From: Nitrosopumilus sp. | GTDB taxonomy: Archaea; Thermoproteota; Nitrososphaeria; Nitrososphaerales; Nitrosopumilaceae | DNA: 64,000 bases | NCBI GenBank assembly: GCA_965218695.1 | Contig: OZ244651.1 | Span: 416,001-480,000, forward strand | Reading direction: 5' to 3' | In this document: piece after piece, positions 1 through 64,000 of the stretch | How positions within the stretch are numbered: position 1 is the stretch's first letter | Layout of the letters: every line of letters starts with the position of its first letter | Position numbers and translations under genes: made by a program | The notes under the pieces: generated by a model | Told to the model about the DNA's origin: nothing | Seen by the model: the letters and a program-made list of their open reading frames with translations, nothing else | Database searches by the model: none

Positions 1-815
1 AATCCTGCCTCCTTGCGGGGCATGCACCCGTTCGCCTTTCCGGCAAAGTCGATGCGGACGGGAATCAGCGGCTCGATTCCCTGTTCGTCGCAGTACCTGC
101 GGATCTTCTTGGTGTCGTACGCGCCGTCGGCTGCCGTCTTGGTGCTTGCAGAAGTCTCTACGTTTGGGGATTTTTTTGCATTTGCAAGGGCCTGCCCCAC
201 CAGTTCCTCAAACTGCGGAGAGTCCCCGCACTTGTCGTCGGTTATGGCCACGGCGTAGATCTTTTTGGTTTTGGCATCCACCCCGACGTGCAGCTTTATG
301 AAGCCCCGCCTGGTCCCCCACTTTTTTGTCATCCAGTCGCCGCGGTTTGTGGGCTTGAGTCCAGTGGAGTCGAAGGCAAACAGCTTGATCTCTGCTCTGG
401 TGTTGCCGTCTGAGAACCACGCAGAAGCCGTGCCGCTGCCATCATCATTATCTGCAACAGTGCAGCCCAACCTGGTCATCCTCTTCTGGAACACCGAATA
501 CGTGGGCGCGTCTTCCCTGCCGACTATCGTCTCTGCCACGCCCTGGAGCTGCCTGTACCTTATGCCGGTGGCGTTTCTGAACAGGGATGCTGCTGCAAAG
601 CACGCGTTTGAAAATACGTACGGGCGGCCGACCTTCCCGCAGTTTAGCTTCTCGACTCCCTGAGTCAGGATCTCCGGGCTTATCTGGAGCGTCCACAGCT
701 GGCCGCGGTCTATGTACCTGCGGTCATCGTATTGGAACCGGCGTTTTCCGGATTTGAAAGATTTTTTAGCCTCATGCGTGCCCGTTTTGTCTGGAGAGGA
801 TGTGTTTTCAGTCAT
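1..815 (-). CDS. IS5-like DDE transposase, N-terminal part (runs off window)
   Basis: Same sequence as 13261..14075; ATG at 815. Confidence 0.9.
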   Translation of the reverse strand, partial: MTENTSSPDKTGTHEAKKSFKSGKRRFQYDDRRYIDRGQLWTLQISPEILTQGVEKLNCGKVGRPYVFSNACFAAASLFRNATGIRYRQLQGVAETIVGREDAPTYSVFQKRMTRLGCTVADNDDGSGTASAWFSDGNTRAEIKLFAFDSTGLKPTNRGDWMTKKWGTRRGFIKLHVGVDAKTKKIYAVAITDDKCGDSPQFEELVGQALANAKKSPNVETSASTKTAADGAYDTKKIRRYCDEQGIEPLIPVRIDFAGKANGCMPRKEAG

Positions 816-956
816 GGCTGTAACCTGACTGTCTGCACACCTCTCTGATCAATGCAGTTTTCTATTGAAAATGTTTGATATTATGTTCAAATTCAGCTGA
901 TCTGGCCTAATTCTGGACATGTTGGGCGTGGTTGGGAATAATTAGGAAACAAAGTT
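1..956 (-). mobile_element. IS5-like insertion sequence, copy 1 (truncated by window start)
   Basis: Near-identical (about 4 nt differences seen) to 13261..14216; ends in the terminal repeat TAATTAGGAAACAAAGTT at 956. Confidence 0.9.
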
Positions 957-1010
957 TCCCTGAAGATAAACTTTAATATTCTTAGAAATTTTTTGCAGAC
1001 CAGAGATCAG

Positions 1011-1661
1011 TTGCTTATAATTTTTGACGTTGAGGGTGTTTTGTACGACGAGGAGTATCTTCCCATCCTTGCCGAGAAGATGAACAAGGAGGATGAGATC
1101 TGGAAGATCACAAAGGAGGGAATCCAGGGAAAGATTAACTGGGAGGATGGCCTGCGGACGCGCGTTGCAGCACTGAGGGGGCTGGATGAGAAGATATGCC
1201 GGGAGGCGTCTGACTCGCTGCCAATAATGACAGGTGCCAAGAAGGCATGCCAGGTTCTCAAGGCTGCCGGGTGGAAGATCATGGCAATCTCGGGCGGCTT
1301 TACGATAATGATGGAGCGGCTTCAAAGGGAGCTGGGAATCGACTACATATTTTCAAACGAGCTCGTATTCAAGGACGGGAAGCTTGACGGCGTCCAAATC
1401 AGCGTAGACTCTGACAAGTCAAAATCTGCGCTAGTAAAGATAGCCGAATGGCAGGAGAAGAAAGAAGACATCGTGTGCGTGGTGGACGGCGCCAACGACG
1501 TAAAGCTCTTCGAGATCTGCGGCCTGGGCATCGCGTACAGAGCGCAGGACCTCGTCAAGGATCTGGCAACTTTCACGCTTGAGGAGAAAGACCTGTCCGG
1601 AATTCTGGGAATAATCAACCGGCACTACGGACTGAACCTGGGTTCCGGGACTGCCGCATAA
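1011..1661 (+). CDS. serB: Phosphoserine phosphatase (HAD superfamily)
   Basis: FDVEGVL motif I, ISGGF motif II, VDGAND motif IV; TTG start at 1011 chosen (ORF track starts at 993). Confidence 0.85.
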   Translation: MLIIFDVEGVLYDEEYLPILAEKMNKEDEIWKITKEGIQGKINWEDGLRTRVAALRGLDEKICREASDSLPIMTGAKKACQVLKAAGWKIMAISGGFTIMMERLQRELGIDYIFSNELVFKDGKLDGVQISVDSDKSKSALVKIAEWQEKKEDIVCVVDGANDVKLFEICGLGIAYRAQDLVKDLATFTLEEKDLSGILGIINRHYGLNLGSGTAA

Positions 1662-1690
1662 ACAATTTTTACCCGGCCACCTCAGATGGT

Positions 1691-2418
1691 ATGATGCAGG
1701 TAATTCCGGTTCATATTCCAAGGGAGATTGAACCGTCCGATGACCTGCCTGGAATAATATCTGAACATGCTGCCATGCGTGACGGGGATGTGATAGTCGT
1801 TGCACAGAAGATCGTCTCAAAGCAGGAGGGAAGAATGGTTCGCCTCTCGTCTGTAACCACGACGCTGCTCTCTGAGGGATAGCCTCCCAGTACCAAAAGG
1901 ATCCCCGCATAATAGAACTGATCCTCTCCGAGTCCAGGCGCATTGTACGGATGAGCGACGGCATCATAATAGTCCAGACAAACTCCGGATTTGTCTGCGC
2001 AAACGCAGGAATTGACCAGAGCAATGTAAAGTGCGGCTATGTGACGCTTCTTCCGGCCGACCCTGATGAATCTGCAAGAAGAATCCGCAGGGGCATAAAA
2101 GAGAGAACAGGCATGAATGTCGCAGTGATCATCTCCGATACGTTTGGACGTCCGCATCGAATGGGGCAGACCAACTGCGCCATCGGGATATCCGGGATGA
2201 ACCCCATCCTGGACTATGCAGGAACCCTGGACTCTTTTGGAAACGTCCTGCGCGTCACTGCCATTGCAGCGTCTGACGAGATCGCCTCCGCTGCAGAGCT
2301 GGTCATGGCAAAGGCCTCAGGATGCCCGGTTGCAGTCATTCGCGGGTACGGGTTTGAGACGGGGAGCCGTCCGGCCGGCGACCTGATACGACCCAAGGCA
2401 GACGACCTGTTTGGATGA
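1691..2418 (+). pseudogene. cofE: Coenzyme F420-0:L-glutamate ligase, split by a 1-nt deletion near 1880
   Basis: ORF 1691..1882 has DGDVIVVAQKIVSKQEG. ORF 1951..2418 has CANAGIDQSN, DTFGRP and DDLF. Adding one A in GGATAGCC joins them as SEGIASQYQKDPRIIELIL. Confidence 0.8.
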
Positions 2419-2566
2419 TGATTCCCCCTTGGGACAGCCTGCAATACACTGCATGCCGTGCAGGGATGATCCGTCTGACATGGAATCCCATGAACAAGCC
2501 GGCAGCATGAACAGGCAGCAGCTGGAGACTGCCTCTTTTCTTGCCGGCATCTGCGCCTCTTGGCGC

Positions 2567-3409
2567 CTATACCCGCGCCTTCTCCAGAAACTCGTACAGA
2601 TCCCTTGAGGGATCTGGAAACTGCGGATTCATGTCCCTTAGTGTGCTGGCCAAGATCTTCCCTACGGCCCAGTTGCGGTACCACTTGTTGTCTGACGGTA
2701 TCACGTACCACGGGGCCCACGGGGTACTGCACCTTTCCAGCACCTTCTCGTACGCCTCCATGTGCCTGTCCCAGTGCTTTCGCTCCTCAAAGTCTGCCTT
2801 GCTGAACTTCCAGTGCTTCAGGGGATTGTTGACCCTCTTGTCCAGCTTTCTCTTCTGCTCGTCCTTGCTTATGTGCAGGTAAAACTTGATGGTTCTGATC
2901 CCGTCGTCCCTGAGCATCTTCTCAAAGTTGTTGATGTGCTCGTACCTCTTTTTCCATCTGTCCTCGGGCAGGAGGCCGTGCACGCCGACTGCCAGGATGT
3001 CACCGTAGTGCGACCTGTTGAATATCGTGATCTCTCCATGCGCCGGCACCACCCTGTGAATGCGCCACAAAAAGTCGTGCCTTATCTCCACGGAGTTTGG
3101 GACACGGAACGGGACCACCCTGCACCCTTGGGGGTTGAACCCCTGCATGGCATCCCGTATGGTGCCGTCCTTGCCCCCTGCGTCCATTGCCTGTAAAACG
3201 ATCAGCAGCGCCTGCTTGTTCTCTGCAAAGAGTCGGGTCTGGAGGTCAAACAACTCCAGGCGTATGCCATCGAGTTGCTTTTTTGTCTGCTTCTTTGTCA
3301 GATCCCCGCCGTATCCTGCGTTTATCTTGCTCAGGTTAACCTTGGTGCCCGGCTCCACGCGAAAATCTGACTCGTTAAAGATCAACCTGATCTGCCTGTT
3401 GTGTGGCAT
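2567..3409 (-). CDS. ppk2: Polyphosphate kinase 2 family (polyphosphate:nucleotide phosphotransferase)
   Basis: QAMDAGGKDGTI Walker A, FNRSHY, HISKDEQ, APWYVIPSDNKWYRN motifs. Confidence 0.9.
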   Translation of the reverse strand: MPHNRQIRLIFNESDFRVEPGTKVNLSKINAGYGGDLTKKQTKKQLDGIRLELFDLQTRLFAENKQALLIVLQAMDAGGKDGTIRDAMQGFNPQGCRVVPFRVPNSVEIRHDFLWRIHRVVPAHGEITIFNRSHYGDILAVGVHGLLPEDRWKKRYEHINNFEKMLRDDGIRTIKFYLHISKDEQKRKLDKRVNNPLKHWKFSKADFEERKHWDRHMEAYEKVLERCSTPWAPWYVIPSDNKWYRNWAVGKILASTLRDMNPQFPDPSRDLYEFLEKARV

Positions 3410-3553
3410 ATGTTATAAGCATGTCTTCAGCAGTTCATACCCGCCGTTGCAACTGACAGGATACTGCAACCCATACGGGCGGAAAGTCAGCGGCAAGCAG
3501 CAACCCCCCCCCCCAATAAGATTATTATCTTATGCCGGGGGAATTTACTTGGA

Positions 3554-4468
3554 ATGCCTGTCCGCACCGAACTGCATTGTCACAACTCATACTCAAACTT
3601 TCACCTCGGTATCGATGATCCGCCGTATGACTGCGACATATCCGTAAGGGATCAGCTGGAACGCTCCTGCAGCCTGGGCCTTGATGCAATCTTTGTCACA
3701 AACCACAACACGCTTGACGGATACTCGCAGATCCTGGAGTACAGAAACGACCATGAAAAGTTCAAAGGCATCCGCGTCTTTCCGGCAGAAGAGGTTACGA
3801 CCGATTCCGGGGCACATGTCATTGCATACGGGATACGCGAGGCCATCCCTGCAGGACTCGGCATTGAGGAGATAATCGATCGTGTGCGGCAGCAGGGCGG
3901 AGTCTCGTCTGCGCCCCATCCGTTCAGCCTGCTCGATGCCCTGCGCGAGGATGCAGGAAGATGCGACATGGTTGAGGTCTTTAACAGCAACAACGTGGAC
4001 GTGATCTCAAATGCGCGTGCCACGCAGTTTGCACTGGACAGGGGCATGACACAGGTGGCCGGCAGCGACTCGCACATACTCTCGACTTTGGGGCGGTGCG
4101 TAAACGTCATAGATTCCGAGGACTCCCTTGATGACGTCCTGCACGCCATGCGGCACGGCAGGATAAGGATCGAGCAGACCGGATACGCCATGCAGAAGGA
4201 GGTCCTTGATCACCTCCGGTACAAGGTCAACAGCTCGCGCGAGTATATGACAAAGTACATCTCTGAGCACTACCCAAACTCAAAATGGCTGCTGAACCTG
4301 ATGCTGAGAATCTACGATGCTGATCCGGACAGCCACCTGTGGGGCATGTTCTACAGGATCGCACTTTACATCATGCGGAGGATATCAAAGAAGGTCAACT
4401 ACCAGGACATGGATCCGGGATTCATGAAGGAGAGAGACCTGGCCACCATGTTTCGGATGGCGCTTTAG
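3554..4468 (+). CDS. PHP-domain metallophosphoesterase
   Basis: ELHCH, TNHN, AEEVTT, APHPF, GSDSH motifs. Confidence 0.85.
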   Translation: MPVRTELHCHNSYSNFHLGIDDPPYDCDISVRDQLERSCSLGLDAIFVTNHNTLDGYSQILEYRNDHEKFKGIRVFPAEEVTTDSGAHVIAYGIREAIPAGLGIEEIIDRVRQQGGVSSAPHPFSLLDALREDAGRCDMVEVFNSNNVDVISNARATQFALDRGMTQVAGSDSHILSTLGRCVNVIDSEDSLDDVLHAMRHGRIRIEQTGYAMQKEVLDHLRYKVNSSREYMTKYISEHYPNSKWLLNLMLRIYDADPDSHLWGMFYRIALYIMRRISKKVNYQDMDPGFMKERDLATMFRMAL

Positions 4469-4525
4469 GACAGGCCCATCTTCCGTAGATTTTAATATGA
4501 CAAAACACCTTCGGTGGGTGATATC

Positions 4526-4759
4526 ATGTCTGAGACTACCAAAAAACTGGATGCGACAGGACTTTTCTGCCCGGAACCGGTCTTTAGAACCAAGATAGAG
4601 ATTGAACGGATGCAGGTGGGCCATACCCTTACCGTCTCTGCCGATGACCCCGCTGCAGAGGACGACATCAGCCGCTGGGTCACAAGAAACGGCCACGAGC
4701 TCCTTGACATGTCAAAGGACGGCGACGTCATAACGTTCCAGATTAAAAAGGTGAAATAG
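4526..4759 (+). CDS. tusA: TusA/SirA-family sulfur carrier
   Basis: LDATGLFCPEP and ADDPAA motifs. Confidence 0.9.
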   Translation: MSETTKKLDATGLFCPEPVFRTKIEIERMQVGHTLTVSADDPAAEDDISRWVTRNGHELLDMSKDGDVITFQIKKVK

Positions 4760-4766
4760 CCGCACC

Positions 4767-5756
4767 ATGACCCTCGTCGATACCTCTGTCCTGAACCGTG
4801 TGGGAAACACGCCGCTTGTTCCACTTGACTCCCTGTCTGAGGGCTCCACAACATACCATGCAAAGCTGGAGGGACACAACCCATTTGGCTCCGTAAAGGA
4901 CAGGGCCGCCCTCTGGATGATACGGGACGGCGAGGAGAGGGGGATCCTGACCCCCGGCAAGAGCGTCATAGTCGAGCCCACATCCGGCAACACGGGAATC
5001 GCGCTGACCGGAATAGCAAGCCTTCTGGGATACAGGACAGAAGTCGTGGTGCCGGAGAAGGTAAGCAACGAGACCAAGGAGATCATAAGGGCCCTTGGCG
5101 CCAAGGTCTTTGAGACAAGCGACGATCTGTGTCCCAAGGTCGGGCCGGGCACAGACCAGAGCATCGCCCTTGCCACGTCCATTGCATCCTCGAGGCCTGA
5201 CACGTACTACTCCCCCAACCAGTATGCAAACGAGGCCAACTTCAGAGGCCACTACATGGGAACGGGCCCCGAGATATGGAGGCAGACTGACGGCAGGGTA
5301 ACCCATTTCTTTACGGGCGTGGGGACCGGCGGCACGATCACCGGGATCGGCGCATTTCTCAAGGAACAGAACCCCGACGTAAAGATAATCGGCTGCCAGC
5401 CGCAAAAGGACCACCTGATTCAGGGATGGCGGAACTTTGAAGAGTCGGCAAAGCCTGATCTGTTCTTGAAGCGCGAGGGCGTAGTTGATGACTGGGTAAG
5501 CGTGGATAACGAGGAGGCCTTTTCGGTGGTGCGCGAAGTCTTTGAGAGGGACCGCCTCTTAATCAGCCCCTCGTCTGCAGCAGTATACGCATGCATGAAA
5601 AAGTATCCCGTGCAGGGCGATGCCTGCGTGGTCGGAATCTTTGCAGACGACGGAAGAAAGTTCAAAAGCGTCTATTCGTCCCTTGGCGTCATGACTCCTG
5701 ACGAGTTTGACGGTGCGCTAAAGGGCGCACGACACATGTCGGAACTGGCATACTAG
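4767..5756 (+). CDS. cysK: Cysteine synthase family PLP enzyme
   Basis: GNTPLV, NPFGSVKDR (PLP lysine), EPTSGNTG, GVGTGGT. Confidence 0.85.
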   Translation: MTLVDTSVLNRVGNTPLVPLDSLSEGSTTYHAKLEGHNPFGSVKDRAALWMIRDGEERGILTPGKSVIVEPTSGNTGIALTGIASLLGYRTEVVVPEKVSNETKEIIRALGAKVFETSDDLCPKVGPGTDQSIALATSIASSRPDTYYSPNQYANEANFRGHYMGTGPEIWRQTDGRVTHFFTGVGTGGTITGIGAFLKEQNPDVKIIGCQPQKDHLIQGWRNFEESAKPDLFLKREGVVDDWVSVDNEEAFSVVREVFERDRLLISPSSAAVYACMKKYPVQGDACVVGIFADDGRKFKSVYSSLGVMTPDEFDGALKGARHMSELAY

Positions 5757-6226
5757 CCTGCAGCCATCATCTTGCTCAGGTTCTTCTCGTAAAACTCCCT
5801 AAACATCCCGTTCATGTCCCTTTCATGGCGGAGGCATTCCTGGCTCTGCTGGAACAGCCTGTCCCTTACCTCCCTGCTCCACTTGCTCTGCTGCCTGTCC
5901 TTGGAATCCACCATGGACGGGTTTGCCATGACCTCCCCCATCGTCTTGGCAAGCGATGAGGCCAGCTGGCGCATCCGGCTCGTCCTCAGCAGAAACCTCT
6001 GCGACTGTTCCCTGTTTACAAGTCCCATGATACAGTATGCCTGGGAGTAGTACGCCATGCTGGCCTTGATGTATCCCTCAAAGCCTGCTATTCTCTTCTC
6101 CCAGTATCTTCTGGATGGCTTCTCCTCCACCTTGTAGCTGAACCCGATCTCCTGCAGTTCCCTTGAGAGTTCTGCAAGTATCTGGCTGTGCTTTGTGACG
6201 GCACTCCTTAGCTCCGAATCATCCAC
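5753..6226 (-). CDS. Hypothetical protein
   Basis: 157-aa helical-looking ORF converging on cysK; no motif recognised. Confidence 0.65.
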   Translation of the reverse strand: MDDSELRSAVTKHSQILAELSRELQEIGFSYKVEEKPSRRYWEKRIAGFEGYIKASMAYYSQAYCIMGLVNREQSQRFLLRTSRMRQLASSLAKTMGEVMANPSMVDSKDRQQSKWSREVRDRLFQQSQECLRHERDMNGMFREFYEKNLSKMMAAG

Positions 6227-6342
6227 GGGTCTAATACGGATTTTTCCTAATAAAGCGTTTAGCGCATTTTGAATCGTTATCTTGGCACGCAGAACCGGAC
6301 TGATCTGGTGCAGGATATCATGGTTATATTAGACATCGCAAC

Positions 6343-7762
6343 ATGTACCGCGGATTGAATTATTTGGCTGTGTTTTTGATTATAGTAGCAGCATCACTTG
6401 CAGCGTCGCAGTCATACGCTGCATTTGATTCCCCCCTAAAACAGATGCAGGCAGGCGGTACCATCAGATGAGATACGGTGCAACGACGTCCGGGTTCTGG
6501 TAATACTCCAAAGCGGCAATCCCGCATGCATATTCGAGTCGACTGCACAGAGACTGGGATTGGATCCAATAGAACCCAACACCGATAACTTCCTTGCCAA
6601 TGTCACTGTCATACATGCAACTGATGCAGACCCGATAATCCCGCCTGGGATTGCAACTGCGAACAACAATTTTGCAGTGGATTTTTACAATCAACTCTCG
6701 GATGGTGACGGGAACATATTCTTCTCACCTGTCAGCATGTATGTGGCATTTTCAATGCTGTACGAGGGTGCCCAAGATAACACCGCAGAGGAGATGCAGC
6801 AGACCTTTGGCTTTGAGCCTGACCATACCCCACGTCACAACTCCACTGCCCAACTCATCTCCTCAATAAACCGCGACGACCCCGATGCCGCACTCGAGAT
6901 GGCAAACTCGTTGTGGCTTGCCGACTGGTTTGTTCCCTACTGGGTATACACTGATGTTATACGCAACACGTATCTTGCAGAAATGGAGACTGTTGACTTT
7001 TTAGATGCTAGTGATGCAGGCGGGGTGCCGCGAATAAACGCATGGGCCAATGAAAAGACACACGGCAAGATATCCAAGGTTCTGGATTTTAAGGATGTAA
7101 ACGAGCTCACCTCGACTGCACTTCTAAACACCATATACTTCAAGGGTACCTGGAGGACCCAGTTCTTTGAAGGAAGCACACATGAATCGGACTTTTGGAC
7201 GACTCCCACACAGAGCGTCAAGGCGGATTTCATGCACATACAAGAAAACTTTGAGACAACACAATTAGACGATCTCCAAATCCTGAAACTTCCATATCTG
7301 GGCGACAGGCTGTCTATGTTGATAATGCTGCCATCTGACAGGGATGGCATACAAAAGATGGAAGAGGCACTCTCATATGAACAGGTAGGGCAATGGAAAC
7401 AGAATCTGAGGTTTGAGAAGGGCGAAATATTAATACCAAAATTTGAAATTGGCACACACTATGACCTCATACCGCATCTGAGGAACCTCGGTATGGTGGA
7501 CGCCTTTGATGTGGATGATGCGGATTTCTCAGGAATACAGAACTCATCTTCTTGGAACCTGTTTGTGGCAATAGCACTTCAGGATGCATATGTGAATGTA
7601 AATGAGAGCGGGACAGAGGCAGCTGCTGTAACTACCTTGTCTACTGTTGAGACGAGTGGGCCGACATTTGACTTTGTTGCAGATCACCCATTCCTGTTTG
7701 TAATACAGGATGACAAGAGCGGGATGATTCTATTCATTGGAAGGGTCTCTGATCCATCATAA
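6343..7762 (+). pseudogene. Serpin with signal peptide and SPLKQ-type N-terminal module; +1 frameshift near 6457 (serpin domain itself open, 6560..7762)
   Basis: Serpin motifs NIFFSPVS, NTIYFKGTW, IPKF, hinge ESGTEAAAVT, ADHPFLF. Frame 1 from ATG 6343 reads MYRGLNYLAVFLIIVAASLAASQSYAAFDSPLKQMQAG and continues in frame 2 as VPSDEIRCNDVRVLVILQSGNPAC. Confidence 0.8.
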
Positions 7763-7913
7763 GGCCACGTAGAAGCCATGCACGGTTCAAGCCGATTCTG
7801 GCATGTCGCGTGTGTTTGTCATTAAGATGCATAGTACGCCAGAGGTGACTGCCATACGGGAGATGCCATTCCGCCAGAATCTTTCTGGTACCTGGTACCA
7901 ATGATCTTTAATC

Positions 7914-9554
7914 GTATCTGTGTAGTTTTTTGATCAAATGTTGAACTCCATATCTACAATCAGAAAATCCGCGTCTGTCTAATTTTTTAAAACTATTTTT
8001 GATCACTTGATCGAGTTTTTCTCTCCGTCCTAATTTTTAGATCATTGTTGCCCACGGTTTGCATATGTCTGATGATAATTCCGAGTCAAAGATTGCAGAA
8101 CTGGAGGAAAAAGTGGGTGTGATGGCAGAGCAGATGGCCGAAAAAGACCGGCAGATGGCCGAAAAAGACCGGCAGATGGCCAAACTCGCTGATCTTTACG
8201 CTGCCGCCCTCAAACAGATCCAGGATCTCACGGCAGAGTTGCAGGAGGCAAAGGGCATCATATCGGCTGCCGTTGCAAGGAGCATCGGCGCAAAACCGGA
8301 CAAAAAGACCGGCAGTACCCGGCGCCGCGCAAAGGGCAAGGGCAAGGCCAAGGGCAAGCCAAGTGACCACAAACGCACGGGCCTTGCGCGTCCTGAAAGA
8401 ATAGACGCAGAGGAGACGGCAGATCCCCACACGTGCGACAACTGCGGCAGCTCCGACCTCTCCGAGTGCGTATCCACGTACACAAAGGTGGTAAGGGAGG
8501 CTGCCAAGACGGAACTAAAGCACATCAAGGTGACAGTAAAGAGAAGGCGTTGCAGGAACTGCAAGAGGACCGTGTCCGGCAGGACCCCGCTGGCACTGCC
8601 AAACTCCAGGTACGGGATCAACTTTATGATAATGATGGTCATCCTCAGGCTGCACGGCATGTCAGACCTCAGAATATGCAATATTGTCATGATGATGTAC
8701 TCGGCAAGAATCACGGAATCTGCGATAAACCGCATGGTGTGCAGGATGGCCCGGGAGCTCGGGCCGCTGTACGAGAAGATCAAGGAGGAGGTAAGAAACT
8801 CGCCTGCGATAAACGGGGACGAGACAATCTGGCGCGTCGACGGCACGAACTACTGGCTGTGGGTGGCTGTAGCCAGGTACGCCGTAATCTACGAGGTGCA
8901 CCGCCACAGGAACTCGAAGGTTCCAAAAAAGATGCTCGGCAAGGACTACCCGGGATGCGTCACGTCTGACTCGTGGGCCGCGTGGAACGTCATCGGATCC
9001 GAACACCAAAAGTGCCACCTTCATTACGCCCGGGACATCAAGGACACCCTGAAATACAAGAATCCCGGCTACGACTACAAGCGTCACGCAAGGACGCTGC
9101 GCGCGATACTGTGGGACTCGCACATCGACGGCGCCGTTCCGGGAGGGGCAGACGCGCTTGCCGCAAAGAAGAGGCTGGATCGTCGTATTGCGTCACTTAT
9201 CGGCAGGCTCGAAAAGGACCGCGACTGCAAGCACTGCAACAGGATGCGCAAGAGGCTGGTGCGGGAAAAAGGCCACCTGTTTGCGTTTCTGGAGACAGAC
9301 GGCGTCGAATACCACAACAACCGGGCAGAGCGGGCCATCAGGCCGTGCGTCATCCTGCGCAAGAACAGCAACGGGAGCAGGTCAAAGAAGGGTGCAGATG
9401 CCATTGCCACGCTGATGAGCATCAAGCAGACATGCAAGGCAAGGGGAGATGATCTTGGCACGATCCTGCGCGAGGGCCTGGCTCCACGTCAAAAAACTGC
9501 ATAGACGCGCGTAGGCATGGAGTTCAACATTTGATCAAAAAACTATGCAGTTAC
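7914..9554 (+). mobile_element. IS66-family element (single-ORF type), copy 1
   Basis: 37-bp imperfect TIRs GTA(T/A)CTG..TAGTTTTTTGATCAAATGTTGAACTCCA; 8-bp TSD CTTTAATC at 7906..7913 and 9555..9562. Confidence 0.92.
8065..9504 (+). CDS. IS66-family transposase
   Basis: Coiled coil, CxxC...CxxC finger, GDET, SD, QKCHLH, NNRAERAIR. Confidence 0.92.
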   Translation: MSDDNSESKIAELEEKVGVMAEQMAEKDRQMAEKDRQMAKLADLYAAALKQIQDLTAELQEAKGIISAAVARSIGAKPDKKTGSTRRRAKGKGKAKGKPSDHKRTGLARPERIDAEETADPHTCDNCGSSDLSECVSTYTKVVREAAKTELKHIKVTVKRRRCRNCKRTVSGRTPLALPNSRYGINFMIMMVILRLHGMSDLRICNIVMMMYSARITESAINRMVCRMARELGPLYEKIKEEVRNSPAINGDETIWRVDGTNYWLWVAVARYAVIYEVHRHRNSKVPKKMLGKDYPGCVTSDSWAAWNVIGSEHQKCHLHYARDIKDTLKYKNPGYDYKRHARTLRAILWDSHIDGAVPGGADALAAKKRLDRRIASLIGRLEKDRDCKHCNRMRKRLVREKGHLFAFLETDGVEYHNNRAERAIRPCVILRKNSNGSRSKKGADAIATLMSIKQTCKARGDDLGTILREGLAPRQKTA

Positions 9555-9643
9555 CTTTAATCTTATTGACACTTTTGTGCCGAAGGTGCGGACAACACCT
9601 GTGTTTTGGGAAACTATTAATTAATCGCAGCCAAATGCTTTTC

Positions 9644-10462
9644 ATGCAAAAGGCCACCATAGCCGAACAATCAACCAAAATATTTGCCGACGTCCGCGAA
9701 GTCGAGATTACCCGCGCGATTGCAAACGAGTTTCACAGCGTTCTTGTCGACAGGGCCGATTCTGACGTAATCATTATTGGTGCGGGGCCGGCAGGCCTGA
9801 CTGCAAGCAGGGATCTCTCAAACATCGGATTCAAGGTGCTGGTAATCGAGCAGAACAACTATCTCGGGGGCGGCTACTGGCTTGGGGGCTACATGATGAA
9901 CCCTGTGACCGTCAGGGAACCCGCACAGAAGATCTGGGACGAGCTGGGGGTGCCATACAAGAAGGTCTCAGAGGGACTCTACATAACCCCCGGACCGCAC
10001 GCAGTCTCAAAACTGATAGCAGGAGCCTGTGATGCAGGCGTCAAGTTTCTCAATCTTACAAAGTTTGACGACCTCGTAATGAAGAACAGCCGCGTTGCCG
10101 GAGTCGTCGTAAACTGGATGCCCGTCTCCGCGCTGCCGCGAAACATCACCTGCGTTGATCCGATAGCCCTTGAGGCAAAGATGGTCATCGACGCCTCCGG
10201 ACACGACTCCGTGGCCGTAAAGAGGCTCGTAGACAGGGGGCTGGCAAACTGGAAGGGGATGAATCCAATGTACGTCAACGAGGGCGAAGAGCACGTAGTC
10301 CACAAGACCGGCGAGGTATACCCCGGACTGGTGGCAGCCGGCATGTCAGTTACAGAGACCCACGGACTCTCAAGGATGGGCCCGACGTTCGGTTCCATGC
10401 TGTTCTCGGGAAAGCGGGCAGCCGAGATTACGGCAGAAAAGATCCGGGAACTGGAAAGATAG
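9644..10462 (+). CDS. thi4: Thiazole biosynthesis enzyme Thi4
   Basis: IIGAGPAG, GGGYWLGG, CVDP, DASGHD, RMGPTFGSM. Confidence 0.92.
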   Translation: MQKATIAEQSTKIFADVREVEITRAIANEFHSVLVDRADSDVIIIGAGPAGLTASRDLSNIGFKVLVIEQNNYLGGGYWLGGYMMNPVTVREPAQKIWDELGVPYKKVSEGLYITPGPHAVSKLIAGACDAGVKFLNLTKFDDLVMKNSRVAGVVVNWMPVSALPRNITCVDPIALEAKMVIDASGHDSVAVKRLVDRGLANWKGMNPMYVNEGEEHVVHKTGEVYPGLVAAGMSVTETHGLSRMGPTFGSMLFSGKRAAEITAEKIRELER

Positions 10463-10468
10463 CACCCG

Positions 10469-11194
10469 TTGAAGATCTCCAAGATCATCCTCTGTAAAGA
10501 ACACGCATCCCTGGCAATCGATACCGACCCGCTGAAGCAATTTCTTTCAGAGACCTTCGGGGTTGCCGTGGAGGCAGGCGAGGATCTGTCCGGGGATATA
10601 TCCGGGGACGTGGCGCGGACTAGGGTTCTTGATCTGAAGAGGCCGTTTCAGAAGCACCCTGCCGGGGCAGGCATGACTCCATCTGATGCGGAGTTTAGGG
10701 CGTACGACGGATTTGAGCTTCAAAGGGTTCTGCGGGAGGAGTGCATCAGGGACCACACGGCAGACACGCTTTACATAGTAATTACGGACAGGCTGACCTG
10801 CACGTTTGATGAAGGCGACTTTAGGTATCATGCAAGGGCAATAGTCTGCGCCAATCCCGCAATAGTCTCCACCACCGGCATGGTGGAGGCACCGGCAAAG
10901 CCAAGGCAGTACTATCTGGATGTGCTATCCAGCCCCTCAAAGGATGACGCAGACGGCATCCGTCAAAGGTATAGGGGCCGGTTTCTGGAGCACTGCGACC
11001 CCCGCATACCGGAGGTCATGAAGGGGTACCTCCTCCAGGCTGTAATGTACTATGAGACCGGGGATGCGTTTTGCAGTGATGCCCAATGCAGGCTATACAA
11101 CTCGCACTGGCAGGAGGATCTGCTGCGCCTGCAGCTGAAGACCAGAACGCTCTGCCCAAGGCACCAACGGATTATCCGGCAACTGCGCTGCTGA
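10469..11194 (+). CDS. Conserved archaeal hypothetical protein, putative metallopeptidase-like
   Basis: RYHARA, GMVEAPAKPRQYY, CRLYNSHWQEDL motifs recalled from archaeal hypotheticals. Confidence 0.65.
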   Translation: MKISKIILCKEHASLAIDTDPLKQFLSETFGVAVEAGEDLSGDISGDVARTRVLDLKRPFQKHPAGAGMTPSDAEFRAYDGFELQRVLREECIRDHTADTLYIVITDRLTCTFDEGDFRYHARAIVCANPAIVSTTGMVEAPAKPRQYYLDVLSSPSKDDADGIRQRYRGRFLEHCDPRIPEVMKGYLLQAVMYYETGDAFCSDAQCRLYNSHWQEDLLRLQLKTRTLCPRHQRIIRQLRC

Positions 11195-12700
11195 CAGCAT
11201 CTGCGGCAGGATCCTGGATGGGGGCGAGGTCATACTCGAATACGTGGACTGGGGGCCTACTGCAGCCGACTATGTGGGCCAGAGGAGCGAGGCGGCAAGC
11301 ACCACCGTGCAGGTAAATGCCAATCAACCGCCACCACCACCACCGGACGCGCAGAATGTGGGCCTCGTGACTCTGACCAGTACGACTATTGGAACCATAC
11401 ATGCCTCTTGGGAAGCACCCGCAGAGGAGCCTGCCACCTATGAGGTGTCATGGCAAAGGACAGAGGGGACATACCCTGCAATGAGCACATTCTCCACCCT
11501 GCTGTCTTACAGCCTCTCCGGGCTGGAGATCGACACCGAATACGGGGTAATGGTGCGCGCCCAATACGACGACACGGTAGGAGAATGGAGCGACGAGTCT
11601 TTCGTGACGGTTTCAAGTTCCTTCACAACCGTGCCAGAAGTGAATCTGGACAGGCGCACATATTCTTGGACCGACAGGGTCTACATAACTGTCATATCGC
11701 CTGACAACAACTTTGATGACACGCAGATAGACGAGATAGGCGACACCGATGACTATCAGATAAGTGTCGCCACTAGGAACTACGAGATAGAGCAGTACAA
11801 TCTGGTCGAGACCGATACGTCCACCGGCATATTCACAGGCGAGATCACCCTGACCGGTTTTGACCACGACCTCGACGGCGACGGAATTTTTGACACCACC
11901 AGCCGTGGAAAGTCCGGCAGCGGACCCACTGATGGCCTCTTGGAGTCGTTTGATGATGACGGGATCGCAGTCACTTTTTGGTATCCTGATGACGGGGTCG
12001 TGATTAGCTCGTCGACGATCCGCTGGAATATAGGCGAGATCCAATGGCTCGAGGCAAGTCATCCTGGCACCGGCACCGGCGTTATCCGTGTCATCGACCA
12101 AGACATGAACCTCGATCCGGATGCCGCAGACGATTTTGAGGTCAGCGTGTGGTCAGACACCCACACCGGCGGAATCGACCTGACAGTCACAGAGACCGAC
12201 CTGACAACCGGAATCTTCGAGGGCACCGTCTCATTCTCACTTGACGATGAAACAGGCAGGAGTAACCTCGCCGTATCTGGGGGTGATACTGTCACCGCAG
12301 AATACACCGACTACACGCTGCCCAGCCCATACTACAGGACTGAATCCCTGAATCTGTCTGCCACCGCGCTCATAGACATGTCCGTTCCGCCTCCAGATGT
12401 ACCGGTGCCAGAACCGGTGCCAGAGCCAGAACCAGAACCGGTGCCAGAGCCAGAACCAGAACCGGTGCCAGAGCCGAACCGGTGCCAGAGCCGGAACCTA
12501 GACTAGACCCAGAGCCGGAACCTAGACTAGACCCAGAACCTGGACTAGACCCTGAGCCGATATCAAAACCCACATGTGGAGCCGGAACTGAACGAGTCAA
12601 TGGAATTTGTCAGGTCATACAGTCGGATGGACGATCAGAAGATCAGCAGGAAGATTTTAACTTCATAACGTGGCTGTTTTCTCTGTTTGGTTGGTCATGA
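11193..12700 (+). pseudogene. 5'-truncated S-layer-like protein with inserted fibronectin type III domain and Pro-Glu repeat stalk; 1-nt deletion near 12476
   Basis: GEVILEYVDWGP..ADYVGQ and LDRRTYSWTDRVYITVISPD resemble thaumarchaeal S-layer protein. FN3 pattern SWEAP..YEVSW..LSGLEIDTEYGVMVRA..GEWS. The C-terminus CGAGT..NGICQ..FITWLFSLFG lies in ORF 12482..12700. Confidence 0.7.
12399..12559 (+). repeat. Coding Pro-Glu/Pro-Val tandem repeats (24-bp and 18-24-bp units)
   Basis: CCGGTGCCAGAGCCAGAACCAGAA and CCAGAGCCGGAACCTAGACTAGAC repeats. Confidence 0.85.
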
Positions 12701-12860
12701 CAGCCTCGGAACACATTCATTGATCACGGTCATTCTTGTACGGTAATTCCTGATCTGGTGCCTGTCTCATTATGTCCATCCTGTCCGACAGTCCTAATTG
12801 ATCTGTTTCGGTTGATCCATTTTCTGCTTTTTGAACACATCTGCAAAGACCGTCTGCCTA

Positions 12861-14216
12861 AACTTTGTTTCCTAATTACTCTCGACACAGATACCAGTCT
12901 GTGCAATTCTGTCTATGTCATCGTCTTGCCCCCTCATCCCTTGCAGTTTTTGGACCGGGCTTGTAGACTTGCACGATCCTTGGCGTGCCGTACCCGCCGT
13001 CGATTGCAGTATCGATCATCTGGTTGTACAGCTGCGCTTTTCCGTATATCTCGGCCTTGACGTTCTCCCACTTGCGCGCGCTTATGCACTCGCCCAACAC
13101 CCGCTTGAACGTGGAAAATACAATCTCGACTGACCACCGGTCGTTGTACCCGGACTCCCTGCGCCACGCCTTCTGGAATTCCCTCTTTTGTTCGCGCGTG
13201 AGGTCTGCAAACTTGCGTTCTGCCGTCTTGTCCATGCAGTCCATGCCACCCAGCTGCCTGAATCCTGCCTCCTTGCGGGGCATGCACCCGTTCGCCTTTC
13301 CGGCAAAGTCGATGCGGACGGGAATCAGCGGCTCGATTCCCTGTTCGTCGCAGTACCTGCGGATCTTCTTGGTGTCGTACGCGCCGTCGGCTGCCGTCTT
13401 GGTGCTTGCAGAAGTCTCTACGTTTGGGGATTTTTTTGCATTTGCAAGGGCCTGCCCCACCAGTTCCTCAAACTGCGGAGAGTCCCCGCACTTGTCGTCG
13501 GTTATGGCCACGGCGTAGATCTTTTTGGTTTTGGCATCCACCCCGACGTGCAGCTTTATGAAGCCCCGCCTGGTCCCCCACTTTTTTGTCATCCAGTCGC
13601 CGCGGTTTGTGGGCTTGAGTCCAGTGGAGTCGAAGGCAAACAGCTTGATCTCTGCTCTGGTGTTGCCGTCTGAGAACCACGCAGAAGCCGTGCCGCTGCC
13701 ATCATCATTATCTGCAACAGTGCAGCCCAACCTGGTCATCCTCTTCTGGAACACCGAATACGTGGGCGCGTCTTCCCTGCCGACTATCGTCTCTGCCACG
13801 CCCTGGAGCTGCCTGTACCTTATGCCGGTGGCGTTTCTGAACAGGGATGCTGCTGCAAAGCACGCGTTTGAAAATACGTACGGGCGGCCGACCTTCCCGC
13901 AGTTTAGCTTCTCGACTCCCTGAGTCAGGATCTCCGGGCTTATCTGGAGCGTCCACAGCTGGCCGCGGTCTATGTACCTGCGGTCATCGTATTGGAACCG
14001 GCGTTCTTTGGATTTGAAAGATTTTTTAGCCTCATGCGTGCCCGTTTTGTCTGGAGAGGATGTGTTTTCAGTCATGGCTGTAACCTGACTGTCTGCACAC
14101 CTCTCTGATCAATGCAGTTTTCTATTGAAAATGTTTGATATTATGTTCAAATTCAGCTGATCTGGCCTAATTCTGGACATGTTGGGCGTGGTTGGGGATA
14201 ATTAGGAAACAAAGTT
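12861..14216 (-). mobile_element. IS5-like insertion sequence, copy 2 (complete)
   Basis: 18-bp perfect TIR AACTTTGTTTCCTAATTA; 8-bp TSD TCTGCCTA at 12853..12860 and 14217..14224. Confidence 0.92.
12918..14075 (-). CDS. IS5-like DDE transposase
   Basis: FDSTG, KLHVGVD, ADGAYD, GYNDRWSVE motifs. Confidence 0.9.
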   Translation of the reverse strand: MTENTSSPDKTGTHEAKKSFKSKERRFQYDDRRYIDRGQLWTLQISPEILTQGVEKLNCGKVGRPYVFSNACFAAASLFRNATGIRYRQLQGVAETIVGREDAPTYSVFQKRMTRLGCTVADNDDGSGTASAWFSDGNTRAEIKLFAFDSTGLKPTNRGDWMTKKWGTRRGFIKLHVGVDAKTKKIYAVAITDDKCGDSPQFEELVGQALANAKKSPNVETSASTKTAADGAYDTKKIRRYCDEQGIEPLIPVRIDFAGKANGCMPRKEAGFRQLGGMDCMDKTAERKFADLTREQKREFQKAWRRESGYNDRWSVEIVFSTFKRVLGECISARKWENVKAEIYGKAQLYNQMIDTAIDGGYGTPRIVQVYKPGPKTARDEGARR

Positions 14217-14260
14217 TCTGCCTATAATGACTTAAATTATTGGGACAATGAGCCACTCTC

Positions 14261-15265
14261 ATGATGGCCGCAGATACAAGCGCTACCCTTCTGGAGGGCA
14301 GGGACGACGGTCCCAAAATGCCGGACAAGAAGAAGACAAAGTTTGACGTGATTGTAATAGGCGCAGGCCCGGCAGGATACACTGCGGGAATCTACTGCTC
14401 GAGGGCAGGGCATGACACGCTTATTCTGTCCGGAATTCTTCCAGGCGGGCAGCTGGTCAACACCACCGACGTGGAGAACTATCCGGGATTTGAAAAGGGC
14501 ATAATGGGCCCTGATCTCATGATCGAGATGAGAAAGCAGTGCCAGCGAATGGGAACCACCATCGTAGACGACCAGGTGACAGATGTTGATTTCAGGCACA
14601 AGCCACTCAAGGCTCTGACTGCCTCCGAAGAGTACGAGGGGCGGGCAGTCATAATCGCAACGGGTGCAAACCCACGAAAGCTCGGACTGGACGGCGAGAC
14701 GACATTTGCCGGAAAGGGGGTATCATACTGTGCCACATGCGACGGACCGTTCTTTAAAAACCAGGACATCATCGTGGCAGGCGGCGGGGATTCTGCAATA
14801 GAGGAGGCCACGTTTCTGACCAAGTTTGCCACCACCGTCCACCTGGTACACCGAAGGGACGTGCTGCGCGCAAGCAAGGTAATGCAGCAGAGGGCCTTTG
14901 ACAACAAAAAGATAAGATTCCATTGGAACTCGTCAGTAGCCGACGTCATCGGCGATCAGAGGGTACGGCAGGTGGTCCTGAGGGACACAAAGACCGGCCA
15001 GGAGAGCACGCTTGATGCAGGAGCCCTCTTTGTTGCCATAGGACACGAACCCAACACCAGCATGTTCAAGAGCCAGATTGATCTGGACGAGAACGGGTAC
15101 ATCTTACTTGGAAAGGGAACCCACACGAACATGGACGGCGTGTTTGCAGCAGGCGACGTGCACGACAGGCGATACAGGCAGGCAATAACTGCGGCAGGTT
15201 TTGGGTGCATGGCTGCCATCGACGTCGACAAATATTTTGAAGAGTCAGACGCCTCCAAGCAGTAG
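14261..15265 (+). CDS. trxB: Thioredoxin reductase
   Basis: GAGPAG, CATCDG, GGGDSA, FAAGDV. Confidence 0.95.
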   Translation: MMAADTSATLLEGRDDGPKMPDKKKTKFDVIVIGAGPAGYTAGIYCSRAGHDTLILSGILPGGQLVNTTDVENYPGFEKGIMGPDLMIEMRKQCQRMGTTIVDDQVTDVDFRHKPLKALTASEEYEGRAVIIATGANPRKLGLDGETTFAGKGVSYCATCDGPFFKNQDIIVAGGGDSAIEEATFLTKFATTVHLVHRRDVLRASKVMQQRAFDNKKIRFHWNSSVADVIGDQRVRQVVLRDTKTGQESTLDAGALFVAIGHEPNTSMFKSQIDLDENGYILLGKGTHTNMDGVFAAGDVHDRRYRQAITAAGFGCMAAIDVDKYFEESDASKQ

Positions 15266-15304
15266 TAATTGCCGCACAATATCAAAAATTTATAACCGTA
15301 GTGA

Positions 15305-17122
15305 ATGGATGGTACTCTGTTGATTGAATCCCACACCCAACAGGTCATGCCTGATTCTGCCGGAATTGACTGGTCCAGAACCGAGGAGGCAGACAACTTT
15401 GCAAAGACCGTAAAGATGTTCCGCCAGGGGCGGTATGACGCAAACAGCTTTAGGCGGTTTCGGCTCCAGCACGGCGCATACGGCACCAGGATGACCAGCG
15501 ACTATGCCATGGTGAGAATCAAGATTCCGGCAGGCGAGGTCTATCCCAGACAGCTTGAAAAGATATCCCAGCTAAGCGAGCAGTACTCGATCGGCAGCGC
15601 GCACCTGTCCACCCGGGAGAACGTACAGCTTCACTGGGTGGTTCTCGAGGACGTCTCTGAGATATTCCGGGAGCTTGCACAGGTGGGCCTGACATCGAGG
15701 GAGGCATGCGGAAACACCATAAGAAACGTCATGTGCAGCCCGCTCTCCGGCGTGTGTCCTGCCGAGGCCTTTGATGCAACACCATACTCCCTTGCGACTG
15801 CAAGATTCTTTCTAAGGAACCCCATGGCACAGAACCTTCCCCGCAAGTTCAAATTCAACTTTACCTGCTGTGAGGAGCACGGCATGGCCCGCATGGTCGA
15901 TGTGGGGCTGATTCCCCAGGTACGGCAGAATGACGGCCAGACCCAGAAGGGGTTCAAGGTATTTTTGGGCGGGGGGCTTGGAAACAAGTCGTACGTGGGC
16001 CACCAGCTGGAGGATTTCACTCCGGAGGAGGATCTCCTGCACACCTCGATTGCGGTGGTCAGACTCTTTGACAGGATTGGAGACAGAAAGAACCTTGCAA
16101 GGAACAGGATGCGCTATCTTGTACATGAGATGGGATGGGACAAGTTCCAGAACCTGGTCCTCAAGGAGAGAGCCATCGTCAGGGCGACCCAGTCGGTGGT
16201 TACGCAGCTTCAAGTCGACGACACGCCTGCTGCAATCAGGCGCCCAATCAGGGTGTCTGACGAAGGCGGTGCGCCCATACCTGACGGCTATGCAAGGTGG
16301 CTCAAGACAAACACCCTGTCCCAGCGGCAGCCAGGATACAGTTCCGTGTTTGTCACGCTTGAGGCAGGCGACATAACTGCCAGCCAGCTTGATGCCATGG
16401 CCCAGATAATACGCGACTATTCTGCAGAAGGCAAGGCAAGGTGCGGGTTCATCCAAAACCTGGCACTGCGATACGTGCACAAGGATGATCTGCCGATGCT
16501 CTACTCTCGGCTTTTGGATGCCGGGCTTGCAAAATCCGGCGCCCTCACAATGGCCGCCCCGATAGGATGCTCAGGCACCACCTCGTGCAACCTTGCCCTG
16601 ACAAACTCACACCGGCTTGCCAAGGAGATCCAAAGAAAGTTCCTTGAACTGAACCTGGATACAGACGATGATCTCTGCGACTCGTCAATCAAGATAAGCG
16701 GCTGCCCCAACTCCTGTGGGCAGCACGGCATAGGAACCATTGGATTCTTTGGGGGAGGCGCACGTGTCGGCAGGGACATGTATCCAAACTACCAGATGTC
16801 CCTTGGGGGCCGCTCAGACGGGGACACGATGCTTGGAATGACGTGCATCAGGGTTCCTGCAAAGAGGGTGATTCCGGTAATTCTCAAGATCATTGATCTG
16901 TTCAGGGAGCACAAGAAACCTGACGACACCCTCAAGTCGTGGATTCACCGGGTCGTCAACGGCGGCGGGGATTCTGGGATCAACTCAATCAAGGACATCC
17001 AAGGCGTGCTTGCGCCGCTGGTCGCGCCTCCTGCAAAGGACGATGATCCTGACTTTTATCTGGACTATGGCAACGACACCAGCTATCACACAAAGACCGG
17101 AAAGGGTGAGTGTGCTGCTTGA
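15305..17122 (+). CDS. sir: Ferredoxin-dependent sulfite/nitrite reductase (siroheme)
   Basis: LPRKFK, CSGTTSC and GCPNSC iron-sulfur/siroheme ligands; sulfur-metabolism neighbourhood. Confidence 0.85.
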   Translation: MDGTLLIESHTQQVMPDSAGIDWSRTEEADNFAKTVKMFRQGRYDANSFRRFRLQHGAYGTRMTSDYAMVRIKIPAGEVYPRQLEKISQLSEQYSIGSAHLSTRENVQLHWVVLEDVSEIFRELAQVGLTSREACGNTIRNVMCSPLSGVCPAEAFDATPYSLATARFFLRNPMAQNLPRKFKFNFTCCEEHGMARMVDVGLIPQVRQNDGQTQKGFKVFLGGGLGNKSYVGHQLEDFTPEEDLLHTSIAVVRLFDRIGDRKNLARNRMRYLVHEMGWDKFQNLVLKERAIVRATQSVVTQLQVDDTPAAIRRPIRVSDEGGAPIPDGYARWLKTNTLSQRQPGYSSVFVTLEAGDITASQLDAMAQIIRDYSAEGKARCGFIQNLALRYVHKDDLPMLYSRLLDAGLAKSGALTMAAPIGCSGTTSCNLALTNSHRLAKEIQRKFLELNLDTDDDLCDSSIKISGCPNSCGQHGIGTIGFFGGGARVGRDMYPNYQMSLGGRSDGDTMLGMTCIRVPAKRVIPVILKIIDLFREHKKPDDTLKSWIHRVVNGGGDSGINSIKDIQGVLAPLVAPPAKDDDPDFYLDYGNDTSYHTKTGKGECAA

Positions 17123-17913
17123 GATCCGAGGACCCAACTCTGGATGCGGACTCGCTACGCTCTGAGATAGCAGACCGAAGCATCAGGGTAATCGATGTCA
17201 GGCGAAAGAACGACTATGCACAGGATCACATCCCGGGTTCTGTAAATCTGCCTCTGGCGGATCTGCTCTCCGATGACAGTCCCGAGCGCGTCATGAAGCT
17301 TGCAGGCTCCCTGGGGATAGACGACGAGACCCGGGTGGCAGTATACGATGACACCTTTGGCGCCCTGGCCTCAAGGGTGGCGTGGACGCTGGAGTACCTG
17401 GGACACTCCGACGTCGTGCTGCTGGACACGACATATGCCAAATGGAAGTCGCTTGGCCTGGAGACTGACTCTGAGACCCCGCAGGTGCAATCCAAGACAC
17501 ACTCTATGAACCTGCAGCCTGACATACTGGCAACCTCTGATTATCTGGAAGGCGCGCAGGGCCGGGACGACGTGATCCTGATTGACAACCGGGAGAGGCT
17601 GAACTTTCTTGAGCAGCACATCCCCGGGGCCATGAACCTGCCATACCGCATGCTTGCCACGCGGGATCACATACTGCGGCCGCAAGATGACATGAGGCGG
17701 CTGCTTGGGAATCGAGGGATTACAGGCAATTCTGAGGTTATCACCTACTGCGGAAGCGTGGGAACCCTGTCAGGCCTGGCGTATTATGCCCTGAAATCCG
17801 CAGGACTCCCCAATGCGCGGCTGTACGTCCGCTCCTTCAAGGAGTGGAAGCATCTTCAAAAGCCTACAGAAAAGCAAGAGGATGCAAACTATTGGGATCT
17901 GTCTGCCGAGTAG
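17110..17913 (+). CDS. Thiosulfate sulfurtransferase (two rhodanese domains)
   Basis: IDVR..HIPGS, IDNR..HIPGA, YCGSVG. Confidence 0.88.
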   Translation: MCCLRSEDPTLDADSLRSEIADRSIRVIDVRRKNDYAQDHIPGSVNLPLADLLSDDSPERVMKLAGSLGIDDETRVAVYDDTFGALASRVAWTLEYLGHSDVVLLDTTYAKWKSLGLETDSETPQVQSKTHSMNLQPDILATSDYLEGAQGRDDVILIDNRERLNFLEQHIPGAMNLPYRMLATRDHILRPQDDMRRLLGNRGITGNSEVITYCGSVGTLSGLAYYALKSAGLPNARLYVRSFKEWKHLQKPTEKQEDANYWDLSAE

Positions 17914-18003
17914 TCCCTGAAATTTTCCGTAACTGCCTTTGGCATCCGTTGCATGGTGGTGTTGCCGGTGTTGCTGTTGCTGCCGCCGCCGTCGCCGGCA
18001 CGG

Positions 18004-19158
18004 TCAGGAGATCTCGTTTCTGAGCTTCTTTGTAATTGTAACTTCCACGTTGTCAAAGAGTACCATCATCTTGTCCTTGTTCTCTGTGATGTAGTCCTCT
18101 CCCCTGTCCTTTAGCCTGATCTTCCACAGCCTGATCTCCCTGTGCTCGTCAAAGAAGTTCTCAATCATGTGCACGCCTGACTTTTCAGGGTCGACAAACT
18201 CGTCAAATACGTCGATGGTCTTTTGTACGTTCCCTTCCTCTATTGACTCCCTTGCTGCCTGGATGGCCTGGCTCAGCTTCTTCAGGTTCTTGACAGGCCT
18301 TGGCAGGGTCTTTCGTGTGAGGCCAAACAGCCCCTTCTTCTCCTTGCCCATCTTGTCTGCAACGTTGGGGGCCAGATCATAAATTGGAATCCTGCTCAGC
18401 CCCTCCCGTTTTTCATTCTGCACTATCAGGCCCTTCTCAAGCAGCTTCCTTAGGGCCTTTTCGGCATCTATCTTGTCAAGAAACGTAGTCCACACAATGG
18501 CGCCGATCGTGTGGTATCCCTGCCTGACGGACTCTAGAACCACCACCTCCTGGATCCTCTTGAACCCCTCCTCAATCCTTACGTTGATAAAATCCGTGTC
18601 CCTGATGGATTTTCTCGCATTCTTGACATCGATCTCAATGGAGCGCTTGAGGGCCTCAAGGGACTCTGGGATCTGGTTCAACAGGGACAGAAAGCAGGCC
18701 TTGTTGTACCATGCCATTCCAAAGGTAGGATCCGTCTCGATGGCCTTTTCAACCGAGTTAAGCGCCTTGGAGTAGTTCTTTTGCTCGTAATGGACCAGCC
18801 CCTTCAGGTTCCACGCATCCGGATTTGTAACATCTATGTCCAAAACCCTGTCATAGACTCTTAGCGACTCGTCATGCTCGTCCAGGTGAAACCTTGCATA
18901 TCCAAGCTTTAGCAGCGTCTCTATGCTGTTCGGGTCGATGCGAAGCGCCATCTCAAAGACGGCCACCGCATCCTCCAGTTTCTCGTCGGCCATCAGATTG
19001 ATGCCTTTTTTAAACAATTTTTTGCGATTATAATCCGGATCAACCAGGCTGGTCTCCTCTTTTGCCGTGACCTCCTCCGGCTTTTCCCCCGGCTTTTCCC
19101 CCGGCTTGGAACCATCTGATTTACTGTCCTTTGATCTCCTTCCGAATGGCTTCTTCAC
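18004..19158 (-). CDS. Tetratricopeptide repeat protein
   Basis: Consecutive TPR motifs (AWNLKG, AWYNKAC). Confidence 0.85.
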   Translation of the reverse strand: MKKPFGRRSKDSKSDGSKPGEKPGEKPEEVTAKEETSLVDPDYNRKKLFKKGINLMADEKLEDAVAVFEMALRIDPNSIETLLKLGYARFHLDEHDESLRVYDRVLDIDVTNPDAWNLKGLVHYEQKNYSKALNSVEKAIETDPTFGMAWYNKACFLSLLNQIPESLEALKRSIEIDVKNARKSIRDTDFINVRIEEGFKRIQEVVVLESVRQGYHTIGAIVWTTFLDKIDAEKALRKLLEKGLIVQNEKREGLSRIPIYDLAPNVADKMGKEKKGLFGLTRKTLPRPVKNLKKLSQAIQAARESIEEGNVQKTIDVFDEFVDPEKSGVHMIENFFDEHREIRLWKIRLKDRGEDYITENKDKMMVLFDNVEVTITKKLRNEIS

Positions 19159-19440
19159 TAGCTCAAAATAAAGACTTGTCCAGATAAATACTCTACTTAA
19201 TCTATTCCACGCGTGTCCAAAATATCGGGTACGTGGGGAGGTCCCAAAACCTGCAACCCTGTTCTGGTGTAATTGAATTGTGCACCGGGACAGATGTCTG
19301 TACGCCCTGCCGTATGGGACTCATCAGGATATGTCCTGTGGATATGTCCGGGTTTTGTGCCTGGATTTTATAAAATACTATATTGGAATTCATATCATGG
19401 AATAAACCGGCACATCGAAACAATCTAAATATAAAAATAC

Positions 19441-21522
<2,082 letters not shown>

Positions 21523-21717
21523 AACCCTGCCCAATTCTCGTGTGTGCGCCTTTCTGGTTGGCCAATGCGTGTCAGCCCTGCATGTGGCAGGCCAACCGCA
21601 GATAGCCTGCGGAACCATGCCTGCAGATGGGACCGGAATAAAAACACCTGTAATCGTTGACGGCCTGTACTGGCCGATTCCTGCACCATCCAGCCATCCA
21701 GCCATCCCATGAATACG

Positions 21718-22827
21718 TTATGCCCCGCGCACCTTGATTATTGTCAGGACGTCCTCATCCTGCAGTATGTGGCCCAGCCCCACCTTCTGCGCGTCAAACT
21801 TTGCACTCTTTCCCCACACCAGCCCATACCTGAACTCCCTTCGCATCCTGCGATGAATCTTGTTGCAGATGTCCTCGACTGTGTCGCCCTCCCTTGCGAT
21901 TAGCGGTTCCTTGAAATCAGTCTCCCTACCCTTTGGCCTCATGTATATTCTGATGAACTTTAACTTCTCGTATATCCTCTCCTTTAGAACGTCTATGTTG
22001 ATGCCCGAGTTTGCAGATACCTCGATGACATCCGATTCTATCTTTCCCTTCAGATCGTCAAGAAACTCCCTGTCCACCAGATCAATCTTGTTTAGCACCG
22101 TCAGCGCCTTGGAATAGCTGATGTTTCCGGCAATGTGGTCTGCCAGCTGCTCTGATGTTACGTCCTCGCGCGTAACCACGCGCGCACTGATAACCCCATA
22201 CAGGTGAAGAATATCCTTGAGGTGCTTTTCTGTAATCTTTGTCAGCCTTACCTGCTGCGCCACGGCAATGCCCCCGATCGAGGCCTTTTCGACCGTGATG
22301 TTTGGCGGCAGCTGGTTGAGCCTTATCCCGATGTTCTTCAGCTCGTTTACCAGCACGTTTTCATGGTACGGCTGGAACACGTCCAGTATCAGCAGCACGA
22401 GATCCGCCGATCTTGCCACCGCCAGGATTCTCTTTCCAAGGCCCTTGCCGGTGGAGGCGCCCTTGATGATTCCGGGAAGATCCAATATCTGAATCTTCGC
22501 ACCCTTATACTCCATCATTCCGGGAACCACTGTCAGCGTGGTGAACTGGAACGCCCCCACAGCAGATTTTGCCCCCGTCATCATGTTTAGCAGCGTGGAC
22601 TTTCCGACGCTTGGCAGCCCTATGAGCACCACCGTCGCATCGCCTGTCCTTCTGACATCAAACCCGTCTGACTTCATGCCGGATTTTTTGATGGCGTTCT
22701 CTTCCTGCTCCCTCTTTAGTTTCGCAATCTTGGCCTTCAGCAGCCCTATGTGGTGCTCGGTCGCCTTGTTGATCTGCGTCCGTGCCATCTCGTCTTGTAT
22801 GGATTTGATCTTTTCAGGAATTCCCAA
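21718..22827 (-). CDS. drg: DRG/OBG-family GTPase with TGS domain
   Basis: GLPSVGKS, FTTL, DLPG, NKID, C-terminal TGS; TTG start LGIPEKIK. Confidence 0.92.
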   Translation of the reverse strand: MGIPEKIKSIQDEMARTQINKATEHHIGLLKAKIAKLKREQEENAIKKSGMKSDGFDVRRTGDATVVLIGLPSVGKSTLLNMMTGAKSAVGAFQFTTLTVVPGMMEYKGAKIQILDLPGIIKGASTGKGLGKRILAVARSADLVLLILDVFQPYHENVLVNELKNIGIRLNQLPPNITVEKASIGGIAVAQQVRLTKITEKHLKDILHLYGVISARVVTREDVTSEQLADHIAGNISYSKALTVLNKIDLVDREFLDDLKGKIESDVIEVSANSGINIDVLKERIYEKLKFIRIYMRPKGRETDFKEPLIAREGDTVEDICNKIHRRMRREFRYGLVWGKSAKFDAQKVGLGHILQDEDVLTIIKVRGA

Positions 22828-22890
22828 AACTACTCGTCTGTTGGTGCATTTCAATCAAATAAAATCGTACATCTGCGCCCCGGACCTCGA

Positions 22891-23033
22891 TGCCTGTCTG
22901 CCTGCCTGCCTGTCTGCCTGCCTGTCTGCCTGCCTGCCTGTCTGCCTGCCTGTCTGCCTGTCTGCCTGTCTGCCTGCCTGTCTGCCTGTCTGCCTGCCTG
23001 CCTGTCTGCCTGCCTGTCTGCCTGCCTGCCTGC
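22891..23033. repeat. Tetranucleotide microsatellite (CCTG/TCTG)n
   Basis: About 143 bp of mixed CCTG/TCTG units between divergent genes. Confidence 0.95.
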
Positions 23034-23124
23034 CGCACCCGGCGGTGCAGCGCATGCCTGGGGCACGCACCCGGCTACATGCTGCATGCGTAGCAAATAT
23101 TATTCGGTCTGTCATACCGATACC

Positions 23125-23817
23125 GTGAAGAAGACCTTTGCAGTTGATATTGACGGCACCATTACTGAAAACGGCGGCGGCCGAATCCATCTGGACGCGC
23201 TCGGGGCGCTGCGGCGTCTGAGGGTGACCGGCCATGACGTAATATTTGTCAGCGGGCGCTCGTCCGTCGAGGGGTTCCTGCTTTCGGTGTTTGGCGGCAC
23301 CACCAACGTCGCAGTAGGCGAGAACGGCGGGTGCATCACGCTTGGCCCCGACAAGCACATTCTCCTGGGAGACATTGCACAGTGCCAAAAGGCACTAGAC
23401 ATGATCAAATCATGCATCGACGGCGTGCAAGAAAAGCCCGTGTTTCCCAGGCTGACCGAGGTCGTTCTGGAGAGGACCTTTGATTTGGATGATGCGCGGG
23501 GAATCCTCTCAGAGAACGGCCTTGACGTACAACTCTCTGACAGCCAGTATGCGTACCATCTCAACTCCCCGGGAATCGACAAGGGATCCGGCTTTAAGAG
23601 AGTAATGGCCATGAAGTCCATTGCGCGCGACGACGTGGTTGCAATAGGGGACAGCGCCACTGACATTCCGCTTTTTGAGGTTGCAGGTACAAGCATCGCC
23701 CTTGGAAACGCATCTGACCCCGTACGGTCTAGGGCCAGCATGACAGTCTCGGGCAGATCAGGCGACGGCGTAATAGAGGCACTGGACATACTGGCGCCAG
23801 GCCTATCCGGTGTGTAG
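23125..23817 (+). CDS. Phosphoglycolate phosphatase-like HAD hydrolase (subfamily IIB)
   Basis: DIDGTIT, SGRS, GENGG, DKG, GDSATD. Confidence 0.85.
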   Translation: MKKTFAVDIDGTITENGGGRIHLDALGALRRLRVTGHDVIFVSGRSSVEGFLLSVFGGTTNVAVGENGGCITLGPDKHILLGDIAQCQKALDMIKSCIDGVQEKPVFPRLTEVVLERTFDLDDARGILSENGLDVQLSDSQYAYHLNSPGIDKGSGFKRVMAMKSIARDDVVAIGDSATDIPLFEVAGTSIALGNASDPVRSRASMTVSGRSGDGVIEALDILAPGLSGV

Positions 23818-23819
23818 CG

Positions 23820-25838
<2,019 letters not shown>

Positions 25839-25869
25839 TGGGATTCTGCCTGCGGCGACCCCGTATGGG

Positions 25870-25908
25870 ATGTATGTATGTATGAATGAATGAATGAATG
25901 ACTGACTG
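25870..25908. repeat. Compound tetranucleotide microsatellite (ATGT)(ATGA)(CTGA)
   Basis: atgtatgtatgtatgaatgaatgaatgaatgactgactg just 3' of argS. Confidence 0.85.
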
Positions 25909-25954
25909 TTGTGCCGTTCCAACCTAGCCAAACGCGTATGGCCGGCAGGAGCCG

Positions 25955-26002
25955 TAGATTCATACCCCAATCCACATTTTTGAGCCCCTTATTAGGAAAT
26001 TA
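25955..26002. other. att-like site, left (core AGATTCATA followed by arm B)
   Basis: Core at 25956..25964, then CCACATTTTTGAGCCCCTTATTAGGAAA, which is inverted-homologous to the arm at 36725..36759. Confidence 0.6.
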
Positions 26003-26488
26003 AGGTTCGTGGGGAGATGACAAAGAACGTGGAAAAGCCCCCGCCCGAACCAAGGTCAAGAGAGCAGGAAAGCCTTCGACCCGAACCAAGGCCAAGAACA
26101 CGAAAAAGCCGCCTGCCAAGCCCAAGACCGGCAAGGCGAAAAGGACTCCGGCCCCCGTGTGGCATGCACGACCCCAAACAGTGTGAATGCGAACAGAAAC
26201 AGGCCAAGTGCCACCGTCTTTTGCATTACATTCAGTGCCGGTGACTGCACTCAAGAATTCTATCATGGAGTCGTGCAGGCAGTTCGCGTCCCAACGCTTC
26301 CTTGGGGGGACCATGCCCGACAACTTTCCAGCATCCACTAGTCTGAATCGGGCGGTCTCCGGCAAGGCGACCACAGTGGTTCGCATTTTCCACGCCTGCC
26401 TCCGCCGACACGGACCTGCGGCAATCCTGAACAGATTTTGCAGGGATTGCACAAAACAATGATTAGCGGCAAACCCGACTGCATGCCA

Positions 26489-26950
26489 ATGGAAATAATC
26501 CTCATGGTAGGCATTCCTGGAAGCGGCAAGTCCACGTTAGCCAGAAAGATCTTTCCGCGCCACGTCTACGTGTCCTTGGATGCAATCAAGCAGTGGAGCC
26601 GTGCCCGCCGTCAAAAAATGCTTGACAGGTATTCCGGATCCCCCGGTGACACTCTCAGCAAAGGAAGGAAGATCGAGCACGCCCTGATGACCGAAGCGTT
26701 GGACGGGGACAAGAACATAGTCGTGGACGACACCAACCTGACTTGCGAAATACGTCGCCGTCATGTGGAACTGGGCCGAGAGTACGGCGCCACGATGAAT
26801 GTCGTGTTCTTTCAGAACATCCCCCGTGCGTACGAGCGAAACAGACGCAGACCGGAGCCACTAGAGGACTATGTTCTTGACGGCAAGCGCAAGGAATTTG
26901 AACCGCCACACAAAGACGAAGGATTCGGTTACATCCAGATCATGAAGTGA
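26489..26950 (+). CDS. P-loop kinase (AAA_33 / polynucleotide kinase-like)
   Basis: GIPGSGKST, VDDTN, RNRRR lid, FEPP..EGF. Confidence 0.85.
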   Translation: MEIILMVGIPGSGKSTLARKIFPRHVYVSLDAIKQWSRARRQKMLDRYSGSPGDTLSKGRKIEHALMTEALDGDKNIVVDDTNLTCEIRRRHVELGREYGATMNVVFFQNIPRAYERNRRRPEPLEDYVLDGKRKEFEPPHKDEGFGYIQIMK

Positions 26951-27011
26951 ACCTGAGGGAAAAGGAATGTTTCGGACGCCCCCGCGTGTCCATGCGTGCT
27001 AACAATCCAAA

Positions 27012-27137
27012 TCATCGCGTCTTGTCCTGCGCATCCATGATATCTCTTGTCGTCTCGTAGGAATAACGGAACGCCATAAGCAACACCATCGTGTCAATCA
27101 CGGCGTATTTTTTGGTCGGATCCAAATCGTCCCATGC
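27012..27137 (-). pseudogene. PIN-domain-like fragment
   Basis: KKYAVIDTMVLL resembles the PIN first strand (xxDTxxL); stops about 40 codons after the start. Confidence 0.4.
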
Positions 27138-27951
27138 CATCCCTCCTGCGATCCCATGTCGCTTTCTACTGCATCGCGAGCAGTTTAAGGGCATTCTGAA
27201 TCACATGGTATGGCTTGCGGCTTTCAGTTTTTTCAGGTATCCTGCCGTGTCGATGTCACTTCTGCACTCCAGATCTCCACGGAAATAATTGCGTATCGCC
27301 CTGTCCATCAGTTCCGACGCCCCCTCTATGGACTCGTGCGTGGCGCAGAACACCACGGCTCCATTTGGTGATGATGCTGTTTGGACTGCAAAGTGGAAGA
27401 ACATAAAACAGGAAATCCGGATCAAGATTTGCCTGTACAACCGCATGATGCGCGCATCACAGGAGCCAATCGCAATGACGTGAGGCAAAGATGCATCTTG
27501 CCATACTGTCTTGATCATGAAGGTGGAACTGTAGGGAGGTTGTGCAACTCCCATGTGTTACGGGTATCCAAACCCGTTGATGTCATGTGTTGGCAATACG
27601 TCTGATCCAGTCCGATTTGGGTTGGTCGGGCTGTTTTTTAAAGATTTGTGGGCAGGTTCGACGTAAATCGGATATTTTGATCATTATTGCCCCCGATCCT
27701 GCAGAATCCGATGCAAATGTCATGGCTCGTGTGCAGGTACAGGCAGGCGTTGCGCGCGGATTTGGATGAATGGCACACAGCTACCGCTAGGAATCTCTCC
27801 GTATCCGGAGGAAAAGCAGGCCAAACTCCTACAGTCAATATCGTTTTCGGCAAGCCGGAGGGGGACAAGAGGGGGCGTTGAGCCGCCCCTCATCTGTGCA
27901 GGGGCGGCAAAACGCACCCGGGGTTGTTTAATCTCCCCATGGCGCCCAGAC

Positions 27952-29019
27952 TCAGGATTCGGCGATGCGCTTTATTCTCTGGAATTTTCGTCTGACAAAA
28001 TCCCTGTCCTGGGTCCTGTACTCGGCGTCGTGTTCAAGCATCTCCCAGACCCATTCGAGCATCTGCCTGGCCACGGCAACCCTTGCCTTCATGGGCCCTA
28101 TGCGGGCTGCCAGTCTCTGGTAGCGTGCCCCTATCCGGGCATCGTGCCGGACTGCGACGAAGGCGGCCTCGACCATGGCGCGGCGCAGCCAGACAGAACC
28201 GCGCTTTGTGATGCCACCGGTCCTGACTGTCTCCCCGCTGTTGCGGTGTTTTGGCGCCAGGCCTGCATACGAGACCAGCTTTTCGGCGTTGGCGAACCTC
28301 TTGTGGTCGACTATTTCGGCAAGTATGGTTACTGCCGTGACGTATCCTATTCCGGGTATGGTCATGATCAGTCGTGCCCGCCTGTCGCTCATCGCAATCC
28401 CGGCTATCTTTTTTTCAAATTTTGACACCTGCTTTAGTATGGTGTCGATGATGGCTAGGTGCGACTGCACCGCCATGCAGTCAACCTCCCTCAGGGGCAC
28501 GTCCTGCAGCCACTCGATGCCCTGCTCCGTAAACAGCCCCCCTTTGGGCTGCTCGTGCGGGTATTTGGCCAGGATCGCGTGGATGCGGTTCTTGGGGCCT
28601 GAGGCGGACATCTTCATGTCCAGGCGGGTGCGGGTCAGTTCGCGCAGATCCCGCGCGGGCTTGTCGGCCACGAACGATTCGGGGATCATGTCCAGCCTGC
28701 ACAGGTCTGCCAGCTTTTCCGAGTCGGCCTTGTCGTTTTTGTACACGGTTTCGGTTATTATCTTCGTGTTGTGCGGGTGGGCCAGCAGGGTGTCGATGCC
28801 CGCATCCTCGAGCATGTCGTGCACGACTATCCAGTAGTTGGCCGTGGATTCGCAGACGGCCGTGGCCGGCACGTACCCTTCCTTGTGGATCATCTTGATG
28901 AATCCGGTTATTCCCCGAACGTTGTTGTCAAATTCAGTCTGCTTTAGTATGTCCTTGGTACTTCCCTTGATCGTTGTAACGCATTTCTTTTTGTGAACGT
29001 CTATTCCAACGTAATACGT
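27952..29019 (-). CDS. IS110-family DEDD recombinase (ACG at the expected start position)
   Basis: GIDVHK, CESTA, KNDKAD, IPGIG, YAGLAP..NSG; GGAGGTGA ribosome site followed by ACG-TAT-TAC. The ORF track extends to 29070. Confidence 0.9.
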   Translation of the reverse strand, partial: TYYVGIDVHKKKCVTTIKGSTKDILKQTEFDNNVRGITGFIKMIHKEGYVPATAVCESTANYWIVVHDMLEDAGIDTLLAHPHNTKIITETVYKNDKADSEKLADLCRLDMIPESFVADKPARDLRELTRTRLDMKMSASGPKNRIHAILAKYPHEQPKGGLFTEQGIEWLQDVPLREVDCMAVQSHLAIIDTILKQVSKFEKKIAGIAMSDRRARLIMTIPGIGYVTAVTILAEIVDHKRFANAEKLVSYAGLAPKHRNSGETVRTGGITKRGSVWLRRAMVEAAFVAVRHDARIGARYQRLAARIGPMKARVAVARQMLEWVWEMLEHDAEYRTQDRDFVRRKFQRIKRIAES

Positions 29020-29055
29020 GTTATCACCTCCTTTGCAGTGTATCGGACCCGACCA

Positions 29056-29160
29056 GCGGAAAACTCCCATTCACCGTCAAAGCGGTATTTGACCATCCGC
29101 ATACCTTGAGTCACTCTAACTAACGCCCTCATACGTGGCAAGTTGCACTCGACTCTCAGG
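29056..29160 (-). ncRNA. Predicted bridge/seek RNA of IS110 element A
   Basis: Two hairpins with internal loops. Segments GUGCAACU and UAGUUAG match the two flanks, and AUGGGAG matches the element end. Confidence 0.8.
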
Positions 29161-29264
29161 TCCAACAGGGTAAATGCCATGATCGCCGCTATAACGGCAA
29201 CACATGGCGTCTAACTACGTTCGCCACTACACGCTATGAAACAAATGATGCCCGAACCGGCCAT

Positions 29265-29346
29265 GAGTTTCCTACAAGACAGTCCAAAAATGAGGGCTAA
29301 GATTCATAGCTAAAACCACATTTTTGGACAAGTTTTTAGGAAAGTC
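29265..29346. other. att-like site, central (82-bp imperfect palindrome, core AGATTCATA)
   Basis: TTTCCTA..GTCCAAAAATG-AGGGCTA-AGATTCATA-GCTAAAACCA-CATTTTTGGAC..TAGGAAA; core at 29300..29308. Confidence 0.65.
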
Positions 29347-29585
29347 GCGTTTTGTTTTGGCGTCGTCGGATTCATTGCATGTAGTGCAACATGGCAGGAC
29401 TTAAACCCCTATGGGCAACAACGTGCCGCCTACCTGTCAAACATGGCTAACGTATACCAAAAGTGAAAAGTTGATGCGATTGTCACATATTTTACCACAT
29501 CTAAAGTTATACCAATTTCACGTCCCACAGTCAATGAAGATCAAGACGATGTTGAAAAGATACGCCGCTGAGACAGACTGCGATA

Positions 29586-30839
29586 TACCAAAAGTGAAAA
29601 GTTGATGCGATTGTCACATATTTTACCACATCTAAAGTTATACCAATTTCACGTCCCACAGTCAATGAAGATCAAGACGATGTTGAAAAGATACGCCGCT
29701 GAGACAGACTGCGATACCAAGGACCGCATGATGCTGATCATCAGAGTCAAACGTGATGGAATAACCATGAGGGATTCTGCAAAATCCCTGGGAAAGTCAG
29801 CCTCGTGGGGCTACAAGTGGCACGAGCGCTACCTGGAAGTCGGATTTGACAGGCTGGGAAACATGCCGCGCTCCGGCAGGCCGACCAAGGCGAGCAAGGC
29901 AGACATGAAGAAGATCAGAAAGGCCGCATGCAGGAAACCTGTCTGGACTGGCATGGAGATGCAGCAATACATCCAACAGAAGACCGGAGTGAAGTACGAA
30001 CTCGGATATGTGCGCCAGATACTGCGCGGGTGGGGCTATTCCCAAAAGGTTCCCGTAGGAAAACATGCAAGAAGGGCGCCTGACGAGGAGATCAGGAAAT
30101 TCCAAAAAGAGATGCCAGAGCTTATAAAAAAAAGAACAGTGAAGGAACAGTCGTAGCGATACAGGACGAGTCCATAGTAATCTCCGATGCGCGGCCGCGA
30201 AGACGCGGCTACACCAGGAAGGGAATACGGGCGTTTTTCACGTACACCGGCTCACACTCCAAGACGATAATCCATGGACTAATCACCACGGACGGCAGGG
30301 GCATGTTCCGGCAGTACGATGCGTTTACCAAGGACACCTTTGAGGACTTTCTAAGGCAGGCGATGTACAGGTTCAAGAAGATCTGCCTGATCATGGACAA
30401 GGCCTCCCAGCACAGGGCATCAAACATACGCAAACTGCTTGATGGCACAGACGGCCTGGAGATAATCTTCCTGCCAACTGCGACCCCGGACCTGAGCGCC
30501 ATAGAGACGTACTGGAGGGATCTCAAACGGGCAGTGCTTGACGTGCCGTACACCAGCCTGAGCATGCTCCGCGAGGCGATCACCAGGTACGCGAGGTACA
30601 AAAAACCAAATCTGGTAGTCGAGAATTTTCTGTACAGGGCCATCTAGAACGACATCAAACCACACCGGATCCACGCCGCCTAGCGTGTGCCATGCACGGC
30701 GCATCAGAGCATGCAATGTCTAATGTTCGGGGCGTCTTTTCTCGTCATTTGGGAATTCAACGCACCTCGTAATTTCCAGAGATGGATGTCGCATCAAAAA
30801 TTTATGAGCGATTTTGATATGAATTTTTCATTGCTGGTA
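29586..30839 (+). mobile_element. IS630-family element, inner intact copy
   Basis: TIRs TACCA..A.TGAAAA.TT.AT; TA duplication at 29584..29585 and 30840..30841. Confidence 0.9.
29665..30647 (+). CDS. IS630 transposase in two frames joined by a probable -1 frameshift at A8 (30126..30133)
   Basis: HTH part (RSGRP) ends at 30156; the -1 frame gives QDES, MDKASQH, PDLSAIE. Confidence 0.8.
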
Positions 30840-30982
30840 TACCAAGGACCGCACCTATGTTAACCACCCCGGAGCATTTACCACGATAATCCCGCTATAT
30901 TTCCGGTCTGTGCCTGAGTTGCACGGTACATCATTTATAGCTGACGCTGGGCAGCATGATCAGGATGCAGGATCCGCCAGGT

Positions 30983-32074
30983 TCACTTCTGGCGCGCCCT
31001 TTTCATCTTGGCCAGCTTGCGTCTGTACAGTCTTTCGTTGTGTGACGAGTATATCGTCCTGGTATTGAGCATGTGCCATGCTATGGTGAGCATCTTGTTT
31101 GCCACCACCACTACGGCAGGCCCGTGCTTGTCTGCATGTCTCCTGCGTGCAGACTCGTATACTGCCGCCATCCTGTCATCATGCCGCACCGCGGTGTTTG
31201 CAGCCTCCATCATGGCCCAGTTGACAATTTTGTTGCGGTCAATCTTTTTTATCCTTCCAGTATACAGCTGGTTGCCGGACTGGTAGACTACGGGACACAT
31301 GCCTGCCCACGAGACCAGGTTTTTCGGGCTCTCAAACCTGGAGATATCCCCTATCTCTGCTGCAAGCAGCAGTGCGGTGTATGTTCCCAGACCGGTCAGG
31401 CTTGCAAGAATCTCTGCGTCCTCGTTTTGTGCCGCCTCCCTGTCAAGGCATTCGTCCATGACTGCTATCTCCTCGGTCAGGTTTCTCATCTGCCGGACGC
31501 ATTGCTGGAGCACCATCTCGTCATGTGCAGAGCCGAGGCCTGCGGATTCCAGCTGTTCTGTTGCCTTTGCAGAATACATATCAGTGGCCTCCACTGCCAC
31601 GTCATACCTGTCAAGCAGGGCGTGGACGCGGTTTATCACGCGCGTCCTGTCTTGGACGATCCTTATCCTCTGCCTGACCATCTGCCTTATCCCCCTGATG
31701 TTGGCAGGCGGCACGTAGCACTCGGGTATCATGTCCATCCTCAACACCTGTGCAATCTTCTCTGCATCCACCCTGTCTGTCTTTTTTCCTGTCTTTGTAA
31801 TTATGGCCATCTTGAACGTGTTGGCAAGCTTGATCTCTATTCCTGCACCCTCAAATGCGGCATATGTGATGTTCCACATGTTGCCCGTAGTCTCGCATGC
31901 CGCGCGGCATCCCCTGCGGGCGTACCTGCGTGCGGCCTTTTCTGCAAACTCCTTTGCGCTTGCTGCCGTGTTTGGGTACTGCCCTCGTTGGAGGACCTTC
32001 CCCCTTTTGTCGACCACGCACACGTCACACTTTTTCTTTCCGATGTCTATTCCTATGCTTATGTTTGTGTTCAT
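30983..32074 (-). CDS. IS110-family DEDD recombinase
   Basis: GIDIGK, CETTG, KTDRVD, LTGLG, WAGMCP..QSG; GGAGGTGA ribosome site. Confidence 0.92.
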   Translation of the reverse strand: MNTNISIGIDIGKKKCDVCVVDKRGKVLQRGQYPNTAASAKEFAEKAARRYARRGCRAACETTGNMWNITYAAFEGAGIEIKLANTFKMAIITKTGKKTDRVDAEKIAQVLRMDMIPECYVPPANIRGIRQMVRQRIRIVQDRTRVINRVHALLDRYDVAVEATDMYSAKATEQLESAGLGSAHDEMVLQQCVRQMRNLTEEIAVMDECLDREAAQNEDAEILASLTGLGTYTALLLAAEIGDISRFESPKNLVSWAGMCPVVYQSGNQLYTGRIKKIDRNKIVNWAMMEAANTAVRHDDRMAAVYESARRRHADKHGPAVVVVANKMLTIAWHMLNTRTIYSSHNERLYRRKLAKMKRARQK

Positions 32075-32115
32075 CCTTTTCTATCACCTCCTTTCGGATA
32101 TCTTGGTAGACCGGA

Positions 32116-32219
32116 AGCTGCACTCACCTATCAGGGCGCGAGGCCCAATTATACAGCAGCTCGGATTGCCCCATTCATGATCAAGGGCGCGTAGCCCATA
32201 CGGTACGAGGGGTCGATCC
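32116..32219 (-). ncRNA. Predicted bridge/seek RNA of IS110 element B
   Basis: Stems GGAU..CCCC/GGGG..AUCC and AGCUGC/GCAGCU, each enclosing a GGGC-N5-GCCC hairpin. Loop strands match target (ACCGUA, AUCAUG) and donor (UGUAU, AUAGGUG). Confidence 0.8.
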
Positions 32220-32695
32220 ACCGCAGCACCTGCGCCGGGGTGGTTTACATGTATTCATGATGCTGATCATCAGAGTCAAACGTGATGGAATAACCATGAG
32301 GGATTCTGCAAAATCCCTGGGAAAGTCAGCCTCGTGGGGCTACAAGTGGCACGAGCGCTACCTGGAAGTCGGATTTGACAGGCTGGGAAACATGCCGCGC
32401 TCCGGCAGGCCGACCAAGGCGAGCAAGGCAGACATGAAGAAGATCAGAAAGGCCGCATGCAGGAAACCTGTCTGGACTGGCATGGAGATGCAGCAATACA
32501 TCCAACAGAAGACCGGAGTAAAGTACGAACTCGGATATGTGCGCCAGATACTGCGCGGGTGGGGCTATTCCCAAAAGGTTCCCGTAGGAAAACATGCAAG
32601 AAGGGCGCCTGACGAGGAGATCAGGAAATTCCAAAAAGAGATGCCAGAGATTATAAAAAAAGAACAGTGAAGGAACAGTCGTCGCGATACAGGAC

Positions 32696-33930
32696 GGCGT
32701 TGTCCACCTTTTGATAATCCTGCTCTATTTCACACTATTTTTGGTTCATTTTGGCATCCCAAACCTGGACTCTGAAGGGGTTTCTGGTGTCGGCAGGCTT
32801 GCGGTTGGTCGTTTTTGAGCCGTTTTCATCTAGTGGTGCATGGCATCCGCTGGAACCGGAAACCGGCATTCTGCCCCTACCGGGACCCCTATGCTATCAG
32901 GTTGTAGCAGATGCTTCGCAGGATTATCTGGAGTCTCTGCATGGGAAACGTCTTTGCGGCCACGACGGAACCGAACCTCTCCTTCATGGATGAGAACACG
33001 GACTCGACAAGACTGCGCTGGTGGTACACCTTCTCGAACCCTTCCCGATCCCGCCTGAACCAGCGGAGCATCTCTGCCCTGGGATTGAAGCCCTTTGCGG
33101 TGTGGTTCTTGCGGGGCCAGATCACCGGTTTTCTGCCGCTGTCGTAGATCATCTTGCAGTTTGCGTGCGCGTCATACGCCGAATCCAGCATGACGTGCCC
33201 GTCGCCGTCTGGCGTGCGGGCAAACATCTTCCGGAATATCGGCGAGTCGTGGGCAAGTCCGGGCGTCACCATGCATGCGGCGATCCTTCCGTGCGGGGCT
33301 ACCAGTATGTGCAGCTTGACGAACTGACGCCTGGGTATGATGCCCTTCTTGGCATCCTCCCAGTCGGCGTAGATGTTGATGGAAAATCCGCTTGCGTCCC
33401 CAAGGAGCGGACCGTGAGCGTCACTCCCTGCCTGTCCCAGGATCACTTCCATCAGAATCTTCTGCTTTTCTGCCAGCCTCTTGGCTGCCGCATGCAGGCA
33501 CGATTTGGACGGAACGGCTTTTAAGCCGCAGACGTGCAGTGAACCTGGGTTTGCCTCGAGGTACGAGACGTGTTCCCGGTACGAGTTGCCGCGAAACTCC
33601 TTGTCCATGAGGCAGATCAAGTAGGAGATCATGCGCCGGTCCTTGTCGGACTTGGGCTTGCAGATCTCGTACAGGATGGTGGTAAGGGCGAGGATTCCGA
33701 TTGACACTCGTTTCCCCTCCCCACTCCTTCGCATCTCGTATTTTTTGCTGTAGCCTTTCGGGCGCACCCATTTCTTCTTGTCTTCCTTGTCTCTGTTCTT
33801 TGCTTTCCTCTTTTTTCTATTGGAATTCATTAATTGTGGGCAGGATCGGTGATCCAAAACTTTTCGGATGTCTGACGCTAATGATCTTTAAGCGTAACGC
33901 TGCTTTTTTGAGGAAGATGTGGACAACGCC
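32696..33930 (-). mobile_element. IS5-like element (type b), copy 1
   Basis: TIR GGCGTTGTCCAC; 10-bp TSD GATACAGGAC at 32686..32695 and 33931..33940. Confidence 0.92.
32889..33857 (-). CDS. IS5-like DDE transposase
   Basis: GDASGF, KLH, LDSAYD, YHQRSLVES. Confidence 0.88.
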   Translation of the reverse strand: MDHRSCPQLMNSNRKKRKAKNRDKEDKKKWVRPKGYSKKYEMRRSGEGKRVSIGILALTTILYEICKPKSDKDRRMISYLICLMDKEFRGNSYREHVSYLEANPGSLHVCGLKAVPSKSCLHAAAKRLAEKQKILMEVILGQAGSDAHGPLLGDASGFSINIYADWEDAKKGIIPRRQFVKLHILVAPHGRIAACMVTPGLAHDSPIFRKMFARTPDGDGHVMLDSAYDAHANCKMIYDSGRKPVIWPRKNHTAKGFNPRAEMLRWFRRDREGFEKVYHQRSLVESVFSSMKERFGSVVAAKTFPMQRLQIILRSICYNLIA

Positions 33931-35126
33931 GATACAGGACGAGTCCATAGTAATCTCCGATGCGCGGCCGCGAAGACGCGGCTACACCAGGAAGGGAATA
34001 CGGGCGTTTTTCACGTACACCGGCTCACACTCCAAGACGATAATCCATGGACTAATCACCACGGACGGCAGGGGCATGTTCCGGCAGTACGATGCGTTTA
34101 CCAAGGACACCTTTGAGGACTTTCTAAGGCAGGCGATGTACAGGTTCAAGAAGATCTGCCTGATCATGGACAAGGCCTCCTAGCACAGGGCATCAAACAT
34201 ACGCAAACTGCTTGATGGCACAGACGGCCTGGAGATAATCTTCCTGCCAACTGCAACCCCGGACCTGAGCGCCATAGAGACGTACTGGAGGGATCTCAAA
34301 CGGGCAGTGCTTGACGTGCCGTACACCAGCCTGAGCATGCTCCGCGAGGCGATCACCAGGTACGCGAGGTACAAAAAACCGAATCTGGTAGTCGAGAATT
34401 TTCTGTACAGGGCCATCTAGAACGACATCAAACCGCACCGGATCCACGCCGCCTAGCGTGTGCCATGCACGGCGCACCAGAGCATGCAATGTCTAATGTT
34501 TGGAGCGTCTTTTCTCGTCATTTGGGAATTCAACGCACCTCGTAATTTCCAGAGACGGCTGTTGCATCAAAAATTTATGAGCGATTTTGATATGAATTTT
34601 TCATTGCTGGTATATCCTCTGTGTTAACTGTATGCTCCGCATGGTTGGTACTTTGGATCTAAACGTGTAAGTCAAAGCTAAGACAGGCGCCGCAGTCTGG
34701 ACGTGGCGAATGCCCCGTAAATTATTTTTTGACCTGATGACTTCTGGGAAGCCCCATTTTTTGACAAAATGTCATATCTCCAGAATCCTATTTTTAATCA
34801 AGTCTGTGACCCTGCTATAGAATTCCGGCTTTACTTTCCCAACCCGTTTAACGACATCTGTTTTGAGTACTGTAAACATGTTGTCACAAACTACTTGGCT
34901 AGGTTTGGGAAGCGGGTTTTCTTCCAGATCGCTATTTTTTATTTTGATCATGTATGGATCTGTCGTATCTATGGATGTAACTGCCAAACAAATCAGGATT
35001 TTACTGGAAGGCTGAAGTGATGTCGAGGAAAATTTTGATACTATCATAATTGGCCTAGTTTTGACTTCTTTTCCAGGAAAAGCAATTTGAGCTAATAATA
35101 TTTCCCTTGGTTCGAATTTAATGCTA

Positions 35127-36221
35127 TAGTGGCGATCAAAAGTTCCTGCAAAATAATTCGGCTTTTCTGTTAAGGAATTTGAACAAATCCAGATTGAATC
35201 TTGCAGTTCGATAATACTGGGAGACGGCACTGTGCATGTCCAAGAAGGTTTTGTAGTATTCTGAGACAAGCAGGTTCCGTTTTCCTTGGTGCCAGCATTC
35301 TTCCACGGCGTTGAGATACGGCGAGCCTTTTGGCAGGTATATGATCTTGATGTTCTTGTTCTCGCGCAGCAGCGTCCGGACGGCTTTTGCGCGGTGCGGG
35401 GACGCCCTGTCCACCATGACGGCCACCTTCCCAAAATGCCTCTGCAGGGCCTTGAGGTACGCAACAAATGTGGGCGCGTTAAACCCGCTGGCAGTCCTGA
35501 AGAACTGCCTGCCATCGGTCGTGACTGAACCGTACACGGCGATTCTTTTGTGGCTTCCCGTATATGGCACGGTTATTGGCACCCCCACAGGCGACCAATA
35601 CTTGCGACCCGATTTTACGTCGTGTATGAAGAACGCCTCGTCTTCCACGACTGGGACAAAATCGTCCTTTTCTAGGCGTGAAATTCTCTTTTTGAGGCGA
35701 TATTGCCAGCTTTTTACGGCCGTTTTGGTGGCCCTGTTGATGTGGATCCTTTGCGACCCCTTGGGAGACAGGCCGTATTTTTGCATGATTTTCCTGATAT
35801 TCGTTCTGTGCATCTTTGTTCCCGTTTCCCTGTGTATGACCTGCTGCAGTTCGGCAGGAGTGGTCTTGAACCGGTCCACTACCTTGTCCAGTATGCCGTC
35901 CATCGCTTCCGGCGAAATCTTGGGCGGCCTGCCGGATCTGGGAAGATCCCGGAGGCCTTCGAGGCCTCCTTCCTCGTATCTGCGCATCCAGCGGTATACC
36001 CACCGGTCAGCCTGCAAGAGAATGTCTGCGGCATCGCTTATGCTCATCTTGCGCACGTGTACCATGTGCACTGCAAGCATTCTGACACGCACCCTGCCGT
36101 CTTTTTCCTTTTTGTACGCCTTTTCGAGTTCTTCCTGTTTTGTTTCGTCCATGCTGCGTTCAAGGACCACGGATCTACATAGTTTTCGGGCAGAATTTGT
36201 CAAAACTTTTGCGCGTCACTA
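35127..36221 (-). mobile_element. IS630-family element (type b)
   Basis: TIR TAGTG(G/A)CG..CAAAAGTT; TA duplication at 35125..35126 and 36222..36223. Confidence 0.9.
35136..36152 (-). CDS. IS630 transposase (single ORF)
   Basis: RSGRPP, EDEA, VDRASPH, SPYLNAVEECW. Confidence 0.92.
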   Translation of the reverse strand: MDETKQEELEKAYKKEKDGRVRVRMLAVHMVHVRKMSISDAADILLQADRWVYRWMRRYEEGGLEGLRDLPRSGRPPKISPEAMDGILDKVVDRFKTTPAELQQVIHRETGTKMHRTNIRKIMQKYGLSPKGSQRIHINRATKTAVKSWQYRLKKRISRLEKDDFVPVVEDEAFFIHDVKSGRKYWSPVGVPITVPYTGSHKRIAVYGSVTTDGRQFFRTASGFNAPTFVAYLKALQRHFGKVAVMVDRASPHRAKAVRTLLRENKNIKIIYLPKGSPYLNAVEECWHQGKRNLLVSEYYKTFLDMHSAVSQYYRTARFNLDLFKFLNRKAELFCRNF

Positions 36222-36487
36222 TAGTAGTCTGTCCAGAACTCATCTTCTTTGTTATCCCAAACCCTGCCCATAACTTTTTGAGACAGTCTTTGCAAGTCTG
36301 GATCTATGACCCTGATCTTGGATTCTGTTTGGGTTTTTGAATTATCATTCTCAAAAAATTTCGATCCCGCTGACGTAAACATGGCTTTTCTCCATCTGGT
36401 TGCATCCAAAAGTGCTTTGGTATCTATACCATCGGGCTTAAAATCTCGACGCCTTTGGGACACCGGTTCAAAGTTGCAAATCTTCAT
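36200..36487 (-). CDS. Putative antitoxin of the MazF module; native stop replaced by the IS end
   Basis: Directly upstream of and overlapping mazF; acidic WDNKEDEFW tail; start uncertain. Confidence 0.55.
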   Translation of the reverse strand: MKICNFEPVSQRRRDFKPDGIDTKALLDATRWRKAMFTSAGSKFFENDNSKTQTESKIRVIDPDLQRLSQKVMGRVWDNKEDEFWTDYYSDAQKF

Positions 36488-36508
36488 CTAGGTTCTGTTA
36501 ACTTATAG

Positions 36509-36640
36509 GCACCTGAGCGCAAGTGTTAACCGTCGGCACCTGCCACGCTACGTCAACGAATTCGCCGGGAGGCACAACGTCAGAAGCATGGATGCCATCC
36601 GCATGATGGCGGCACTGGCGCGCGGCATGGCAGGCAGGCG
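36509..36640 (+). pseudogene. IS1595-family transposase C-terminal remnant
   Basis: Translates as RRHLPRYVNEFAGRHNVRSMDAIRMMAALARGMAGRR, matching the HL.RY..EF..R.N motif. Confidence 0.7.
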
Positions 36641-36724
36641 GCATGGCAGGCAGGCAGGCAGGCGGCATGGCAGGCAGGCAGGCAGGCGGCCTTTTCGCGT
36701 TATTTGCCATCTTCTTACGGTCCA

Positions 36725-36772
36725 TAGTTTCCTAATAAGGAGCCCAAAAATGAGGGCTAAGATTCATATCTA
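36725..36772. other. att-like site, right (arm A followed by core AGATTCATA)
   Basis: CCAAAAATGAGGGCTAAGATTCATA (25 bp) is identical to 29284..29308; core at 36760..36768. Confidence 0.65.
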
Positions 36773-36791
36773 AAATTTTCTGCTACACCAT

Positions 36792-37580
36792 GTGGACAAG
36801 ATAAGACATGGCACCCCGGTGCTATTCTACTTTAACCGCTCCAAGAAGTGGCTTGTAAGGATATCCAAAAACGAGTCCCTTCACACCCACATCGGGGTGA
36901 TAAGACACGCAGACGCCATCGGAAAGGAGTTCGGATCCCGCGTCATCACAAACAAGGACAAGTACGTCTACCTGATAAGGCCCACCACGTACGACTACGT
37001 CATGAAGATCCAGCACGGGACCCAGATAGTATACCCCAAGGATCTCGGCTACATCGTGGCAAGGGCGGGCATCCAGAGCGGCCAGAAGATACTGGAGGTC
37101 GGCACGGGCAGCGGCGCCCTTACCTCCTTTATTGCAAGCATCGTAAAGTCGTACGGGCACGTGTACACCTTTGACGTAAACGAGGACTTTATCAAGATAG
37201 CAGCAAAGAACATCCAAAAGGCCGGGGTCTCAAAGTACGTCACCCAGTACAACATGGATCTCAAGACCGCAGAGGAGGTGCCCCCCCTGCCAGAGATGGA
37301 TGTTGCGCTGATTGATCTGGGGGATCCCTGGGAGGTGATCCCGCAGGTGCGGCAGATGCTCAAGGGGAGCGGCGCAGTCTTTGCCATATGCCCCACGATG
37401 AACCAGCTGGAGCGGCTCACCGCGTGCCTGGTCCAAAACGAGTTTACCGACATAGAGTCCACCGAGCACATAATCAGGACGATCGAGGCAAGGGAGGGAA
37501 AGACGAGGCACGCCTTCCAGGGAATAGGCCACACCACGTACCTGTGCTTTGCGCGAAAGGCCTTCTTTGGGAGAAGTTAA
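36792..37580 (+). CDS. trmI: tRNA (adenine-N1)-methyltransferase
   Basis: TQIVYPKD, EVGTGSGAL, DLGDPW, GHTTYL. Confidence 0.92.
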   Translation: MDKIRHGTPVLFYFNRSKKWLVRISKNESLHTHIGVIRHADAIGKEFGSRVITNKDKYVYLIRPTTYDYVMKIQHGTQIVYPKDLGYIVARAGIQSGQKILEVGTGSGALTSFIASIVKSYGHVYTFDVNEDFIKIAAKNIQKAGVSKYVTQYNMDLKTAEEVPPLPEMDVALIDLGDPWEVIPQVRQMLKGSGAVFAICPTMNQLERLTACLVQNEFTDIESTEHIIRTIEAREGKTRHAFQGIGHTTYLCFARKAFFGRS

Positions 37581-37620
37581 GACAAGATTTATTCGATCAT
37601 CGCACCCCTATAACACCATA

Positions 37621-38478
37621 TTGAAAAGACTGACTGCCTCTGCCGTGAGACGGTTCGTTCCTGCGCGCAGCAGCACCTCGCGCAAGGGCCAGAACGGGAC
37701 GGTCCTGATAGTGGGCGGGAGCCACGTGTACCATGGGGCGCCGATCCTGGCATCGCTTGCCTCGCTCCGAAGCGGCACCGACCTGGTATACACTGCCGTC
37801 CCCAAGATCAACGTGGCGCCCACCCGGGCAGCCTCGCCTGACCTGATAGTAATTCCGCTAGCGGATCAAAAGATCACGCGTGGCGCCGTAAACAAGCTTG
37901 TCGGGGCCCTGCCCCTGGGCCTGGACTCGGCTGCAATCGGCATGGGCCTTGCAGTGCATGACAGAGGCGCCCTCGTCCACCTCGTAAAGTCGCTTCTGGA
38001 CCGGGACGTCCGGCTGTCCCTGGATGCAGGGGCGCTGCTCCCCGAGGTCCTGCCGATCTTGGCAGGACGCAACGTGGTGGTCACCCCCCATGCAGGCGAG
38101 TTTGGGAGGCTCTTTGGGCAGGCCGCGCCGGAGTCAGGAGGCGGCAGGGTCATGCTGGCAGAGGAGATGGCCAAAAGGCACGGCATCACAGTCCTGCTAA
38201 AGGGGCCCACCGACATCATATCTGACGGGGCCGCCACGTATCTCCACTCCAAGAGGACCCCTGCCATGACCGTCGGAGGGACAGGGGACGTCCTGTCGGG
38301 ACTGGTTGCAGGGATGCTGGCACGAAACCGCAGCCCGCTTGAATCCGCGTCGGCTGCCGTATTCATCAACGGGCTGGCAGGAGCAGACGTGCAGAAGAGC
38401 CTCGGACTCCACATGGCCGCCACCGATCTGCTGGATGCCATTCCGCGCGTGATGAGGCCGTTTGACAGGATAGGGTGA
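37621..38478 (+). CDS. nnrD: ADP-dependent NAD(P)H-hydrate dehydratase
   Basis: KGQNG..VGGS, TPHAGEF, LKG, GGTGDVLSG. Confidence 0.9.
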   Translation: MKRLTASAVRRFVPARSSTSRKGQNGTVLIVGGSHVYHGAPILASLASLRSGTDLVYTAVPKINVAPTRAASPDLIVIPLADQKITRGAVNKLVGALPLGLDSAAIGMGLAVHDRGALVHLVKSLLDRDVRLSLDAGALLPEVLPILAGRNVVVTPHAGEFGRLFGQAAPESGGGRVMLAEEMAKRHGITVLLKGPTDIISDGAATYLHSKRTPAMTVGGTGDVLSGLVAGMLARNRSPLESASAAVFINGLAGADVQKSLGLHMAATDLLDAIPRVMRPFDRIG

Positions 38479-38482
38479 CTGG

Positions 38483-39850
38483 ATGGACGTATTCAAGCAA
38501 GTGGATTTGGGCATGGAGCACCTCATCTCGGATCTGCAGACGCTGATAAGGCAGCCAAGCGTCTCTGCCACGGGCCAGGGAATCCAAGAGTGCGCCGGAC
38601 TGGTGCACAAGATGATGACATCTGCAGGCATTCCATCCAAGATCCTGCACCTGGAAGACGAGGGGGTGGCAGCGCCGATAGTGTTTGGCCACGTAAAGTC
38701 CAGGCAGAACCCCCGCCGGACCCTGATGTTTTACAACCACTACGACGTGCAGCCTGCCGAGCCGCTTGGCCTCTGGGACGATCCGCCGTTTGGCGGAACC
38801 CGGAGGGGCAACCGGATATTTGGCAGGGGGGCCACAGACGACAAGGGGGAGCTGATCACCCGAATCAAGGCAGTCGAGGCGTTCTTGCAGGAGACCGGGG
38901 ACGTCCCGTGCAACATCAAGTTTGTCGTCGAAGGCGAGGAGGAGACCGGAAGCGACCACATCGCCTTGTACCTGAAGAGATACCGGGACATCCTTGCGTG
39001 CGACGGCGTAATCTGGGAGTTTGGGTACGTTGACGCGCAGGACAGGGCCGTCATCGGCCTCGGAATGAAGGGCCTCCTGTTTGTGGAGCTGCACGCAAAA
39101 GAGTCCGTGCAGGACGCGCATTCAAGCCTGGCAGCGCTGATAAAGAACCCTGCGTGGCACCTGATCGGGGCCCTGGCAACGCTGCGCGACCCCGACGGGC
39201 GGATTCTCATACGGGACTGGTACCGGGACGCGATACCGTTCTCTGCAGGGGAGCTGGACCTGATACGCGACGAGCCCTTTGACGAGGACGCGCTCAAAGA
39301 CGAGTTCGGGGTGGACTCTTTTGTGGGCGGCGTGAGCGGGTTCGAGGCAAGAAAGGCCCTGGCCGGGGGCGCCACATGCAACATAGCAGGACTGGCCTCG
39401 GGATACGCCGGGGACGGAGCAAAGACCGTCCTGCCGGGGCACGCCACTGCAAAGATCGACTTTCGGCTGGTCCCGGGGATGGACCCGCAGAGACAGGCCG
39501 AACGGCTGAGGAGCCACCTAAAATCCAAGGGGTTTGGCGACATAGGGGTGAGGGTGTTTCACGGGGTGGCTGCTGCAAGGACCAGCCCGTCTGATCCGTT
39601 CGTGAGGGACGTAAAGGATGCAGCAGACTCTTTCTTTGCCGGCTCCATCCTGAACGTCTCAAATGCCGGAACCGGCCCCATGGACTCGTTTGCAGGCATC
39701 CTGGGCGCCCCGTGCATCTCGATAGGAAGCACGTACGTCTTCTCTCGGATGCACTCCCCCAACGAGTTTGCCAGGATCGACCTGCTAAACAAGACCACAA
39801 AATGCATCTGCAGCATCATGCAAAACTTCGGCAGGACTCGGGGGCAGTAG
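38483..39850 (+). CDS. M20 family metallopeptidase/deacylase
   Basis: HYDVQP, GRGATDDKG, EGEEETGS, HSPNE. Confidence 0.9.
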   Translation: MDVFKQVDLGMEHLISDLQTLIRQPSVSATGQGIQECAGLVHKMMTSAGIPSKILHLEDEGVAAPIVFGHVKSRQNPRRTLMFYNHYDVQPAEPLGLWDDPPFGGTRRGNRIFGRGATDDKGELITRIKAVEAFLQETGDVPCNIKFVVEGEEETGSDHIALYLKRYRDILACDGVIWEFGYVDAQDRAVIGLGMKGLLFVELHAKESVQDAHSSLAALIKNPAWHLIGALATLRDPDGRILIRDWYRDAIPFSAGELDLIRDEPFDEDALKDEFGVDSFVGGVSGFEARKALAGGATCNIAGLASGYAGDGAKTVLPGHATAKIDFRLVPGMDPQRQAERLRSHLKSKGFGDIGVRVFHGVAAARTSPSDPFVRDVKDAADSFFAGSILNVSNAGTGPMDSFAGILGAPCISIGSTYVFSRMHSPNEFARIDLLNKTTKCICSIMQNFGRTRGQ

Positions 39851-39887
39851 TAGTCCACAACCCCCCTGGGGATGCCAAAAAAAAGAT

Positions 39888-40304
39888 CTAGTGGAGGATT
39901 CTTGGAATCTTCTTGACTGCGTGCACCAGCGATATCCTTCCTGGCCCTGCAATCACGATCACGAGCGCTGCTGCCAGCAGAATCAAGTCAAGCTCGATTC
40001 CGCGCTCGCCTGTTATGCTCCCGGCGCCCTTTACGTGGAATATTGCCCCCAGCATCACTATCGACAGCATCGCTGCCGAAAACCTGTTGAGCACGCCTAT
40101 GATCAGCAGTATTCCTGGAACCGTCTCTGCCAGCGCTATCGGTATCTGCATCTCTGCCGGAATTCCAAGGCTCCCCAGAAAGCCTGCAAACCCGGGGTTG
40201 AACTTTCCAACGCCGTGCAGGATGAAGATTACGCCTATGGAGGATCTCAAGCCCATGAATACGGCATCGTTTAGGATCCATCCTCTTATCTCTGCTGTTG
40301 CCAT
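39888..40304 (-). CDS. DoxX-family membrane protein
   Basis: FILHGVGK, AE..PG, GPGRIS; hydrophobic helices. Confidence 0.85.
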   Translation of the reverse strand: MATAEIRGWILNDAVFMGLRSSIGVIFILHGVGKFNPGFAGFLGSLGIPAEMQIPIALAETVPGILLIIGVLNRFSAAMLSIVMLGAIFHVKGAGSITGERGIELDLILLAAALVIVIAGPGRISLVHAVKKIPRILH

Positions 40305-40453
40305 GCCGCAAATTGCCCACTCTGGTATATTATCATGTCGTTTCCGGCGGCAGCCTGTTCCATGGTACAAGAATCATGGTTTTGGACAACAACAACGGGA
40401 GACACCTGCCTTGTTTAGAAAACCCTTTATTATGCAGACGGATTTTCTCAATC

Positions 40454-41053
40454 ATGTCCATGTACATGCCGGGCGCCACCGCCGTTGGAGTCACCTTCGA
40501 GGGCGGCGTGGTGTTTGCAAGCGAAAAGCGCATCGCCTTTGGAAACTTTCTGGTAAGCAAGTCCACAAAAAAGACCTTCCCCCTCACGCCCAAGGTGGGC
40601 GCGACCTGCGCCGGCCTCGTAGCCGACATGCAGATCCTGTCACTGCAGATATCAGCACTTGCAAAGATCAGAAAGATGGATCTGAGGCGTGATGTTCCGC
40701 CCAACACCGTGGCCAAGATGATGTCAAACATGATGTACGAGCGGAGATACTTTCCGCTGCTCACGCAGGTGATAGTGGGCGGGGTAGTCGGCAAGCCGGC
40801 CATGTACACGCTGGATCCCCTGGGCTCTGTCCTTCCGGATCAGTACGCCGCGGTGGGAACCGGGGCCGAGATGGCGCTGGGAGTGCTGGACCCGCAGTTC
40901 CGTCCGGGCATGACCCGCGACGAGGCAGTGGATCTGGTAAAGCGCGCGGTGCGCTCTGCGTCCCTGAGGGACTCTGCAAGCGGCGACGGCATAGACGTCA
41001 TGGTAATCACCGGCGACGGACTCGAGGAGTTCACCGAATCCATAAACAACTAG
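40454..41053 (+). CDS. psmB: Proteasome beta subunit (Ala at the Thr1 position)
   Basis: GATAVG, ASEKR, AGLVAD, RDSASGDG. Confidence 0.9.
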   Translation: MSMYMPGATAVGVTFEGGVVFASEKRIAFGNFLVSKSTKKTFPLTPKVGATCAGLVADMQILSLQISALAKIRKMDLRRDVPPNTVAKMMSNMMYERRYFPLLTQVIVGGVVGKPAMYTLDPLGSVLPDQYAAVGTGAEMALGVLDPQFRPGMTRDEAVDLVKRAVRSASLRDSASGDGIDVMVITGDGLEEFTESINN

Positions 41054-41514
41054 TCGTGGATGGTCTTGCCGGTCTCCCAGAACCTGTCTGAGATGTAGTG
41101 AAGGTTCTCCAGCACCTCTCCCCTCTCCATGGATTCTGCCTCTCTGCTTGAAACCAATGCCCTTCCGACCGCCAAAAACTTGTGCCTGGACTCCTCTGCT
41201 ATGCACACTATGGAGTCCTTTTCAAACTCGGTAAACGACGTGATTCCGGGCCTCATCAGGTTTGCCCCGTTGCACATGAACCTGACTGCCCCCATGTCCA
41301 CCGTGACGCTTGGAAACTTCTTTAGTACCTCAGTCTCTGAGAGAAACGGCAGGTAGCCCTTGTCAGTCTTTAGTATCTTTACGCCGCCTCCGGTGATCAT
41401 CTGCGCGCCGTCTGATATGCTGTGGACAGTCATGTTTCTGACCCTTGGAAACTCGACGCCCCACTGCTCGGACACGGTCTTGAGGATTGCAGACGTCTGG
41501 CTCTTTGAGATCAT
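41050..41514 (-). CDS. PUA-domain RNA-binding protein
   Basis: VDMGAVRFMCNGANLMRPGI, HYISD. Confidence 0.88.
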   Translation of the reverse strand: MISKSQTSAILKTVSEQWGVEFPRVRNMTVHSISDGAQMITGGGVKILKTDKGYLPFLSETEVLKKFPSVTVDMGAVRFMCNGANLMRPGITSFTEFEKDSIVCIAEESRHKFLAVGRALVSSREAESMERGEVLENLHYISDRFWETGKTIHD

Positions 41515-41556
41515 GTTGGATTTTATGCCCCTGTCATCTCCTGCATGATGATGCTG

Positions 41557-42612
41557 CTAAACAGATCCCTCAACCCTATGACTGGCCTGGATGGAGCGTG
41601 TAACCGTCCTTGGCATCTCCTGCCTGATGTCCAGAAGATCCCTCAGTATGGAGCTGGCAGTCTCGATGCCGCCGGCACCCCTCCCTATGATGGTCTGGGT
41701 TCCGGAGTGCTCGGATGTGAACGATATCGCATTGAGGGTACCGTTGACGCACAGCGGATCCTTGCTTGGAATCTCCCTTGGCTCCACCGTCAGGCTCTTG
41801 TTGCACGAGGCGATCAGTTTTACGGCGCGGCCCTGCGATGCGGCCTTTTTGATGTCTGCTGACGTGACGTTTCGGATTCCGGTCCTGGCGATGTCCGGCA
41901 TCGTCACCTTCATGCCGGCTATCCAGTTGGCCAGAATCACGAGCTTTGCTGCTGCGTCCAGTCCGTCAAGATCCAAAGACTCGTCTGCCTCCACGTATCC
42001 CCTCTCCTTTGCGTCCCGGAGCGCATCCTCAAAGGAGAGCCCCGATGTCATGTTTGAGAGGATGTAGTTTGTGGTGCCGTTGAGTATTCCTGCAAATGAC
42101 GTGATCCTCTCGCCCCTCAGGCTGTTCTTTGCGTAGTCCAGAATCGGCGTCCCTCCCCCGACTGTCCCGCTGAACTTGAACATGACCTGGTTGTACACTG
42201 CAAGCTCCACGAGGGACGGAAACGCCAGCGCAAGCGGGCCCTTGTTGACAGATATCACGTGCATCCCCTTCTTCATGGCCGACGTTATGTGGGTCATTCC
42301 GGGCTCTGCGTCGGCGTAGTTGCTGGCAGTGGTCTCGATGAGCACGTCTGCCTCGACGTTGTCTATCATCTTGATTCCGGACATGGAGTTTTTGGTGCGC
42401 GAATAGTTTCTTACCGTCCCGGACTGCTTCTTTACCTCTGCGAGCCTGTCAAACCTGAGCCCTGACGGGTCCACTGCGCTGCCGCGGCTGTCAACCACTC
42501 CGACGACCCTTGGCTTCAGCCCGTACTTTGCGTAGAGATCCTCTGCTCTAGAGTCAAAAAGCCTTATCAGGCTCTGCCCGACTACGCCAAATCCGCACAG
42601 TATTATCCTCAA
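41557..42612 (-). CDS. hom: Homoserine dehydrogenase
   Basis: GFGVVG, NKGP, GILNGTTNYIL, GRGAG. Confidence 0.93.
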   Translation of the reverse strand: MRIILCGFGVVGQSLIRLFDSRAEDLYAKYGLKPRVVGVVDSRGSAVDPSGLRFDRLAEVKKQSGTVRNYSRTKNSMSGIKMIDNVEADVLIETTASNYADAEPGMTHITSAMKKGMHVISVNKGPLALAFPSLVELAVYNQVMFKFSGTVGGGTPILDYAKNSLRGERITSFAGILNGTTNYILSNMTSGLSFEDALRDAKERGYVEADESLDLDGLDAAAKLVILANWIAGMKVTMPDIARTGIRNVTSADIKKAASQGRAVKLIASCNKSLTVEPREIPSKDPLCVNGTLNAISFTSEHSGTQTIIGRGAGGIETASSILRDLLDIRQEMPRTVTRSIQASHRVEGSV

Positions 42613-42709
42613 GTATATCGCCTCTGTCTGTCAGGCTGTACTCTCTTAATTTTCTTGCCATTGCAATTGGCGCGGATTTCTCTTCCTGCTGCTGCTCCTG
42701 TGGCTACTA

Positions 42710-43114
42710 CTACTGCTGCTCCTTTGCCTCGTCGTGCTCAAGGGAGACGGAGTTTATGCAGTACCTCTGGTTTGTGGGCTTTGGCCCGTCATCAAAGACG
42801 TGCCCCAGGTGGGCCCCGCACCTGCCGCAGTTGACCTCCGTTCTAGTCATCCCGTAAGACGTGTCTGAGACGTACTCTATGCTGTCCTCGTCTACGGGCT
42901 TCCAGAAGCTGGGCCAGCCCGAACCCGAGTCAAACTTTGCCTCCGACGAGAAGAGCCTCTCCCGGCAGCACACGCACCTGTAGGTTCCGTCGGGGCTGCT
43001 GTATGCATACTTTCCCGAAAACGGCGGCTCCGTACCGTGATTGACACACACCTCGTACTGCTCGGGCGTCAGCCGGTCTCTGAGATCCTCCGGATTCTTT
43101 GTGATCTTTGCCAC
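42710..43114 (-). CDS. msrB: Peptide methionine-(R)-sulfoxide reductase
   Basis: GTEPPF, SGSGWPSF, HLGHVFDDGP, RYCINS; GTG start at 43114. Confidence 0.93.
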   Translation of the reverse strand: MAKITKNPEDLRDRLTPEQYEVCVNHGTEPPFSGKYAYSSPDGTYRCVCCRERLFSSEAKFDSGSGWPSFWKPVDEDSIEYVSDTSYGMTRTEVNCGRCGAHLGHVFDDGPKPTNQRYCINSVSLEHDEAKEQQ

Positions 43115-43148
43115 GGCATGGAGATGGCGTCTGGATGTTATTAATTTG

Positions 43149-44954
<1,806 letters not shown>

Positions 44955-45062
44955 ATTCAGGATTGTGGCCTATTTTTGTCAATCTCGATTCAGGTGATAT
45001 CCCAAGAATCAAGTCACATCCACCATACGGCACAAAACCGCTACATGTGCAATGGCGCGCGA

Positions 45063-45362
45063 CTACTTCTTTCTTCCAATCTGTATGAGGTCCGGACCCT
45101 TGTCCTTGTCCTTGTCCTTATCGCGCCCCTTGGACTGCCACCTCAGCAGAACCTCCTTGAACGATGCAGCGTCTGCCTCGTTTTCAGTATACATCAGGGT
45201 CGTAACCCAGAATCCGCCCTTTGCAGTCTTTCCGCCAATGGAGTTCATCCAAAAGTCGCTTGGCAGGCCTTCCAGGGGCTTGCTGTTCGGATCCCTGGTC
45301 TCTGCGACCCACCTGTTTGCTACAAAGTTCAGGATCTGCTCAACCTCTTCTCTCTGAATCAT
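45063..45362 (-). CDS. Hypothetical protein
   Basis: 99-aa ORF with (KD)n microsatellite near its C-terminus. Confidence 0.6.
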   Translation of the reverse strand: MIQREEVEQILNFVANRWVAETRDPNSKPLEGLPSDFWMNSIGGKTAKGGFWVTTLMYTENEADAASFKEVLLRWQSKGRDKDKDKDKGPDLIQIGRKK

Positions 45363-45707
45363 ACGTGTCCTGATACGGCTCTAAATTTTAAAATTCCGCT
45401 TGCCGGGGGGGAGGGAGGGGGAGAAAGTACATGGCATGTGGGCAATGGGCTCGAGCAGGGTTGAGCATCTTCATCATATTCTGTGTCGTATCGGCTACAA
45501 GGGCTGCAGGGATATTGATTTTGAGATGAGCGCCCGATGCCCCTGCTGCAATCCGAAGACGTGGCTCGGTAAACGTGCATCGTCTCCGGAATCCCGGTTC
45601 GTGCATGAATGCGTACCGCGTCTGCGGCATGTTGTAAAATTAATCTCACAAAAACTCAAAACATTTCTTACACGTTATTGGTTATACAATTACATCAAGC
45701 ATTACAC

Positions 45708-46595
45708 ATGACACATGACAACGTCGAGATTATTGGCAAAAACGTCAAGGACATGTACGGGTCATTCATGGGCAATGTAGTAGGGACCATAACTGACATA
45801 GACGGCAGCATTCAGTCAGCCGGCGTCGATTACGGCTCCTACGGACTGCAGCAGATCCCATACGAGCAGATGGTGGTTCAGGACGAGGTGGTCATCTTCA
45901 TTCCGAGATGGAGGCTTGACTCACAGAGACTCATCCGTGAAAAACAGCTTACGCTGCGCCGCCTCAAGGCCCTGATGGACATTGTTGCTGAAAACGATGA
46001 CATGAAGGATGACGCTGAGATCATCCATGAGAAGTACAAGTCAAAACTTGCATCTCTGGATGAGGCAGAGGCTGAAATCAAGGTCAAACTTGAGACAAGA
46101 CTCTCCGAGATCACCGAACAGCAAACGTCTGCCAAGACACTGCTCTTTGATGCCAAGGTGCAGTACAAGAGCGATGAGATCTCCGAGGCCACCTTTGAGA
46201 TTGTAAAATCATCAACCAGTGGCGTACTCGAGCACATCGCACACGAATCCGCAGAGATCTCAAACATCAAGAACCGCATCGTCGATCTTGAACACGAATC
46301 CGAGCGGATCGAAGCACCGGCACACCCGATACAGGAGTCGGCCGTAACGTACCTGGAGGCTGCCATCACGTCACAACAGATGACGCAGACGATGCTTCCG
46401 GAGGCACCGACAGAACCCGTACCGGAGCAGCAGCAGATGCCAGAGCAGACGCCCGAGCCCGTAGAAGCACCGACAGAACCAAAGAATCTCAACCAATCTG
46501 CAGTTCCATTCGCATTCCCAAAGCCGTCTGTACAGACAGCTTCGGAGCCTGCAGACGATGACCAAGACTGGCTTGCCCGAATGGAGGCACAGTAA
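45708..46595 (+). CDS. cdvA: Cell division protein CdvA
   Basis: PRC-barrel start IIGKNVKDMYG, IPRW, coiled coil, Pro-rich tail ending WLARMEAQ. Confidence 0.85.
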   Translation: MTHDNVEIIGKNVKDMYGSFMGNVVGTITDIDGSIQSAGVDYGSYGLQQIPYEQMVVQDEVVIFIPRWRLDSQRLIREKQLTLRRLKALMDIVAENDDMKDDAEIIHEKYKSKLASLDEAEAEIKVKLETRLSEITEQQTSAKTLLFDAKVQYKSDEISEATFEIVKSSTSGVLEHIAHESAEISNIKNRIVDLEHESERIEAPAHPIQESAVTYLEAAITSQQMTQTMLPEAPTEPVPEQQQMPEQTPEPVEAPTEPKNLNQSAVPFAFPKPSVQTASEPADDDQDWLARMEAQ

Positions 46596-46638
46596 TTTTT
46601 TTAACTCCTGAATTACGTCTGGACAGTGACTAATCAAT

Positions 46639-48519
46639 ATGACGACCAATTCAGGACGCGTCGGCCTGAGGGAGAGGGCCGGATCCGACTATGTATCCTT
46701 CTGGGACGACCAGGCAAGGCACCTGTCGTGGTTTGCCCCGTGGGGCAAGACGCTTGACTGGCAGCCTCCTTTTGCCAGGTGGTTTGTGGGGGGGAAGATC
46801 AACGCATCACACAACGCGCTGGATGTCCACCAGAAGGACAGGCCTGACAAGCCTGCGATCCTCTGGGAGGGAGAGGACGGCCAGTCGCGGACCGTCTCGT
46901 ACCGCGACCTGTTCATTCTGGTAAAAAAATTCTCAAACGCCCTAAAGTCACTCGGGGTCCGAGAAGGGGACCGCGTAACGCTTTACCTTCCGATGGTTCC
47001 CGAGACCGTGGTTGCGATGCTGGCGTGCGCAAGAATCGGCGCCGTCCACAACGTGATCTTCTCCGGATTCAGCGCAGCCTCCGTCAAAAGCAGGATCGAG
47101 GACTGCGGCTCCAAGGTGGTGATCACTGCAGACGGGGGGTTCAGGAGGGGGGACGTGATCAGGCTCAAGGACATAATCGACGAGGCAGTAGCCGGCCTCG
47201 ACTTTGTAGAGCACGTGGTGGTGCTTGAGCGGGCAAAAAACACGATATCGCCTGCGCCCCGGGACGTGCTCTGGCGCGACCTGATGGACGGGGCATCTGA
47301 GGAGTGTGATGCGGCGCGGCTTGACAGTGCCCACCCGCTCTACATCCTGTACACCTCCGGAACCACCGGAAAACCCAAGGGGGTGCTTCACGGAACCGGG
47401 GGATACCTCACACACATCCACTCGACATTCGGGTGGGCCTTTGGCATCCGAGACTCTGACGTCTTTTTTTGCACCGCCGACGTAGGCTGGGTCACGGGCC
47501 ACAGCTACGTGGTGTATGCTCCCCTGCTTCACGGGGCCACGGTGGTGCTGTACGAGGGCGCCCCGGACTATCCCGACGTCTCCCGCATGTGGGGCATCAT
47601 CCAACGGTACGGCGTCACGATATTTTATACTGCCCCCACGGCACTTCGGATGTTCATGCGGTTTGGCGACGGCATCCCGGACTCGTTTGATCTCTCGTCG
47701 CTGAGGCTGCTTGGGACCGTGGGCGAGCCCATCAACCCCGAGGTGTGGACGTGGTACCATTCCGTGATTGGAAAGGGCAGGTGCCCCGTCATCGACACCT
47801 GGTGGCAGACCGAGACCGGGGGCATGATGATCTCGGCGCTGCCGGGGCTGGAGACGATTCCGCTCAAGCCCGGCTCCGGGACGTTTCCCATCCCGGGGGT
47901 GGACATCGACGTGGTGGACGGGAACGGCGCATCCCTTCCCCCCGACACCAAGGGCCACCTCGTCATCAGGAATCCGTGGCCGGGGATGCTCCTCACCCTG
48001 TGGAACAACGACGAAAAGTACCGCGAGGCGTACTGGTCAAAGTATCCCGGGTGCTATTATTCAGGCGACTATGCCCTGAGGGATGCTGACGGATACCTCT
48101 GGCTGCTTGGAAGGGCAGACGACGTGCTCAACGTAGCAGGGCACCGGATTGGAACCGCAGAGCTTGAGAGCTGCCTGGTATCCCACGACGATGTCGCAGA
48201 GTCTGCCGTGTGCGGCGTGCCAGACGAGATACGGGGCGAGGCGATCATCGCGTTTGTGGTGCTCACCGCCGGCTCCACTGCGGGCCATGACTCTCTGCGA
48301 GAGGCCCTTGCCGGCAGGGTGCGCGACGAGATCAGCGCCATTGCAGTTCCCGGCAGGATTCATTTCGTCTCAAAGCTTCCCAAGACGCGCAGCGGCAAGA
48401 TCATGAGGCGGCTGATCAAGGACATTGCAGGCGGCGGCAGCCCGAAAGGCGATCTCAGCACGCTTGAGGATTACACTGCCGTATCAGAGATGCAGGACGC
48501 CCTCAGGCCAAGTCCCTGA
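46639..48519 (+). CDS. acs: Acetyl-CoA synthetase (AMP-forming)
   Basis: YTSGTTGKPKG, DTWWQTETG, GRADD, PKTRSGKIMRR. Confidence 0.92.
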   Translation: MTTNSGRVGLRERAGSDYVSFWDDQARHLSWFAPWGKTLDWQPPFARWFVGGKINASHNALDVHQKDRPDKPAILWEGEDGQSRTVSYRDLFILVKKFSNALKSLGVREGDRVTLYLPMVPETVVAMLACARIGAVHNVIFSGFSAASVKSRIEDCGSKVVITADGGFRRGDVIRLKDIIDEAVAGLDFVEHVVVLERAKNTISPAPRDVLWRDLMDGASEECDAARLDSAHPLYILYTSGTTGKPKGVLHGTGGYLTHIHSTFGWAFGIRDSDVFFCTADVGWVTGHSYVVYAPLLHGATVVLYEGAPDYPDVSRMWGIIQRYGVTIFYTAPTALRMFMRFGDGIPDSFDLSSLRLLGTVGEPINPEVWTWYHSVIGKGRCPVIDTWWQTETGGMMISALPGLETIPLKPGSGTFPIPGVDIDVVDGNGASLPPDTKGHLVIRNPWPGMLLTLWNNDEKYREAYWSKYPGCYYSGDYALRDADGYLWLLGRADDVLNVAGHRIGTAELESCLVSHDDVAESAVCGVPDEIRGEAIIAFVVLTAGSTAGHDSLREALAGRVRDEISAIAVPGRIHFVSKLPKTRSGKIMRRLIKDIAGGGSPKGDLSTLEDYTAVSEMQDALRPSP

Positions 48520-48598
48520 CGACTCCCAACAGGTGTGTGTATTGCTGCACCATCATAACCGCCACCACCACCGGCACGGCCGCCGAGCCATCCCCTGG

Positions 48599-49126
48599 TC
48601 ACTCCAGCCTGCCCAGGTCCAAAGACAAAAGCATGTCGAACATCTCCCTGAGCCCGTCGTACTCTGACCTTGAGTGATCGTCAAACCTGTCATACTGCTC
48701 CTGCCTTATCTCGTCAAGCCTGCAGCTTGCGTCGGTGAAGAACTTTTCATACCCTGCGATGTTCTCCCGGGTCATCTGGGCCATGTCAAAGATCACCGTG
48801 TTGCTGCCAAGCAGTTCTGAATTCTCGTCATACAGGCTGGTTGCCTGCAGCAGTCCCAGAAACGTGCTCTTGTCGTGCCTCTGGAACGTGATCCTGATGT
48901 TTGTGACTGCCCCCGTCTCAAACCACGTCTTCAGGGAGTCGTTCATGGCATGCCATGAATCCTTTGGCACGTGCTCAAAGATCGACTTGCCAAGAATCTC
49001 CGACTTTGCGTATCCAAGATTTGCAGCATACGTGGAGTTGCAGTCAAGGATTATCCCTATCGAGTTGATCCTTCTCCACATTATCGGGGCATCCTTGAGA
49101 GTCCTTCTGGCCTCGGTCTGGTGCAT
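48599..49126 (-). CDS. Stand-alone PAS-domain protein
   Basis: GIILDCN..LGY..SEILGKSI PAS signature; start uncertain. Confidence 0.75.
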   Translation of the reverse strand: MHQTEARRTLKDAPIMWRRINSIGIILDCNSTYAANLGYAKSEILGKSIFEHVPKDSWHAMNDSLKTWFETGAVTNIRITFQRHDKSTFLGLLQATSLYDENSELLGSNTVIFDMAQMTRENIAGYEKFFTDASCRLDEIRQEQYDRFDDHSRSEYDGLREMFDMLLSLDLGRLE

Positions 49127-49280
49127 TTTCACATGATAGTTTGGTTTGGTTCCTAATAATGCTTGAAGATATGCCGTGGTAGTCATAGTCGTCACGCCTG
49201 CCAGGATGCTGCCCTTGGACGGATACCCCCCTGTCAGGACAACCCCGCATTGTGCCGATCCAGACGGGTCCCTGTGTGGG

Positions 49281-49350
49281 TGCCTGCCTGCCGGCCTGCC
49301 TGCCGGCCTGCCTGCCGGCCTGCCTGCCGGCCTGCCTGCCGGCCTGCCTG
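49281..49350. repeat. 12-bp tandem repeat (CCTGCCTGCCGG), about 5.5 copies
   Basis: Read directly from sequence. Confidence 0.92.
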
Positions 49351-49430
49351 GCACGTCACCGTTCCCGTGCTGCACCGCCCATGCGGCAGTCCTTCGGGCC
49401 GTTGACAAAATCATTCGCCAACAGATGTCG

Positions 49431-50450
49431 TCAAAACCACTGATCCAGGTTCTGGCTTCTCTTCTCGACTGACCTGCGCAGCCTGTTCAGCGTCGAGCGG
49501 ACCCTCTCCTCTGAAAAGCTCCTCTCTGAGAGATAGTCCGTTATGCCCTCGTAATCCACCTGGCCAAACGTTATGTCGCCAACATCAGCCACGTCCGGAT
49601 TCAAGAAGATCTTGCGTATCCGCTCAAAGTCGATCTCCTGCAGCTGCTCCTGAATCTGCGGAATGTCCTCCAGCCTCGAATGCTGCCTTATCATCTTTAA
49701 TGCCGTCTTTGGGCCTATCCTCTCAAACCCCTTTGGATTAAAGTCGGTTCCAATCAGGATGCCCACGTCCACCAGCTGCTCCCTTTTTAGTCCTAATGAG
49801 TCCAGGGTCTTTTGCGTCCTGATGATCTCCGGCACCACGTCCACGTATGCGTTCCTGTTTGGAATCTTCCTCCTTCCGCTGTTTGTAAAGTTTCTTACCA
49901 GTATCTTTGCGCCGCACAGGATGGAATCAAAGTCCTGGCTTGCGCAGGCGTATGCCTGCCCCGTGTTTGTCAGGTGTGCCGCAGTCGCCTCGCCCTCTGA
50001 TGCGGCCTCCACGTACGGAATCCCAAACAGTCCCAGGATGTGCTTTGAGTCCCTGACCATCCCGTCCTTCATGGCAGTAGTCTGCTGTGCGTATTTTCTT
50101 GCATCCTCCATCTTTCCTTCCCTGACTGCCTTTTCGTACTTTATGGTGGCATCCTTTTTGATCTGCTTCCTCCTTTCGATCTCTGCGGCCTTGAGGGACG
50201 GAGGCTTTCCGTCAAAGATGTAGACTGGCCTTATCCCAAGGGACAGGAAGTTGACGTTCCTGTAGAGCAGCCCGCTCAGGTGGCTGGTCACCCTTCCCTC
50301 GGAATCGGACAGCTGCTGCCCGTCCGGCCCCCTGATGCTTGCCAGAAACTGGTAGATGGCATTGTATGCGTCAATGGCGACCACCTTGGCAGAAAACGCA
50401 TCAAGGCTGGTCTTCTCCCTCTCCACCAGTTCCTTCAGGTTCAGCCCCAT
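49431..50450 (-). CDS. fen: Flap endonuclease 1
   Basis: [34 protein letters not shown] box QNLDQWF. Confidence 0.95.
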
Positions 50451-50648
50451 GGAATATCATGGAACGGTGCGCTATTTTGTGTTTGTCCTTTTCCATACGT
50501 CACACGTACCGCTCCAAACGCCAGTTCCTGCATGCCCCTCTCTACTGCCTGGCCGCAGCCGGTGTAGGAGATCTGTCCGGGAACCTGCCTGTCTGCCTGC
50601 TTGCCTGTCAGGAACCGGTTTTAATATGGACGCACTCCCGTATTTGGC

Positions 50649-50912
50649 ATGAAGGCGCCGTCCCCGCTCAGACCATGCCTGGAGGATCGTATATTTGAGA
50701 TCAGGCACGCTACTGACGGCACGGCATCTCGAATCACGTCCTACTTTCCGCTTGGCGAATCCGAGATACGGGAGATCTTCCTGGCCACCGGCGCCAAACC
50801 CGAGATACGCTCCATATTCACCGACGAGATCAGCGACGAGGATTGGGAGCGCACCCGGACGCAGATCAAAAAAAGGTTCAACGACGAACTGATCGGCATT
50901 GGGCAGGGCTAA
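50649..50912 (+). CDS. Hypothetical protein
   Basis: 87-aa ORF divergent from fen with normal composition. Confidence 0.6.
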   Translation: MKAPSPLRPCLEDRIFEIRHATDGTASRITSYFPLGESEIREIFLATGAKPEIRSIFTDEISDEDWERTRTQIKKRFNDELIGIGQG

Positions 50913-50919
50913 CCTGCAT

Positions 50920-51186
50920 TCAGGATTGTTTTTTACAAGCCTGTGAGCGATGTCTTGCCTTGACTACATGTAAAACCAGTTTGTCATTGACGGTATTCAC
51001 AATTCCCCGATAGCCTCCCATTCTAAATTTGTAAAACGGCGAGTTTACCATCTTTTCAAGCAATCTGTAAGGATCCAAAGCAATCTCATCCATCAACAAA
51101 ATGATTTTTTTGGCAAGATCTTCTCCAAGACCATCAAGATCTCTTTGAGCCCGGGCGAAATAAACCACCCTCCAGCCACGTGCCAA
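50920..51186 (-). CDS. relE: RelE/ParE-family toxin
   Basis: W.V.....A.RDL, YKFRMGGYRG, V..RHRS. Confidence 0.85.
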   Translation of the reverse strand: MARGWRVVYFARAQRDLDGLGEDLAKKIILLMDEIALDPYRLLEKMVNSPFYKFRMGGYRGIVNTVNDKLVLHVVKARHRSQACKKQS

Positions 51187-51188
51187 AT

Positions 51189-51423
51189 TTATAGCCCATA
51201 CTTTTTTTTCATTTGAGACTGAGTTTGGTAGTCGCCTTTTTCAATCTCCAAAATCGATGCCTTAATCTCTAGAATGTCTTTTTCTGTAAGCAGGTCTGCA
51301 TCTTCCTCAGCTTTGGATTTTAAGATCCTATTAATCATGGTTTCCATGGATTCGCTTGGGTGGTTTTTAAACTGTTCCCATTCTTCTTTGGATTTTTGAG
51401 ACCGCAATACTTGACTGTTCCAT
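51189..51423 (-). pseudogene. Antitoxin upstream of RelE, apparently frameshifted at an A5 run near 51395
   Basis: ATG at 51423 gives MEQSSIAVSK; the body SKEEWEQFKNHPSESMETMINRIL..EIEKG..KKKYGL is in another frame. Confidence 0.65.
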
Positions 51424-51430
51424 AGATGCC

Positions 51431-52643
51431 GGGTGTGTCCTAGAGAGATATACTCTAGGATGACAAAAGATATGGATCGGCGGATCACGGCATCGCCTAA
51501 TGACTACAAAGAAACGCGACCAACGACAGTACGATCTGGTTCAGCAGTACATGCCGGGCCTCATGCTGAATACCGTGCTGGGGATAATCAAAGAGCTTGG
51601 GGATCCGTACGCCGTCTGGCCCGGTCTGGGTGGCATGACGGCATACCCGCCTGGCGCCATGGCAGCTGTCTGCATCATGCTTGAGGCACAGCGCACGACC
51701 TACCGCAAGATGGTCGGCATTCTCCGAAGTAACGGCGTCATGGCAGCCAGGATGGGCCTGGACAGAATTCCCTCCAAGAGCACGATAGCACGCGCCTACG
51801 GCCTGATCCCGGAATGGTATCTGGCAGAGGCACACCGGATTGCCATCAGGGAGGTGGGGACAGGCTCCTTGGCAGCAGACAGCACCGGGTACTCGTACCT
51901 GCGGTTTGTCAGGTGGTTTAACGTCAGGACCGACAGTTTTCGTACCAGAAAGGGATGGGTCAAGCTGCACGCAATCGTGGACATACGCACCAGGGTGATA
52001 ATCGACTGCATGACAACTGACAGCGCGGTGGCAGACATAAACGGGCTGTACGCGATGCTCGGCAGGCTCGGCCTAGGCACCGGTGACTTTTGCCTGGATT
52101 CTGCATACCTGGCAAGGCTCATGTGCAACATGATATCTGCGATGGGAATGGTGCCCCGCATCAAGCCAAAATCCAACACCATACGCAACGCCAGGGGAAG
52201 TCAGTCGTGGCGCGAGATGGTAAGCCTGTACATGGATGACAAGGACAGGTTTGATTCGCAATACCACCAGCGCAGCATCATCGAGGCAGTCTTTGCAGCC
52301 CTCAAGAAGATGTACGGGGACAGCACCAGGTGCCGAAAACACGAGAACCGGACAAGGGAGACTGCGATCCGTGTCATGTGCTACAACGTCGAGCTCGTGG
52401 CCAGATTGCAGGCAAAAGACGGCAGGCTCACACAGGATCAAATCGCGACACTTGCAGCGTAACCGGCGCGTCTTGACACGCGCCTCCTAGCGGAGCCTCC
52501 GCACAGTGTCTTGGATTTGGGGGATTTTATGGGTTGTGGGGGATTAATGGTGCGGCACTGTTGGTGTCGACGGGTTCTGGCACCAATCATGTCTTTGGCA
52601 TCCTGGCACATGAAATGGCATTTTTTATTACTAGGACACACCC
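51431..52643 (+). mobile_element. IS5/IS4-like element (type c)
   Basis: 13-bp TIR GGGTGTGTCCTAG; 9-bp TSD ATAGATGCC at 51422..51430 and 52644..52652. Confidence 0.92.
51500..52462 (+). CDS. DDE transposase (IS5-like)
   Basis: ADSTG, KLHAIVD, LDSAY, YHQRSIIE. Confidence 0.9.
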   Translation: MTTKKRDQRQYDLVQQYMPGLMLNTVLGIIKELGDPYAVWPGLGGMTAYPPGAMAAVCIMLEAQRTTYRKMVGILRSNGVMAARMGLDRIPSKSTIARAYGLIPEWYLAEAHRIAIREVGTGSLAADSTGYSYLRFVRWFNVRTDSFRTRKGWVKLHAIVDIRTRVIIDCMTTDSAVADINGLYAMLGRLGLGTGDFCLDSAYLARLMCNMISAMGMVPRIKPKSNTIRNARGSQSWREMVSLYMDDKDRFDSQYHQRSIIEAVFAALKKMYGDSTRCRKHENRTRETAIRVMCYNVELVARLQAKDGRLTQDQIATLAA

Positions 52644-52693
52644 ATAGATGCCTATAGGTGTCTATAATATTCAACGATTCACCTACACCCCAG

Positions 52694-52720
52694 TGGCAGG
52701 AAGGGTAGGTGAATTCATAC
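52694..52720. mobile_element. Solo IS66 terminus (footprint)
   Basis: 52693..52720 matches IS66 end 58831..58858 at 25/28 nt; flanked by 8-bp direct repeat CACCCCAG (52686..52693, 52721..52728). Confidence 0.7.
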
Positions 52721-52868
52721 CACCCCAGATAAACCAAACGTGATCACGGCGCGGCAGGATCGAGTGGTGGCTCAGGTGATGTGATGATTAGCAAGAGACT
52801 CCAGGGGCGAGAAGCAACGTAGGTGGGAATCCATCAAGGAGAAGTACTTCAACCTTGACGGCGGCTAT

Positions 52869-55060
52869 GTACGCGTTCACCTCCCCCCTCCATTTGGTGC
52901 GACACTGTTGAGCCTTTTGGCACATATGACAATTGGATGGGTCAGAATTTACAAACAAAATTAGATTTTTTAGATTAGGTGATTAAAACGGCTGCACGTG
53001 AGATGTGAATTACCATGACCCACACGCACGTGCGCCAATATACACACGCAGAATCCGTATTTAAGAATGCAAACTGCACGGCGTCGCGGCGGATGCAGGT
53101 GCAGTCCTGAATGGTTGTCCCGAAATCCGAAAGGATCATACTGCAGGCAGAGCTGCGCCGCGTGTGGGGAATCGTGGAGATCCTGCTGGGCCTGGTCGCA
53201 GCCTCTCTGGGAACCACCGGAAAGACGCTGGCTGTCGTTATCGAGGAGACGGCGCACCAGGCAGAGGAGATCCGGACCCTGAAGGCAGAGAAGAAGCAGC
53301 TGGCCCGGGAACTTTCAGTCCACGAGAGTTGGAACCATTCATCCAGGGGCGCCGTGCTGTTTACCCGGAAGCGAAGAGCCTTCAAAAGTGATCCGCAGGT
53401 AAGGGCAGACACGGGCGATGCCCCAGATACGGGCAAAAAGCCCGGACACCGGCCGGGTCAGCCGGGAGTCTCCCACGGCCGCAGGCCGGCTGACATCAGG
53501 ATGTGCAGTGCGCCCATGTGCAAAAACTGCGGCGGCACCTACATGCTGCCCGAGGATGCCTTTTGGAAGACGGTGATAGATGTCACCGAATCCGGCAAGC
53601 CAGTCTGTTATGCCGAGATGATCGCGCCCGGGTACTGCCTCACGTGCCAGGCAGTCACGTATCCTGACGCGGACTCGATTCCCGGAACGTGGTTTGGCCC
53701 CAACCTGAGAAAGAAGATTGCCAACATGCACAGGGTATCGGTTTCGCTCAGAAGCATGCAGTACCTGCTGGCATCAAACCACGGCATCAGGGCATCACTG
53801 GGGTGCATATCCCACGCCCTAGAGGCAATAGCAACGCGCGGCAGCCTCGGAGACGCCCCGAGGCTGCCGGAGCCAAAGGAGGACATGCCGTCTCCCTTGT
53901 TCGGGGCGCCGTTCCCCACGCCTGCGCGCCCCGAACCCGACGCCGGCGGCCATACCGCATGGAACGGCCTGATGAGGCGGCCGCTCATCACGCAGATAAC
54001 AGAAAAGATGAGCATGGCGCCAAGCGTGTCCGAAGACGAGTCCGGCGAAAAGGTCGCAGGAAAGAACGTGCAGGCCATACTACTGATCTCAAAATACTGC
54101 GTGCTGGTATGCATCAGGCCTGACAAGACCAAGGAGACCATGAGGGACGTGCTTTGGATGGTGCTGAACAGGCCGTTCGTGGCAGACATGTACCGTGCCG
54201 GCAACGCCCTTGAGGGGGACTTTCAGACGTGCTTTGTCCACGTGGTTCGCAAGTGCGAGGGCCTGGCCATACGCCACGGAGTCAATTCCTTCGAGTATGC
54301 GTGGTACGTGACGCTGCTCAAGATATATCGGGACGCCAAGACCGCCGCAAGGAATGCACTCGAGATGGCCGGCAGGGCAGAAGAGTCGGCCTGCGACGCA
54401 GGCCGACTCGTCAAAAACACCCCGGGACTGGAAGAATACGTCAAATCAAGCCAGGATTCCCTGCAAAAACGCATCCTGACGCTCGTCGATGCCTGCCGCA
54501 ACGGATGCGTCTCAGACGAGAAGAGCCGCGATTTTGCAGGCTCGCTTGAACGCGCCGCGCCATACCTTACAGAGTTTATCAGGCATCCTGGAATGGACGG
54601 CAACAACAACGCGTGCGAGAGGGCCGTACGAACGCACATCGTAAGGCCGCGCGACATACACCACGCGTTTCCCAACTGGAAGGCAGCCGACACTTTTGCC
54701 AAACTCCAGACGATTCACGCCACGGCAGAAAAGCTTGGAATGTTCTCGGGGGACGCGGTGACTGCCGATGCCTCGCAGGACATGTTCGGGTCCGGAATAC
54801 CGCCCCCGATATTTCCGAATCTCAAATAACCGTGCCACGACATCCCGCAGATCCGGATCGTTGCCGCACCATTTGGCTTAGGCAGGATGCATCGCAGATC
54901 ATGCCGCAAAAAGCCTCAGGCCTGCCTGCAGGATGGCATTGCCATACATTTTCACACCGACGTGTCTTCTGGTGGATGATTCCATGATGGAGTCAATCAC
55001 ATGCCCATGTATGACATCCCGACTAGCGTGGAATTGGCAAGGGGGGAGGTGAACGCGTAC
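52869..55060 (+). mobile_element. IS66-family element (type b)
   Basis: TIR GTACGCGTTCACCTCCCCCCT; 8-bp TSD GCGGCTAT at 52861..52868 and 55061..55068. Confidence 0.92.
53111..54829 (+). CDS. IS66-family transposase (divergent)
   Basis: PGHRPGQPG, CxxC..CxxC, EDES, AD, QTCFVH, NNACERAVR. Confidence 0.85.
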   Translation: MVVPKSERIILQAELRRVWGIVEILLGLVAASLGTTGKTLAVVIEETAHQAEEIRTLKAEKKQLARELSVHESWNHSSRGAVLFTRKRRAFKSDPQVRADTGDAPDTGKKPGHRPGQPGVSHGRRPADIRMCSAPMCKNCGGTYMLPEDAFWKTVIDVTESGKPVCYAEMIAPGYCLTCQAVTYPDADSIPGTWFGPNLRKKIANMHRVSVSLRSMQYLLASNHGIRASLGCISHALEAIATRGSLGDAPRLPEPKEDMPSPLFGAPFPTPARPEPDAGGHTAWNGLMRRPLITQITEKMSMAPSVSEDESGEKVAGKNVQAILLISKYCVLVCIRPDKTKETMRDVLWMVLNRPFVADMYRAGNALEGDFQTCFVHVVRKCEGLAIRHGVNSFEYAWYVTLLKIYRDAKTAARNALEMAGRAEESACDAGRLVKNTPGLEEYVKSSQDSLQKRILTLVDACRNGCVSDEKSRDFAGSLERAAPYLTEFIRHPGMDGNNNACERAVRTHIVRPRDIHHAFPNWKAADTFAKLQTIHATAEKLGMFSGDAVTADASQDMFGSGIPPPIFPNLK

Positions 55061-55490
55061 GCGGCTATTACCGGACGGGATGCGTGTTCAGATAAAAGGC
55101 GGTCCCTGTGCCTCTAAGGACACGTAGCCAGCGACCACTGACGGGAACCGTACTTGTGTTACGCCAAGATCATATTTAGGCGTTTTGAACGCCATTTTTG
55201 GCACTGTTCAAAAATGTGGATCATGCCCAAACCTCATTCGAATAGAACCGTCAGATCGCCCAATTTGAACAGTGCCTCCACACCCCCAAGCTATTCCGCC
55301 TTACCCCGCCCGGGTTCAGGTGCCCAAGATTACACAGAACCTACCAAAGAAAGCCTAAGAATCGACGGGGCATAAGGCATGCAGATCGAAAGCCAGTTGG
55401 AATAGGCAGTCTGGCGGGAACGGATGTTGGCATAGGTGGGTTATTTGAGGATCTAACCTGATTTATTTTGGGGTACATCCCAGCCTAGTT

Positions 55491-55575
55491 GCCGGGATAG
55501 CCAAGCGGTAAGGCGGCCGTCTCGAAAACGGCTATGTGAAAGCATGCAGGGGTTCGAATCCCTTTCCCGGCGCCA
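55491..55575 (+). tRNA. tRNA-Ser (anticodon CGA), encoded CCA, no intron
   Basis: Acceptor GCCGGGA/TCCCGGC, anticodon arm GCCGT-CTCGAAA-ACGGC, long variable arm, T-loop GGTTCGAATCC. Confidence 0.95.
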
Positions 55576-55861
55576 CCACAATCACCCTCATGGAATGTAA
55601 AAGCAGTGGTTTCCGTATATCCTGTAGCAGTTGGTGAATAGCAGGTAGAACGTTATGATCGACAGCGGCCCGAATATCAGAAACAGCGTACGGTGACTCA
55701 TCCGGTTCAGCCAGTCAAATATCCCCATGACTCGTGTATCCGCAGCGCGCAATAATAGTTTGACACCCCGGGACCGACCGACCGACCGCCCGCCCGCCTG
55801 GCACCAGATACCCCCAAAACGCCCTCAAAATCTTTAAAGTCGCATGACTGCAAGACCTGCC

Positions 55862-56047
55862 ATGGCCGGAGAGATCGAATCCCGCATACTGGCATCGGGA
55901 ATTCCCCTGGACAGGCTGATCCTCCACTTTCGGGAGAGGTGCAGGGTGTGCGGGCACCACCGGATAATGCACGACGAGGCCGGCCGTTGCGAGGGCGTGA
56001 TGAACAAGCCGTGCAACTCCGGATGCGACGGCTTTGAGGCAGAATGA
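55862..56047 (+). CDS. Small Cys/His-rich hypothetical protein (possible zinc binding)
   Basis: CRVCGH..H....C......C..GC..F pattern. Confidence 0.6.
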   Translation: MAGEIESRILASGIPLDRLILHFRERCRVCGHHRIMHDEAGRCEGVMNKPCNSGCDGFEAE

Positions 56048-56059
56048 TCACAACGCCTC

Positions 56060-57308
56060 GGCGTTGTCCACATTTTGATAATTAGGTCTCATTTCACGAT
56101 ATTTTGGATTCGTGCAGGTGTCCTAAATCGTAACCCTGGAGGGGTTTTTGACACTGCCATGCCTACGATTTGTCATTTTTGAACTGTTTTCATCATGTGG
56201 TGCATGGCATCCGCTGGAACCGGAAACCGGCATTCTGCCCCTGCCGGAGCCCTATGCTATCAGATTGTAGCAGATGCTTCTCAGGATGACTTGGAGCCTT
56301 TGCATGGGAAACGTCTTTGCTGCCACGACGGAACCGAACCTCTCCTTCATGGACGAGAACACGGACTCGACGAGGTTGCGTTGGTGGTACACCTTCTCGA
56401 ATCCTTCCCGATCCCGCCTGAACCAGCGGAGCATCTCTGCCCTGGGATTGAAGCCCTTTGCGGTGTGGTTTTTGCGGGGCCAGATCACCGGTTTTCTGCC
56501 GCTGTCGTAGATCATCTTGCAGTTGGCGTGCGCGTCATACGCCGAATCCAGCATGACATGCCCGTCGCCGTCTGGCGTGCGGGCAAACATCTTTCTGAAT
56601 ATAGGCGAGTCGTGGGCAAGTCCGGGCGTCACCATGCATGCGGCGATCCTTCCGTGCGGGGCTACCAGTATGTGCAGCTTGACGAACTGACGCCTGGGTA
56701 TGATGCCCTTCTTGGCATCCTCCCAGTCGGCGTAGATGTTGATGGAAAACCCGCTTGCGTCCCCAAGGAGCGGACCGCATGCGTCGCCTCCTGCCTGTCT
56801 TGGCATCACCCCCATCAGCATCTCCTGTTGCTCTGCCAGATGTTTGGCTGCTGCATGCAGGCATGATTTGGACGGAACGGCTTTTAAGCCGCAGACGTGC
56901 AGTGAACCCGGGTTTGCCTCAAGGTACGAGACGTGTTCCCGGTACGAGTTGCCGCGAAACTCCTTGTCCACGAGGCAGATCAAGTAGGAGATTCTGCGCC
57001 GGTCCTTGTCGGACTCGGGTTTGCAGATCTCGTACAGGGTGGTGGTAAGGGAACGGATGCTGTGAATCACACGCTTCCCCTCTCCACTTCTTCGTATCTC
57101 GTATTCCTTGCTGTAGCCTTTCGGCCGTACCCATTTCTTCTTGTTTTCCTTGTCGCTGTTTTCCTTGTCTCTGTTCTTTGCCTTCCTCTTTTTCCTGTTG
57201 GAATTCATTAATTGTGGACGGGATCGGTGATCCAAAACCTTTCTGATGCCTGACGCTGATGATCTTTAAGCTTATCGATGGTTTTTTGACGAAGGTGTGG
57301 ACAACGCC
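56060..57308 (-). mobile_element. IS5-like element (type b), copy 2
   Basis: TIR GGCGTTGTCCAC; 10-bp TSD ACAACGCCTC at 56050..56059, right copy split by IS66 (57309..57313 plus 58867..58871). Confidence 0.9.
56252..57235 (-). CDS. IS5-like DDE transposase
   Basis: Close paralogue of 32889..33857. Confidence 0.88.
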   Translation of the reverse strand: MDHRSRPQLMNSNRKKRKAKNRDKENSDKENKKKWVRPKGYSKEYEIRRSGEGKRVIHSIRSLTTTLYEICKPESDKDRRRISYLICLVDKEFRGNSYREHVSYLEANPGSLHVCGLKAVPSKSCLHAAAKHLAEQQEMLMGVMPRQAGGDACGPLLGDASGFSINIYADWEDAKKGIIPRRQFVKLHILVAPHGRIAACMVTPGLAHDSPIFRKMFARTPDGDGHVMLDSAYDAHANCKMIYDSGRKPVIWPRKNHTAKGFNPRAEMLRWFRRDREGFEKVYHQRNLVESVFSSMKERFGSVVAAKTFPMQRLQVILRSICYNLIA

Positions 57309-57313
57309 ACAAC

Positions 57314-58858
57314 GTATGAATTCACCTGCCCCTTATATCAGTCGACCAACTTCTTCGGCCACGCTCTTGCCATGTGCCCTCCACGTGAGGACGCACGTGA
57401 CAAAATCTGCAAGGCGCTTCATGGCCTTGGAGCCGCCCTTGGTCTGCCCGCTTATCTTGCGGAACACCACCAGGTAGCGCAGCGCCCTCTCGCTGGCGTT
57501 GTTTGTAGGCTCGACGCCGGGATGCTCCAGGAACGCAAACATGCGGTGCAGGTGCCTCTCGAGCTTGTCCAGCACCTTTTGCATGTCGTCATCGTTACCA
57601 CCACCACCGGCATCGCGGTACCGGTCAAGCACGTCCTGCATGGTGCGGTTCATCGTATGCCGCAGCTGTGGCGAGCGCGCCTCCTGCGCGGCCAGCAGTT
57701 TTGCCCTCTCAAACACCCACTTGTGGTCCTCGTGGAGCTGCTGCCGCCGCCGCCGGACACGTTTGGTCTCGGGAGGCACGGCGCAGTATTTTTCTGCCAG
57801 GTGCCTTGTCTGCCGGAGGTCGTGCGCCCAGCACGACTGGTGCATGCCGTCCTTGTCAAACCTGTCATATCCGGTGTACCCGTCAGTTATCGCCACCCCG
57901 TCAAATTTGTCCATGGCATCGAGCATGAGCGTGGCCCTGCTCTGGCTGATGTTTATTGCGATGTTTTTGCCCGACTGTGCCACGTTTGCGTGTACCTTCT
58001 GGCCGTCGTTTCGCCAGCTGGTTTCGTCAAACCCGGCACAGTCAGAAGCCTCCACTTCCCCGAGGATCCTGCCTGCCTCGTGGCCCGAGGCGTCCCCGAC
58101 GCGTGCCATGATGTTGTTGACGGTGGATCCTGCAAGCATAATGCCCGTTATGGAGCGCACCGCGACCGAGATTCCCTTGAGCGGCACCCGTGCCGCGCGC
58201 AGTTCTGAGACGAGTCCGACCATGCCCTTGCCGAAGTTGCCCCGCCGCGGCAGGTCGTTTGGAGCATCTTCCCTGCGGCCGCATGAGCCGCATACTGCAG
58301 TCTCCACGCGGTGCCGCGTCTCGCACGCAGTCACCCTGATGTCCGTGATGTCCCGCACGCGCGGACTGCCAATCGCCATCCGGCCGCCGCCGCCGCCGCA
58401 CCCGCATTCCGGGAGCACCGGCACCCGCCTCCTGCCCGACTTCCTGCGCCCGAACCTGTGGGATACGGTCCTTTCCGGGTCGTGGGGGCGCGACGCCCCC
58501 GCGTGTCCCTTTCTTCCCCCGCGCTTGGATTTGCCCTCCTTTTCCTGTTTTTTTGCCCGCTCCCTCTTCTGGGCCTTCCATTCCAGGGATTCAGATGAGG
58601 GCGGCGTGTTGGGGTTTGTATAGTATGTCATGAGGCGTTCGCTGTACCCCAAGGCCCTTTCAAGACGTTCTATCCTGCCAAGTGCCTTCTCAAGATCGGA
58701 TTTGAGGGTGGCAATCTCCCGGTTCCGTGCTAGGAGTTCCTCTTTTAGCTGGTCCCTGCTCATGTGCCGTGAATTTACCATGTAAAGTGATGTGTATTGC
58801 CAGCATATGGATCAGTATGATCATTTTTTTGTGACAGGAAGGACAGGTGAATTCATAC
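57314..58858 (-). mobile_element. IS66-family element (type c)
   Basis: TIR GTATGAATTCACCTG; 8-bp TSD GCCACAAC at 57306..57313 and 58859..58866. Confidence 0.92.
57333..58781 (-). CDS. IS66-family transposase
   Basis: NTPPSS, GGRKGH, FDET, TDGY, QSCWAH, TNNASERALR. Confidence 0.92.
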   Translation of the reverse strand: MVNSRHMSRDQLKEELLARNREIATLKSDLEKALGRIERLERALGYSERLMTYYTNPNTPPSSESLEWKAQKRERAKKQEKEGKSKRGGRKGHAGASRPHDPERTVSHRFGRRKSGRRRVPVLPECGCGGGGGRMAIGSPRVRDITDIRVTACETRHRVETAVCGSCGRREDAPNDLPRRGNFGKGMVGLVSELRAARVPLKGISVAVRSITGIMLAGSTVNNIMARVGDASGHEAGRILGEVEASDCAGFDETSWRNDGQKVHANVAQSGKNIAINISQSRATLMLDAMDKFDGVAITDGYTGYDRFDKDGMHQSCWAHDLRQTRHLAEKYCAVPPETKRVRRRRQQLHEDHKWVFERAKLLAAQEARSPQLRHTMNRTMQDVLDRYRDAGGGGNDDDMQKVLDKLERHLHRMFAFLEHPGVEPTNNASERALRYLVVFRKISGQTKGGSKAMKRLADFVTCVLTWRAHGKSVAEEVGRLI

Positions 58859-58903
58859 GCCACAACGCCTCCAATCCTTTAATAGGTCACGCCATACCTG
58901 TGT

Positions 58904-59554
58904 ATGTTGAGCCCGGATGATGTCCAGGAGAGAATATATCCGCTCGGTTACGAGCCCAAGGACGTTCCAGACCCGCATGATCAGGACACCCGGAACAAGC
59001 TTCTCAACTTCATTCTCGCATCCCAAGTCTCCGAGGTCGTAGACACCGATCTCTTCGCGGTGATGGCAAAGAGGCGCTCCACAAGGCGGTTTCTTGACAG
59101 GCCAGTCGATGCAACCAAGGTGGACAAGATCATCGCGGCTGCAGACACGGCCCCCACTGCGGGAAACTATCAGGGGTTTGAGATATTCTACGTCCGTAGC
59201 CCCGAAAAGAAGGTGCGCCTGGTGGAGGCATGCAACAACCAGCCGTACGTCCACGCGCCGGTGGTCCTTGCCTTCTGCAAGAATCCCTCCCGGGTAAAGT
59301 TTGACTTTTCTGAGTACATCCTCAAAAAGTTTGCAATCCAGGACGCCACCCTGGCCGCAGGCTACTCGCAGCTTGCAGCGCAGGCGCTGGGGCTGAGCTC
59401 CATCTGGATAGGCATGTTTGACGAGAAGAAGGTGATGGCCGTGCTGGGGACCGATCTTGTCCCGTCATCGATCCTGTGCATCGGATACCCCAAGCAGACA
59501 AAGTTCCCAAAGTCCCGACGGAACCTAAAGGATCTGGTCCATGTCGTCTGGTGA
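58904..59554 (+). CDS. Nitroreductase family protein
   Basis: RRSTRRF, APTAGNYQ, GLSSIWIG, IGYP. Confidence 0.9.
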   Translation: MLSPDDVQERIYPLGYEPKDVPDPHDQDTRNKLLNFILASQVSEVVDTDLFAVMAKRRSTRRFLDRPVDATKVDKIIAAADTAPTAGNYQGFEIFYVRSPEKKVRLVEACNNQPYVHAPVVLAFCKNPSRVKFDFSEYILKKFAIQDATLAAGYSQLAAQALGLSSIWIGMFDEKKVMAVLGTDLVPSSILCIGYPKQTKFPKSRRNLKDLVHVVW

Positions 59555-59611
59555 TCCTGCCGGCCCAGCCAATCGCCCATCTTTAAATAATCATGGCTTC
59601 CTGTGTAGTTT

Positions 59612-59854
59612 ATGGTTACCGCGTATGTCATGCTGAACTGTGATCTGGGGGCAGAATCCGAGGTCATCAAGGCGCTGCATGAGATAGAGCAGACAGTGGA
59701 CGTCTTTGAGACCATCGGGACGCATGACGTGATGGTGAAGATCCAGGCAGAGAACTTTGAGAAGATCAGGGAGGTCGTATCCTGGAACATCCAGAAGATG
59801 AAGAAGATCCGCTCCACTGTCACCCTGATAAAGAAAGAGACCGCCGCCGCCTGA
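59612..59854 (+). CDS. Lrp/AsnC ligand-binding (RAM) domain protein
   Basis: AYVMLN, G.HD..VKI, IRSTVTLI. Confidence 0.85.
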   Translation: MVTAYVMLNCDLGAESEVIKALHEIEQTVDVFETIGTHDVMVKIQAENFEKIREVVSWNIQKMKKIRSTVTLIKKETAAA

Positions 59855-59905
59855 ATTCGTGCAGATCCCCAAACCCCTAATAACGCGCGTGCCAGACGTG
59901 GTGGC

Positions 59906-60418
59906 ATGACCACGATATACCTTGCAAGCCCGTACGGCTTTACCTCTGCAGGCGTGGAGTACCTGGCAAAGATCGTCCCGTTCCTGCAGGAGAAGAACCT
60001 GACGGTGCTGGACCCGTGGAGAAGCCTGCCAGAGGTTGCGCAGAAGATCAAAGACATCCAAAGGCTTCCCCTGGAGTCCCAGAACCGGCACCTCGGGCGC
60101 CTCAACGACTCCGTGGCAGACCAGAACACCCGGGACATAGACCAATCCGACGTGGTCGTAGCCGTGCTTGACGGCACGGATGTCGACAGCGGGGTCGCAG
60201 CCGAGATCGGGTACGCGTTTGCACAAAGAAAGAGGATCTACGGGTACAGGAGCGACTTTAGGCTTGCAGGGGACAATTCTGCTGCCCTGGTAAACCTGCA
60301 GGTGGAGTACTTTATAACCAGGTCGGGGGGCGCGATATTCGACACTCTGGAGAACCTCGGGGACGCACTGTCCGGAGAATCCGGCCGGCCGTTGCCGCCG
60401 CCGCCGGCTGCCCCATAA
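59906..60418 (+). CDS. Nucleoside 2-deoxyribosyltransferase family
   Basis: IYLASP, DSGVAAEIGYA, NLQVE. Confidence 0.88.
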   Translation: MTTIYLASPYGFTSAGVEYLAKIVPFLQEKNLTVLDPWRSLPEVAQKIKDIQRLPLESQNRHLGRLNDSVADQNTRDIDQSDVVVAVLDGTDVDSGVAAEIGYAFAQRKRIYGYRSDFRLAGDNSAALVNLQVEYFITRSGGAIFDTLENLGDALSGESGRPLPPPPAAP

Positions 60419-60425
60419 CCTTTGA

Positions 60426-60827
60426 TCACTTGGAATCGCCCGGACTCTCCCTTCTGCCCGGCCCCACTATGTCCTCGGGCCTCACCCTGCTGTCCCAGTC
60501 TCCCCTCATCCCCTTGACGAGTGCGACTGCCCCTGCGCCGATGATCCCGATCACCAGGGACAGGAACAGCACCTCGGCTCGAATCTTGTCTGCGCAGTCG
60601 ACCTCCCGGGGCGGAATCTCCTCTCGGACCCCCTCCCCCCATGGCGGCAGCAGCGCATCCTCGCGGGGGCCCTCCACGTACGTGCTCTCATCTGCGTACT
60701 CGTAGCATGTCCCAAACTCGCCTGATTCCACAAACGCGCCACTGTACCTGTCTCCGAGAACCCCCAGTACCACAAACCCTGCAAAGATCAGTGCGACACC
60801 GGCCAGGATGAATCGCATGTCGCTCAT
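60426..60827 (-). CDS. Membrane protein (two TM helices)
   Basis: Two hydrophobic segments, KGMRGDWD tail. Confidence 0.7.
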   Translation of the reverse strand: MSDMRFILAGVALIFAGFVVLGVLGDRYSGAFVESGEFGTCYEYADESTYVEGPREDALLPPWGEGVREEIPPREVDCADKIRAEVLFLSLVIGIIGAGAVALVKGMRGDWDSRVRPEDIVGPGRRESPGDSK

Positions 60828-60878
60828 GCCGGTTTTAGGCAGCCAGTCTATTTACGCCTTGGTTTCGTCATCATATCG

Positions 60879-61331
60879 TCATCCCTCAAGCAGCCTCTTC
60901 AGATTGCCAAGGGACTTTTCATAGAACGAGCCCATGGACTCCACAAACGCAAGAAACTCCGCCTCTGCCATTCTCTGGCTGTTCATGTACGACCTCCACG
61001 CTATCCTTGTCTTCCCTGCCGGTGCCGGGCTGAGCGATATCGTGGCAATATAGGCCCGCAGCGGCAGGCCGTCTGTTGCAGCATACGTAAAGTGCTCCCC
61101 GTTCTTCCAGTCGACTATGTGTTCCTCGACTTTGTCCCCGTTTGCAAACGTGAGCAGCCTGACTGCGCCGACGCCCCTCCTCTTCTTTGACAGGTATGCC
61201 GCATCCTGCACCCCTTCGGCCCATGCAGGCAGCCCCACGATGTTGCCAAGCACCCTCCACGCCCTTTCTGCAGGCGCCCCGACCGTGGCGGTCCTCTTCA
61301 GAGTTCCCGTGTGGAATGACCCTGGCCCCAT
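60879..61331 (-). CDS. SRPBCC (polyketide cyclase/START-like) protein
   Basis: APAERAW, GVGAVR, C-terminal LGNLKRLLE helix. Confidence 0.85.
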   Translation of the reverse strand: MGPGSFHTGTLKRTATVGAPAERAWRVLGNIVGLPAWAEGVQDAAYLSKKRRGVGAVRLLTFANGDKVEEHIVDWKNGEHFTYAATDGLPLRAYIATISLSPAPAGKTRIAWRSYMNSQRMAEAEFLAFVESMGSFYEKSLGNLKRLLEG

Positions 61332-61488
61332 GCTGGCTTGCGCGCGATGCGGGATTTAAAACTTGCACGACAGGCAGCAGGAACCGCTCACGCCATCGGC
61401 CCTTGGAGTTACCCGCAGGCCCTTTCCCGCTCCGGCAAGGCACCCAAAAGTCCAACGATTTTTAATCCCCAAATACCAATATACTGGG

Positions 61489-62766
61489 ATGGTGTTTGGC
61501 TGGGGCAGAAAGAAGCGGGAGGACGAGCCTGTCCGGGAGGTTCCGCAGCGCAGCGAGATCGGCCTGCATGACGTGCCCAGTGTACTTGCCGAACTGAACC
61601 AGACAAAGGCCGCACGTGCAGTCCATGACATAATCTACCTGCGCGACGCGATCGCGCCGCTTGTCGATGACATGATGAGGATTGGGAACCTGCTGGAGAG
61701 GGACAGCCTCAACGTTGACGACATAGACAAGCATCTTGCAGTGATAGTAGTCCGTGGAAAGAAGCAGGTCATTGAGGTCATCAAGAGGGAGGTGGCCCAC
61801 CTGCAGCCGGTATCGTCCATTCGGGACGTGCCTGCCTTCGAGTCCACCCTGAACCAGCTCCTCAAGAAGGTCGGATCCGTCCTTGGACGGCAGTCCAAGG
61901 TGATACACATATTTGCAAAAAAGTACGCCGGACGCCTAAAGAGCAACCTTGAGATGATGACTACCCACCACAAGAGGATCCGCGAGCTGATCTCCGAGTA
62001 CGACTCTGTGGTGGCCAAGTCCGACGAGATAACCGGCATGATCGACCAGATCGGTGCCCTGGGAACCTCCAGGCAGGAGGGATCCCAGAGGATCGGGGAG
62101 CTGCGCAAAGACATCGAGGAGAGGGATGCTGCAATAGCGTTCATCCGGAGCCTGATTGCCAAGATAAAGTCCTCTGACAGATACTGCAGGTATGTGGAAT
62201 TGAAGGACAACCTTGACGCGTTTGCAGGGCAAAAGGCCGAGATCCGGGCCAGGATAAACTCGCAGTTTGCCAAGATCTCAAGGCCCCTGGGCAGGTACGA
62301 GTACGGCTCGGCACTGGACAAGGACCAAAAGAGGGTCCTTTCGGGGCTCATCGCAGACCCGTTCGGCGTGCTTGTGGCGCCAAACCTGGCGCCCATCGGC
62401 GAGATACTGGCAAACGTCAAGCGGGGAATATCGTCCGGCTCCATCTCGGTCAAGGACGTTCCAAAGACGCTTTCATACCTGGCAGAGACTGCAGGGTCAG
62501 TCGGTGCGTTTGCAAGGCAGATCTCCGAGCATCATGCAGAGTACCATAGACTTGAAGAGGAGATGAACGCCGTAAGATCAGACGACCTGCAGACCACAGA
62601 GGAGGATCTTGCCAAGAGCATCGCATTCAAGGAGAGCGCCGAGGAGAGGATCCAGGTGATCCAAGACGACATGGACGCTGCCGCATCAAGGATCGTCCTG
62701 CTGAAGTCCCAGATTGGCGACGCGCTGGGGCAGTCCACAAAGTTCCAATACGTATTGAAATCCTAA
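61489..62766 (+). CDS. Coiled-coil hypothetical protein
   Basis: Long helical ORF starting MVFGWGRKK. Confidence 0.7.
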   Translation: MVFGWGRKKREDEPVREVPQRSEIGLHDVPSVLAELNQTKAARAVHDIIYLRDAIAPLVDDMMRIGNLLERDSLNVDDIDKHLAVIVVRGKKQVIEVIKREVAHLQPVSSIRDVPAFESTLNQLLKKVGSVLGRQSKVIHIFAKKYAGRLKSNLEMMTTHHKRIRELISEYDSVVAKSDEITGMIDQIGALGTSRQEGSQRIGELRKDIEERDAAIAFIRSLIAKIKSSDRYCRYVELKDNLDAFAGQKAEIRARINSQFAKISRPLGRYEYGSALDKDQKRVLSGLIADPFGVLVAPNLAPIGEILANVKRGISSGSISVKDVPKTLSYLAETAGSVGAFARQISEHHAEYHRLEEEMNAVRSDDLQTTEEDLAKSIAFKESAEERIQVIQDDMDAAASRIVLLKSQIGDALGQSTKFQYVLKS

Positions 62767-62793
62767 AATTGGCCAGGGCATGACATCATTGGT

Positions 62794-63198
62794 GTGATGA
62801 TATTCAAGACCAAAAAGATCGAGCGCAGCGTCGTGCTTCAAAGGGACGCGCTTGACAGCATACTGTCCTACTGCAAGATGAAGCATCCCAACGAGGCAGT
62901 CCTGATACTCAAGGGCAAGTCCAGGAAGGGGCAGATAAGGATTGACGGCCTTGTCATTCCGCCGTTCAGCGAGACGGGCCCCACGTTTGCCGGATTCCCG
63001 CACTCGTTTCTCCCCTTTGACATGAGCTATGTGGGGCTCGTCCACTCCCATCCAAGCGGCTCGGCCGAACCGTCAGTCACCGACCTGCACAACTTCTTTG
63101 GCCTGGTATCGCTGATAGTCAAGTTTCCATACGATGACGAGTCGGTATTTGCCTGGGACAGCGGCGGAAACCCCGTGCCACTGACTACGGCGGAGTGA
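62794..63198 (+). CDS. JAB/MPN+ (JAMM) metalloprotease
   Basis: HPNE and HSHPSGSAEPSVTD motif. Confidence 0.88.
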   Translation: MMIFKTKKIERSVVLQRDALDSILSYCKMKHPNEAVLILKGKSRKGQIRIDGLVIPPFSETGPTFAGFPHSFLPFDMSYVGLVHSHPSGSAEPSVTDLHNFFGLVSLIVKFPYDDESVFAWDSGGNPVPLTTAE

Positions 63199-63370
63199 TT
63201 CCGGGGCAAGAAATGAATCAATCGTTCATTTCATTTAAATACTGTTTTCCTGATTGAAATTCAATAACATGTTTAACATAAAAACACGTATTGCAAATAG
63301 CAATACACCAAAAAAACAATTTACAGAAAGAAACACAAACACAATAAAGAACGCAAACTTACGAAAAAAC

Positions 63371-64000
63371 GTAACTGTGTAGTTTTTTGATCAAATGCTG
63401 AATTCCATGTCTCCAAGAAACTATGTATTTTTTTGACATAGGACCAGACCCTCGCGCAGGACCGTGCCAAGATCATCTCCCCTTGCCTTGCATGTCTGCT
63501 TGATGCTCATCAGCGTGGCAATGGCGTCTGCGCCCTTCTTTGACCTGCTCCCGTTGCTGTTCTTGCGCAGGATGACGCACGGCCTGATGGCCCGCTCTGC
63601 CCGGTTGTTGTGGTATTCGACATCGTCTGTCTCCAGAAACGCAAACAGGTGATCCCTTTCCCGCACCAGCCTCTTGCGCATCCTGTTGCAGTGCTTGCAG
63701 TCGCGGTTCTTCTCGAGCCTGCCTATCATGGACGCGATGCGACGATCCAGCCTCTTCTTTGCGGCAAGCGCGTCTGCCCCTCCCGGAACGGCGCCGTCGA
63801 CGTGCGAGTCCCGCAGTATCGCGCGCAGCGTCCTTGCGTGCCGACGGTAGTCCTGGCCGGGATTCTTGTATCTCAGGGTGGCCTTGACGTCCCGGACGTA
63901 ATGCAGGTGGCACTTTTGGTGCATGGCTCCTATGACGTTCCACGCTCCCCACGAGTCAGACGTCACGCATCCCGGGTAGTCCTTGCCGAGCATCTTTTTT
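63371..64000 (-). mobile_element. IS66-family element, relative of 7914..9554 (truncated by window end); transposase C-terminus 63421..64000
   Basis: TIR GTAACTGTGTAGTTTTTTGATCAAATG; protein closely similar to the C-terminus of 8065..9504. Confidence 0.9.

Follow-up and report, generated by a model that had tools for sequence, protein, structure and literature searches.

A probable archaeal IS110-family insertion sequence of Nitrosopumilus with a predicted bridge/seek-type RNA at its upstream end

Experimental demonstrations of bridge and seek RNAs date from 2024 and concern a handful of bacterial elements, archaea being mentioned in passing in the parts of the two reports used here (PMC11208160, PMC11187229). 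The bridge RNA is stated to measure 150-250 nt in the report on IS621 (Durrant et al. 2024, PMC11208160), in which the 5' side of the loop base-pairs to the DNA's bottom strand (PMC11208160). Among diverged relatives of the IS1111 family, ISMtsp17 is described with a long non-coding region upstream, and ISHvo10 and ISAcp5 with such regions on both sides (PMC11187229). No description of an RNA of this kind in ammonia-oxidising archaea was found in the literature searched; archaeal or upstream-RNA IS1111 members may be listed in Supplementary Table 5 of PMC11208160 or Supplementary Fig. 2 of PMC11187229.

The element described here, named element A, lies in a 64,000-nucleotide stretch of Nitrosopumilus sp. 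DNA (the window, to which all positions refer unless a contig is named). It is very probably an archaeal IS110 insertion sequence whose upstream end encodes a bridge/seek-type RNA of ~110 nt composed of two modules. Like IS621 (structures 8wt6-8wt9), it has a DEDD recombinase with a Transposase_20 domain and a putative RNA encoded upstream of it, and this RNA has two internal loops, one for the target and one for the joined element ends, which would read both DNA strands around a CT core with 7-8-nt guides that include the core (PMC11208160). Unlike in IS621, the 5' strand of the loop complements the sense strand and the 3' strand the antisense strand (PMC11208160), so that the guide order of the narrow IS110 (IS621-like) group is reversed. 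Element A also differs from IS621 in its sub-terminal repeats (9 bp versus 2-3 bp), in its 5' donor guide, which is ~4 nt long and leaves the core uncovered, in its conserved RNA core (~110 nt versus 150-250 nt), in its protein, which is distantly alike (E 2e-18), and in its archaeal host.

Other features are those of the IS1111 family. As in the seekRNAs of ISEc11, ISPa11 and ISKpn4, the segment complementary to the top strand comes first (Siddiquee et al. 2024, PMC11187229), that is, 5' of the complement of the bottom strand. Sub-terminal inverted repeats, which measure 7-17 bp in this family, are present (9 bp, CCATGTGTT / AACACATGG), as is the GL-P----SG motif, and element A further shares with IS1111-family seekRNA elements a natural reprogramming among relatives and an RNA size near the 70-100 nt of the seekRNA (PMC11187229). 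In contrast to ISEc11, ISPa11 and ISKpn4, in which the RNA lies downstream of the transposase gene (PMC11187229), the guides of element A lie upstream of it, at 29064-29148. The layout of ISMtsp17, ISHvo10 and ISAcp5, as far as the described positions of their non-coding regions go, is that of element A (PMC11187229). On sequence grounds, element A would thus be IS1111-like by its guide order and sub-terminal repeats and IS110-like by the position of its RNA gene.

The element, its insertion site and its recombinase

The features of the element and of its surroundings are as follows.

27369..27549, + strand: last 181 bp of an insertion sequence, IS 'H' (DDE_Tnp_1 transposase), recognised by 88-94% identity to H ends
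27542..27547, + strand: left target half GTGCAA, adjoining the recombinase-distal end; 6/6 with the target loop's 5' strand
27548..27549, + strand: left copy of the core dinucleotide CT, which copies A, B and C all have at both junctions
27550..29210, - strand: element A of the IS110 family, with 1661 bp separating its two CT cores; the alignment with copy C stops at these limits
27551..27559, no strand: sub-terminal inverted repeat of the recombinase-distal end, CCATGTGTT, partner of 29199-29207
27560..27577, - strand: sub-terminal hairpin of the distal end (ACGGGT-loop-ACCCGT), seen by eye in relatives L028, L037 and L040
27550..27951, - strand: non-coding end of 402 nt downstream of the recombinase, poorly conserved in its middle
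27952..29019, - strand: coding sequence of the recombinase, which would give 355 aa with the ACG of 29019-29017 as start, a position that aligns with the ATG of relatives
29023..29032, - strand: Shine-Dalgarno-like AGGAGGTGAT, conserved in the family, where it precedes the start codon in relatives by 5-7 nt
29199..29207, no strand: sub-terminal inverted repeat of the upstream end, AACACATGG on the + strand, as read from the sequence
29211..29212, + strand: right copy of the core CT, from the alignment of copies A, B and C
29213..29217, + strand: right target half AACTA, the final bases of the inverted repeat of IS 'H', by sequence comparison

The limits of the element were obtained from copy C (C1:1720105-1721763), which is 86% identical to element A and aligns with it exactly from 27548 to 29212, core to core, despite unrelated flanks. 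The boundaries given by this copy are 27550..27559 and 29201..29210 with a CT core on either side, and they bear out the left boundary and element ends proposed in the preliminary description, all quoted strings and coordinates of which were found where they had been placed. The 9-bp sub-terminal repeats are 1 and 3 bp away from the CT cores. A short core is present at both junctions, without long target duplication or terminal inverted repeats, as in the IS110 family. Of the 37 tabulated elements, 35 have AG, the CT core in element orientation, as their upstream junction; in one relative (L066), the distal junction is GG rather than AG and the flank is unmatched. The distal sub-terminal hairpin is kept with different stem bases in the three relatives compared by eye, a comparison made without formal count. 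Copies A and B show 100% identity to each other over 1542 bp + 192 bp. This identity runs from 27500 on and includes 48 nt of the left flank, and the two copies may therefore not be independent insertions.

The junction expected of an excised circle was searched in assemblies, which rarely hold circles: a 20-mer spanning it had no match in metagenome contigs, and a 22-mer had none in the element's own genome and the fetched loci. A comparison of 27200-29600 with the contigs of four runs of one study, again assemblies of the kind that rarely hold circles, gave many related copies, no circle joint and no joint across the element.

The fragment to the left of element A shares 88-94% identity with the ends of two loci, C1:2317066-2318396 and C1:1713435-1714213. 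IS 'H' is a 1.33-kb archaeal insertion sequence with an ORF that matches Pfam DDE_Tnp_1; its terminal inverted repeat ends in ...GTTGTGCAACT on one side of element A and resumes as AACTA at 29213-29217 on the other. The DNA that element A entered is the tip of a terminal inverted repeat belonging to this other IS. The target read from the guides, GTGCAA-CT-AACTA or, written continuously, GTGCAACTAACTA, is supported by the occurrence elsewhere in the element's own genome of a perfect, unoccupied 13-mer (C1:2317065) and of a 12/13 site (C1:1714202), both of which are inverted-repeat tips of IS 'H'. Partridge and Hall reportedly noted in 2003 that IS4321 and IS5075, of the IS1111 family, have a fixed insertion position within the terminal inverted repeats of a different transposon family. 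To judge from the title of that paper, element A resembles them in sitting in the inverted-repeat tip of a DDE_Tnp_1 IS, whereas their hosts are Tn21-family transposons and not a 1.33-kb archaeal IS.

The recombinase matches Pfam DEDD_Tnp_IS110 (PF01548, 69.5 bits, E 3.6e-19) and Transposase_20 (PF02371, 99.2 bits, E 1.8e-28), as well as the NCBIfam model NF033542 'IS110 family RNA-guided transposase' with 241.8 bits for a cut-off of 140. It aligns with the IS621 transposase (PDB 8wt6, E 2.3e-18), its GID, cESt, kNDkaD and nSGe sitting opposite the IS621 motifs; the aligned D, E, D, D and the serine of SG are presumably catalytic. The GL-P----SG motif reads AGLAPKHRNSG. Comparison with plasmids by tblastn returned 3907 records, all below 60% identity and with generic 'IS110 family transposase' names. 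The listed ORF is open up to an ATG at 29070-29068, which would give 372 aa and falls within the donor guide AUGGGAG. In A, C and three copies of another genome, ACG replaces the ATG with which relatives start. Since it is common to five copies in two genomes, this ACG has been kept and is not a fresh lesion.

The RNA module and its guide strands

A covariance model (R1) scored 120.3 bits (E 4.6e-22) at 29054..29163. The predicted RNA consists of the following parts, all on the - strand.

29054..29163: bridge/seek-type RNA core, made up of two stem-internal loop-stem modules, placed by covariance model R1
29160..29151 with 29112..29104: outer stem of the target module, CCUGAGAGUC with GACUCAAGG, as read from the sequence
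29150..29155: 5' arm GAGUCG of the target outer stem, with UGACUC at 29108-29113, from pair counts
29141..29148: guide GUGCAACU in the 5' strand of the target loop, 8/8 with + strand 27542..27549
29124..29140: inner hairpin of the target module, UGCC ... GGCG, 97.7% of cells paired
29116..29122: guide UAGUUAG in the target loop's 3' strand, 7/7 as reverse complement of 29211..29217
29096..29100: GCGGA of the donor outer stem, with UCCGC at 29056-29060, 92% of cells paired and little variation
29091..29094: guide GGUC in the 5' strand of the donor loop, from covariation with element bases 2-5
29072..29087: inner hairpin of the donor module, UACCG ... CGGUG, 96.3% of cells paired
29064..29070: guide AUGGGAG in the 3' strand of the donor loop, reverse complement of 27548..27554, 7/7
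29176..29208: hairpin of the upstream end with loop TTAT(AG), its 5' arm containing the sub-terminal repeat, from the fold

In the family alignment, 79.9% of cells are paired, compared with 34-44% when the partner is slid, and both sides of a pair are changed in 110 cells, compared with 49.5 in shuffles. Helices 2, 3 and 5 are paired in 89.5-97.7% of cells, and in 10 of their 18 pairs both partners are changed. Each of the pairs 61-66/143-148 of the target outer stem is supported by 4 to 10 compensatory sequences, and the G.U pair of this stem is invariant (32/32); at three pairs of the donor inner hairpin, the compensatory sequences number 12, 7 and 2. Three pairs remain G.U in 32, 31 and 31 of the 32 sequences; on the other strand, they would be C-A mismatches. 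The RNA is therefore assigned to the minus strand, that of the recombinase. In three sub-lineages, extra hairpins are inserted in the terminal loop of the target inner hairpin.

The minimum free energy fold of the 105 nt was no better than that of shuffled sequences (-29.7 kcal/mol, z = -0.62, 49 of 200 as good), and that of the 183-nt piece had z = -2.21. Of the two hairpins with internal loops that had been described earlier, the stems thus stood by their covariation, whereas the fold of the 105 nt was insignificant, so that the two-hairpin structure rests on covariation and not on energy. A scan of 27400-29400 against Rfam 15 with E up to 10, a database that may hold no bridge RNA model, gave a chance lncRNA match alone. 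A long-range helix proposed by RNAalifold, in which CCU is paired with GGG of the donor guide, was set aside in favour of a CCU/AGG closing stem of the target module, itself moderately conserved only and less so than GAGUCG/UGACUC. The upstream-end hairpin is paired in 58.9% of cells across the family and is therefore not established; it may be a 5' stem-loop of the RNA or a DNA feature with a TATA-like box at 29189-29194.

In the target loop, GUGCAACU is complementary to the element-sense strand of the core and distal flank, and UAGUUAG is identical to the upstream flank and core read in element orientation. The second loop, the donor loop, is complementary to the joined element ends: AUGGGAG, nearly invariant across the family, is identical to the distal element end ATGGG followed by the core AG, and GGUC is complementary to element bases 2-5, beside the upstream core. 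In copy A, GGUC fits two of these four bases by Watson-Crick pairing and three when G.U is allowed. The weak match AUGG formerly proposed for this 5' donor strand is better placed at GGUC (29094..29091), which covaries with the element end. The three longer matches (8/8, 7/7 and 7/7) were borne out: in a set of 300000 shuffles of the 105 nt that kept mononucleotide composition, the count was 388 for the 8-mer, 2780 and 4293 for the 7-mers, and 0 for all three together.

Covariation of the guides with the flanks of related copies

Of 401 genomes of the same archaeal family, 25, including the window's own, had matches to the 183-nt upstream end, and 40 homologous 5' ends were aligned. The related records are from Nitrosopumilus sp. 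and Cenarchaeum sp. MAGs, in line with the earlier proposal of an archaeal element. Distal ends were confidently assigned in 21 of the 40 relatives, the others being truncated, at contig ends or without recognisable end in the DNA retrieved. The scaffold is constant among these relatives, while the same loop positions switch to fit the flanks of each copy, which gives 36 distinct guide combinations among the 40 aligned ends.

The 3' target guide agreed with its own upstream flank at 148 of 165 variable bases in 33 distinct pairs (20 pairs at 5/5, 9 at 4/5 and 4 at 3/5; cross-pair mean 1.6/5), and the 5' target guide with its own distal flank at 91 of 120 bases in 20 distinct element/flank pairs (cross-pair mean 2.9/6), two of which fitted poorly at 2/6 and two at 3/6. 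For the 5' donor guide and element bases 2-5, the agreement was 47/64 in 16 distinct pairs. None of 100000 permutations was as good for any of these three strands. Because the 3' donor strand is near-invariant, it is beyond such a test of covariation, and the constancy of its partner is partly built in, as the motif GGGAG had served in part to locate the distal ends in relatives. Two copies of another genome have CACGAACU as guide and are themselves inserted next to TTCGTG, a match of 8/8; the guide pair CACGAACU / GCGAAAG occurs in a relative.

The upstream ends of A and C are identical at 120 of 125 positions outside the target guides and at 7 of 15 inside them. The expectation that the flanks of other copies would fit their loops was supported by the covariation among relatives and in part only by copy C, which fits its 3' target guide (7/7) and not its 5' target guide (3/8). 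A TTCGT fitting the 5' guide of copy C sits 7 nt further out than expected; no conclusion is drawn from it, since a chance match within ~12 offsets has by our own estimate a probability of roughly 5%.

Proposed mechanism, alternative explanations and significance

The reading of element A as an RNA-guided IS110 element, put forward in the preliminary description, is supported by the NF033542 match, by loops that change with the flanks and by stems that covary around near-invariant G.U pairs. By analogy with IS621 and the IS1111-family seekRNAs, the RNA would be made, bound by the recombinase and direct recombination. In the target module, GUGCAACU would pair with the element-sense strand of the core and distal flank and UAGUUAG with the opposite strand of the upstream flank and core, and both would jointly specify GTGCAA-CT-AACTA. 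In the donor module, AUGGGAG and GGUC would recognise the element's two ends where these abut in the excised circle. The RNA-bound DEDD recombinase would exchange strands at the CT core, and the circle would thereby be inserted into another IS, at the tip of its terminal inverted repeat.

Present-day activity of element A is uncertain because of its ACG start and because copy B is interrupted and copy C frameshifted. The RNA module and its guides could be real fossils of RNA-guided insertion in a copy that is now immobile, a possibility that we consider rather unlikely although it has several observations on its side: ACG takes the place of ATG after the Shine-Dalgarno-like sequence in A, C and the three copies of another genome, a 1.43-kb rve-type IS splits copy B, a 2-bp deletion in copy C leaves its protein matched in two pieces, and the perfect target at C1:2317065 is unoccupied. 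The complete identity of A and B suggests, however, that copying took place recently, the 372-aa frame that begins at the upstream ATG is uninterrupted, the catalytic motifs can be aligned with those of IS621, and an ACG common to five copies in two genomes has been kept.

Two further explanations would deny a guide function to the upstream module, and we regard both as highly improbable. The internal copies of target and element ends might be protein-binding sites or recombination footprints at the DNA level, without guide RNA, a view to which the unremarkable fold energy and the sub-terminal inverted repeats and hairpins at both ends would be favourable. It is opposed by the compensatory changes in the stems, by G.U pairs that are kept in 31-32 of 32 sequences and pair only in a minus-strand RNA, by hairpin insertions in a terminal loop, and by the use of such RNAs by characterised members of the recombinase family (PMC11208160, PMC11187229). 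The guide RNA might otherwise be encoded in the 402-nt downstream end, as is typical of IS1111, the upstream module being secondary, for example a regulatory leader. The IS1111-type sub-terminal repeats, the length of the downstream end and the existence of diverged IS1111 relatives in which both sides carry long non-coding regions (PMC11187229) are compatible with that arrangement. However, the middle of the downstream end (27641-27879) has just 62.2% A/C identity with 24 gap columns, compared with 96% for the upstream end outside the guides, and for this poor conservation it is probably not the guide RNA gene. In addition, the distance between the same two ends is 321 bp shorter in a close relative (L058), other sub-lineages total about 1290-1330 bp, and all guide-flank covariation, in a guide search that covered the upstream end, maps to the upstream module.

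The preferred reading, that of an upstream bridge/seek-type RNA, leaves the bridge/seek RNA principle unchanged, and element A is in this respect an expected, though real, element. More tentatively, it might belong to a hybrid lineage of archaeal recombinases that combines an IS1111-type chemistry, as seen in its guide order and long sub-terminal repeats, with a minimal upstream bridge RNA of ~110 nt, an internal promoter of its own and a ~4-nt donor reading without core. To go by the sequences compared, such a lineage would be known so far only in the window's own archaeal family, and the candidate for its promoter would be a conserved TTAT(A) box (29189-29194) that precedes the first stem by ~25-30 nt. 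If there is such an internal promoter, the RNA would be made from integrated copies and not from the excised circle alone. The lineage would then be a naturally reprogrammed system, with its 36 guide combinations, that uses archaeal transcription, and a distinct architectural variant to compare with IS621 and ISEc11.

The mixed IS1111/IS110 layout bears on how the RNA gene moved between element ends. For practical use, the compact scaffold and its natural guide-target pairs offer material to test recognition rules. Within one archaeal family, ~36 guide combinations share a conserved scaffold and each lies next to the target that it fits, which amounts to a natural experiment.

Limits of element A and its insertion site

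Three full-length copies of element A (A, B and C) were found in the Nitrosopumilus sp. genome (G000), in which the window spans C1:416001-480000. They are listed below with the recombinase ORF of A and with H, the other IS in which A is inserted.

Features of element A, its copies and IS H (C1, contig coordinates; others, window coordinates)
27952-29070, minus strand: ORF of element A, 372 aa
27369-27549: left flank of A, the end of IS H (last 181 bp), continuing at 29213-29217
C1:2317066-2318396: intact copy of IS H, 1331 bp, with a 354-aa DDE_Tnp_1 transposase
C1:1713435-1714213: 780-bp deletion copy of IS H, adjoining a tRNA gene
C1:2318390-2321501: copy B, 100% identical to A, split by a 1.43-kb insertion
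C1:1720105-1721763: copy C, 86% identical to A, frameshifted, with unrelated flanks

The alignment of A with C starts and stops precisely at the CT dinucleotides 27548-27549 and 29211-29212, which bears out the element boundary deduced from the guides in the preliminary description. Inward of these cores, at distances of 1 and 3 bp, is a sub-terminal inverted repeat of 9 bp. A hairpin (ACGGGT-loop-ACCCGT, 27560-27577) stands immediately inward of the repeat at the recombinase-distal end and, as judged by eye, also occurs with other stem bases in the related loci L028, L037 and L040. A and B do not differ from 27500 on; they share 48 nt of left flank and the right-hand AACTA and were therefore not scored as independent insertions. 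Copy B (locus L002) is disrupted by a 1.43-kb IS (L002:3000-4480; G000:C1:2319884-2321314), inserted between its RNA module and its Shine-Dalgarno sequence. This IS has a gene for a 386-aa rve (integrase core) transposase, and a duplication of ~15-16 bp (window-equivalent 29026-29041) borders it.

The inverted repeat of H terminates in ...GTTGTGCAACTAACT, and the target of element A is the tip of this repeat. Copy B occupies one repeat of the intact H, and a perfect 13-mer is found unoccupied in the other. In the deletion copy, one end bears a 12/13 site and the opposite end a half-site. On the right of A, a sequence of 49-56 bp starting at ~29450 recurs at 96-100% identity in at least 14 places of the genome; beyond it come two ORFs (29602-30156, 30303-30647) resembling a split transposase. 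The stretch from 29450 to ~30650 probably represents the end of a further multi-copy IS.

Covariation of the guides with flanks and element ends

All strings quoted in the preliminary description were located where it had placed them, and shuffling the 105 nt 300000 times brought the three guide words together in no case. The 183-nt upstream end was matched in 25 of 401 sampled genomes of the same family, the window's own included (8 of 27 genera). With additional DNA from relatives, 40 upstream ends were aligned, representing 36 distinct guide combinations. The scaffold is conserved and both strands of the first internal loop, the target loop, are variable; between A and C, 120/125 positions of the upstream end are identical outside the target guides and 7/15 inside.

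For the 3' target guide, the five variable bases before AG were compared with as many bases of the upstream flank of the same copy, identical pairs being merged and three ends (L049, L006 and L075), whose 5' boundary is unalignable, being left out. Over 33 distinct pairs, 148/165 bases matched (5/5 in 20 pairs, 4/5 in nine, 3/5 in four); the cross-pair mean was 1.6/5, and the observed total was reached in 0/100000 permutations. For the 5' target guide, distal ends were assigned for 21 of the 40 loci by a GGGAG motif plus at least 7/11 bases of the sub-terminal repeat, an assignment that itself assumes GGGAG, the partner of the 3' donor guide; the doubtful candidates L078 and L075 were left out. 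The best of five registers gave 91/120 matches over 20 distinct pairs, against a cross-pair mean of 2.9/6 under the same register rule, and 0/100000 permutations were as good. The contrast is clearest between A, with GUGCAACU next to TTGCAC, and two copies from another genome, with CACGAACU next to TTCGTG. Against the guide reading, copy C has CACGAACU yet adjoins GATCTT (3/8), and the 5' guide matches only 2/6 in loci L062 and L035 and 3/6 in L040 and L052.

In the second, donor loop, AUGGGAG (29064-29070) corresponds to ATGGG, the distal end of the element, followed by the core and, being nearly invariant across the family, lies outside the reach of the covariation test. For the 5' donor strand, the preliminary description had noticed only AUGG; it is instead 29091-29094 that follows the complement of element bases 2-5 (47/64 over 16 distinct pairs, as good in 0/100000 permutations, with L049, L006, L075, L035b and L073 left out of the 40 ends). 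In A this guide matches at only 2/4, and it leaves the core uncovered.

The sequence was traced to four runs, all from one study and none of them an RNA run. In their contigs, the commonest differences in the RNA region fall at guide positions (29091, 29094, 29141 and 29148), those at 29091 and 29094 giving the AGUG donor variant of the Cenarchaeum-type relative; the 5' target guide also shows indels at its edges. The very high summed depth over the conserved scaffold points to many related elements in these samples. Many related copies but no circle or empty-site joint were found in these contigs, and a circle-junction probe matched nothing in metagenome contigs, the element's own genome or the related loci retrieved.

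Structure and distribution of the putative guide RNA

The minimum-energy fold of the 105 nt is unremarkable (z = -0.62), and an Rfam search matched no family. Scored on 32 sequences, a hand-drawn structure has 79.9% paired cells, versus 34-44% with partners slid by 1-3 columns, and 110 cells with changes on both sides, versus 49.5 after shuffling. In both modules, 89.5-97.7% pairing is seen in the outer and inner stems. At three positions the pair is G.U, in 32/32, 31/32 and 31/32 sequences; as these pairs would be C-A on the plus strand, the structure is that of an RNA from the recombinase strand. Three sub-lineages have hairpin insertions in the first module's terminal loop. With stems covarying, and guides covarying with flanks and ends, the RNA-guide interpretation of the preliminary description holds. 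For the putative guide RNA itself, we infer transcription, RNA ends, binding and activity from the family.

With a covariance model built on the 110-nt core, five copies were detected in the genome: A, B and C plus two orphan fragments (G000:C1:747541-747698 and G000:C1:754861-755006). Both orphans are 79% identical to A, with degenerate donor guides and no recombinase gene behind; the former retains the upstream junction and a matching 3' guide (TCAAA). Among 151 sampled genomes of the phylum, four had matches, the window's own included (3/19 in the same family; 0/131 from 33 other families). Further IS110-family recombinase genes, only 26-33% identical to that of A, lie at 30995-32062 (minus strand) and in ~12 other places of the genome; the model found no match beside them, so these genes should carry different guide RNAs.

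The recombinase and the relation to IS621 and IS1111 elements

The 372-aa ORF matches Pfam DEDD_Tnp_IS110 and Transposase_20, and NCBIfam NF033542 ('IS110 family RNA-guided transposase') with 241.8 bits (cut-off 140). Its closest solved structures are the IS621 and ISCro4 transposases (each E about 1e-18), and its GID, E, D..D and SG motifs line up with those of IS621. The nearest public relatives come from MAGs titled Nitrosopumilus sp. (three loci, 86-88% identity) and Cenarchaeum sp. (68%). In the aligned upstream ends, the ATG of relatives lies 5-7 nt downstream of a conserved AGGAGGTGA; A, C and three copies of another genome have ACG at this position (29019-29017). In these five copies from two genomes, the sole in-frame upstream ATG is the AUG within the donor guide, with which the listed ORF opens. 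In the L038 sub-lineage, the frame from this AUG meets a stop after five codons. Given that stop and the position of the relatives' ATG, the recombinase is probably 355 aa long rather than 372.

In RNA sense, the guide strand order of IS621 (PMC11208160) is the reverse of that of element A. IS1111-family seekRNAs are described with the top-strand complement first (PMC11187229); element A has this same order, and its 9-bp sub-terminal repeats and AGLAPKHRNSG motif also fit that family. The position of its RNA gene, upstream of the recombinase, is in contrast that of the IS110 group. Conservation is poor in the middle of the 402-nt downstream end (62.2%, A vs C), and one close relative has this end shortened by 321 bp. 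Such a layout is already on record in PMC11187229, which places a non-coding region upstream in ISMtsp17 and on both sides in ISHvo10 and ISAcp5, the passage on these elements dealing with where the regions lie rather than with their RNAs. Archaeal IS110 recombinases number 662 in a preprint (10.1101/2024.06.21.599552), and literature searches listed no paper on an RNA of this kind from ammonia-oxidising archaea. Element A, from an archaeal family, is a new and well-supported representative of the bridge/seek RNA kind, its layout being a mix of IS1111 and IS110.

Follow-up and report, generated by a model that had tools for sequence, protein, structure and literature searches.

Candidate bridge-type RNAs with IS1111-like strand polarity upstream of the recombinase gene in two archaeal IS110-family insertion sequences

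Two insertion sequences of the IS110 family, here called E1 and E2, lie in a 64,000-nucleotide stretch of Nitrosopumilus sp. DNA (GCA_965218695.1 OZ244651.1:416001-480000; the window), and in each of them the left end probably encodes a bispecific bridge (seek) RNA upstream of the recombinase gene, a reading to which we assign a probability of about 0.85. The analysis demonstrates the boundaries and cores of the elements, a conserved fold, and covariation of the loop strands with the flanking DNA and the element ends. In loop order and location the RNAs are as in IS621; in the roles of the strands within the loops, and in their subterminal repeats, the elements are as IS1111.

The ends of E1 (27550-29210, minus strand) were set by copies in the genome and by a relative of 86-88% identity (E1c); its core, CT on the plus strand and AG on the gene strand, is found at 27548-9 and 29211-2. 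E1 has inserted into the terminal part of a different repeat, and uninterrupted copies of this repeat end (...GTTGTG(C/A)AACT AACTA) are present at other places in the genome. E2 (30854-32255, minus strand) is the only full copy in the genome and is inserted in an IS630-like copy, some 15 others of which carry the unbroken site ...GGACCG CA TGATGC...; its core (CA on the plus strand, TG on the gene strand) is found at 30852-3 and 32256-7. Comparison with the empty sites shows no target duplication for either element, with the core dinucleotide on either side. The subterminal inverted repeats of both elements begin with ATGT; the spacing to the core is 5 nt on the side upstream of the gene and 3 nt on the opposite side. 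An earlier, preliminary description of this DNA had given the same start and the same two distances. The E2 repeat (12 bp, 11/12 matching) comprises ATGTAAACCACC at the left end (32239-32250, minus strand) and ATGTTAACCACC (30857-30868, plus strand); that of E1 (7-9 bp) comprises ATGTGTT (29199-29205, minus strand) and ATGTGTTAC (27553-27561, plus strand).

Both recombinases contain DEDD_Tnp_IS110 and Transposase_20 domains, with scores against PF01548 (DEDD RuvC-like, N-terminal) and PF02371 (Transposase_20, C-terminal) of 69.5 and 99.2 bits for E1, and of 102 and 76.8 bits for E2. The E2 gene (30983-32074, minus strand; 363 residues) has its GGAGGTGA ribosome site at 32084-32091. In the E1 reading frame (27952-29070, minus strand) ACG stands at the conserved start position that follows GGAGGTGA (29024-29031), and an in-frame ATG at 29068-29070 lies within the donor loop, giving a length of 352-372 residues. 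Complete archaeal elements of this kind are compact, at 1.3-1.7 kb including recombinase and RNA.

In both elements the RNA is placed on the gene strand, in the stretch that runs from the left end to the GGAGGTGA site, with a closing stem around a target loop (first) and a donor loop (second). The E1 RNA (29041-29167, minus strand; consensus fold of six relatives and MFE fold) is closed by 29159-29167 pairing with 29041-29049, and contains a target loop module (29108-29155) and a donor loop module (29056-29100). Its 5' target strand, GAGUGCAACUU (29140-29150), complements the top strand across the core and right flank (AGTTGCAC, 8 nt), and its 3' target strand, GUUAGUUAGAGU (29113-29124), equals the left flank plus core (TAGTT AG). 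The 5' donor strand, UGGUCAAAU (29087-29095), has weak (4 nt) complementarity to left-end positions +3 to +6, and the 3' donor strand, GAAUGGGAGUUU (29061-29072), is identical to the element's end downstream of the gene, core included (ATGGG AG). The E2 RNA with its closing stem (32105-32222, minus strand) is organized likewise, with a target loop module at 32169-32212 and a donor loop module at 32117-32160. Its 5' target strand (32198-32208) makes Watson-Crick pairs at five of eight variable positions and meets the core through a U.G wobble; the 3' target strand, UUGAUCAUGAAU (32173-32184), equals the left flank and core and continues three bases into the element (ATCA TG AAT). Positions 1-5 of the 5' donor strand, UGUAUAAUU (32147-32155), complement left-end positions +2 to +6 (ATACA), and the 3' donor strand, UGAUAGGUGAGU (32122-32133), is again identical to the end beyond the gene, together with its core (ATAGG TG).

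The registers of the two RNAs agree closely with those first described. Strand lengths are the same in both (5' target 11 nt, 3' target 12 nt, 5' donor 9 nt, 3' donor 12 nt), and the core occupies positions 8-9 of each 3' strand. At positions 9-10 of the 5' target strand it is CU in E1 and UA in E2, where CA would be expected. The two 3'-strand cores are 51 nt (E2) and 52 nt (E1) apart, within the 51-52 nt originally given, and the distance from the 3'-strand core to GGAGGTGA is 33 nt in E2 and 32 nt in E1, compared with the 33-34 nt proposed earlier. The overall size had been put at about 105 nt; from outer stem to outer stem we measure about 96 nt (E2) and 100 nt (E1), and the further closing stem brings this to about 118-127 nt, within a non-coding end of about 160-180 nt. 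Compared with published sizes of 74-96 nt for short seekRNAs and 150-250 nt for bridge RNAs, the E1 and E2 RNAs are neither minimal nor unusually small. Of the suggestion of a distinct archaeal subgroup with a minimal RNA, it is supported that an archaeal group shares the layout; the RNA, at about 120-130 nt of structure, is not minimal.

RNAalifold recovered the two-loop architecture unprompted from 23 E2-type sequences. In this alignment the paired fraction is 95% of cells, and compensatory changes, on both sides, occur at 17 of the 24 pairs; none of 500 shuffles was as good, and slid alignments gave 2-8 compensatory pairs. The same architecture was obtained from six E1-type sequences (6/21 pairs compensatory). 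A covariance model of the E2-type RNA (model R1) gave no match to the E1 RNA at E ≤ 0.01; since the recombinases, too, are only 32% identical, the original characterization of the two elements as dissimilar in sequence and alike in register is correct.

On average the guide strands fit the flanks of their own element better than those of its relatives. The 5' target strand is complementary to its own right flank at a mean of 5.22 of 8 variable positions, compared with 2.34 for mismatched pairs (306 pairs; 18 distinct guides), and the 3' target strand is identical to its own left flank at 4.5 of 7 positions, compared with 2.29 (240 pairs; n = 16); in neither test did any of 20,000 permutations score as high, counts that overstate independence because the compared elements are relatives. 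Right ends were placed by the donor strand and not by the target strand, and the two tests are therefore not circular. Junctions were located by motif, with unplaceable ends omitted (7/23 for the left flank, 5/23 for the right) and two right flanks borrowed from sister copies. The fit varies among elements: the E2 guides match their present site moderately (5/8 and 4/7 positions, with UA for CA at the core), one guide (F2050/F393) scores 2/8, another (G205) fits solely with a 1-nt shift, and the right flank of E1c fits its guide solely after a 7-nt skip. E1 and E1c differ at 15 positions in the stretch from the left end to the ribosome site. The two target strands, 23 nt in total, account for nine of these differences, and the donor loop for none. 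The 3' target strand of E1c has changed to GCAUAAGAC, which is E1c's own flank (GCATAAG AC), and the pair reads as a natural retargeting.

The donor strands follow the element ends in a similar manner. The 3' donor strand tracks changes of the end (ATAGGTG, ATAGATG, ATGGATG, ACAGATG, ATGAGTG), and position 4 of the 5' donor strand tracks left-end position +3: a T there faces A or G and a C faces G, with one exception (G175). The 5' donor strand pairs with 4-5 nt of the left end (4 in E1) and not with the core. A general "handshake" reading of the 3' donor strand was dropped, since the 3 nt past its core are mostly mismatched in five of six elements (E2, E1, F213, F2257 and F393, judged by eye) and match the right flank fully solely in F777.

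E1 and E2 have in common with the wide IS110 family the DEDD and Transposase_20 domains, a structured candidate RNA with target and donor loops, target strands complementary to both DNA strands and overlapping at a 2-nt core, and absence of target duplication. With IS621 and ISCro4 (PMC11208160; PDB 8wt6, 9t56) they share a left-end RNA upstream of the gene, the order of target loop then donor loop, the reading of both strands around a 2-nt core, and a 3' target strand that extends into the donor and resembles a handshake guide. They differ from IS621 in that the strand roles are swapped within each loop (the preliminary description had noted an apparently inverted guide order), in their subterminal repeats (7-12 bp, compared with 2-3 bp in IS621; PMC11208160), and in the long closing stem round both loops; protein similarity to IS621 and ISCro4 is very low (35-39 bits by phmmer). 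IS110 proper has no repeats or repeats of 2-3 bp, and those of E1, E2 and a haloarchaeal relative measure 7-14 bp; the upstream left-end RNA is as in IS110 proper, and the strand roles, swapped in both loops, are not. The IS110-type element ISEc21 likewise encodes its guide RNA in an upstream non-coding region and has a recombinase of 358 residues, but its bottom-strand match lies 5' of the top-strand match and it is without clear subterminal repeats, according to Siddiquee 2024 (PMC11187229).

The inverted order is not new: the same paper gives it as the seekRNA order of IS1111 elements, in which the top-strand match lies 5' of the bottom-strand match. E1 and E2 thus combine subterminal repeats and a bridge/seek RNA of IS1111 polarity with an upstream position of the RNA. 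The IS1111 elements ISEc11, ISKpn4, ISPa11 and ISPst6 of that paper resemble E1 and E2 in having a DEDD recombinase and subterminal inverted repeats set in from the ends by a few bases, in inserting without target duplication, and in having guides that overlap at the insertion point; both the repeats (7-17 bp in IS1111) and the guide order are present here. In IS1111, however, the RNA lies 3' of the gene in a long non-coding region; in E1 and E2 it is in the left end, ahead of the ribosome site. Donor reading occurs here in a plain second internal loop, compared with a multi-loop in many IS1111 members (Durrant 2024, PMC11208160), and identity to the IS4321 recombinase is just 22-24%. E1 fits the C-terminal IS1111 motif GL-P----S(t)G (GLAPKHRNSG); E2 departs from it with M for L (GMCPVVYQSG), and both proteins are longer than the IS1111 range given below.

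By the common sorting rule, IS110 RNAs are upstream and read bottom then top strand, and IS1111 RNAs are downstream and read top then bottom; the archaeal elements uncouple RNA position from polarity. We consider the odds about even that they represent a third architecture of RNA-guided DEDD recombination, consisting of left-end bridge RNAs with IS1111 polarity, in which RNA position and loop reading are separable. On this reading an archaeal lineage (Nitrososphaeria, Halobacteria) of IS1111-like stock would have moved the two-loop module from a place 3' of the gene to one in front of it.

The principal competing explanation, that E1 and E2 are plain IS1111 members of an exceptional upstream kind already noted and that the layout is not new, is less probable, though it has to be taken seriously. 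Siddiquee 2024 (PMC11187229) records a few IS1111 members with an upstream non-coding region (ISMtsp17), and ISHvo10 with long regions on both sides; the available text reports the position of these regions, with no RNA, fold or guide order. Related Nitrososphaeria share the upstream RNA layout of E1 and E2, as does the haloarchaeal ISH18/ISHvo9/ISHvo10 cluster, and the group is in this sense already catalogued. A Natrarchaeobaculum plasmid element (L069), whose N-terminus is that of the cluster representative (names as in the available part of Durrant Supplementary Table 1), has TG as its core, a subterminal repeat of 14 bp at distances of 5 nt and 3 nt from that core, and an upstream RNA in which the 3' target strand, GUGGUGCUGACU, equals the left junction and the 3' donor strand, CAUAGGUG, the right end. 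The repeats and guide order of E1 and E2 are themselves of the IS1111 kind. The L069 protein is 33-35% identical to that of E2 over part of the length. The preliminary description had asked whether the elements fall in a clade already described with this layout: the cluster is catalogued, and no published description of its RNA was found in the papers and the part of their supplements that were searched. A 2026 review (PMC13604230) retains, in its available text, the simple division by which the RNA is upstream in IS110 and downstream in IS1111, and the recombinases of the window's elements (352-372 residues) are longer than the 330-350 residues that Siddiquee 2024 states, in its available text, for IS1111.

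In the recombinase tree the window's elements and L069 belong to a well-supported group of 34 rows (97/85), apart from the IS4321-type IS1111 references, a separation that may speak against plain IS1111 membership. Three deep groups meet at one node (IS4321 with a 341-residue E. coli relative; ISEc21, on a very long separate branch, with ISEc20; and the window's group), and the tree, built with these references, points to neither IS1111 nor IS110 as the nearer neighbour of the window's group. IS621 was not found in the four E. coli chromosomes searched, a tblastn search of plasmids with the E2 protein returned generic names only, and one with IS4321 was dominated by IS4321/IS5075 copies. The same 34 rows include ISEc45 (E. 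coli CFT073) and elements of Sphingobium pNIN3 and Rhizobium pRphaR620b, which like E1 and E2 have subterminal repeats (ATGAAAG / CTTTCAT). The Sphingobium and Rhizobium elements share the guide order and a "core + AAU + GG" motif ending the 3' strands, but their target loop lies across the stop codon and the RNA is downstream of the gene; in ISEc45 the gene is preceded by about 55 nt and followed by about 300 nt. Because these bacterial relatives remain downstream, the group offers a natural case for how the RNA module moved, and it also suits the question of how RNA position relates to co-expression with the recombinase.

The downstream RNAs of these bacterial relatives, together with the long downstream ends of some archaeal elements (about 400 nt 3' of the gene in E1, 270-300 nt in F-type relatives), could be taken to mean that the working guide RNA resides in the downstream end, as in canonical IS1111, and that the upstream structure is a relic or a translation-control leader. 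We consider this very unlikely. Across the elements compared, the upstream end keeps to 160-215 nt but the downstream end ranges between 47 and 300 nt, and in G064 (47 nt), and in E2 and its close relatives (about 130 nt), the downstream end has shrunk with the upstream RNA intact. Matches specific to the element's own flanks, relative to those of other elements, are absent from the downstream ends (best match 6.0 to own and 5.67 to other flanks; upstream 7.09 and 5.42). The middle of the E1 downstream end is the part least conserved with E1c (18-24 differences per 50 nt). Covariation with the flanks is seen in the loop strands of the upstream RNA; the upstream location given in the preliminary description is borne out.

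Least probable of all is an ordinary IS621-type bridge RNA whose inversion would be apparent, arising from opposite-strand transcription or from swapped left and right ends: a 180-degree turn of the DNA does equate the pairing geometry of each loop with that of IS621, which makes the difference one of orientation relative to the element, but about 41 G.U cells in the conserved stems become A.C mismatches on the other strand, which supports transcription of the gene strand as judged from the fold, the strand roles derived from the pairings would on that strand still be unlike those of IS621, the boundaries are set by empty sites, and 12-bp subterminal repeats are foreign to IS621 (PMC11208160).

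In the mechanism we propose for an upstream bridge RNA, a gene-strand transcript from the left end would fold so that its closing stem holds two internal-loop modules, the first reading the target and the second the donor. The RNA, once made, would be bound by the recombinase and direct strand exchange to the 2-nt core (TG in E2, AG in E1), and a circular element would be inserted without target duplication. If the two-loop module did move in front of the gene, one left-end promoter could serve both the RNA and the recombinase mRNA; the AT-rich subterminal repeat, about 26 nt before the closing stem, is at the position of an archaeal TATA box and might act as one. The elements would add compact archaeal recombinase/RNA pairs, with delimited and naturally retargeted target strands, to the material for a bridge-recombinase toolbox.

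Searches with RNA models delimit how far the E2-type RNA can be followed. No family matched positions 27000-33000 of the window in a search of all Rfam families at E ≤ 10, which returned two chance RsmY matches (about 16 bits). Among E1-type RNAs, model R1 found nothing in three loci (L035, L064 and L067) and scored merely 10.8 bits (E = 0.23) in a fourth (L066); it did score 48.4 bits in L062, which branches in the tree as sister of the E1 subclade. Both haloarchaeal loci, including L069, whose RNA is too divergent in sequence for the model, were missed, as were two alphaproteobacterial loci and L056. Four RNA-library runs contained 65-80% of E2 words and reflect an E2-like element with other flanks; their contigs are uninformative on transcription, ends or strand. 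In a genome search of the kind proposed in the preliminary description, 20 of the 151 genomes of the class were positive with R1, 12 of these having given no training sequence, and in five loci outside the training set R1 placed the RNA immediately 5' of a recombinase gene. R1 can be used in annotation to flag E2-type elements and gene-less relics in ammonia-oxidising archaea; two such relics were found in the window's own genome, and their flanks matched too.

Two IS110-family elements, E1 and E2, lie on the minus strand of the window, and their recombinase genes (27952–29070 in E1, 30983–32074 in E2) encode proteins with DEDD_Tnp_IS110 and Transposase_20 domains that are 32% identical. An IS630-like element lies between the two genes. 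The genome is archaeal by its SSU rRNA (1468 bits against the archaeal model) and has 15 IS110-type N-terminal domains in total. E2, of which the genome has no other full copy, is inserted in an IS630-like copy at ...GGACCG CA TGATGC...; since this site is uninterrupted in ~15 other IS630-like copies, the element is placed at 30854–32255 with CA at both sides (gene strand, TG). A second, near-identical copy of E1 is split by another IS, and there is also a frameshifted relative, E1c (86–88% identity); comparison of these with the intact ends of the host repeat sets E1 at 27550–29210 with CT at both sides (gene strand, AG). E1 and its twin copy are both within the final bases of a different repeated element ending ...GGTTGTGCAACT (window 27369–27549 and G000:C1:1713435–1713616, G000 being the genome of the window), and uninterrupted ends GTTGTG(C/A)AACTAACTA are found at C1:1714198, C1:901361, C5:2678 and C5:1277. 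E1 therefore targets the terminal repeat of another IS, much as IS4321 targets the ends of Tn21. Neither element shows target duplication beyond the dinucleotide core. The subterminal repeats of both begin ATGT and stand 5 nt from the core on the gene-upstream (left) side and 3 nt from it on the other; the ATGT start and the two distances are those of the preliminary description.

On the gene strand, the stretch from the left end to the GGAGGTGA ribosome site is predicted to fold, in E1 and E2 alike, into a closing stem enclosing two internal-loop modules: a first (target) loop with strands of 11 and 12 nt, and a second (donor) loop with strands of 9 and 12 nt. The 3′-strand cores are at positions 8–9, are 51 nt (E2) or 52 nt (E1) apart, and lie 33 or 32 nt, respectively, before the ribosome site, so that the strand lengths, core positions and spacings first described were recovered to within one base. 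RNAalifold applied to 23 E2-type sequences (other IS110-type elements of the same genome and relatives from the same class) found this architecture unprompted, with compensatory changes in 17 of 24 pairs and 95% of cells paired; none of 500 shuffles matched the observed values, and slid-partner controls gave 2–8 compensatory pairs. Six E1-type sequences, including L066 from the unpublished genome G282, gave the same architecture, with compensatory changes in 6 of 21 pairs. The predicted RNA architecture shared by E1 and E2 is thereby confirmed at the level of sequence. The stems of the E2-type RNAs contain ~41 G.U cells, which favors transcription of the gene strand. One relative (L045, genome G152) is probably decaying: its inter-loop linker carries a G-rich insertion (a ~13-G run followed by AGAGGAGGAGG), and its 3′ donor strand has TA where the core would be.

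In the first loop, the 3′ strand reproduces the flank before the left end plus the core and continues 2–3 nt into the element, and the 5′ strand is complementary to the core and the flank past the other end. Among elements with placeable junctions, counting distinct guides only, complementarity to the right flank was 5.22 of 8 variable positions versus 2.34 for mismatched pairings (n = 18), and identity to the left flank was 4.5 of 7 versus 2.29 (n = 16); neither was reached in 20,000 permutations, a figure that overstates independence because the elements compared are relatives. Of the 23 elements, the left-flank comparison excluded 7, whose left end was unplaced (C4_25, G227, G012, G117, G205, G291, and G208), the right-flank comparison excluded 5, whose right end was unplaced (F912, C4_25, G227, G152, and G175), and for the guides of F2050 and F192 the right flank was borrowed from the sister copies F393 and F213. 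Weak cases include the F2050 guide (2/8) and G205, which fits only after a 1-nt shift; the E2 guides match their own site at 5/8 and 4/7 positions, with UA in place of the expected CA. From the left end to the ribosome site, E1 and E1c differ at 15 positions; the two target strands, 23 nt in total, account for 9 of these and the second loop for none. The changed 3′ target strand of E1c is identical to its own new flank, and its right flank fits the 5′ target strand only if 7 nt are skipped. The pair provides a clean natural experiment.

In the second loop, the 3′ strand is identical to the gene-downstream end plus the core and tracks variants of that end. On the 5′ strand, bases 1–5 pair with +2 to +6 of the left end and, with one exception, track a T/C difference at +3; this strand leaves the core unpaired, and in E1 only 4 bases pair. 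Taken together, the fold covariation and the guide-to-flank covariation support the prediction that E1 and E2 encode guide RNAs of the bridge/seek type.

The alternative that the guide RNA comes from the downstream non-coding end, raised in the preliminary description, is disfavored by the variable length of that end, its lack of preference for its own flanks and its low conservation in E1. Across 11 elements the downstream end ranges from 47 to 300 nt, while the upstream end is constant at 160–215 nt. Best matches of the downstream end were 6.0 to own flanks versus 5.67 to flanks of other elements, compared with 7.09 versus 5.42 for the upstream end. The E1 downstream end is ~400 nt, and its middle is the least conserved stretch of the element.

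IS621 uses its first loop to bind the target and its second to bind the donor (PMC11208160). The upstream RNAs predicted for the window’s elements have the same loop order and position, but their strand roles are swapped; the inverted order initially reported is thus real relative to IS621, and it is the known IS1111 polarity. The guide order of ISEc21, of IS110 type, is described as reversed relative to IS1111 seekRNAs in the accessible part of PMC11187229, which also lists a few IS1111 members with a long upstream non-coding region (e.g. ISMtsp17) and long non-coding regions at both sides of ISHvo10 and ISAcp5, and gives no RNA for any of these. The unusual feature is the combination of IS1111 polarity with a plain two-loop fold and with an RNA placed upstream, as in IS621. 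A 2026 review, as far as its accessible text goes, still keeps to the simple rule that the RNA is upstream in IS110 and downstream in IS1111 (PMC13604230). The accessible portion of a 2026 preprint presents 86 covariance models covering 32,190 bridge RNAs of varied fold, and mentions neither the upstream/IS1111-polarity layout nor archaeal elements (10.64898/2026.10.21.760802). In the literature searched, the coverage of which was limited, we found no account of a bridge RNA that is upstream and has IS1111 polarity; supplements may hold one.

A recombinase tree of 38 rows, including L066, recovered a 34-row group at 97/85 comprising three Nitrososphaeria subclades, an ISH18-cluster element, two alphaproteobacterial elements and ISEc45, separate from IS4321 with a 341-aa E. 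coli relative and from ISEc21 with ISEc20. The group is supported as a whole, with no inner branching order, and its nearness to IS1111 versus IS110 is not readable because the tree has only three deep groups at one node. Identity to IS4321 is 24% for E2 and 22% for E1, and the E2 recombinase scores 35–39 bits against IS621 and ISCro4. We assign the elements neither to IS1111 proper, because RNA position and protein length differ from it and the phylogeny is not decisive, nor to the IS621-type group, because polarity and repeats differ.

Of 301 genomes sampled from the class, 54 encode homologs of the E2 protein (E ≤ 1e-20), a count of all IS110-type relatives of any layout that includes G000 and G282. 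R1, the E2-type covariance model, found its RNA in 20 of 151 genomes (E ≤ 1e-5; G000 and the unpublished G132 included), 12 of which contributed no training sequence. In G148, G036 and G012, where R1 matches were set against the recombinase genes from the protein search, the match sits immediately upstream of the gene. With filters off, R1 found five more untrained RNAs among 14 loci, including L062, placed by the tree as sister to the E1 subclade; in these 14 loci it missed the E1 type proper, the two haloarchaeal loci and two alphaproteobacterial loci. A haloarchaeal plasmid element, whose N-terminus is that of the ISH18/ISHvo9/ISHvo10 cluster representative (Durrant Supplementary Table 1), has the same geometry: the core is TG, the 14-bp repeat stands 5 nt and 3 nt away from it, and the predicted RNA is upstream, with 3′ strands identical to the left junction and the right end. 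Plasmid elements of Sphingobium and Rhizobium, the nearest bacterial relatives fetched, share the repeats, the guide order and the ‘core + AAU + GG’ motif, but their target loop lies across the stop codon and their RNA is downstream. From the sequences compared, the combination appears common to ammonia-oxidizing archaea and haloarchaea, with the predicted RNA downstream in the bacterial relatives examined from the same tree group.

In F-type relatives of E2 (L023, L024, L025, L026, and others), the downstream non-coding end is conserved, is 270–300 nt long and contains a G/C palindrome (GGGGGGCCAGCCCCCC) together with GGGATTATGCATGTCAC, which is similar to the 5′ target strand of one subfamily and is unchanged when the target changes. 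Two gene-less relics in the genome of the window still match their flanks. R1 matches with no recombinase domain nearby (PF01548 search) lie at C1:1845395–1845540, 376818–376966, 1147535–1147635, 604957–605112 and 1654876–1655033, C2:1566–1711, and C6:15604–15764 and 29155–29249; they resemble left-end/RNA relics or decayed copies, and two still match their left flanks. Contigs of four RNA-library runs (X1–X4) carry a near-identical E2-type element (window 30850–32261) in other surroundings, with at least three different left and two different right flanks; past the core, these have only 1–2 nt and 4 nt in common with the flanks in the window. In one contig, position 31232 is linked to the E1 target motif GGTTGTGCAACTAACTA.

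Three mobile elements are nested at 29453–32400: an IS630-like copy (left end 29453–29585) is split at TA by a second complete IS630-like copy (~29586–30841), and again by E2, 12 bases past the inner insertion. A candidate 130-bp tandem repeat at 29453–29716 was rejected, being two adjacent IS630-like left ends. At G000:C1:2319884–2321314 (L034 1785–3215), a 1.4-kb IS that encodes a 386-aa rve-type integrase-core protein and has a 16-bp direct repeat at its flanks breaks the second E1 copy precisely at the GGAGGT ribosome site of that copy. All three E1 copies have ACG (window 29010–29070) where relatives have ATG/TTG, 4–7 nt past GGAGGTGA, and the E1 frame is open back to an ATG within the donor loop (29068–29070), as it is in L059 and L067; translation of the E1 recombinase may therefore begin inside the predicted RNA structure.

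Follow-up and report, generated by a model that had tools for sequence, protein, structure and literature searches.

Element B, an insertion sequence in a stretch of 64,000 nucleotides from an archaeal contig (Nitrosopumilus sp., OZ244651.1; the whole stretch is hereafter called the window and all positions refer to it), is very probably an intact IS110/IS1111-superfamily member carried by an ammonia-oxidising archaeon, with a bridge (seek) RNA encoded upstream of its DEDD/Ser recombinase. Bridge recombinases guided by RNA were described in 2024, and B is an expected addition to them; natural variation suggests that it may be both programmable and active. The element and its surroundings comprise the following features:

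29721..29736, plus strand: empty target GGACCG-CA-TGATGCTG of the IS630 copy that has no insertion; sole exact match in the window
30852..30853, unstranded: core copy at the right-end junction (plus strand CA, element orientation TG), from comparison of filled and empty site
30854..32257, minus strand: element B, to which the second core copy (32256..32257) belongs, from the junctions as read and the departures of contigs
30857..30876, unstranded: right-end arm of the subterminal inverted repeat, 20 nt, 90% complementary to 32231..32250
30983..32074, minus strand: gene for the 363-aa transposase/recombinase, DEDD and Ser motifs present, from ORF, Pfam, NCBIfam and motif alignment
32231..32250, unstranded: left-end arm of the subterminal inverted repeat, partner of 30857..30876
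32258..32670, plus strand: interrupted IS630-family copy downstream of the insertion, helix-turn-helix part of the transposase frame (ORF 32257..32670)

With one core copy counted, the element measures 1,404 bp. Its host DNA is an IS630 copy interrupted at GGACCG-CA|TGATG; the sequence-only reading, made beforehand from the letters of the window, had named an IS630 target with an uninterrupted copy, and this is borne out by the empty site GGACCGCATGATGCTG, for which one exact match exists in the window where 0 are expected by chance. From 30847 the filled site reads ...GGACCG-CA|CCTATG..., and from 32250 it reads ...TGTATT|CA-TGATGCTG. Comparison of filled and empty site leaves exactly 2 nt (CA) common to the target and both junctions, and the target duplication is the core dinucleotide alone. 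The span proposed at the outset, 30848..32261, does contain the element but includes a few bases of flank. Likewise, the proposal of a CA core rather than CT holds for the plus strand of the window, whereas the core is TG in the element's own orientation; among parsed relatives the left-junction core was TG in 26 of 27 and AG in one. The insertion point is the first ATG of the IS630 transposase frame (ACCG-CA-TGAT), and in the intact IS630 copy the ORF equivalent to the interrupted one matches HTH_32/HTH_33, with the next ORF matching DDE_3. Contigs from other samples depart from the window sequence at 30850/30851 and 32261; they contain a copy 90-99% identical to B, beside which other DNA begins precisely at the element ends, and the flanks of such copies retain ..CG-CA| and |CA-TGAT. 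The 16-mer of the empty target occurs 15 times in the genome, and element B itself is single-copy. Its subterminal repeats are intact at 18 of 20 positions, and its transposase gene is preceded by 183 nt of non-coding DNA and followed by 129 nt.

The transposase carries a DEDD RuvC-like domain at the N-terminus and a Transposase_20 domain at the C-terminus (PF01548, 102 bits, 3.5e-29; PF02371, 76.8 bits, 1.8e-21), and reaches 233 bits with the NCBIfam model NF033542, 'IS110 family RNA-guided transposase', for which the curated cut-off is 140. This score, together with the guide-flank and guide-end covariation in 28 relatives presented below, upholds the original assignment to an IS110 element with a bridge-like RNA. 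The catalytic motifs GIDIGK, ACETTG, KTDRVDA and YQSG, with residues D10, E61, D100, D103 and S266, align with conserved motifs of IS4321 and ISEc21; for IS621 the corresponding part of the literature lists D11, E60, D102, D105 and S241 (Hiraizumi 2024). Relatives with solved structures are the ISCro4 and IS621 transposases only. With IS4321, blastp showed 24% identity over 341 aa, full length, at 65-71 bits, as against 20 bits with ISEc21, so that IS4321 is the nearer in a placement by protein that refers to these two named reference transposases only.

The 183-nt leader upstream of the gene displays a closing stem, P1, which encloses two modules of stem, internal loop and hairpin. Two parallel modules with GGGC-N5-GCCC hairpins had been predicted on the minus strand at 32219..32116 and were found as described, formed by CCCC/GGGG and GAGCUGC/GCAGCUU, each with its hairpin inside. 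The parts of the leader are, all on the minus strand:

32214..32222, minus strand: closing stem P1, 5' strand GGUGGAUCG, pairs with 32105..32113
32198..32208, minus strand: target loop, 5' strand UCGUACCGUAU, from flank covariation in 8 guide types
32185..32197, minus strand: inner hairpin of the target module, GGGC-UACGC-GCCC, from fold and alignment
32173..32184, minus strand: target loop, 3' strand UUGAUCAUGAAU, from flank covariation in 19 guide types
32147..32155, minus strand: donor loop, 5' strand UGUAUAAUU, from left-end covariation
32134..32146, minus strand: inner hairpin of the donor module, GGGC-CUCGC-GCCC, from fold and alignment
32122..32133, minus strand: donor loop, 3' strand UGAUAGGUGAGU, from right-end agreement
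32105..32113, minus strand: closing stem P1, 3' strand CGGUCUACC, pairs with 32214..32222
32085..32091, minus strand: GGAGGUG, Shine-Dalgarno-like, invariant in 17/17 aligned leaders

Among 17 distinct leaders 97.5% of the cells assigned to pairs in the consensus structure are paired, a share that drops to 29-55% once the partners are slid; both members have changed in 10 pairs, as against 1-4 after sliding, and the observed structure statistic was attained by 0 of 500 shuffles. Both-side changes affect 7 of the 9 pairs of P1 among relatives, compensatory changes maintain G-U as well as G-C pairs in three helices of one strand, and the variable positions of the leader fall in loops, while stems are invariant or compensated. 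Folded as a single sequence, the leader of B gave no significant result (z = 0.50; 130 of 200 shuffles equal or better), and the consensus structure is 14 kcal/mol costlier than the minimum free energy fold of the full leader; of the predicted stems it can hence be said that folding of the one sequence did not support them, but that compensatory changes among relatives do. No Rfam family reaches its gathering threshold on the leader, the best match at E up to 10, with 16.8 bits, being to an unrelated snoRNA model. Contigs over leader and gene were present in three RNA libraries of one study, contigs alone being no proof of transcription.

In the first module, ACCG-UA of UCGUACCGUAU pairs, with one U-G wobble, with TG-CGGT on the top strand (core and right flank in element orientation), and AUCA-UG of UUGAUCAUGAAU has the same sense as left flank and core; ACCGUA and AUCAUG had been located in precisely these strands by the sequence-only reading. 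The last AAU of UUGAUCAUGAAU reads in the same sense as left-end positions 1-3 and is handshake-like. For B alone the flank matches are short (4+2 nt with the U-G wobble, and 4+2 nt), and an exact search of the leader against the target yielded five matches of 6-7 nt where about 1.8 exact 6-mers are expected by hand arithmetic; in B alone the guide matches are near chance, and it is the relatives that lend support. The matches outside the loops, UGCGGU (RNA position 33), TGATCA (75) and UACCAAG (150), were regarded as chance.

Guides were compared with flanks and ends in 28 parsed relatives; the distant loci L033-L035 and L039 (27-36% identity) and L032, which has a rearranged leader, were left out. 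An alignment of homologues with their flanks had been suggested as a check, and in it the loops track the flanks (19 and 8 guide types) as well as the ends. Set against the 5 core-adjacent nt of the left flank, the 3' strand scores a mean of 4.45 for cognate and 1.96 for non-cognate combinations, and the 5' strand scores 4.00 versus 2.08 against the right flank; the observed scores were attained by 0 of 100,000 permutations (19 guide types) and 3 of 100,000 (8 guide types), respectively, and by 0 of 20,000 for either strand in a smaller earlier set, all of which exaggerate independence, as the relatives used are kin. Individual fits to the right flank are poor in the guide type e2050 (2.5/7 in register) and show 2 mismatches in 7 in that of L024.

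In the second module, UGUAU of UGUAUAAUU pairs with ATACA at left-end positions 2-6, and AUAGG-UG of UGAUAGGUGAGU has the same sense as right end and core; the presence of UGUAU and AUAGGUG in the donor-loop strands had likewise been recognised from the letters. Left-end position 3 and loop position 4 form a Watson-Crick or wobble pair in 26 of 27 elements, the pair types being T:A, C:G, G:C and T:G, and the base preceding the core is identical to the last right-end base in all 19 elements compared (G in 5, A in 14). The 5' strand has no core pairing (AU in B, AC in paralogues), whereas its counterpart in IS621 pairs, and the three bases that follow the core in the 3' strand gave no consistent match with the right flank when judged by eye. 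A decayed relative at a contig end (L036) has AG in place of UG in both 3' strands, an AG left junction and a right junction resembling TG, and a 5' guide that misfits the flank.

A covariance model of the RNA (R1) was run on 151 genomes of the class Nitrososphaeria, from 48 genera; it matched in 20 of these genomes and in 12 genera, and one genome can have as many as 18 copies. The tally counts one unpublished genome (G132), the sequence of which was not used. R1 matches none of the Halorubrum, Sphingobium and ISEc21 loci. Element A, a further IS110 element, has a transposase 32% identical to that of B and a leader that scores 20 bits only with R1, in agreement with the view that B is independent of it.

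From these observations a mechanism can be proposed. The 183-nt left end would encode a bridge (seek) RNA of a 9-bp closing stem and two modules, the first of which is the putative target loop, reading the flanks of the insertion site, and the second the putative donor loop, reading the junction at which right end and left end abut in an excised circle. This junction would read ...ACATAGG-TG-AATACATG...; none was seen in the Logan contigs of other samples. The recombinase would exchange strands at the common dinucleotide, which is TG when the element is read in its own direction and CA on the plus strand, and such an exchange would have put B at ACCG-CA-TGAT, on the first ATG of the IS630 frame. 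RNA-protein binding, circular intermediate, promoter and chemistry are presumed by analogy with IS621, ISEc11 and ISEc21.

It may be asked whether the protein alone picks the target, in which case the leader would be a structured regulatory 5' UTR, and its likeness to flanks and ends chance or a by-product. The chance-level exact matches of B alone, the fold with z = 0.50 and the Shine-Dalgarno-like GGAGGUG after the structure would suit this assumption, which is nevertheless very improbable: changes of flank are accompanied by changes of loop strand across 19 and 8 guide types, the donor strands follow changes of the ends in 19/19 and 26/27 elements, and variation is confined to loops, the stems being invariant or compensated. 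Moreover, RNA guidance was demonstrated experimentally in members of the family, as far as the accessible text of the 2024 papers extends. Slightly less probable still is the notion that the matching stretches work as DNA, for example in a synapsis of end and target. Identical covariation would then appear, and contigs from RNA libraries are no proof of transcription; however, the compensatory changes hold G-U and G-C pairs in three helices of one strand, and the U-G and G-T wobbles in guide-flank pairs are sensible only for RNA-DNA or RNA-RNA pairing, to which the RNA-library contigs over the leader add a weak point.

A more serious objection accepts RNA and element as genuine and regards this copy as immobile, a relic fixed in one IS630 copy. 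It is single-copy while 15 identical 16-mer targets remain empty, and its target guide matches the core through a U-G wobble and the flank over only 4 nt on either strand. Even so, a relic is unlikely in view of the open 363-aa frame with every catalytic motif, the subterminal repeats intact at 18/20 positions, donor strands that both still fit the ends, and the 90-99% identical copies at other sites in other samples.

Element B can be compared with IS621, with which it shares a DEDD and Ser recombinase, an RNA encoded by the left end, ahead of the gene, a first internal loop that reads the target and a second that reads the donor, a target-loop 5' strand of 7 + 2 nt with the core within the pairings, bases of the 3' strand past the core that match the partner DNA (the handshake-like AAU in B), and a 2-nt core with no further duplication. 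It differs in strand order, on which the sequence-only reading was silent: the partner of the 5' strands is the top strand in B but the bottom strand in IS621, according to the sections available of Durrant 2024 and Hiraizumi 2024, which makes the order of B IS1111-type. Further differences are the core (TG/CA versus CT), a covarying closing stem around both modules where IS621 has a separate 5' stem-loop, and proteins that are barely alike (35 bits). The subterminal repeats of B, 20 nt and 90%, contrast with the IS110 group, in which they are absent or 2-3 bp, and resemble those of the IS1111 family, being slightly above the 7-17 bp quoted for that group in the literature at hand.

In the portion of Siddiquee 2024 at hand, the complement of the top strand precedes the matching segment in IS1111 and the order is opposite in IS110; B agrees with the IS1111-family seekRNA elements ISEc11, ISKpn4 and ISPa11 described there, and a control on IS4321 (of R751) gave an order equal to that of B. 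The RNA, however, lies upstream of the gene in B and downstream in the IS1111 group, to which the same text names a few exceptions, e.g. ISMtsp17 (Siddiquee 2024). Many IS1111 elements have donor-binding bases in a multi-loop, as stated in the consulted text of Durrant 2024, whereas B has two simple internal loops. Strand order, 20-nt subterminal repeats and transposase similarity are accordingly IS1111-like, while the upstream RNA is IS110-like.

ISEc21 resembles B, in what its published account conveys, in an upstream non-coding region and a conserved target inside the transposase gene of another IS (of the IS3 family). It is unlike B in having a protein with no similarity detectable by blastp, no R1 match in the leader and an opposite strand order, which is taken from the paper text (Siddiquee 2024, as available), since a control by exact 6-mers did not reproduce it. 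Among archaea, the haloarchaeal IS110-family element ISHvo10 is named in the available part of Siddiquee 2024. A copy in Halorubrum (L072) is, like B, archaeal and provided with a long subterminal repeat (23 nt, 91%); it has non-coding regions of about 200 nt on either side and is 34% identical to B over 77% of the length of B, and unlike B it is without an R1 match. A literature search, with supplementary tables outside its scope, turned up no account of RNAs of this type for Nitrosopumilaceae or for IS110 elements of archaea, and the supplementary tables of predicted bridge RNAs in Durrant 2024 may already include archaeal or related elements.

A wider interpretation, which we consider rather doubtful, is that B and about 100 relatives in Nitrososphaeria form a distinct archaeal bridge-RNA clade of hybrid layout, in which the strand order of IS1111 and long subterminal repeats occur together with an RNA in the 5' leader that has its own covarying stem. 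Such a clade would be a living intermediate of RNA translocation between ends, a process proposed between the IS110 and IS1111 groups by Durrant et al. in the text available. If this were true, some 19 reprogrammed guides and a non-CT core would be at hand as a natural series.

Bridge recombination, worked out so far in bacteria, appears to be in active-looking use in ammonia-oxidising archaea, as judged from natural sequence variation. The genome of B and its relatives offer a natural reprogramming series, in which one scaffold carries about 19 target guides and the insertion site is known for each, and the mixed IS110/IS1111 layout bears on the movement of the RNA between element ends. Annotators gain a covariance model for an RNA without an Rfam entry, and the nesting of these elements inside other insertion sequences is explained as well.

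Element B, an IS110-superfamily insertion sequence, interrupts an IS630 copy, next to an uninterrupted copy assigned to the IS630 family by Pfam matches (HTH_32/HTH_33 and DDE_3). From the comparison of empty and filled sites it follows that 1,404 bp were inserted and that the dinucleotide CA alone is common to the target and both junctions.

Features of element B and its target (slash, junction)
29721..29736: empty site GGACCGCATGATGCTG, single occurrence in the window, within the uninterrupted IS630-family copy
30847 onward, plus strand: filled site, one junction, read from sequence, ...GGACCG-CA/CCTATGTTAACC...
30854..32257, minus strand: element B, one CA counted
30857..30876 and 32231..32250: subterminal inverted repeat, 20 nt, 90% complementary
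30983..32074, minus strand: the one long frame, 363 aa
32248 onward, plus strand: filled site, other junction, read from sequence, ...CATGTATT/CA-TGATGCTG...

The insertion point CA/TG falls at the first ATG of an ORF (32257..32670) that encodes the IS630 transposase's helix-turn-helix portion. Although the empty 16-mer has 15 copies in the organism's own genome, B is single-copy; the 10-mer ACCGCATGAT occurs 20 times there versus about five expected. A copy 90–99% identical to B is present on contigs of another study's metatranscriptome libraries; at 30850/30851 it adjoins three different sequences on the left and at 32261 another on the right, with the core-adjacent flank bases kept (..CG-CA and CA-TGAT). 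This contig-level evidence is consistent with the deduced ends and with recent mobility; contigs of this kind do not by themselves demonstrate transcription, and no circle junction appeared in them. In the intact IS630 copy, a stretch of about 133 bp at the left end (29450..29720) is tandemly duplicated, with ataccaaaagtgaaaagttgatgcg... present twice, and in the interrupted copy TATACCAA is joined directly to GGACCGCATG at 30838, without the duplicated segment. The intact copy's transposase (29602..30647) occupies two separate frames, one for the HTH part (29602..30156) and one for the DDE_3 part (30303..30647), and an A-run lies at about 30127; this arrangement could represent a programmed frameshift or a pseudogene.

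The B transposase matches DEDD_Tnp_IS110 (3.5e-29) and Transposase_20 (1.8e-21) in Pfam and the NCBIfam model NF033542 ('IS110 family RNA-guided transposase') at 233 bits, above its cut-off of 140. Its only relatives of solved structure were the ISCro4 (E 5.3e-9) and IS621 (9.3e-8) transposases, and in alignment with IS4321 and ISEc21 the motifs with D10, E61, D100, D103 and S266 are present.

A leader RNA of two parallel modules had been proposed by the sequence-only reading, and the 183 nt that separate the start codon from the left end contain exactly these modules.

Modules of the B leader RNA
Module 1 (target loop): CCCC / UCGUACCGUAU / GGGC-UACGC-GCCC / UUGAUCAUGAAU / GGGG
Module 2 (donor loop): GAGCUGC / UGUAUAAUU / GGGC-CUCGC-GCCC / UGAUAGGUGAGU / GCAGCUU

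However, the minimum-energy fold of this leader was no better than shuffles (z = 0.50; 130/200 equal or better), and exact 6-mers common to leader and target were near chance level. As a single sequence B is thus not convincing evidence for a guide RNA, and the case rests on its relatives. Two further short matches to the target outside the loops, UACCAAG (RNA positions 150-156, window 32102..32108; the complement of positions 6-12 of the right flank) and UGCGGU (33-38, window 32220..32225; same sense as core and right flank), were taken as chance because they are located at or beside the closing stem.

Eleven more loci of the own genome, some broken, encode transposases 43–47% identical to that of B, and a scan of species-representative genomes yielded 16 loci, 12 of them 62–72% identical and from Nitrosopumilaceae or Nitrosopumilus assemblies. 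All relatives found share the leader layout. The consensus structure from an alignment of 17 distinct leaders adds a 9-bp closing stem enclosing both modules; 97.5% of its cells are paired versus 29–55% with slid partners, ten pairs changed on both sides versus one to four when slid, and 0/500 shuffles reached these values. The closing stem holds seven of the compensated pairs, and the two outer stems, being almost invariant, neither support nor contradict the structure. R1, the covariance model built from this alignment, matched 20 of 151 sampled genomes of the class (own genome included; unpublished genome G132 tallied only, its sequence unused) and 12 of 48 genera, and single genomes carried as many as 18 copies. 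Rfam contains no family that matches this RNA. Among the paralogues, e393 (C1:393453..393760) has reversed nesting, an IS630 copy having removed the first ~50 nt of a B-like left end, and e2050 and e192 measure 2.75 kb instead of 1.5 kb, with a 1,222-bp IS (C1:2048084..2049305 and about C1:194250..195470, respectively; GGTGTGTCCTAG inverted ends; 320-aa DDE_Tnp_1/DUF772 transposase) between transposase gene and right end.

Loops, junctions and flanks were parsed for 28 elements. In element orientation the 3' strand of the target loop reads left flank, core, AAU, and its 5' strand is the complement of core plus right flank.

Target-loop guides (paralogues, e; loci elsewhere, L) and DNA
3' strand versus left flank and core
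B: AUCA-UG, ATCA-TG
e912: GUUCG-UG, GTTCG-TG
L037: GUUUC-UG, GTTTC-TG
L030: GUAAC-UG, GTAAC-TG
5' strand versus core and right flank
e192: AAUUACG-CA, TG-CGTAATT
e239: AUUAUG-CA, TG-CATAAT
e2257: CAGAU-CA, TG-ATCTG
L030: GGUUGAA-CG, TG-TCCAACC
B: ACCG-UA, TG-CGGT

With one representative scored per guide type (same-guide duplicates e213, e243, e1622, L026, L028, L029, L031, L043, L044, L062, L063 and L067 omitted), the 3' strand scored 4.45 of 5 with its cognate flank versus 1.96 with non-cognate ones (19 types; 0/100,000 permutations reached the observed value). The 5' strand, for which near-duplicates e777, L027 and L045 and nine types without an available right flank were also omitted, gave 4.00 versus 2.08 (8 types; 3/100,000). 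Right-flank fit was poor in the e2050 type (2.5 of 7, apparently one base out of register) and the L024 type (two mismatches). The covariation of guides with flanks, named beforehand as a check on the proposal, was found across relatives in 19 (left flank) and 8 (right flank) guide types.

The donor loop follows the element's own ends. On its 3' strand the base preceding the core equals the last right-end base in 19/19 elements (5 G, 14 A), and position 4 of the 5' strand pairs with left-end position 3 in 26/27 (T:A 3, C:G 11, G:C 2, T:G wobble 10); this 5' strand does not pair with the core. L036 (2310..2485 and 3660..3700), a decayed relative located where a contig ends, has AG in place of UG/TG at its left junction and in the dinucleotide facing the core on each 3' loop strand, and apparently TG at its right junction; this may represent a natural change of core, to CT when read in the RNA-centred frame.

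As far as the available text of the cited papers goes (PMC11208160, PMC11208158, PMC11187229, 10.1101/2024.06.21.599552, PMC13343696), the IS621 locus has the order 5' LT-core-RD ... LD-core-RT 3' and its left end expresses the RNA (Hiraizumi 2024), seekRNAs of the IS1111 family have the top-strand match 5' of the bottom-strand match, the reverse of ISEc21 (IS110 family), and IS1111 elements are recognised, a few exceptions aside, by subterminal repeats and a non-coding region downstream (Siddiquee 2024). The IS1111 strand order was found in B, in all its relatives and, judged by eye, in element A, the second IS110-family element of the window. IS4321 from plasmid R751, used as control, showed the same order as B, its non-coding region having a 10-mer complementary to the target top strand at 97, followed by same-sense 7-mers at 124-126. 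In ISEc21, the corresponding search by exact 6-mers did not reproduce the order given in the paper. By blastp the B transposase is closer to IS4321 (24% over 341 aa, 65–71 bits) than to ISEc21 (20 bits), and a haloarchaeal relative (34% identity) likewise has a subterminal repeat (23 nt), and its non-coding stretches measure about 200 nt on either side. B is therefore best filed as an IS110/IS1111 superfamily member of IS1111-type logic with an upstream RNA. In the RNA-defined frame the core is CA in B and CT in IS621. Element A (27952..29400; 372-aa transposase, 32% identical to that of B) has three copies in the own genome, the others at C1:1720508..1721621 and C1:2318797..2319909; by eye, its leader's 3' strand is same-sense with the left flank and the start of the left end, its 5' strand complements the right flank, and R1 matches the leader weakly (29024..29167, 20 bits, E 0.0045).

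An IS110 recombinase guided by its own bridge-like RNA, as originally suggested, is the best explanation, supported by guide and stem covariation in the relatives, and RNA-guided targeting by B is very probable. B belongs to a kind of element already described in 2024, not to a new one, and is of moderate interest for its hybrid layout, for its host being an archaeon and for the series of natural guides.
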